Shown here: in pieces, positions 1 through 33,274 of the stretch
How the letters are laid out: each line of letters opens with the position of its first letter
Position numbering within the stretch: the stretch's first letter is position 1
Assembly: GCA_000320545.1 (NCBI GenBank)
Contig: ADNK01001809.1
Location: 1-33,274, forward strand
From: Bigelowiella natans CCMP2755
Taxonomy: Eukaryota > Protista > Cercozoa
Direction: 5' to 3'
DNA length: 33,274 nucleotides
The notes under the pieces: model-generated
Told to the model about the DNA's origin: nothing
The model's database searches: none
Seen by the model: only the letters and a program-made list of their open reading frames with translations
Made by a program: the position numbers and the translations under genes

Positions 1-285
1 AGATCCAAATTCAGGAACTGATGACACAACTTGGGGACAGGCACAAACCGGCAAATGCTGGAAGGTTCGCTCCAAATAGTGACTTGTAGACTTCCCAATA
101 CACTATAGATCTTATATGTATCTTGTAGTGGAAGTGTTCCATGCATGTAATCTTCACAGCAGTAATATATATACATGATTCTTATTGAGTATTGCAGTTG
201 AATCGCTTGACATGGTCATATGTTTCGTCTTTGGAAGTTTTTCTTTCCCCCCCCCCCCCCCTCCCCCCCATTCCCCCATCCGCAG

Positions 286-1206
286 AGCTCCAAGAAGAAC
301 AAGAAAGCTGCTGCTGGGCCTTTGACAGCATCGACGCCTTCTTCTGACCTCGCGCAGAGCGATAAAAACGCATACCGGAGAGCCTTCGTTGAAACGGCCT
401 ACTCGATAGCGGCAGCGCTGAGCTTCTGCTTGGCGCTCTACCTTCTCAAGGGGCCCACCGCTGGCCTTGAGTTCCTCTCGGGGTACCTCGTGGAAGAGTC
501 GCTGTCGGTTGACAATCTCTTCGTCTTCCTGCTGCTCTTCGACTTCTTCCAGGTTCCGCTCGAGGCGCAAAAGCGCGTGCTGCAGTGGGGCTTCATCGGC
601 GCGCTTGCGAGCCGCGGGCTGTTCATCGGGCTCGGCTCCGTGGCCATCCAGCAGTTTAAGGCCGTTGACCTCCTCTTCGCCGGCATTCTGATCTTCTCGT
701 CGTTCAAGATCCTCGCGGAGGACGGGGGGGGGGGCGAGGAGGACCTCCGCGAGAACCCCGTGGTGAAGTTTGCCTCGCGGTGGATCGAGACGACGGAGGA
801 GTACGACGGCGCCAACTTCTTCTCGCAGCTCCCCGACGGCCGGAAGGTCGCCACGCCGCTCTTCCTCGCCCTGGTGTGCATCGAGATCTCCGACGTCATC
901 TTCGCGATCGACTCGGTGCCGGCCGTCTTCGGGGTCACCAAAGACCCCATCATCGTGTTCACGTCCAACATGTTCGCCATCCTGGGGCTGCGGAGCTTGT
1001 ACACGGTGCTTTCGGCGGCCGTGCAGGACCTCGAGTACCTCGAGCCGGCCGTCGCGCTCATCTTGGGCTTCGTCGGCGCCAAGCTCGGCGCGGAGTACTT
1101 CGGGTATGAGGTCGGAACGATCCCTTCGCTCTCGGTCATCCTGACGTTGCTGGGGGGGGGCATAGGTCTGTCTCTAGTGAAAAATGCTCAGGAGGAGAGC
1201 ACGTAG
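286..1206 (+). CDS. terC: TerC/Alx-family integral membrane protein, long terminal exon (N-terminus lies in upstream exon(s), candidate <1..64)
   Basis: Family motifs EFLSGYLVEESLSVDNLFVF, QKRVLQWG, ATPLFLALVCIEISDVIFAIDSVPAVFGVTKDPIIVFTSNMFAILGLRSLY and several hydrophobic helices. The ORF-track start at 220 runs through a poly-C tract ending in CCGCAG (285), which looks like a splice acceptor. An in-phase donor AAG|GTTCGC sits at 64/65. Confidence 0.93.
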   Translation, partial: SSKKNKKAAAGPLTASTPSSDLAQSDKNAYRRAFVETAYSIAAALSFCLALYLLKGPTAGLEFLSGYLVEESLSVDNLFVFLLLFDFFQVPLEAQKRVLQWGFIGALASRGLFIGLGSVAIQQFKAVDLLFAGILIFSSFKILAEDGGGGEEDLRENPVVKFASRWIETTEEYDGANFFSQLPDGRKVATPLFLALVCIEISDVIFAIDSVPAVFGVTKDPIIVFTSNMFAILGLRSLYTVLSAAVQDLEYLEPAVALILGFVGAKLGAEYFGYEVGTIPSLSVILTLLGGGIGLSLVKNAQEEST

Positions 1207-1629
1207 TCAGTCGCCGATGGATTGATGCAAAAGATAGAGAGAGAGGGAGCGAGGGGGAGAGAGACAGGATGAAGAAAGCTCACGGCGCTGATTAATGTTG
1301 GCCCCAAGGACGCTGCGACGGTGAGAAGCCAAAGTGATTCGATCTTGGTAATGACGATGATAGCGTGTCATCTATGTTTGGACGTATTTCTCTTTTGCCC
1401 TACGAGTAAGACTTGCTAATCGTCATCATCATCATCATGATCATCATCGTCGTCGTCGTCATCTTTGTCCTACCACAAACTATCCCAATTCCCTCGTCTT
1501 CGATCGAGATATTAATGGCGGTTTGCGCTAGTTCCGAAGCATCTGCTATTGCTGCTGCTGCCGCTGCTGTGCAACATGATGCTATATAATTCAAATTGTG
1601 GAAGCAGAGAAAATAAAAAAACACATTTA

Positions 1630-2500
1630 TCAACTACCCCATGCTAGCTAGCATGGTCGCATTGCGCGTGCAGCAACAGTTGTTGTTCAGAAATCCAACA
1701 CTCTCGTCGTTGTCATCTAGACAGCCGACTTAAACCGACTAGCGATGATCTGAATCGAAAAGCAGGAGCAAGCTAGCTAGCTAGGATGGTCTAGTGGTGC
1801 ATGCTAGCATGCTGCTTGCATGTGCGACAAAAAGCTAGAAAGGCCACATTGCTAGATTGCGCTTGTTGAATCGCTGTCCAGGCAATCTAGTCATGCCATC
1901 TGCCATCCATCTCCGCAGGTGTACATGCAATCATTTACGCTATATCTAGCTATCTAGCCATGCTAGCATGCTAGTTGTCATCCACATACCCGCCATGTCT
2001 AGACATCAGTGCACATAGCCGGTGCACCGCTTGACTTGCATGACTAGTAGTTGGCTACTCGATTCAATGACAACCCTGATGCATAAAACGTTAATGTAGT
2101 AATGACAACATTCGCTCAAGTGATGTGCATTCTCGATCGTTGGTCATACTAGCATGCATACTAGCATGCTCTAGATGCTGCCATGAACGAATTTAGAAAC
2201 ACAATGTGTTCAAAACTGAAGTCACGCAATGATCGATAAATCATATCGAGGCATATCACCCACATATACATCTAGCATATGCTAGCATGCATGCACTAGT
2301 GCATACGATACCTACAATCTATACGAGCGTCTAGATTTACGTAGCAGATGCAAGCGCGTGCGCAATATAAAGACATGCAGCTCTTGCATGTTTCAAAATG
2401 TGGATAAATCACTTGCTGACGCATCCACAGAGACACGTATATACACGTAAACAGCTGAGTGTCAAATCTACATATGATACAGTGTACTTGAACGTATGTC
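1630..2500. repeat. CTAG/CATG palindrome-rich non-coding tract 1 (TerC -> <- BIN4-like junction)
   Basis: About two dozen CTAG by eye in 1640-2345, versus about 3 expected at uniform composition. Palindromes CATGCTAGCTAGCATG 1640-1655, GCATGCTAGCATGC 1799-1812 and CATGCTAGCATG 1959-1970. Confidence 0.85.
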
Positions 2501-2659
2501 ATCAAAAAATGGGCGATGACGAAACCATGTATTTTGGCGGAACCCCGTAGTTTAAAGAACAATTTCGAGCTACGATATCACCATTGACTCTTGCCTGACC
2601 AAACCTCTTAAAAAACGGCCTTATTATCGGACAAGCTAGTGAGAGCCCACTGCATCGTT

Positions 2660-4222
2660 TTACTTCTTCTTTCTGGAGGTGGATGCTTTCTTCTTCCCAA
2701 ATATTCTCCCACCGGCAGCCGCCTTCTTCTTCTTGTCCTTCTTATCCTTCCGCTTTTGCTTCTTCTTCTCCGCCTCCTCCTTCCTCCACTCGACGTTCAC
2801 GTCATAGTCCACGTCGTCCTCGTCGCGGCCCGGCGCAGCTCCCATTGCTTGTTCAACGCCATCGAAGATGCTGTGCGTGTGGTCGAGTAGGACAACGGAG
2901 TCGCAGATCGACTCTATCCGTGCTTCTTCGGAGCCGTAACTGACAATGGCGCATGTTCCCAAGGTCTTAAAGACCTTGGCCTTGTAGGAATGGCCTTTCA
3001 GATCTACAACGATGCCTCTTTTCCGTGAGGCTTTGAGGCGTCCAACAGCCCCGACCTCGCCACCCAACTGCAGCTTATCGTCATCCTGAAGCTGGAGAAG
3101 GAGCGTGCTTTGTTGCGTCTTCGGGAGCAATAAGGGCATTGATTCTAGTGATTCTGCTTTCTTCTTGCTATTTGCTGCTTTTGATACGACAGTTGATGAC
3201 GACGAGGAGGCAGCCTTCATGGGAGGAGCTTCCTCCTCCTTTTTAGCGTTGGCGCGGAGAGAAGTGGAAGATTTATCTGTGTCTAGTCCTTCGCCATCTT
3301 GCGCGAGATCAATAACGGCCGGATACTCCTCGACTTTTGGCAGCCGCCTTCGTTTTCTCGAGGAGGTCGGAGGAGAAGGGGCCGAGGCCCGCGAAGATTT
3401 CTTCTTGCTTTCTCTCTTCTCGACTTTTGGCGTTTTCTTCGCATCCTGGTTTTTTGCCGTGTTTCTATTCGAGTGGCTCCTCCTTGCTTTCGAGGCCTTA
3501 CGTCCGCGAAGGTTTTCGAGAATATAGTCGCTATCGGCCTCCTCTTCCTCTCCCTCCCCCTCCTCCTCCTCCTCCTCCTCTTCCTCTGAGATACGAAACT
3601 CAGACTCGTCGCTAGGCTCGTCTTCTACGACTTCCTCTTCTTCCTCCTCCTCTTCTTCTTCCTCCATGCAACTGGCTGCGTTGTTTTCTTTGTCCTCATC
3701 TTCGTTGCTGCTTGTCGCCTGGGTTTAAATGTGCACGTTAAGCTACTATTCGGCTACTAAGTTAGGATAGATGAAATAGGATTTGGGACATCAACGTCCA
3801 TCCTCTCTCCTCATTACAGTGCGGATTTTATTAGAACCTTAGTTTCCTTGTCATTGTAAGGATCCACTGTGAAGTCGAAGTCAAAATCGTTTGAGACTTT
3901 TATTGATGAGAGGCGCTTCTTCAGCTTCTTTGGACTTCTTCGTATGCGCCGGGTGCCGGGAGAGGTGCTATTCGATTTCGAAACTCCTCCATCCTAATTT
4001 AGACTTGTTACTGGTGGTGCTAAACTCCATTCGAAACTCAATGAAGAGGGGGGGGCTACATCGTGTCAATAATTTATTTTCAAACCCCTTTAAACATACT
4101 CCAGGAAAAATTATCCCAGCTCTATCTACCCTCATAGCGCTGTGACGTTTGGTACCGAACTATTATAGATTTCAAACCTTGGCCTTGAAGAAGGAGCGGA
4201 TGCCGGAGCGGTTGGGCGCCAT
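2660..4222 (-). CDS. BIN4: BIN4/MIDGET-like DNA topoisomerase VI accessory subunit; 3 exons 4222-4178, 3993-3838, 3718-2660 (~419 aa)
   Basis: The C-terminal domain MPLLLPK...LQLGGEVGAVGRL...VVDLKGHSYKA...GTCAIVSYGSEEARIESICDSVVLL resembles my recollection of the plant BIN4 conserved domain (LPLVL...DLSGDMGAVGR...LDLKGTIYK...TFCVV..G..EAKIEAI..DFIQL). It follows a disordered acidic/basic region. Both introns are GT-AG and phase 0, and they join the exons in frame. Confidence 0.8.
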
Positions 4223-4709
4223 TCTCCAAAGGGTTTCCCGCGCGGATCGAATCTTCTACACCGGAACCTAAAAAGTGTTCATCGGAATCCAAACTATGCA
4301 TGTTTATTCGAGATTTTAGGGATATTTACGAATCTCCACGAATATCTAGGATTGGCGTCGGATAGATATCGTAGAAAATAGTGCCTGAGCTCGATGGTAT
4401 ACTACAGCGGTCACTGTTCAGATAAGATAGGCAGCGTTCTTATCTCAATTGAATAATATTACGGATATACGACAACAAAATTGTGATGTCGTCATTTGTT
4501 TTTATCTTTCAACTACTGGTTCTGCCGATAAATATAAGGCATCTAAATTCTGAAAAAAATGGAGGAAGGCTCGATGGGTTCGCTCGCTTCGTCATCTCTT
4601 TAGTTTGCCCGCCTCTCTTGCCAACCCCTATCTACCAAATATGCCCTGCGCACGTCCAAACTTGATGTTGAATAGATAGAAACCTTTACTGTTATTTTGC
4701 TATTGAAAA

Positions 4710-5899
4710 ATGAACTGTACCTATCCTCCAACCCTCTCCGAAGTTAAAATGCGACGCTGCTCCTTCTGCTGCACACTCTCTCTAACCTTTTTCCTCGGTA
4801 CCTGTAGATGGATTGGGGGTACAGGACGCCCTAGCACTTGCTGTGTGCTTTGGTGCCGTCGTTGGAGCAGGTTTGTAAAACATCAAAACGCAAAACGGTC
4901 GTCAAGATTAATGGTGCGGCCTCATGTGTGTTGCCAGGACTTTGCTGGATGAAGCGAGCACAGCCACAACCCGAGGCTCAGAGAATGCAGGCACTAGATA
5001 CGCGTTCGAGAAATAAGGCTTCGTCTTCGGCCGGTGAATTTAAAACAGGTATTGTATGAAACGGGCCAAGCGTAGTCTATAGAGAGCTGCAGGGTCTCAG
5101 CCTAAAGGATTGTTTTTCCGACCATGTTTCTGTCTCATTACATCTTCATTTCAAGGCTTTATTGCGTGTATATCCCATCCTAATTTCCCCCTTTGCCTCC
5201 CCGCCTTGCCCATTTCTTCCTGCCAACATAATCGCACCGTTTATACGTTTTCCAACTCCGTGACTATTTCCGTTATGGCTCCTCAGATTTAGGCCTTGAA
5301 GACTTAGAAAACGCACTTCAGGAGGCAGAGCAATCAATGCTGAGCAGCAACAGCAATTCCTCCATGTACGTCGTAGTGGATGGAGTTGTATAGACACGTT
5401 GGATATAGACACAGAAAGCCTGATGATGATAGGTTGTGATTGAGTGATGTATGTGAGAGGTACAACTGCCCATCAGCAGGGCCAGCTGACAAATCTAAAA
5501 TGGTTTTTCTATGATGATCAGGACAACGAGGTCAAAAACCTCGTCCACCCAGGAAATAAATGCAGATGAGGTGCAAAAGCTCGTTCTCCTCTCCCCACAC
5601 ACGCGTGTCTGTAAATAAAGTTATAATGTGAATTAATGAATCTTTGAAGTAAATTACACGAATTTCTCTCACCCCTTTTCTCCCAATAGCCCCTTCTCCC
5701 CCATCAAGTGAGAAGAAGTTGTACTTCTGCTTTCTACCTCACGACAAATAGCAGTTTGTAGTGCGTGAGTCTTGATTTGACTTCCCAGGATCCGAATCTT
5801 GAGAGCCTGGATGCGGCTCTAAAGCAGGTCGAAGACGCGGAGAAAGCTCTCGTAAGTGCCACATTGGCGACGGTGTTCAATATATCTGGGATTGATATT

Positions 5900-5948
<49 letters not shown>

Positions 5949-6067
5949 CTCTCTTTAGTTATCTCCCGCTCTACTCTATCTAACGTGTATGAGAATATTC
6001 GAATTGCTTGTATGTTGATGAGTGCAGTGTAATAATATGTATATATAAGATTTGAGTAAATAAATAA

Positions 6068-6151
<84 letters not shown>

Positions 6152-6239
6152 CGAGAGGAATCATATTTCCGTCGACAACTAATTAAAATATCTTTTCGGT
6201 ACTGGAATTGTGAATCCCTAGGCTAACAAGAAGAGATAA
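4710..6239 (+). CDS. Small multi-exon hypothetical protein (model incomplete)
   Basis: Exon-like segments with splice sites: ...ASSSAGEFKT ending near 5048; ag|GLEDLENALQEAEQSML from ~5293; cag|DPNLESLDAALKQVEDAEKAL|GTAAGT (5789-5851); ctag|ANKKR* (6222-6239). The start codon and internal exons are uncertain. Confidence 0.45.
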
Positions 6240-6339
6240 CGTAATCATTCGCCAAGCAACAGAACGAAGGCGTGCAGTGAGCCTTCTTTCTATAGTGCAG
6301 TTCCGTTGCATTCTTGATAGCTTCACGTTCATCCTTGAA

Positions 6340-7130
6340 TCGCATGCTAATATCCAGCTAACGAACGCTGCTAATTGATGCGTCGCACGTCATACCGCGG
6401 CGACTAGTTTCGTACAAACGTTGTCTATGTCTGTAGATGAAATATACCTCTATGTTAAGATGTAGTGCGCGTGCTCCGTGCCGGACGCGGGGGCCGTGTC
6501 GTGCGACGACGACTGCGGAGTGATTCTAGGAACAAAAGCTAAGCAATCAAGCTATATATATGATGATGCGTTGCGCGCGCCTAGGCGAGCGATGAAAATC
6601 ACGTAGTGCATGCGACGCTGCTGCGTAGCTGCATGTACGATGCATATCTAGATATGTCGGCCAACGCCTCCGCCTGCTAAGCCATATTGCTAATATCTCT
6701 TGATCACGCAATGATGCAATGGTAAGTCTAGCAGTACTCTTGCCGTCGTATAGCAGCCAATCAGTAACCCAACAGACGTGCTAGCGTGCGAAGGCGCAGC
6801 TAGCTAGCATAATAGACACAGCAATACAATATATATATTATATATAGATATTAGCTAGTGTCTTCGATCAAATCACAACTTGTCTAGCTACCTAGCTAGT
6901 CGTATTGTTACCGATGATGCTAACTAATAACGATGACTACAGGATATAGCGCATCGCCAACAAATGTGAATCAACAATACTAGTATTGGTGCGACACAAC
7001 GGTACTAGATACAACAACCTAGCAACACAAGTCTTATAGGATAGGATATGCATGCATGTCACATGCTTAGCACCTCCAGACTTACTGCGAGCAGAGCAGC
7101 AAATGTGATATCATCCAAGTAAATGCCTCA
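6340..7130. repeat. CTAG/CATG palindrome-rich non-coding tract 2 (convergent junction)
   Basis: About 15 CTAG by eye (e.g. AGCTAGCTAGCAT ~6798, CTAGCTACCTAGCTAG ~6884), many TGCA/CATG, and no ORF in the track. Confidence 0.8.
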
Positions 7131-7245
7131 TCACCTCTGCTCGAATAATAGATTATAACCCATCATTAAGAGATACGTATTGATCCGTCGGCTGCAGGAT
7201 GTGGTGGCTTCCTGCTCATTGACGATATCCAAAGCATAGCTGATG

Positions 7246-8922
7246 CTATCGCCGCCGATCTCCATGTCTTGAAGTAGCAGAGGATGCTGAAGCCTTGCGC
7301 TGCGCTTGATCCTCTCTCTCCGCCAGCAACCGCTTGATAGCCTCTGGGTTTGGCAAAGCTTGCTCTAGGATCTCCACCAATCTCGGACCGTACACGCCGA
7401 AGATTGAATCGCCAGTGGCGGGGATTTTCCCTGCCTTTTCGTCCTCCTCGGCCCTTGCGTTCTCCTCCTCCGACATCTGCCTCAGCTCGGGCTCGAAAAT
7501 CGCGTCGACTTCGCTGTAGACCGTCTCCATAAGACGCACCGTGCTCTCGTCCTTTGCCTTGTTTTTCCTCTTCCGCTTCCGCAGCAGCAGCGCGTTCTGA
7601 CGGCGCGACAGCTTGTCCCCCGCTTCGCCTGGAATGAAGGGGTCTTGGAAGTCTAAAATCAGCTCTGGGCGCAGGTGGAGTGTGGAGACGGTTGCAAGGG
7701 CCGCCATAACGAGCCGCTGGCTGCTGGCGAAGTAGTCGTTCTTGATCAGAATGGCCTCGATCTGCCCGTCTTTGAGGAGAGCGTAGGGCGCCCAACTCGT
7801 CTCAGCTTTACTAAAGAGCAGCCAGTCGATCGGAACGAACTGGTGCGGAGGCGACTCGCACCCTCGTCTGGCCTGCACGCGCAGGATGAGCGTGCGCAGC
7901 TGCGGCACCGATACGTTCCGGAGACGATTCAGAGACCATCGAGACGATGGCAACGACGGTGAGGACGAGAAATTAAGCGTCTTTTGGAAGATCTCTAGCG
8001 TCGTTTCATTCATAATCAGCGAGGGGGGCTTCTCCCTCTGCAGCTCCTGGCCAGACGATACCGACGACGAATATGATACCCACGGATACAATAATCCACC
8101 TGGGGCTGACAATGAGTCATTGCTCCCTGATAACGAAGCGAGCAGGGACAGTGGCAACGAGGAGAACAGTTCCTTTCTGCTTTGCGCCCTCTCTCCCGGC
8201 GATAGTTTTGCCTCAAACTCGCGCGGCACCAGCCCAAAAAACCGCCCCCCCCGCCACAATTCTCCAGGGTTGATCGTATCTAGCTTCTTTGTCAGGGACA
8301 GCACGTAAACGCACGGTGCTGCCTCAGCGATGGAGGGCTGAAGAGGATTTTCCGGCTCTTTCATAACAGGACGGTTATCTGCGGGCGACAGCTCTAGAAT
8401 CGGTCTTATCAGGCGACAGAAACCGAACGTGCGACGCCTCAGACGAAGCAGGCCAGACTTGAGGGCTTCGAGCTGCGGGAGGGACTTCTTCCACTTGAGG
8501 AGGAGCTCTCTGCGAACGATCTTGCCCGACCGCGTGACGTTGCCGAAGAGGTTGAGCTCGATCTCTCGCAGCGCCTTGCGGTGCAGCCTCACGTGCGCGA
8601 GCGAAAACGCTGTGTAGGCGTCTCGGAGCTCGCCAAGGACCTTTCGCATCCGCGCGGACATCTTCTCGGCATCCTCGACGTCGAAGTCGCGCCAGGAATG
8701 AAGCTGGCGCGTGGCGGCCATTCTTCGTTCAAACAGCTCGCGCTCGTTGCTTGGTGGTCTGCCCGTTGGTTTGGAGTTGTGGGAGACCCCATAGTGCTTT
8801 CGCGAACTGTCTCCCAGCCCCCTACCTGCTGTGAGCCGTCCAGTTAACGCCGTTCCGAGAAGTGTTACGACAAAGACGACGAAGGCGCAGGGCCGTCGAT
8901 AGCGCCCCCCCCCTCGGATCAT
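7246..8922 (-). CDS. Intronless 558-aa hypothetical protein with N-terminal signal peptide/anchor
   Basis: Uninterrupted 1.68 kb ORF starting at ATG. A basic N-terminus is followed by hydrophobic AFVVFVVTLLGTAL, and the C-terminus is charged and helical. I recognise no domain. Confidence 0.75.
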   Translation of the reverse strand: MIRGGGRYRRPCAFVVFVVTLLGTALTGRLTAGRGLGDSSRKHYGVSHNSKPTGRPPSNERELFERRMAATRQLHSWRDFDVEDAEKMSARMRKVLGELRDAYTAFSLAHVRLHRKALREIELNLFGNVTRSGKIVRRELLLKWKKSLPQLEALKSGLLRLRRRTFGFCRLIRPILELSPADNRPVMKEPENPLQPSIAEAAPCVYVLSLTKKLDTINPGELWRGGRFFGLVPREFEAKLSPGERAQSRKELFSSLPLSLLASLSGSNDSLSAPGGLLYPWVSYSSSVSSGQELQREKPPSLIMNETTLEIFQKTLNFSSSPSLPSSRWSLNRLRNVSVPQLRTLILRVQARRGCESPPHQFVPIDWLLFSKAETSWAPYALLKDGQIEAILIKNDYFASSQRLVMAALATVSTLHLRPELILDFQDPFIPGEAGDKLSRRQNALLLRKRKRKNKAKDESTVRLMETVYSEVDAIFEPELRQMSEEENARAEEDEKAGKIPATGDSIFGVYGPRLVEILEQALPNPEAIKRLLAEREDQAQRKASASSATSRHGDRRR

Positions 8923-9633
8923 AGCGAGGAGGTTTTATGAAAGAAATTATAAAAACATCCGGTCGCAAGGCCATATGTAACGATGGTCATGGGATGTAGG
9001 GGCGGCTTGACCACATGCCGAGCGGGGGGAAGGGGGGTGGCAAGGCAGAGAGCAAGGACGGTCAACTGCTGCGCTAGTGGATAATTGCAGAAAAGGGATG
9101 TAATTCGTCTCTGCGACAAGGAATTTCCGTCTTAAAACTTTTAAAAACAAGAATTATGTTCGATTCGCATTTTCGATGGAAGAATTTAGAAGATGTTCGG
9201 AGAAAAAAAGGAACTAAATGCAGATGTTTCCTACAACAACTGGAAAACACCTCTGGAATGATCTAATGAAGATGTTAGATATATGTGGGTGTATTTATTT
9301 TCTTATCGGAAACATGTCTGGCAACAATTACGATAACGATCTAACGCTCTGCGGCCCTCCGCCAGCAATCGCCGTCCCTCCTCGCTTCTCATTAGAGGAT
9401 AGCAGTAAGAGCCAATTCGGTTGTTCAGCATTAAAACATCCTAACTTTACAGCCAGAGGACATCAACCGCATATACATGCGTGCGTGCAGGCAACATTGA
9501 AACGGAAACACACGTTAGATAATGATGAAACATCAAAAACCGCTGACCTGCATTACTGGAGCCTGAGCGCCATTCTCCTTAAGCGTTGGTCTTCACTACT
9601 TCCCTTCCCTTCCACTTAACGTTTCCTGCTACG

Positions 9634-12102
9634 ATGACGACGCGGTCTATTTGCACGGAAATCGGAGATTTCGTGTCGTACGTGCTCGACGACTTCACCC
9701 CCACTCTTCAGTACTACGAGACTGAGGTAACCCCAGAGGAACATCTTGTGGACAGGGTTCGAGGGGGGGGAGGGAAAGGCCGGAGGATACAAATACTGAA
9801 CGCGCATATCATCAAGGTCTTCGACCGCCGCGTGCAGTTTAGCTTCTGCATCGTAGCGGCCATTGCGCTGCTGCTCTTCGTGTATCAGTCCTTAGAAGAG
9901 CGAGCGATGGTGGAGTTTGACACGATATCTGGGGTGCTAACAGCCACAGTGAAACTACCCTCGAATCACGTGGTCAACACGACGACGCTCGACTACTGCC
10001 AGCGGCTGAAGAATCGAGACGGTGGCGACGAAGAAACGGAACTCGAGAAGAAGACGAAGAAGAAGAAGAAGAAGAAGAAGAAGAAGAAGAAGAAATCGTC
10101 GGCAAGATGCGAGATTTGGGATCCAAAGGAAGTGGTATATCCGAGCAGCAACACGGACAACACTCTCTCAATCACGACGTTCGCCCGGAGGAAGCTCTTC
10201 GAGCGGCGGTGCAGGAAGAGCGAGGAGGCGTGCGAAAAGGCCTTGGTCGAGGTTGACAGGCAGGACGTCGTCGTGGCCGGCGTTGAATCGTTGCAGGTGC
10301 AGATCGACCACATCGTGCAAGCAGCGCGCCTCTATCTTGACAGCATAGACGACAAGAGCACCCCCCCTCGGGGAAGCAGGAGCGCGGGTAGCAGGCCTAC
10401 GCAGCCAGGCCCGCAGCAGCAGGGGCAAGCCGACGACGAGGAGGGAGCTTTTGAACCCAAATTCGTCGGATCATGCCGCTGGATGAGGGGGCGACTGATG
10501 CATGGGGAGAAGGTCCTTCTGGAGCTCGATGGCAAGAAAACCGCGGGGAACGGTGGCAAAGACGTCGCCGGGCCTGATAAGATTCCCTTGAGCCTGCTGC
10601 TCGAGGCCGCCGACTTGCCCAGCTTAGACCTCCGTTCCGACGGCCACAAGAGAGGCAGCAAGGGCAAGGCCTACCGCATGCGCGGCGTGGTGCTGTTCGT
10701 GACGATCTCGTACACGAACATCGACCCCGAAGCATGGATCCCCCTCCCCTCAAACACCATTTGGTACGAGTACAGGGTGCTGCGAGCTCCTTACTCAGAG
10801 TTCTCCCACGTAGAACACCTCACCACCAGCGGACAGGCGCAGCGAGGACTCGAGAAGGACGAGGACGGGGGGGATAGCGGCGGGCGCGGGGGGGGGGCGA
10901 GACTGCTGAGCGGCGACGACGTCAAAGGCCCCTTCGACGGCGCGACATCGGCCGTGATGAAGAGGTACGCCGTGCACCTGAAATTCATCCAAACGGGGCA
11001 GATCGGCCGCCTGTCGCCCATGAACATTCTCGTGCAGATCATATCGATGCTCGGCATCATCGGCATCGCGCGCGTCTTCATGGACACCCTGGCCAAGTTC
11101 GCCTACCGGGAGGAGATCGCCCGCGCGGAGAAGGACCGCGAGCACGAGCTCTCCAAGCTGCGGACGACGTTCAGCTACTTCGACGCGGACGCGGACGGGA
11201 CGATCGATCTCGACGAGTTGAGCCAGATGCTGCACTCCATGGGGAAGCGCCTCTCCCGCGAGGAGGTCTTTCTGCTGGTGAAGAAGGTCAACCCCAACTG
11301 CTACAGGAGGGGGGAGGTGGCGATTGACTTCCCGCACTTCTGCATGCTTTTGGCCGTGTTCTCCGCCGAAGAGGTAGGACATCTCGTTGCCACGACAGAG
11401 ATGCGGGCCTCCGTGGACCGCCAGATCCGCGCTACCCCGTCTCGGGAAGGGGGGGGGGGCAGCATCATCAGCCGCAACCATGGCAGTGATGACGACGTCG
11501 ATGGCGGCGGCCGCGGCGAGGAGGCGAAGGGCGCCAATCACAACAGCGCTCCCGGCAGCCGCAACAGTCGCGCCGTAGAAACGAGGTTCCCGTCGAGAAT
11601 GGTCTCCGCCCCTGACATCTCGCAAATGGACGAATGGCGCATGCAACGATACGTCAGCCAAGCGATAAAGGAAAGGAAGAACGGGCAGTCGTCGCGGGTA
11701 AGGAGGCCGACCGCCAGGAGGGGGGCAGCAGCAGCTGCACAGCCAGCAATGGACGATGCCGATGAGGTTGGTGGCATTAATGACGATCAAGTAGAGGCTG
11801 CTGGTGGCGTAGGTGATGGCCTCTCAAACCAGGACGACGAAAAGGACAACTTCCATTATGGCCTACGACGGCGCCGCCCCTCTCGAAAAAAAGGGGCCCC
11901 GTCTACTCTAGCATACTCTCCTCGCCACCCACCAAGCGACGAATCCCCCACGTCTCCTGTAGCTGCACACCGGCAGCGTCAGCCGCGAAGTAGTCGGCGG
12001 CGCAATCATAGCGAGATCGTCAATGACAGAGACGCTTCGAGCGACTACGGCGCACGCAAAGGCCGGGCTGCAAGGCAAAAGAGGCAGAGACGGAAGAGGT
12101 AG
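9634..12102 (+). CDS. P2X: P2X receptor (ATP-gated cation channel, Dictyostelium/green-algal type) with C-terminal EF-hand pair
   Basis: Colinear with Dictyostelium P2XA-type motifs: DRR before TM1 (~9832-9894), G.L.ATVK.P, YC...C..WD, ITT, VAGVESLQVQIDH, PDKIPLSLLLEAA..SLD, RMRGVVLFVTISYTN, YEYRV, KRYAVHLKFIQTGQIG, and TM2 (~11020-11094) ending FMDTLA. EF-hand loop DADADGTIDLDE at 11182-11217. The first in-frame ATG is at 9634. Confidence 0.92.
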   Translation: MTTRSICTEIGDFVSYVLDDFTPTLQYYETEVTPEEHLVDRVRGGGGKGRRIQILNAHIIKVFDRRVQFSFCIVAAIALLLFVYQSLEERAMVEFDTISGVLTATVKLPSNHVVNTTTLDYCQRLKNRDGGDEETELEKKTKKKKKKKKKKKKKSSARCEIWDPKEVVYPSSNTDNTLSITTFARRKLFERRCRKSEEACEKALVEVDRQDVVVAGVESLQVQIDHIVQAARLYLDSIDDKSTPPRGSRSAGSRPTQPGPQQQGQADDEEGAFEPKFVGSCRWMRGRLMHGEKVLLELDGKKTAGNGGKDVAGPDKIPLSLLLEAADLPSLDLRSDGHKRGSKGKAYRMRGVVLFVTISYTNIDPEAWIPLPSNTIWYEYRVLRAPYSEFSHVEHLTTSGQAQRGLEKDEDGGDSGGRGGGARLLSGDDVKGPFDGATSAVMKRYAVHLKFIQTGQIGRLSPMNILVQIISMLGIIGIARVFMDTLAKFAYREEIARAEKDREHELSKLRTTFSYFDADADGTIDLDELSQMLHSMGKRLSREEVFLLVKKVNPNCYRRGEVAIDFPHFCMLLAVFSAEEVGHLVATTEMRASVDRQIRATPSREGGGGSIISRNHGSDDDVDGGGRGEEAKGANHNSAPGSRNSRAVETRFPSRMVSAPDISQMDEWRMQRYVSQAIKERKNGQSSRVRRPTARRGAAAAAQPAMDDADEVGGINDDQVEAAGGVGDGLSNQDDEKDNFHYGLRRRRPSRKKGAPSTLAYSPRHPPSDESPTSPVAAHRQRQPRSSRRRNHSEIVNDRDASSDYGARKGRAARQKRQRRKR
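10057..10095 (+). repeat. (AAG)n coding microsatellite giving 13 consecutive Lys in the P2X ectodomain
   Basis: 12 AAG plus AAA, in frame. Confidence 0.95.
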
Positions 12103-12159
12103 GTGTCAAAGACGACGACGCGGGGTGTTGATCTTAAATGGGACGGAATAGTGCGCTGC

Positions 12160-12881
12160 AGTCACAAGCTAGGAGTCAACAAGTCACAGGTAGCGGTGTC
12201 AATCCTTATCAATCCTCTGTGACGTAATATTCGGTTGTGTTCAATAATTATTACTCTCTGGTAGCTTCCTCGTGTTGTATGCAATCACATGCGCAATGGG
12301 TAATAAGTAGCTCGCATCAAATCACGCACACACGCTCTCTCGCAGATAGCAGGAAATCATGCCATGCATGCAACTAGCAGCATGGAACGGCACTCGCTAG
12401 TATGCTACGCTAGCATGTTTATTCGATACGATGTACACGAATGAATGTCTAGATGTCTAGATGTGAACGTCCAAGCCGCGCACAGAAACAAGCTTGCATT
12501 AAGTCTTTGCATCACAACTTCTAGAACTTCTCTCTGCAAATTGTTTGAATACACAGATCGCGCGGGCAAGCAGGCGATATGCTAGGCGAGACTTAGCCAT
12601 TTGAACACGCAACTATCGATCACTGCCATCGATCATCGTGCCAGCGCGCACGCTGCATGATATCATATTGCTGTGTCTATTATCTACGCTGTATCATATT
12701 CCAGTCTAGCTGGACCCTGCTGAATACTCACAGGCAAAATGTACAATACATGTGTAGCTGCTTTGCATAGCTAACTACATCAGGATGACCATTGTAAAGA
12801 CTTAACCACTTCACTACATCCGTCGTCTCACAATGCATGTGTGTGTTATATTTACAATGTACGGGCCGTGTTTAACATTGT

Positions 12882-12921
<40 letters not shown>

Positions 12922-12954
12922 CCATTTAAAAAATTTAATTCTTCATTACATCCG

Positions 12955-13001
<47 letters not shown>

Positions 13002-13030
13002 TTAGCGCAGCATGCTAGCATGTCTAGATA
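12160..13030. repeat. CTAG/CATG palindrome-rich non-coding tract 3 (P2X -> <- long minus-strand gene)
   Basis: About 11 CTAG by eye, including TCTAGATGTCTAGA ~12448 and CATGCTAGCATG 13011-13022. Two (TA)n runs lie at the distal end. Confidence 0.75.
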
Positions 13031-14497
13031 TGTGTATTGACTGTTATAGGCCTAACCGTTTGCCCATTCCCAGTAATTGTTGCAGCTTTCGCCATATCTG
13101 GGCATCTTCAATCATTTTATTTATTAATTATTATTATTATTATTATTATTAAATATCATCCTTTTTGGTGCTTACGCGTGAGACACGAAACACACACACA
13201 CACACACACACATGCATCACACGCTTTTCATCATCATATCGTCCTTCTCTCCTCCATCCTAGCTCTGAAGGCCCTCAAGAACCTGACCACCTTCTGCACG
13301 GGCCTCGACGGGATCACCTCGTTCTGTCAATACGCGCGGCAAAAGAGCGTGAGTGCAATGCCCCAAAAGCAACGCCGTGCTTATCACCCATACTCAACGC
13401 TCATCATCGGTTGCAGCAAAGGAGGCAACACGCACCGACTCGACCCGTTTTTGACCGATCAAGCGGCATGAATAACAGCGCTGTCTCACCCATTCGTCGC
13501 TCTCTGCCAGCTGGGCGAGAGCGCCTTCATCGAAGTGGAAAAGCGCACGTGCGAAGAACATGATCAGGTCGGTGTCCTCTTCCTTAAAGCCGAAGACGAG
13601 ACGCTTGAATATCCTCTCCAACGCCTCTTTCCACCTGACACACGCACCGAGCTTTGGGTGAGTGCATGCGTCTCTCTCCCCATGGATGTAACAAACACAG
13701 CAAACGTCGCCTCGCCGAATCGCGAACGTGGCAGTTTTGAAAAGGAGCAGAGGTGAAATCCACACAACAGCAGCAGCAGCAGCAGCAACAACAACAACAA
13801 CAAAAGGAATAAAAAAAGAAAAAAGAACACAACAGGACAAACAACAAACGACAAAAACGCTCTCGCAAAACGTGAAATCAACCTGCTCAGCTGCTTTCGA
13901 TCTTGGACTTTCCAATACTGAGAGGAAACACACAGACCTCACAACCCATTGCTCCGCTAGCCTGCGCTGCGCTGCAAAGCTCGAGAAAGCATCGGAAAGA
14001 CAACATCACACGCTTGAGGTAGTATTATCTACCCACCTCCTTTTCCTTCTTCTCAAACCGGCCTTGGCCACCATCCACATAACTCAAGCTTGAGATCATT
14101 GAGTACAAAAAGGAGGACACAGTCTTCTTCTTCTCCTCCTCCTCCTCATCCTCCTTGCCATCATCGACGTCTGAGCAAACCGGCAAGAACGCATTTTCAA
14201 ACACAACCCAGTGAAGATTTGGGACTTCGTAGGGAGAAAAGAGCATGCTGCTGGAAGCTAGCTATTTATCGGCCCTGTGTTTATTTTCTTGCACACTTTC
14301 CTCTTTGCCTCACCTTGTGATTTCAATGCGCCCGAGAGTTCTTTAGACAGCTGATTTCTGCTCCTTGAAATCTCAAAAGCCTGGTTTCAAAGCCCAGCAA
14401 ACAATCTCAACAACGCAAAGGGCTGTCTCTTCAGACGGAGGTTTTTACAAAATATAAGCGTCATGTCCAATACTTTAGAATTAATATATAATATATA

Positions 14498-14542
<45 letters not shown>

Positions 14543-15169
14543 TTATATGTATTCGCTACTTTGCATGATCGAGGGTTTCTCTCCATTGCCTCCCATAGCA
14601 AGCGCCAAGGCTGAGAGAGGGGTAACGACAACATCAATGATGCATTGTATGTAAATATATCAATATATATGTATATGTGTATATACACATACATATATAA
14701 TATATATATTATATTATGGGGAAGAAGTCTCGTCTTTAAACCTCCATCCCCCCTCCCCCCCCACAATCTACTCACTCCACCAGGAATGTATTTTAATATG
14801 TATGAGGTGCGTGTGCGTATGCATGCGTGCGTGCGCGCGCGCGCGCGCACGCACGGGGGCGTGTGTGTGTGTGTGTGTGTGTGTGCCACCTTTTCAAATA
14901 GTTTAGCGATTTCGGCGTCGTCCTTTTTCTTCAAACTAAACTGGCTAGCCCGGGCCTGTTGAAACTTAGGTGCAAACACAATGATCAGAAGCATCGAGCC
15001 GTTGGCGACCAAGCAGTGCACAGAGACGCTCCCGTGCGTATATCTTGCGCGGGGGCTCGCTCGATGGCGTGACAGCCAATCACCCAAAAACGTTTGGAAC
15101 AACAACTCTCAACCAGCGAAATACCTCATCAAGGAAGAGTCGGAAATACCGCACAGCAAGCGACCTTAT

Positions 15170-15214
<45 letters not shown>

Positions 15215-16407
15215 TATGTATTGATTATATTATTTTATATTTATCATATCACGTGGTTTTGTTCGATTAATTTCTCTACGCAAATCGACGGTTATTTACC
15301 AAAAAAAAACAATACAAATATAGCAGCTAAGCGTGCGGTCTTCAAAAGAGCCACCTTTTATTCTCCATTGTAAGTCGATTTAGATATAGCTCGGTACAAA
15401 TCTCCTCCTTCTGCAAGCTGAAGTCAAACATCACGATGTAGTCATTTCAAAACGTCAATATACCACCAGGAGGTTTGACTAAAAAAGTAAGAACAGAGCA
15501 TACACGAGCACTTACTTCTGCCCTATAAAGCCATTTGATGCGGTGCCTTTATCATCTTTAATCTCTAGCCATTCTCTGATGATTATTGGACGGAAGAACC
15601 ATTATGAGAGGGGGGGGGGGGGGAGGATGAATCATACATCACTAACAAATGCCGTTTTTGTTGGCCTCGAAGTATAGAGATATATGGTAAAATGTATATA
15701 TTTTAAAATGTGAATGACACGCATACACACTCACGTTTTGTACGCTCTAAGACGCCGCCTGAACACAACAGAGCAAAATCAGGAAGATGCCGCCATGGTA
15801 TGGAGCAACGACGAGTGCGAAGTGAGCAAACAACTCAATTTGGATGATGTGGTGTGTATGACCTCCACTTGGAGAGAAACAAGATTCTATTGATATCAAC
15901 CGCCTATTCGAGAAAGCATTCAATTGAGAGAGCGGCGCTAGCGCGGCAATGGGAGAGAGATTGTGGCATTTTTCCAACCCTCTCAGGAGAGCACTACTAC
16001 CCGGGATATTACCGAATCTATTTCGCGATTGATGTGCTCAGCCACCCTGTACAAGGAAGGAAATCGATGTTAATGTGAATGGGAAAAAACAGATCGCATT
16101 GCCGACTGCCTTAGAATGCCAAATAGCAAGCACGTCGATAAGATTCAACGCACGCAGATAGCGTGCACATACACCATCAAACAAACGCAGGATGCAGTCC
16201 CATCCAGCGACTATATTGCAGATCGTTTAACCATTCAAGAATCCAACGCATTTCAACCAAACAATGATCAGCGGCGCTGCTGCAAAAGAACACGAGCAAA
16301 CAGAGAAACCGACCGAGAGATCCAGCTTTCTCTCCTATCCCCTGCTCATGATTATGGCCATGGGAAACATAAGACGAAGATGAAGATGCGGTAAGGAGAG
16401 CGCGAGT

Positions 16408-16441
<34 letters not shown>

Positions 16442-17010
16442 GAGGCGTGGTGGGTTTGTTTCAAAAACAATCTAGAAGTCAAAATTTTGTGGGAATAGGA
16501 GATCTGCCTCCTCTGCCTCCAACCTCCTCCCTTCTCTCCCATACCCTGCTTGAGAAGATATTCACCGAGCGCTACAGCAGATAGGAAGCATGCAGCACAG
16601 CTGATACGAATGAGGTGCAAGTGACAGTAAGTACCCATCCGCCACTTTCTCTTTCGCATCAGGATTCCATTCCACCATCGATTTATCTTTGCCAGTTTCT
16701 GATCGGGGTTGGAAAATTGACTAAGCTTGAAGTATTAAATGAAAAGATAACCACCCAGAAAGCAACAACAGCAACGACAGCGACATTGCGGTGGAAAATA
16801 CGCAAGCGAATATATGCAGGCGGAAAAACGAGGTGTTTCAGTAAAAAAAACCAACCGGAGATATGCAATTATATTCTCCAAATCATCAACCTGAGATTGG
16901 AGACTGAGCGGCTTCGTAGGATGTGCTGCGAAGTCTATGCTTCGTGATGATGGCGGGCAGAATCGACACTCGCTCGGATTCCTCTCTGCGTGCGTGAAAA
17001 CAAGAAAGGG

Positions 17011-17057
<47 letters not shown>

Positions 17058-17072
17058 AGAGCAAGAGAGCGA

Positions 17073-17116
<44 letters not shown>

Positions 17117-17195
17117 TAGAGAGAGAAAACCAACGGTAAGACTAAGCTCGATAGACAATGAGAAACAAGTGTTGAACCAAGCGGTCAATATATAC

Positions 17196-17241
<46 letters not shown>

Positions 17242-17379
17242 ACCCAAACCAAAAAAAAAGGATGATTACTATAGGATCGCTCGAGCAACTTGTCCGTCTC
17301 CCTCATCGAAAACGCTCTGTTCCCCTCCAAGAACGCTGCGATAACCTACCATAACCAAAGGAAGGAGGAGGGGAGGAGA

Positions 17380-17432
<53 letters not shown>

Positions 17433-18360
17433 GAGAGGCCATAGAAACAGGCATCATAATGGCAAGTTAATCTCTCCCCAACCTCTCCTCTGTAACAAAA
17501 CAACATCAAACGGTGCCGAGCAAAGAAAGGCCCAACACCGAACCGAAGCCATTCGCTGGAACGACCTTTCGGATGCGCGTCCGCAGCGCCTCCTCCCTGC
17601 AAATGATGACACACACCCCGTCAGCGGCTTAGTCATTCGCAAAAGCACGAGCCGAGTGGCCCGTCACCGCGCGCTCGCGCGGTGCCGCGCGGTTTGATCC
17701 CCTTACCGTTCAATATCGAATCGCTTTTGACAGAATGCCATCGTCTCCTGAGAGAAACCACCGCAGCATATAGCCCCAAGGCTCACGTCAGCGGCACTGT
17801 GCTTCACACACGATGCATTCTGCTACAAACGTCGCCTTGACACGCGCACATGAGCATTCACATGATACACGGCGAGGCGCATGATGACGCCCTATCACGC
17901 GATTGACCTCCTTCCTCTTCAACCCCTTGAAGATCTGCCCGAGGCTCCCGAAATCGTCGAGAAAGTCATTGGACAACAGCTCGTCGTGGACGAGAACCGA
18001 AGGCGCCATCTGTGCGTGCCAAAGCAATCAACTCAAATGCCGCGCGCGCGCACCCGGGCAAAAAGAGCGAGGGGTCGCGGAAGTTTTGCAAATGTATTGT
18101 ATGTTATATGCTATACAATACCCCGTTTGTGGCGCTGCACACGTGCTGAGTGGTTCGTGCTAGCGGCCTCCTCTTAGCTGTCTTCTTCTTCTTCTTCGTA
18201 TTTTTCATCTTTTTCTTCTTCGGATGTGAAAAGAACATGGCTTATTCTTGGTTTACACAAAATATACACATCAAAACATAAAACAGACATACACACAGAA
18301 ACAAACACGCACACACACGCACACACACGTACACACGCACAGAGAGAGAAAGAGAGAGAT

Positions 18361-18418
<58 letters not shown>

Positions 18419-19985
18419 GGAGAAATATCATATGCCCTGTAAATCCCAACCCCGATCCAATTCACTCTGGATATAGTGTAAAATCGCCGTGCTTCTCTCA
18501 AATCCGACACTTCCATCACTCCAGAAACGCAAATCGGCAACCCCATTTGCTGCCCCTGCACAATCAATCGCTGCTAGCCTCTCTATAACAAGCATTTACG
18601 AAAGGCCCCCACCGTCTCCACTTGCTTCTCCGTAACCCTAGCGACAAGACAAAAACGCGAAGTTGTTGGCGTGGTTGGAAGTCAGCACCGAGCAAGGAGG
18701 GCACCCAAAAATCAGAGAAAACTGTTAGGCTTATGAAGGAGTGCTTACGGTTGAATGGGTGGCGTTCCCTTCTTCGCCTCCTTCTCAACGACCGCCTCAG
18801 CCTTGTCCTGTTTTCTTGAAAGAAGGGCGGCCCCATCCTTCGGTTTCGCAATTAGTGACCACCCTGCGAAGACAGGGGGGGGGGGGGGAAGGGGAAAAAG
18901 GAGAAATGAGGAGAAATTAGCGTTAAAAAAGTAAATAATGCCGCAACGCACAGATAGCCTTGATTCATTGCTGACGGCAGGGCTTCAAACTGGAATGCGC
19001 AAGTGGAATTTCGAAGTAGAAGATGAAAAACTAGACGCCGTCACCCACAACTCCCCTCCCCTCTCGTTTCCTCCGTGACGAACTCCGAGCGATACCTCGT
19101 TGATGCCGTAGCCATTTCCTATCGAGCTCGAGTCCCAGAACCTCCTCCTAAATAGAAACGATAAATGGAGTCACGCAAAAACGTCCATGCTCCTCCGGCA
19201 CATCAATGAATTCCAGGCTTTTATGACGTGCACAAGGCCCGCAAGCGAGCCGCATATGAAGTACACAATCTGCAGTCATTAGCTATCCGCTTCAAACTCC
19301 TCCAAGCGTGGTATTGCAGCAGACGCAAACGCGCCGCAAAATGCATCAATGCTATAGCAGCTGCATTCCTAGCGCAGATGCCGCTGTCGCATGGCCCCTC
19401 GGTCGTTGCACCTGGTACTTGAGCACGCCGACACGCGAGGCGCGCAACGACGGCCTCTTCCGAATATGCACGCCTCCTTTGGCCCGAACAACCCATTCGC
19501 TGTTGAAGATCACACAGGCACGCAGCAACCCAACCGCAAAACCAAGTTCATCAGGAGACGGCTACCCGCCGCTGCTGCAGGCCGCCGCAGCGAGGCGGGC
19601 ACTTAAAAAACGTTGGAAAATCTAAAAGCGGCAGGTCTCACGGTATATAAGCATATAAAGCGCTCTCAAACTGCACATTCTCTCTCTATTTTGCCACTTC
19701 GATGCTTCGATAGGATGAGCGCCTAATGGGGCGTTTCATCGCATGTCTTCATAGCAGCTATACAAAGTGCTTCTCTTACCCCTGAGCGGAAGAGGCTGTG
19801 GATTCTACATCTCCTCCAGAGCAGCAGCCGCAAGGGCCGGCTTGACTCTGCACTCGGCTATTTTCCATAGGCACCGCGTCCTTCTTCAACGGTCTTGTTT
19901 GTTTGAGGAGCAAAAGAGGGGTGGATTGGGGGGGGGGAGGGGGTGTACGTAGAATATGAAGGAAATGTAGGACGTAAATAGTCAG

Positions 19986-20032
<47 letters not shown>

Positions 20033-20301
20033 AAGAGAAAGAGAGAGAGAGAGAAAGAGAAAGAGAGAGAGAGAGAGAAAGAGAGAGGGAGTGGAAGGTA
20101 AATCGCACATTTTTTCTTCAATCTCCTCATTTTCCGGTTGCTCATTGTTGTCCTGCTTTGCTTCTTCTTCTTTTCCTCCTCCTTCTCCTTCTCCTCCTCC
20201 TCCCCCTCCCCCTCCTCCTGCTCCTTCGCCACCCTTCCCGTCTAAGCTGATAATCCCATTGCGAAGAACGATCCTACTCTTTACCTATCACACACACATA
20301 T

Positions 20302-20348
<47 letters not shown>

Positions 20349-20669
20349 CTATTGTACAGTTTCGAATCGCACATCTTTGGAACCCATCATATGCACATGC
20401 ATACGCGTATATGTGCTTATTGTGTGAAGCCATATGAAGGAGGTGGTTTCCGGCGACGTGCACGCACAGGAGTTACCGCAAGCGGATTGCCGGCACCAAT
20501 GGCGGCCTCTTTGACACTTCCTCCTTGCACCAAGTTTTTTGGCTTTTCGGGATGCAGCTGAAAGTGCTCAGAAAGAACGTCCTCGTAAAACCGCTCGAAG
20601 AGGAAATCGTTGTCGTGGTGGTGCGTGCGGAGCTTGCCTTCCAAGACCCGGCTATCATCAGCCGTTCCG

Positions 20670-20703
<34 letters not shown>

Positions 20704-20952
20704 GCAGCAAAGCAATAGCAATAAATCGGGACATACACACACACAAACACACACACACACACACAGACAGACACATAATCATAATCCAGTGAGGGGGAAC
20801 CGTATTTTGCTGCTATGGTGCTTGTTTTCTGAAATAACACGACTAGGCTACTTAGCGAGCTGTATGGAATCTACACGCAAAGATAGGCATGTATCTAACT
20901 ACGCATTTTAATCAACCCCCCCCCCCCCACACACACACCCCTCTATCTATAA

Positions 20953-20993
<41 letters not shown>

Positions 20994-21096
20994 GTAATAA
21001 TGACGATGATTTCCGTTGAATTACCGACGAAGCAGACGCCTTTCGAAATTCTAAATAATACCGCCAAAGTCATTAGCGCAACCACACAGAGACGCA

Positions 21097-21134
<38 letters not shown>

Positions 21135-21198
21135 CACCCCCACACATACCCAACACTATGTTCTAATGTATATTCTACGTGTGCGCGTGAGTGGTTCC

Positions 21199-21261
<63 letters not shown>

Positions 21262-21537
21262 CTCAACCCATGGATACAAACGCCACCACACCGCATATAG
21301 CATATATCTATGCAAAAAGCGGGGACGTGAAAAATCGGATGCAAAATGTAGCGCAAGAGCGAATGACCCTTCTCTTCCTCCTCAGCTGCCGTTTGCTATG
21401 AGGAGAGGCAGGTTGGCTCCTCCCCCCCCTTTCCTGCTTCTTTTCAGGGGATTTTCCTTCAGGAATCTTTGCATTTTCCGTATCGTCTTTAGAGGCGAAG
21501 GCATATCGAAACAAACACACAAATAGTTTTATCATAT

Positions 21538-21576
<39 letters not shown>

Positions 21577-22418
21577 AAGCACATATAATATTTATTTATT
21601 TATATATATGTGTTTGAATATATTTTCTAATGAAAAAAATAGATTAACAAAAAATCGAAAAAGGCATGATACGCTTGCCTTCGTCGATCGCATCCGGTGC
21701 GACGGCCTTTTTCCCACTTCTTGTGTTCCTGGAGGATTTGCTTCGATCGCGTGATGGGGATCTGCTTCTTTTAAAAAGAGTGGACCTCGATCTCCTCTCT
21801 CCCGGGCTTGCCACGAGCATTGAAGAGCTATTCATGCAGTCAAGCACGCGAGGAAGGTGAGGGGTGGAGAAAGGGGGGGAGAGGGTAAATCGCATTACGT
21901 TGATGGACAGACTTATTGCTGCGCGCGCGCGCACACAAATAAACAGGCATATCCATGCACAATACAGGGTTTTTTAAGACACAAGCACGCTGGCTGTACT
22001 ACCTCTGCCTCGAAACGCATTGGAAATCGGTGTTCTGCATAGTCCACCAGGGGGGGATAAGATCAGGCTGGGTTGACTCGATGCGTTGCGGCTGGATTTG
22101 GCCAGCCAACTTGGCGCAAAACTTGTCCTGACGGCAAGAACCATTTGTAAGGGGGGGAAAGAAAAAAGAATGAGAAGAAGCAAGAGATGGAGGGGAGGCA
22201 AAGTAAAAATGCTAAAGCGCAATGCTTATCGAAGCAATCTCTCAAAGTTATGTAATATACAATATACACGTTTTTTATCGCCTGTACCTCAAAGTCTGTG
22301 AGCTTCCTACCAACAACCTTGTTGAAGTAATCATTCTGGCAATAAAGGAACAGAGGGAAAATCTTTGAGAGAGAGAATCAACGAAGAACCAATACAATAA
22401 ATATTTACAAATATATTA

Positions 22419-22451
<33 letters not shown>

Positions 22452-22695
22452 CATTTCTATATTTTAACTGTCGTATGGTGTGCAGCAAGAAATGTGTGAT
22501 TGGAGATGATGGCTCACTAGCTTAAATAGTTGTTTCGAGCTGCTGCTTTGGGGTAGCCTGCTATTATTTGCCCTTTTGCTTGTATGCCGGTTCCTAGAGG
22601 CTTGAGTGCGATCAAAGAGCTTCTCCAGGCAAACGAGAGCAAGTCCTTTGCGGGGGAGGAGGAAGGGCAGACCACATTTTCAATAATAAGCATAG

Positions 22696-22731
<36 letters not shown>

Positions 22732-24524
22732 CACAAATAGTAAATTGCATATTGTTATCAAATTAAAGATTCGGTTCTCTGTAGGTCGTTCTTGAGGGTA
22801 TTACTAAATACACACCCACAAAGAAAATCAGCTTTCTCTCAACCAACAGGGTTTCTTATTGTTCCGATAATCGATGATATGCAGGGAAGAAGGTCTTAGC
22901 ACAAGCGGACTCTTCATCCTACCTGATATAATACAGCCAACGCTGTCTGTTAGGTAGAGGACATCGGACCCCGAGCTCAGAATCAACCTGTAATGCAATG
23001 ACCAACCCATCGTTACTTTCGAATCTTCAAACGAATTAGCAAAACCAGCCAATACGCGGAAGATGTGATAAACGTCAGGATATATTGAGAATCTGGCCAC
23101 TCAAATCGTTTCTTCCGATTAGCAAGCCCTGCTACCACAACGCGCACAGCTACTCTGCTGACGCCAAGGCAGATGCTGATGACTATGAATCTTTGCTTTC
23201 GATGGATTTGGAAACGAACAATGAATCTCCTCCACCCCATCATCACATTGCACACCGTATCAAGCTCTTCAACCAGGACGAGGTAATCACTATTTAGCAG
23301 GCGAAAAGAATACAAAAATATCATATTGTATATACTTATCATACGCGTGGGTTGTACATGCGAAGGCTGATAACATGCTGCTCGCTCTTAGAGCTTCTAT
23401 ACTATTTCACGCAAAGTTTTTGGGGGGAAATCAATGAATAAGCTTTCTCGTAAAAGTCGGTTGTAGGGAAGATATCCCACCATCTCTAGGCTGATAGTCC
23501 CCCTTAATAACCCCATTGATGCCGTTTGGAAGATTTATCTGCTCGGTGGTATGTTGTATTGCAGAGTAAGTTAGCGGAATTCAAACAATATTCAGTATAA
23601 TATATCTATATTTATATTTATATTTACATATATTCATTCATTAGTAATACTCATATTTTAAATGTGCGCCTATCAGCAGTCAAGTAGTGCGAAGAGGGCA
23701 CTTCTCACCGGGATGTACTCGTTTTGAAGGTGTGCCCTTTCATTGAATAGATTCTTGACGTTCTTTATAAATAGTGGGTATGCAAATCAATGTACGAGAG
23801 AAAGCAAACCGAGAGGTCACTCTTGGAAAAACAAAAAAGATTTTCCAATGATAATACTGACAGGTAGCAATAACGATAACGGCTCTTGGCTATCCTACAT
23901 GTACTTTCTTCATCATTCTTGCGCAAAGGCGACGACGATGACAATAGGTTTTGAAAGCCGCAATGTTGCGATGAAACATATCATTAAAACAACATAGACT
24001 CACGGAGTAGCTCCGTCATCAAAAGACATCGAATTCTATCTGATTCAGGTAGTTACCAAATGCTTGCTACTCACCTTTGGTAAATCATCCTCTCCCAAGT
24101 AGACAACTCGAGTGATCCCTTTGAATAGTTGTTAGAAACACTCTTAGGACGTTACGCGCCATTTATGACTCGCAGCGAGTCTAAATCTCCTTGGGTATGT
24201 TTTGTTTGACAAGTGCAGCTCATCGTTGCAAAACTGTCGTCGGTGGCATGTTTACACTAGGGAAAAAAGAAAGTCGTTGAACCGCCGCCCGGTCTGCATC
24301 TTCAAAAGTGAAAGTGCTTGCAGGGAGACTTCAAACATGAGGACAAAGTGCATTTTCTAGGTTCGCCCCGTGGAGGAATAGGAGGTGCGCAGTTGTTTTG
24401 TCGTGCTGTCTCGCCTCCAAACAATATCATCGTTTGAATTGAATGATTTCATCAATGTAACACCTGTTTCCCGTAAGAACTCAAAGTTCCGACGCGACGG
24501 CGGGGACCCCCAGAATAGCTGTGT

Positions 24525-24561
<37 letters not shown>

Positions 24562-25890
24562 TGTGTGTGTGTGTGTATGTGTGTGTGTTTGTGTGTTTGT
24601 GTGACATGCTATTCCTAATTGGGTGTCACCAATGCCTATGATGATGACAACGATGAGGATAATGACAATGATAATCATGATTATATGGCAAAGGAATCAT
24701 CAGCCGGGCGGTGTGCAATGCATTCTTCGCAGTTGTCTAACAACATTGTCCTCAACGATGTCCCAAAATCGAAGCGGCTCGATCGGAGCTCGGCATGAGC
24801 AGGCGTAGATATGATACTCTTCCAAGCTCGCTCCTATCCAAACAGGCACGCCATTCAACCTCAAACCAAAGTGCCGTCGTATATATGATTAAAGGCAAGG
24901 AGGGCATTGCAGTTCAGCGCATTGAAGGAAAAAAAAGAAAAAAAATCTTTCGATTGCGTCTATTTTTTTAGGGTCAAATCGGAGCAACGACGCTTGGAAG
25001 GTGTTGTCACATATGCTTATGGACGTGGACTTACCATGAGAGGAAAGATACTTTACAATTTCGATGTGACCACTGAACGCCGCCACAGCCATTGGCCCAA
25101 ACTCCCTTTTCGCCTGTGTAAGGAACCAGCAAATCCATCGTTCGAAATGGCACGAAGCTTTTCATTCTCCACAATGCGACAAAGACAACGGAAAGCTCTC
25201 ATTCGTCCGCTGGGATCACCATCAAAAGTGCCTCGGTTTTTGTCGGGGAAGTAATAGCAGACGACTTAACATTGAAAGGCAACTACTGGTTAAAAAGGAC
25301 GCTGCATTTCGAAAACGCGTATACTTCTGGAGAAAGCGCAATCCCCATCATCACCTTATGCACGACATCATACGCTCTCCGAAAGGCCCGCATCTTCCTC
25401 TTCCGCTGCTCGAATGCCGGCAGCATGCTCTTTGCCTTCGTAAATACAGCCAAAAAATACACACGACTCAAGCACGGATAGACCTGCATCGAAACTAATA
25501 CAACTCCAAGAAGAGAACACAATGATCAACAATATGAGGACCCGCTCTCTTGTGACCGACACTATCTCCGACGATGCAAAAACCCATCAATATAAATCCC
25601 AGGAGAGAAGAGAGTGAAGGCGGGGGGGGGAGGGGAGGGAGGAGGGGGCGTCTGCATGCAGAATTCATCGATATCAATGTGACATTGTAGGTCTTTGCAT
25701 CAAGGTGGTGCGTAAGTAGAGAAACAGCACATTGCTGATGATAGTATACTACCTTATCAGAAGCCATGTCAGATTCCGTAGGTAGGGACAAAGGCGTACG
25801 AGGGCTTGCAATTCCGAGTAGTTTTCCTGATTGTTTGTTTGTGATATTTTATCTTTAGCTTATATTTATCTCCAAAACATGCATTTATAT

Positions 25891-25927
<37 letters not shown>

Positions 25928-26300
25928 TGTATACATGTAGCGATTCTTTTTATTTTATATTTCTTATTGTATTTCATAACAATTTGCGAATTGTTCTTTG
26001 CATTGGCTGAATAACTAAAGGAGAAATGCAAAGCTTCCACATACCAGCAGCGTCAAACGAATCAAGTGCCTCGGAGAGCAAGCCTTTTTCCTCCGATTTG
26101 CGGCTTCCCATCACGCCGAGAATGTGTCCTTCTTCAGTATCGGAGAAGTTCAGGTCCTCCTCCCCGATAAGGAGCTCGGAGTTCTCCTAAGAATATGCGA
26201 AATTTTGGGACAGGGGAGCACCGACGAAACAGCGCCATTGTCTATATTCTATTTTGTTATTTTCCAGTGATGTGGTGGATGTGTTTTCAGCTAAGACAGG

Positions 26301-26341
<41 letters not shown>

Positions 26342-26998
26342 TGTTTATTTCGATTATTCTGATTTTTTCTGAGAAATGCTGCTATTTTATTATGACTTAC
26401 GCGTCGTACCTGATTGTCTGCTCCTATCGCTTGTTGGCTCAAGTGCCGCTGAACATCCCTCATCTTTCTTCTCTCCTCATCCACGTCAGAAGGAAGATAC
26501 GTTACGCTTTTTCCGAAGTCCGCGTTCGCTTCCTCGTGCAGGAACCTGTGGTACAAGCAAAGCGTGCATGCAAAGAGAGGAAGAAGAAGAAGAACGAGGA
26601 AAAGGGCACAAGACAAAGTAAACAACCTGCTCTCTTTGGAAAACAAAGGAGGCAAATTGAGGAGCCTTTTGGAATTATTGAGCTAAAAATTCGCCGGTGT
26701 TCCATGATATTATCTTGTTTATTTTTCTATTCTTCCCTCCTACTTTCCCAATATCTTCTCTCTCTCTCTCTCTCTATCGATCTATCTATCTATCTATCTC
26801 TTTCTCTCTCTCCCCCCCCCCCCCCCCGCCCACCCTTACTTTCTTCTCACTACTTCTCAAGCAGCAAAATTCCACCACCCGCCCCCTCCCCAACGCGCGT
26901 TGATTTTCTCACCGGACGCAGTCGATATGGCCTCCTTCGACTGCAAGCATTAAAGGCGTGTATCTGTTCGGTTAACACATTTCGGAAAAGTTAAAAAA

Positions 26999-27042
<44 letters not shown>

Positions 27043-27586
27043 TTTTTAATATATATGTAAATATACACAATGCGAAATTTCCTTTGCCTATATTATGGTT
27101 TTATCCTTCGCGTGGTATTGCTCGCACACGCGGCAGTTTGTGTGCGTATGGGCGATTTGGCCTTCAAATGAAACTCTGTGCCTTTCTACGCCTTCCCGTT
27201 CGATTCTCTCGGTAAGTGTTGTGGGAGGGGTGCGGGTGGGGGATGGGTGGTTGCGATGCATTTGAGGGAGGATGAATGGACAAGACTACCCAGACGTAGT
27301 TTCTGCGGTAATCAGTTGTTTCAACTGAAATAATAAAATATTGTGCGACACGAGATCGGGGGGGGGGGAGAGAGGGTAAAGTTCGTTACGTGAAAGCAAT
27401 GTGTACATCATTTTATTTCTTCTATTCACGTTTTACTTCTCGCAAATCGGCATTTGATGCGTATAAGTTATATGAGGAGAAGGCATTAATCAATAACATC
27501 GTTTTTCGAAGATTGTATGCAATTGTATTACTATCTCGTCGTCATGTGCTGCTCCACGAAACGAACCTGAAGAATCAGTATATACA

Positions 27587-27626
<40 letters not shown>

Positions 27627-27674
27627 TTTATTTTTTTCATTTTTAACACAAAGAAAGAAGCACTAACTCAAAAT

Positions 27675-27720
<46 letters not shown>

Positions 27721-28676
27721 CTCGCAATTTGTGCATCACAGCGTTCTGAAATGACAGCAAGCTATATGCAGTCCTCTAGAAAGACGTCCAAACACCACCA
27801 TATATCATTTGGAAATCAACGTTTCACCTAAATCCTCGTCTGTCCAACTTGGGAATCTTGCCCAAGAATTAGGATGGCAGATACCCACAATCACGTGCAG
27901 ATGTCCTGTGTTTCAAGGTTTTAGAGAATATCAGCATTTCCAAGGCGTGTCTCAGCGCGGTTGCTCTTTTGGGAGAGACCGGTGAGGATATCGATATACT
28001 TTCCAACTATTATTGGACAAAAGGGTAGGCATATTGCGTTTGTATGATTGCGTGTTTATGTGTGTGTGAGGGGGAGAGAGAGGAGAGAGAGGAGAGAGAG
28101 GAGAGAGAGAGAGAGAGACGTTGTGAATGTGTGTATGAATGCACATGTTTATTTTCCAGAACTCATGAAGGCAACTTCATCTTTTTATCATCACCATTCG
28201 ATGCCGCGTAGTGCAATGGCGCCCACCCGTCCTGCCATTGGATCATCAAAAGAACGCTCGGCTTATATGGCAAAACTACGGCGGCAAGTCAACGAATGCA
28301 CATTCTTCACGTTTTCCACAAAAACACACACACACACACTTTGAACCCAGAGCCTGAATAAATGAAATGCGTTGTGACATGTGCTTTCTCCCACCTCGTC
28401 CACGCTATTGACATTGGCATGATGATACAGCAGCAGCCCGACTGCTGATGCAAATCCCATCTACAGATGGGAGAAAGTAGTGTAACACGAAAACCATGCG
28501 CAAAATAGGCCCCAGTTAGTCGTTCTGCTATGAAGGTAAGATCACAACAACTACGGGGTCTATTCCTCGAAATTCTCACGCTTTGATAGAATCCGCTGGA
28601 AATGCAGAAAATCTGAAAAATCTCGTTCTTACATGCTCTTTGGTAAATACACAATTACCTACTACACGCGCGCGCG

Positions 28677-28736
<60 letters not shown>

Positions 28737-29066
28737 ATATAATTAATATATACACGCAAGCATCAACTCTTATGTTCAAAAAGACTCAAATCGCACACTA
28801 ATACATATCTGCAGGAAGTAAGTAAAGAATCGTATGATTTCCCTCAATGTGCTTAGATGCGAAACCTTAGCAGCAAGCATGAGCGGGGTTTGACCATAGT
28901 AATTTGGCCTGGAATCAAGACCGAAGATAACAGTGATGATGACGATGGGTGATATAATACTTCAGGATGAAAACCGTAGCTAGCTTCGGCGTCATGTGCG
29001 CGGATATCATCAAAATACATCGAATCGCTCTGTATCTCGCTTGATCAGTTTAAAGATAATATAATG

Positions 29067-29140
<74 letters not shown>
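12886..29140. repeat. Dense, mostly intronic microsatellites (TA)n, (GA/TC)n, (CA/TG)n, (CAA/CAG)n and poly-G/C
   Basis: Dozens of perfect runs, e.g. (GA)n ~17017-17125, ~18341-18420, ~19985-20090; (TA)n ~15173-15218; (CAA)n ~20670-20705; (TG)n ~24520-24603. Confidence 0.95.
13234..23300 (-). CDS. Highly fragmented multi-exon hypothetical protein; 3' part of the ankyrin gene or a separate tandem gene
   Basis: Chains of in-phase GT-AG exons: LALVCLEKLFDR...QLFKL|NDYFNKVVGRKLTDFE|DKFCAKLAGQ...|SSMLVASPGERRS (22650-21680); RVLEGKLRTHHHDNDFLFERFYED (~20660-20475); MAPSVLVHDELLSNDF...KRKE|ETMAFCQKRFDIER|EEALRTRIRK (18010-17545); YWKVQDRKQLSR|WKEALERIFKRLVFG...ESDEW|NEVIPSRPVQKVVRFLRAFRARMEERRTI* (last exon 13323-13234, followed by two more TGA). 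I recognise no domain. Confidence 0.6.
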
Positions 29141-30960
29141 TGTGTTGGTACGTGTGCAGGTATATAATAAGTCCGAGCAAAACGAAGGAAACACGGTGAT
29201 GGCGCATTGAACGAGCATAAATGACTATCATTCCTATACCGGTTTAACAGGTTTCCCGAAATCTTTTTTTCGCGAATGATCTCCTAACGAATAAAACAGC
29301 TCGCTTTTCTTTCTAAACGCCCCCTCGAAAATCGGCCTTGCTGGCTCTCTCGTGCGCGCACAAGCATATTTTAAGAATGAAAAATCGAAACGCCCTTTAC
29401 GTCCTTGCACAAGGACCGAAGACATATTGCTGAGTGAAAATCAACTGAATTTGCTCTCAAACCATGAGCCCCCCCTCCCTCCCCTCTCTCCCCTACCCAC
29501 CCACCTCTAGCAATCGGATGTTTCCGTATTCTACCGCAGCGATAACCAATGTGTTCCCATTCTATAAGCATATCAGAGTAAGAAAATCAGTAGGAGAAAC
29601 GAGTACGCTCTGGAGTGCCGTCGATTGTCTTAATGACGCAGCGACGATGCTGCCGGGGAATACACAGAAATACAAGGGCGTATTCTCCAGGAACACGCAG
29701 GTTGCCGTAGTTGCGAAAGCAACACGGAAACGATAATCATCGATGGAGGAAATGCGTTCAAATCGTAAGGTTTGCGGAGATGCCTACCCCTTTGCGATTA
29801 ATGAAATGAAAAGGCCTCCAATTACGCGCAAATACGTCGTTGATTGCTTGCTATGTAGGAGTCCAAAGCTACTACTACGTACAACCCACCGGCAACAGTG
29901 CGTCCATCGTCTTTTCACTCGAATCACGGATCATTTCAATGGTCTGCCCATCAAAAATGTCATCTCCAAAATGTCAGAGGAGGGCGGGGGAAATGGGGGG
30001 GGGGGGGGGGCGGAAGGAGTTTGTGAAGCAGCAATATTAGACCTTGTGAATCTCCATATAGTACAGCATCAACGTGCGGAGCTCCTTGACAAATGCCTTC
30101 CAATCTATCATGACCTCCCCCCCCCTCCTCGAAGGAGAGAGGCTGTTCGATGACAAGGGACTAGATTGGCTACGGCACATGCCGTCATCGTCTTCATCAT
30201 CGTTGTCTCTTGATGTCATCGGCGAATGCTTTGTGTCGTTTCCCGAGTGCTTTGTATCTCTAGCTGTGAAAAGCTTGCCCTTTTCCCTTCCACCGGTCGG
30301 GCTATGGGTAGCATTCAATACGTGCTTCGTATCGCTCTGGCCTCCACCTTCGATCTCTGATGCCACTCCGTTAGCACCACTATGGGGGGGGGGGGAGGCA
30401 AATCAGAAATATATGAGTGGAACTTATGATATATGGTTATTGTTACAGAAGCTCCGTCCAACACTCGGCGAGGGAAAATCAATATGGGATGTATTAATGT
30501 CTGTTGTTGACCTGTCTCCTCGTTCGATCTGGCCTTCTTCGGCGTATCCCACGCCGTCCTCCTCCTCTTCGGCATCGTGGCCTTCCTGCTCCTTCTTTAG
30601 AGGATACACTTCTGCCAACAACCAGGCATCGTTGGCGCGGCAGCCGGTGAGAATTGGAAGCTCCCTGTTATAATAATGAAAAGGTAATCGTGATCGATGA
30701 TGAAAGTGATGCTGCTAGACCCCCCCTACACTTCTCCTCAGTAATTTTACGTGAAGATTTTTGCCAGCTTGTTGCGGCTTAGCTCCTTGGAAAATTCCAG
30801 TTTCTCGAGGATTTCCGGCGCTGTGTTATTCAGTAATATTAGTGCCGGGCGGAGACTGCATCATGAAGGACGAGCGACGTGACCATAGGAGAGGATCTCC
30901 ATCCGGCGCTCGGCCTGGATATTGAAAATCCTCATTGTCTTTGGAGATATTTTCGGACAT
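24730..30960 (-). CDS. Multi-exon ankyrin-repeat protein (5' part; start near 30935-30960; may continue to 13234)
   Basis: Spliced ankyrin repeats: LLNR|PNYYGQTPLMLAAK (28908-28866)|MGFASAVGLLLYHHANVNSVDE (28460-28395)|DGWAPLHYAASN (28231-28195)|GHLHVI; YTPLMLAVEGGHIDCVR (26963-26913)|FLHEEANADF; GPMAVAAFSGHIEIVKYLSSH (25113-25035)|GASLEE. All junctions are GT-AG and phase-compatible. Confidence 0.85.
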
Positions 30961-31336
30961 CCCTCCTGGAAAAAGAACTGGAACTGCTTTATCAAAGGCG
31001 GTGGATTGTTTCTTCCAGCAATCCCTCCGCCCTCCTCCTCCATTGTCCTTTCGGGGGTTTATTCGAATTTTTGAAGTTCTACAGTCAAAACCGCCCCGCG
31101 ACACCGGGATTATTTATTAATTTTGTAAAATCAAGGCCATTTTATACTATTTTCTGCCAAATCCTCGCAGAAATGACTGTGTTCAGCGGGCTTGCAACTT
31201 GCAACGCCTACAACAGACAGCATCAGAACAGGATGAGAATACATCCCTGAAATATCTGTGGCATTCCCGCTGGAACATATGCAACATTTTTACAAACTTT
31301 TAGAACAAAATTCGACCCGAATACTTCCAATACTCA

Positions 31337-32026
31337 ATGGCTGCTCGGATCTGCGTCCAATGGCTGCGGAAGGCCTCCCCCTTGTATCGGCCGTGCCGAA
31401 AGCGTCTGTTCAGCACGGTGGGGAGGGATCCGCAGGAGGGTCATAGGCCTTTGAGCCCACTGCAAAAGGAACGAACGCTGATTATGGTGAAGCCTGACGG
31501 GGTTCAGAGAGGGCTCGTAGGCGAGGTCATATCCCGGTTTGAGCGGAAAGGCTTTAAGCTTTGTGGGGTCAAGATGGCAGCTCCGACACGCGCCCAGGCA
31601 GAAGCTCACTACGAAGAGCACAAGGGCAAGCCCTTCTTTCCTCGCCCGTGCCGGTTTCTCACCGGTGGCCCCGTTGTAGCCATGGTGTGGGAGGGGTTGG
31701 GGGTCGTCACAGTCTCCCGGAAGATGATCGGTCCGACGAATCCTGAGGATGCTGCTCCGGGCACAATACGCGGCGATTTCGCGGCGCATTTCCGAAGGAA
31801 CATCGTTCATGGCTCGGACTCGCCGGAGGCGGCTGCGAGGGAAATTGGCCAGTGGTTCTCAACGGAGGAGGTTGTGAGCTGGGGCGCGAGCGCATCGAAT
31901 TGGGTTTATGAGCTTCCAAACGCCCCGTGCCAATTTGAGCCTACTGACGGTGATGACACACACCATGGACATATGAATGGACTGCCTGGGGTCGAACACG
32001 AAGAGCTTCCCTTCCATAAGTCGTGA
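31337..32026 (+). CDS. NDK: Nucleoside diphosphate kinase (group I), probably mitochondrion-targeted, intronless
   Basis: Motifs ERTLIMVKPDGVQRGLVGEVISRFERKGFKL, HYEEHKGKPFF, GPVVAMVWEG, PGTIRGDF, catalytic RNIVHGSDS and WVYE. The N-terminal ~30 residues are Arg-rich with no acidic residues and include RKRLFST, typical of a mitochondrial presequence. Confidence 0.97.
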   Translation: MAARICVQWLRKASPLYRPCRKRLFSTVGRDPQEGHRPLSPLQKERTLIMVKPDGVQRGLVGEVISRFERKGFKLCGVKMAAPTRAQAEAHYEEHKGKPFFPRPCRFLTGGPVVAMVWEGLGVVTVSRKMIGPTNPEDAAPGTIRGDFAAHFRRNIVHGSDSPEAAAREIGQWFSTEEVVSWGASASNWVYELPNAPCQFEPTDGDDTHHGHMNGLPGVEHEELPFHKS

Positions 32027-32049
32027 CGACGCCTTTTGCATAGAACCGA

Positions 32050-33000
32050 GACGGAAAGCTCTAGCTCTTGTTAGTTCAATCACCGACCCAGGCTGCGTTC
32101 ATCACTGGATCGATTGTTCTAGCGTTGTTAGTATCTCTAGATCTAGGCATGTGCAGCATGCATAGCCAGTCCACTAGTCCAGATAGCATGCATGGTTTGT
32201 GCAAATTATTGCACCATGCCAGAGACGCATGCTCTGTGCGCACACAACACAAGTTTTGTCCATGAACAACAAGAAGCACACCCTCTCTCGCGCGGACAGC
32301 GACATGCTCTAGCTAGTGCTCTAGTGCTAGCCGTGTTCAGCATGGCGCGCTACTTGCAATTGCGCATTGTGGTCCGCTGTCAACTTCGCTAGTTTGCTAT
32401 GCATGCTAGTCTGGTAAGGCGATCAATAATGTATCGCGTCGCCTAATTTCTTCAAAATAAATGCAGCATAGCCCTACTGCTAAACTGACTCGATCCATGC
32501 TAGCATGACCGTGCTCATTTGACATTTGCCGCTTGCATTCATTGTTGTCCAGAAAACTAGAAAAGTCAAACCAACAGCTAATGCGTCATCTTCGATCTCA
32601 CCACGCGCCTTTGTGTTTTCGCGTGCAGAACCAAGAAGTTTGTTGAGAAGCCAGTGAATACGAGCAAGACGGGCTGCAATCCAGTACGTAGTCATGGCGT
32701 GAGAACGCAAGTGAAATGCGCCAATTAGTGCATGCTAGCATGCATGATGGTTGGGTCCATGTTTTCACGCATGCTAGCATGGCTAGATGGATTGATGGAT
32801 CTATGTGGTGGTGACGATTAGCATTCACTAATTTACTCATCATTCACGGACTGTTATCGCGCTCATGCTGCCACAGACAGGCATGCACGTGATCATGAAG
32901 GTCAGCACATCACCATCGCACCAACAGCATGCAAATGCACAGTAGCCATGCAGTCGCGAGAACTCACTCGCTCGAGGCGGCTTAACTAGTTAATTCCATG
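32050..33000. repeat. CTAG/CATG palindrome-rich non-coding tract 4 (downstream of NDK)
   Basis: About 18 CTAG by eye. CATGCTAGCATG at 32496-32507 and 32770-32781, and TGCATGCTAGCATGCA at 32729-32744. Confidence 0.85.
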
Positions 33001-33107
33001 TGCGAAACATGAAAATCACGACGATGGCGCAGGGACGGGGAGATGTTGTCGAGTTGTTTGCAGGCCAATGCTGTGGCTATGGGTTTGTACTCGTGCATGC
33101 TGTTTCT

Positions 33108-33168
33108 TCATGTTCTTCTCATAGCTCTTTGATGATTGCGTCTGTCATCGAGGTGTTGGTCCCAGTCC
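33108..33168 (-). CDS. Possible terminal exon of a minus-strand gene extending beyond the window
   Basis: Candidate acceptor tttacaAG at 33170/33169, preceded on the minus strand by a TC-rich intron-like tract (33237-33274). The reading frame is ambiguous (…SMTDAIIKEL* or …DWDQHLDDRRNHQRAMRRT*). Confidence 0.3.
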
Positions 33169-33274
33169 CTTGTAAATAAAAGACGCGCATGCATTATACA
33201 TACACACGGCAATGTACACATGGATTATGCGTGTTAAGAGAGAAAAGGAGAGAGACTGAGAAAGGGGGGAGAGA

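What the first reader, a model, noticed from the sequence alone, without database searches (positions are those of the whole stretch)
9634..12102. P2X ATP-gated channel fused to a cytosolic calmodulin-like EF-hand lobe
Seen: a complete two-TM P2X core, followed about 16 aa after TM2 and in the same ORF by ELSKLRTTFSYF-DADADGTIDLDE-LSQMLHSMGKRLSREEVFLLVKKV-NPNCYRRGEVAIDFPHF-CMLL. This is one canonical 12-residue Ca2+ loop (D1, D3, D5, G6, I8, E12; 11182-11217) paired with a degenerate second hand, then a ~250-aa disordered tail. The two Lys positions linked to ATP sensing (ATVK, MKR) and the TM2 Asp (FMD) appear retained. Established: animal and Dictyostelium P2X receptors are Ca2+-permeable trimers without EF hands. 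Inference: a purinergic channel with a built-in Ca2+ feedback sensor (three lobes under the pore), acting as an ATP/Ca2+ coincidence detector. I cannot exclude that this architecture is already reported in some algae.
Basis: partly seen in the sequence, partly recalled or inferred. Interest (0 to 1): 0.85.

Follow-up and report, generated by a model that had tools for sequence, protein, structure and literature searches.

The report
P2X-type channel with built-in calcium sensor
An alga (probably Bigelowiella natans) expresses an intron-free gene for a very divergent P2X-type channel subunit whose pore helix runs straight into a calmodulin-like calcium-binding module, a layout I found in no paper, although ATP gating and calcium control are both untested.

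Summary
Window 9634-12102 (+) is one 822-aa ORF.

**P2X core.** Residues ~58-490 are a complete P2X-fold subunit (TM1, ectodomain, TM2).
- Pfam alone sees only the TM2 region, below its cut-off.
- A profile of this small family finds 232 relatives, and 40 of 43 aligned sequences match PF00864.
- hhalign gives 100% probability (E 1.4e-50) over residues 58-489.
- The AF2 model matches only solved P2X receptors (Z 16.2).

**EF-hand module.** Residues ~496-575 form an EF-hand pair with one canonical loop (11182-11217) and one degenerate loop. In the model, TM2 continues almost unbroken into the first EF helix. This junction has no indels in the three family members and is their best-conserved part.

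**Expression.** Transcript-like contigs from three studies cover 10105-12292 without joints.

**Relatives.** The family falls among Dictyostelium-type ("Branch 1") P2X receptors. It keeps two of the four classical ATP-contact residues.

**Novelty.** At least one further P2X lineage gained EF-hands independently, and no searched paper describes the layout. I rate it a new variant of a known kind.

**Untested.** ATP gating and Ca2+ feedback are inferences. The scan had not met this on other DNA.

The parts
9359..12323 (+). Approximate transcript extent (5' UTR, ORF, about 200-nt 3' UTR)
   Evidence: Contigs of three runs from different studies start at 9359-9391 and end at 12219-12292. There is no coverage in 9153-9303 or 12324-12625. 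Reads from a true RNA-seq run pile up at 11871-12323 on the + strand.
9634..12102 (+). Intron-free ORF of 822 aa plus stop codon: P2X-like core, EF-hand pair, disordered tail
   Evidence: No joints or indels appear in the contigs laid on it.
9715..9741 (+). Conserved N-terminal acidic motif Y-E-T-E-V-T-P-E-E (aa 28-36), cytosolic
   Evidence: Eight of its nine residues are invariant in all three family members. It lies 26 residues upstream of where the canonical YxTxK/R motif aligns, which is I54-x-N56 here.
9826..9900 (+). TM1 (aa 65-89)
   Evidence: Helix 65-89 with pLDDT >85 in both AF2 models. It aligns with TM1 of human P2X2.
9901..11016 (+). Ectodomain (aa 90-461) with P2X beta-sandwich body. 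Includes K107 (9952-9954) and K443 (10960-10962).
   Evidence: hhalign 100% probability, fold match Z 16.2, residue mapping.
10024..10104 (+). Lys-rich low-complexity insert in the head region (aa ~131-157, including a run of 13 Lys)
   Evidence: translation. pLDDT is 54-61. It is also K-rich in the Amorphochlora homologue and absent from P0002. Contigs break here because of the repeat.
11017..11103 (+). TM2, the pore-lining helix (aa 462-490), with conserved Asp D484 (11083-11085)
   Evidence: Pfam P2X hit over aa 440-490. Aligns to human P2X4 311-360. The D484 column is D or E in 40 of 41 relatives.
11104..11181 (+). Juxtamembrane helix (aa 491-516), which is also the entering helix of EF-hand 1
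   Evidence: AF2 model 2 has helix 462-490, a one-residue break, then helix 492-517. The segment has no gaps and 42% invariant columns in the family.
11182..11217 (+). Canonical 12-residue Ca2+-binding loop of EF-hand 1 (aa 517-528)
   Evidence: D1, D3, D5, G6, I8, D9 and E12 are present. The ligand pattern is kept in all three family members. Pfam EF-hand hits.
11119..11358 (+). EF-hand pair, resembling a calmodulin N-lobe (aa 496-575)
   Evidence: phmmer to calmodulin chains at E ~3e-12. EF-hand_7 above its cut-off. Helix-loop-helix pair in the model with pLDDT 74-89.
11290..11340 (+). Degenerate second EF loop (aa 553-569)
   Evidence: A 4-residue insertion relative to calmodulin, and His/Arg instead of Glu at position 12, in all three members.
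11365..11394 (+). Conserved extra helix after the EF pair (aa 578-587)
   Evidence: Helix 578-587 in model 2. V581, L584 and V585 are invariant.
11404..12099 (+). Low-complexity, poorly conserved tail (aa 591-822) ending in a conserved polybasic cluster (about 12055-12099)
   Evidence: No Pfam hit. 4% invariant columns and many gaps, but R814, R819 and R820 are invariant.

Best explanation
The gene encodes a subunit of a divergent, Dictyostelium-type ('Branch 1') P2X-family cation channel. By homology the channel is a trimer.

The ligand-binding ectodomain faces outside the cell or into an organelle lumen. The pore-lining TM2 helix continues, almost without a break, into the first helix of a cytosolic EF-hand pair that has one working Ca2+ site.

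Proposed mechanism (inferred): the luminal or extracellular ligand, most likely ATP or a related nucleotide, opens the pore. Ca2+ that enters, or is already raised in the cytosol, binds the EF-1 loop about 30 residues below the membrane. The resulting change in the EF lobe is passed through the rigid juxtamembrane helix to TM2 and tunes gating, as facilitation, inactivation or desensitisation. This would do in cis what the EF-hand proteins VILIP1 and calmodulin do in trans at the C-terminal juxtamembrane region of animal P2X2 and P2X7.

Shown here: the fold, the homology, the fusion, the conservation and the expression. Inferred: trimer, ligand identity, Ca2+ binding, and any effect on gating.
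For: P2X homology over the whole core:
- The family-only profile finds 232 relatives.
- 40 of 43 aligned sequences match PF00864.
- hhalign gives 100% probability, E 1.4e-50, over aa 58-489.
- AF2 model 1 (pLDDT 80, pTM 0.76) matches P2X structures only.

Placement. Named relatives are 'P2X receptor E(-like)' from Stylophora and Sycon. [quoted passage not shown]

Residues kept. K107 (K69 equivalent), K443 (K313 equivalent), D484, and the branch-invariant R348, G351, N362, H226, R444 and G455.

EF pair.. The canonical EF-1 ligand pattern is present in all three members.

Junction. A near-continuous helix runs from 462 to 517. From TM2 to the end of the EF-1 loop there are no indels, and the helix and loop after TM2 (aa 491-528) have 42% invariant columns against 4% in the tail.

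Expression. Contigs are colinear over 10105-12292 in three studies, and real RNA reads lie at the 3' end. The identical fused protein of Amorphochlora is also held in the MMETSP transcriptome source.

Recurrence. P2X lineages gained EF-hands at least twice independently, which argues for a functional advantage.

Precedent in trans. VILIP1 on P2X2 and calmodulin on P2X7 (PMC3360091).
Against: - Pfam's own P2X model is below its cut-off and covers only TM2.
- Direct similarity to solved animal P2X is weak (E 0.1-0.8).
- Four of six vertebrate ATP-contact positions are changed. S391 replaces the K/R found in 27 of 41 relatives, so ATP may not be the ligand.
- The canonical N-terminal YxTxK/R motif is not present at its aligned position.
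- The residue mapping rests on sequence alignments, not on a residue-level superposition.
- The AF2 alignments were made mostly of P2X relatives, so the fold match is not fully independent of the profile evidence.
- Only one of the two EF loops is canonical.
- Nothing tested here addresses Ca2+ binding, oligomeric state, membrane location or gating. The trimer prediction of aa 455-592 gave no answer.
Confidence: 0.5

Rival explanations
1. A P2X-fold channel that no longer responds to ATP. The ectodomain binds another ligand or none, and the channel is opened mainly from the inside by Ca2+ binding to the EF lobe. It would then be a Ca2+-activated cation or Ca2+-release channel, for example on an internal store.
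For: The K67, T186, N293 and R295 equivalents are lost. S391 departs even from the branch-typical K/R. The family sits on a long stem branch of length 0.72. The EF lobe is rigidly and invariantly joined to the pore helix. Dictyostelium relatives are intracellular Ca2+-release channels (PMC3853471).
Against: The whole ectodomain is conserved, with 31% invariant columns and the branch invariants R348, R444, H226 and N362 kept. That argues for a ligand-binding role still in use. Branch 1 receptors are ATP-gated despite lacking classical residues. No P2X relative gated by Ca2+ alone is known to me (own knowledge).
Confidence: 0.2
2. The EF lobe does not act on the gate. It makes trafficking, clustering, membrane docking or partner binding depend on Ca2+, possibly together with the conserved polybasic C-terminal end. 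The channel core works like any Branch 1 P2X.
For: A long disordered tail with a conserved basic C-terminus follows the lobe. In the other two P2X-EF lineages the EF-hands lie 100-190 residues from TM2, too far for rigid coupling. VILIP1 also alters the surface expression of P2X2.
Against: In this family the TM2-to-EF spacing has no indels and is the best-conserved segment, and it is modelled as one helix. That is more than a tether would require.
Confidence: 0.2
3. The EF pair is a structural relic that binds no Ca2+ and serves only as a folded cytosolic cap.
For: The second loop is degenerate in all members. The Pfam score is only just above the cut-off.
Against: EF-1 keeps every canonical ligand position (1, 3, 5, 9, 12, plus G6 and I8) in three proteins that are only about 50% identical overall.
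Confidence: 0.08
4. Artefact: two neighbouring genes joined by misassembly or read-through, or a pseudogene.
For: Contigs from the read sets break at the poly-Lys repeat at 10042-10104. The runs that gave the long contigs are only guessed to be RNA.
Against: The break lies upstream of the fusion point. Single contigs span 10105-12292 in three studies, with no coverage of the flanking intergenic DNA. The same fused ORF is present in Amorphochlora, across many introns and with a transcriptome source, and in an unrelated metagenome contig. The ORF is intact and conserved.
Confidence: 0.02

Closest known systems
Dictyostelium-type ('Branch 1') P2X receptors: DdP2XA-E and the 'P2X receptor E-like' proteins of sponges and cnidarians
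   Same: Same fold and homologous over TM1, ectodomain and TM2. They also lack about half of the vertebrate ATP-contact residues and the ten vertebrate cysteines. They share the invariant R348, G351, N362, H226, R444, G455 and TM2 Asp positions.
   Different: - Those proteins are about 350-490 aa and have no EF-hand.
- This family has a long stem branch, Ser instead of K/R at the NFR/EFK position, no YxTxK/R at the aligned site, large low-complexity inserts, and an EF-hand pair plus a 230-aa tail after TM2.
Animal P2X2-VILIP1 and rat P2X7-calmodulin complexes
   Same: An EF-hand Ca2+ sensor acts at the C-terminal juxtamembrane region of a P2X receptor and gives activity-dependent and Ca2+-dependent feedback (PMC3360091).
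   Different: There the sensor is a separate protein that binds reversibly. Here it is part of the same polypeptide, one per subunit, starting about 10-15 residues after TM2. Its function here is untested.
P2X7 C-terminal cytoplasmic domain
   Same: A P2X subunit that gained a large cytosolic domain after TM2 by gene fusion (mentioned in PMC10620158).
   Different: The P2X7 domain is not an EF-hand (own knowledge), and P2X7 belongs to the other P2X branch.
Cation channels with EF-hands in cis: polycystin-2 (TRPP2) C-terminal EF-hand and TPC1/TPC2
   Same: A Ca2+-permeable channel carries its own EF-hand. Polycystin-2 also has one canonical and one degenerate hand after the last TM helix (own knowledge). 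The second TPC EF-hand is needed for Ca2+-dependent gating in plants (PMC11085791).
   Different: Unrelated channel folds (tetrameric 6-TM type against trimeric 2-TM P2X). The resemblance is in working principle only.
Other P2X-EF-hand fusions in public assemblies: P0095, and the P0098/P0151/P0166/P0167/P0168 family
   Same: PF00864 together with an EF-hand pair or pairs C-terminal to TM2.
   Different: - They score above the Pfam P2X cut-off, and P0095 keeps YxTxK.
- Their EF-hands start about 100 and about 190 residues after TM2, and P0095 has four hands.
- They lie in another part of the tree, and at least two separate gains are forced.
- All come from unnamed organisms, and I found no paper describing them.

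Membership tests
P2X receptor family (PF00864; trimeric ATP-gated cation channels) | Match to the curated Pfam model above its gathering score | tested here: not met
   22.4 bits against a cut-off of 27, over aa 440-490 only. The other two family members behave the same way, at 19-23 bits.
P2X receptor family (PF00864; trimeric ATP-gated cation channels) | Homology over the whole subunit (TM1, ectodomain, TM2), shown by profile methods | tested here: met
   hmmsearch with the family-only profile finds 232 hits, 37 of them at E<=1e-10. 40 of 43 aligned sequences are PF00864 proteins. hhalign gives 100% probability, E 1.4e-50, with 324 columns aligned over aa 58-489.
P2X receptor family (PF00864; trimeric ATP-gated cation channels) | P2X subunit fold: two TM helices and a beta-sandwich body | tested here: met
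   AF2 pLDDT 80 and pTM 0.76. The Foldseek top 50 are all P2X, at E 5e-13. VIA Z 16.2, rmsd 3.0 A, 255 of 327 residues of human P2X2. Caveat: the alignment used for folding consisted mainly of P2X relatives.
P2X receptor family (PF00864; trimeric ATP-gated cation channels) | ATP-contact residues (human P2X4 K67, K69, T186, N293, R295, K313) | tested here: inconclusive
   K69 and K313 equivalents are kept (K107, K443). The K67, T186, N293 and R295 equivalents are T105, Q221, E389 and S391. [quoted passage not shown] The mapping is by alignment only.
P2X receptor family (PF00864; trimeric ATP-gated cation channels) | Conserved acidic residue at the cytosolic end of TM2 | tested here: met
   D484 is invariant in the family. 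The column is D in 33 and E in 7 of 41 relatives.
P2X receptor family (PF00864; trimeric ATP-gated cation channels) | N-terminal YxTxK/R motif just before TM1 | tested here: not met
   I54-x-N56-x-H58 stands at the aligned position (model residue 51 corresponds to P2X3 residue 7). A similar Y-E-T-E-V lies 26 residues upstream.
P2X receptor family (PF00864; trimeric ATP-gated cation channels) | Homotrimeric assembly, and cation current evoked by ATP | not testable with these tools
   A trimer prediction of aa 455-592 gave no answer. The full-length trimer exceeds the tool's size limit. Electrophysiology is needed.
EF-hand Ca2+-binding domain pair (PF13499; calmodulin-like lobe) | Match to the curated model above its cut-off, and similarity to calmodulin | tested here: met
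   EF-hand_7 at 31.4 bits against 30. Calmodulin chains at E 3e-12 over aa 496-575.
EF-hand Ca2+-binding domain pair (PF13499; calmodulin-like lobe) | Canonical 12-residue loop (ligands at positions 1, 3, 5, 9, 12, with Gly6 and a hydrophobic residue at 8) | tested here: met
   Met for EF-1 (aa 517-528) in all three members. Not met for EF-2, which has an insertion and His/Arg at position 12.
EF-hand Ca2+-binding domain pair (PF13499; calmodulin-like lobe) | Ca2+ binding | not testable with these tools
   Needs ITC, 45Ca overlay or NMR on the isolated lobe.

The most novel reading that the evidence does not exclude
The EF lobes, one under each TM2 of the trimer, form a Ca2+-dependent cytoplasmic cap that sets opening or desensitisation. 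The channel would then integrate a luminal or extracellular nucleotide signal with cytosolic Ca2+, as a self-contained coincidence detector or a Ca2+-induced Ca2+-release element. Protist P2X lineages would have arrived at this solution more than once, and animals would achieve it only with separate EF-hand proteins.
Probability: 0.3. Interest if true: 0.8.

Novelty: new variant of a known kind. Interest (0 to 1): 0.6.

Why it matters
P2X receptors are a major class of ligand-gated channels. Their regulation by intracellular Ca2+ is known only through separate partners (VILIP1, calmodulin) and is poorly understood structurally.

A natural P2X in which the Ca2+ sensor is welded to the pore helix would be a compact model for three questions:
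- how events at the cytoplasmic end of TM2 control P2X gating and desensitisation;
- how Ca2+ feedback evolved in purinergic signalling;
- what Dictyostelium-type P2X receptors do in algae.

It also extends known P2X diversity. Pfam's curated cut-off misses this family, and I found no paper reporting P2X in chlorarachniophytes. At least two independent P2X-EF fusions suggest a general selective advantage. If the EF lobe has no effect on function, this remains a modest domain-shuffling case in a genome where other EF-hand insertions have been noted.

Tried and rejected
- **Direct sequence searches.** Pfam and direct phmmer/hmmsearch against PDB with the window protein or the two-sequence profile gave only weak, TM2-limited P2X hits. 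Intermediate sequences were needed.
- **Metagenome scan.** A scan with patterns from the N-terminal motifs found no further family member.
- **Paralogues.** The search in the own genome found none, only a generic EF-hand match and a low-complexity match.
- **P0095 search.** A word-based homologue search with P0095 returned only itself.
- **Trimer prediction.** Prediction for aa 455-592 with three copies gave 'no answer', score 0.00, no controls run. This is neither support nor evidence against.
- **ESM Atlas.** It gave only leads, namely P2X clusters from Chlorophyta and Nucleocytoviricota.
- **Antisense ORF.** The 331-aa ORF at 10795-11790 (-) is rejected as a gene. It is a shadow ORF in GC-rich coding sequence, and no minus-strand reads support it.
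- **Misassembly or read-through.** Rejected.
- The Amorphochlora gene is spread over about 20 kb with introns, so I used its database protein as given and built no spliced model myself.
Full report
**1. What is in the sequence**

- Window 9586-12102 (+) is one open frame. The first ATG is at 9634, which gives 822 aa.
- The coding part has about 60% G+C against 42-49% in the flanks.
- The genome is 91.4 Mb in 3,736 contigs.
- The nearest named homologue comes from the chlorarachniophyte Amorphochlora amoebiformis.
That fits, but I did not verify it independently.

**2. The EF-hand part**

- Pfam EF-hand_7 passes its cut-off, at 31.4 against 30 bits, over aa 507-556.
- phmmer against PDB aligns aa 496-575 with the N-lobe of calmodulin at E about 3e-12.
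- The loop at aa 517-528 (11182-11217) has Asp at positions 1, 3, 5 and 9, Gly at 6, Ile at 8 and Glu at 12.
- The second loop has a four-residue insertion relative to calmodulin and His at position 12.
- All three family members have a canonical first loop and a degenerate second loop.

**3. The P2X part**

Pfam sees only aa 440-490 (profile positions 297-347 of 361) at 22.4 bits, below the cut-off of 27. Direct comparison with solved P2X chains is weak, at E 0.1-0.8.

I built a profile from only the P2X-side halves of the window protein and its metagenomic homologue (A2). I searched it against 1.84 billion representative proteins, with these results:
- 232 hits at E<=1e-3 and 37 at E<=1e-10. 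Most are 350-450 aa and match in three or four stretches between profile positions 62 and 504.
- Of 43 aligned sequences, 40 match PF00864, the best at E 7.9e-23.
- The joint profile hits solved P2X4, P2X2 and P2X1 at E 1e-32 to 1e-23.
- hhalign between the two-sequence family profile and 30 of these relatives, with the family excluded, gives probability 100%, E 1.4e-50, with 324 columns aligned over aa 58-489.

An AF2 model of aa 1-495 has pLDDT 80 and pTM 0.76.
- Foldseek returns only P2X receptors in the top 50, at E 5e-13.
- VIA-align gives Z 16.2, rmsd 3.0 A, over 255 of 327 residues of human P2X2, spanning model residues 65-489 from TM1 to TM2.
- Caveat: the folding alignment consisted mostly of P2X relatives.

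**4. Place in the P2X family**

- The named hits are 'P2X receptor E(-like)' from a coral and a sponge. This is the Dictyostelium-type Branch 1 of PMC10620158.
- In a quick ML tree of 101 sequences, the window protein, the Amorphochlora protein and P0002 form a clade with 100% support on a long stem (0.72). The clade sits inside a supported set of 40 sequences that includes the sponge sequence P0007; the coral sequence was too short for the tree.
- The same genome also has an ordinary, intron-rich P2X gene with an N-F-R motif, on contig C465. It scores above the Pfam cut-off.
- The EF-fused gene is single-copy.

**5. Functional residues**

These are mapped by alignment.

| Window residue | Human P2X4 equivalent | Status |
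|---|---|---|
| K107 | K69 | kept |
| K443 | K313 | kept |
| D484 | TM2 Asp | kept |
| T105 | K67 | changed |
| Q221 | T186 | changed |
| E389 | N293 | changed |
| S391 | R295 | changed |

- Branch 1 relatives usually read E-F-K where vertebrates read N-F-R. Twenty-seven of 41 have K or R at that position, and this family has Ser.
- The positions invariant in the branch (R348, G351, N362, H226, R444, G455) are all kept.
- ATP gating is therefore plausible but not secure.
- The YxTxK/R motif is absent from its aligned position. An invariant Y-E-T-E-V-T-P-E-E sits 26 residues upstream.

**6. The junction**

A second model (aa 1-600, pLDDT 78.5) shows:
- TM2 as helix 462-490;
- a one-residue break;
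- helix 492-517, which is the entering helix of EF-1;
- then the EF pair and an extra conserved helix at 578-587.

Across the three family members there is no indel from TM2 to the end of the EF-1 loop. That segment is the best-conserved part, with 42% invariant columns. The ectodomain has 31% and the tail 4%. This is the main argument for mechanical coupling between Ca2+ binding and the pore helix. It remains an inference.

**7. Expression**

- Contigs from three runs in different studies start at 9359-9391 and end at 12219-12292. They leave the flanking intergenic DNA uncovered and show no joints or differences.
- Single contigs span 10105-12292, which covers the late ectodomain, TM2, the EF pair, the tail, the stop codon and the 3' UTR.
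- The only break is at the poly-Lys repeat at 10042-10104.
- A run recorded as RNA-seq (raw reads, 3'-biased) covers 11871-12323 on the + strand.
- The three contig runs are only guessed to be RNA, but their coverage pattern is that of transcripts.
- The Amorphochlora orthologue is spread over about 20 kb of genome with introns. The identical 666-aa fused protein is held by a transcriptome source.
- P0002 is a single exon on a metagenome contig.

**8. Is the layout known?**

- Full-text searches combining P2X with EF-hand, protist, algae or domain architecture, and P2X with Bigelowiella, found no description of such a fusion.
- The layout does recur in sequence data:
  - P0095 (817 aa) has a Pfam-positive P2X core and four EF-hands starting about 100 residues after TM2.
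  - P0098/P0151 and their relatives P0166, P0167 and P0168 (39-73% identical) have an EF pair about 190 residues after TM2.
- These lie elsewhere in the tree, and at least two gains are forced by well-supported branches.
- Animal P2X receptors use EF-hand proteins in trans at the same place. VILIP1 binds the P2X2 C-terminal juxtamembrane region in a Ca2+-dependent and activity-dependent way, and calmodulin binds rat P2X7 (PMC3360091).

**9. Verdict**

The anatomical reading (P2X core plus cis EF-hand lobe) is supported.
- The mechanistic reading (ATP/Ca2+ coincidence detection) is a reasonable hypothesis without direct evidence.
- It is a new variant of a known kind: a divergent Branch 1 P2X-like channel with a Ca2+ sensor fused directly to TM2. 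It is restricted, as far as I can see, to chlorarachniophytes and one uncultured relative.
- A trimer prediction of the TM2-EF fragment gave no answer and is not used as evidence.

Noticed in passing
G000:C465:34128-35500 (-) (loci L004-L006): The same genome has an ordinary, intron-rich P2X gene. Its exons match PF00864 above the cut-off (39.7 bits). It carries an N-F-R motif, a K-x-Y-G-I pre-TM2 strand and a TM2, with no EF-hand seen in the exons read. A further weak P2X-like exon lies at C2421:51175-51273.
   Followed up: partly
L009:47-2500 (P0095); L010:1954-4143 (P0098); L014:4001-6235 (P0167): Two other, more canonical P2X lineages in public assemblies carry EF-hands C-terminal to TM2. 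One has four hands about 100 aa after TM2, and the other has a pair about 190 aa after it. The second lineage is conserved across four clusters at 39-73% identity. The organisms are not named.
   Followed up: partly
window 10024-10104: A run of 13 lysines, within a K/E-rich insert, sits in the ectodomain head region between the conserved Cys122 and Cys159. The Amorphochlora orthologue is also K-rich here, and P0002 lacks the insert. A polycationic patch beside the presumed nucleotide pocket is odd and unexplained.
   Followed up: no
window 9715-9741 and 12055-12099: Two short cytosolic motifs are conserved in all three family members despite poor conservation around them. One is an N-terminal acidic Y-E-T-E-V-T-P-E-E with two Thr-Pro-like sites. 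The other is a polybasic C-terminal end. They may be regulatory or sorting signals.
   Followed up: no
ESM Atlas clusters: The nearest named clusters to the window protein are P2X_receptor-bearing clusters of 558 and 652 aa. Their members with a taxon record are mostly Nucleocytoviricota and Chlorophyta. This hints that giant viruses carry long P2X-like genes, but it is a lead only.
   Followed up: no
window 220-1206 (+), 7246-8922 (-), 31337-32026 (+): Neighbouring ORFs. A TerC-family membrane protein at 220-1206 (E 4e-46). An expressed 558-aa ORF with no Pfam match immediately upstream on the opposite strand, with contigs covering 8700-9061. A nucleoside diphosphate kinase at 31337-32026 (E 5e-57).
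   Followed up: partly
same genome, other pieces (scan notes s1-769095, s1-718279): Earlier notes report EF-hand modules inserted into a serpin and into a ROCO/NLR-like protein of this genome. EF-hand shuffling may be frequent in this alga.
   Followed up: no
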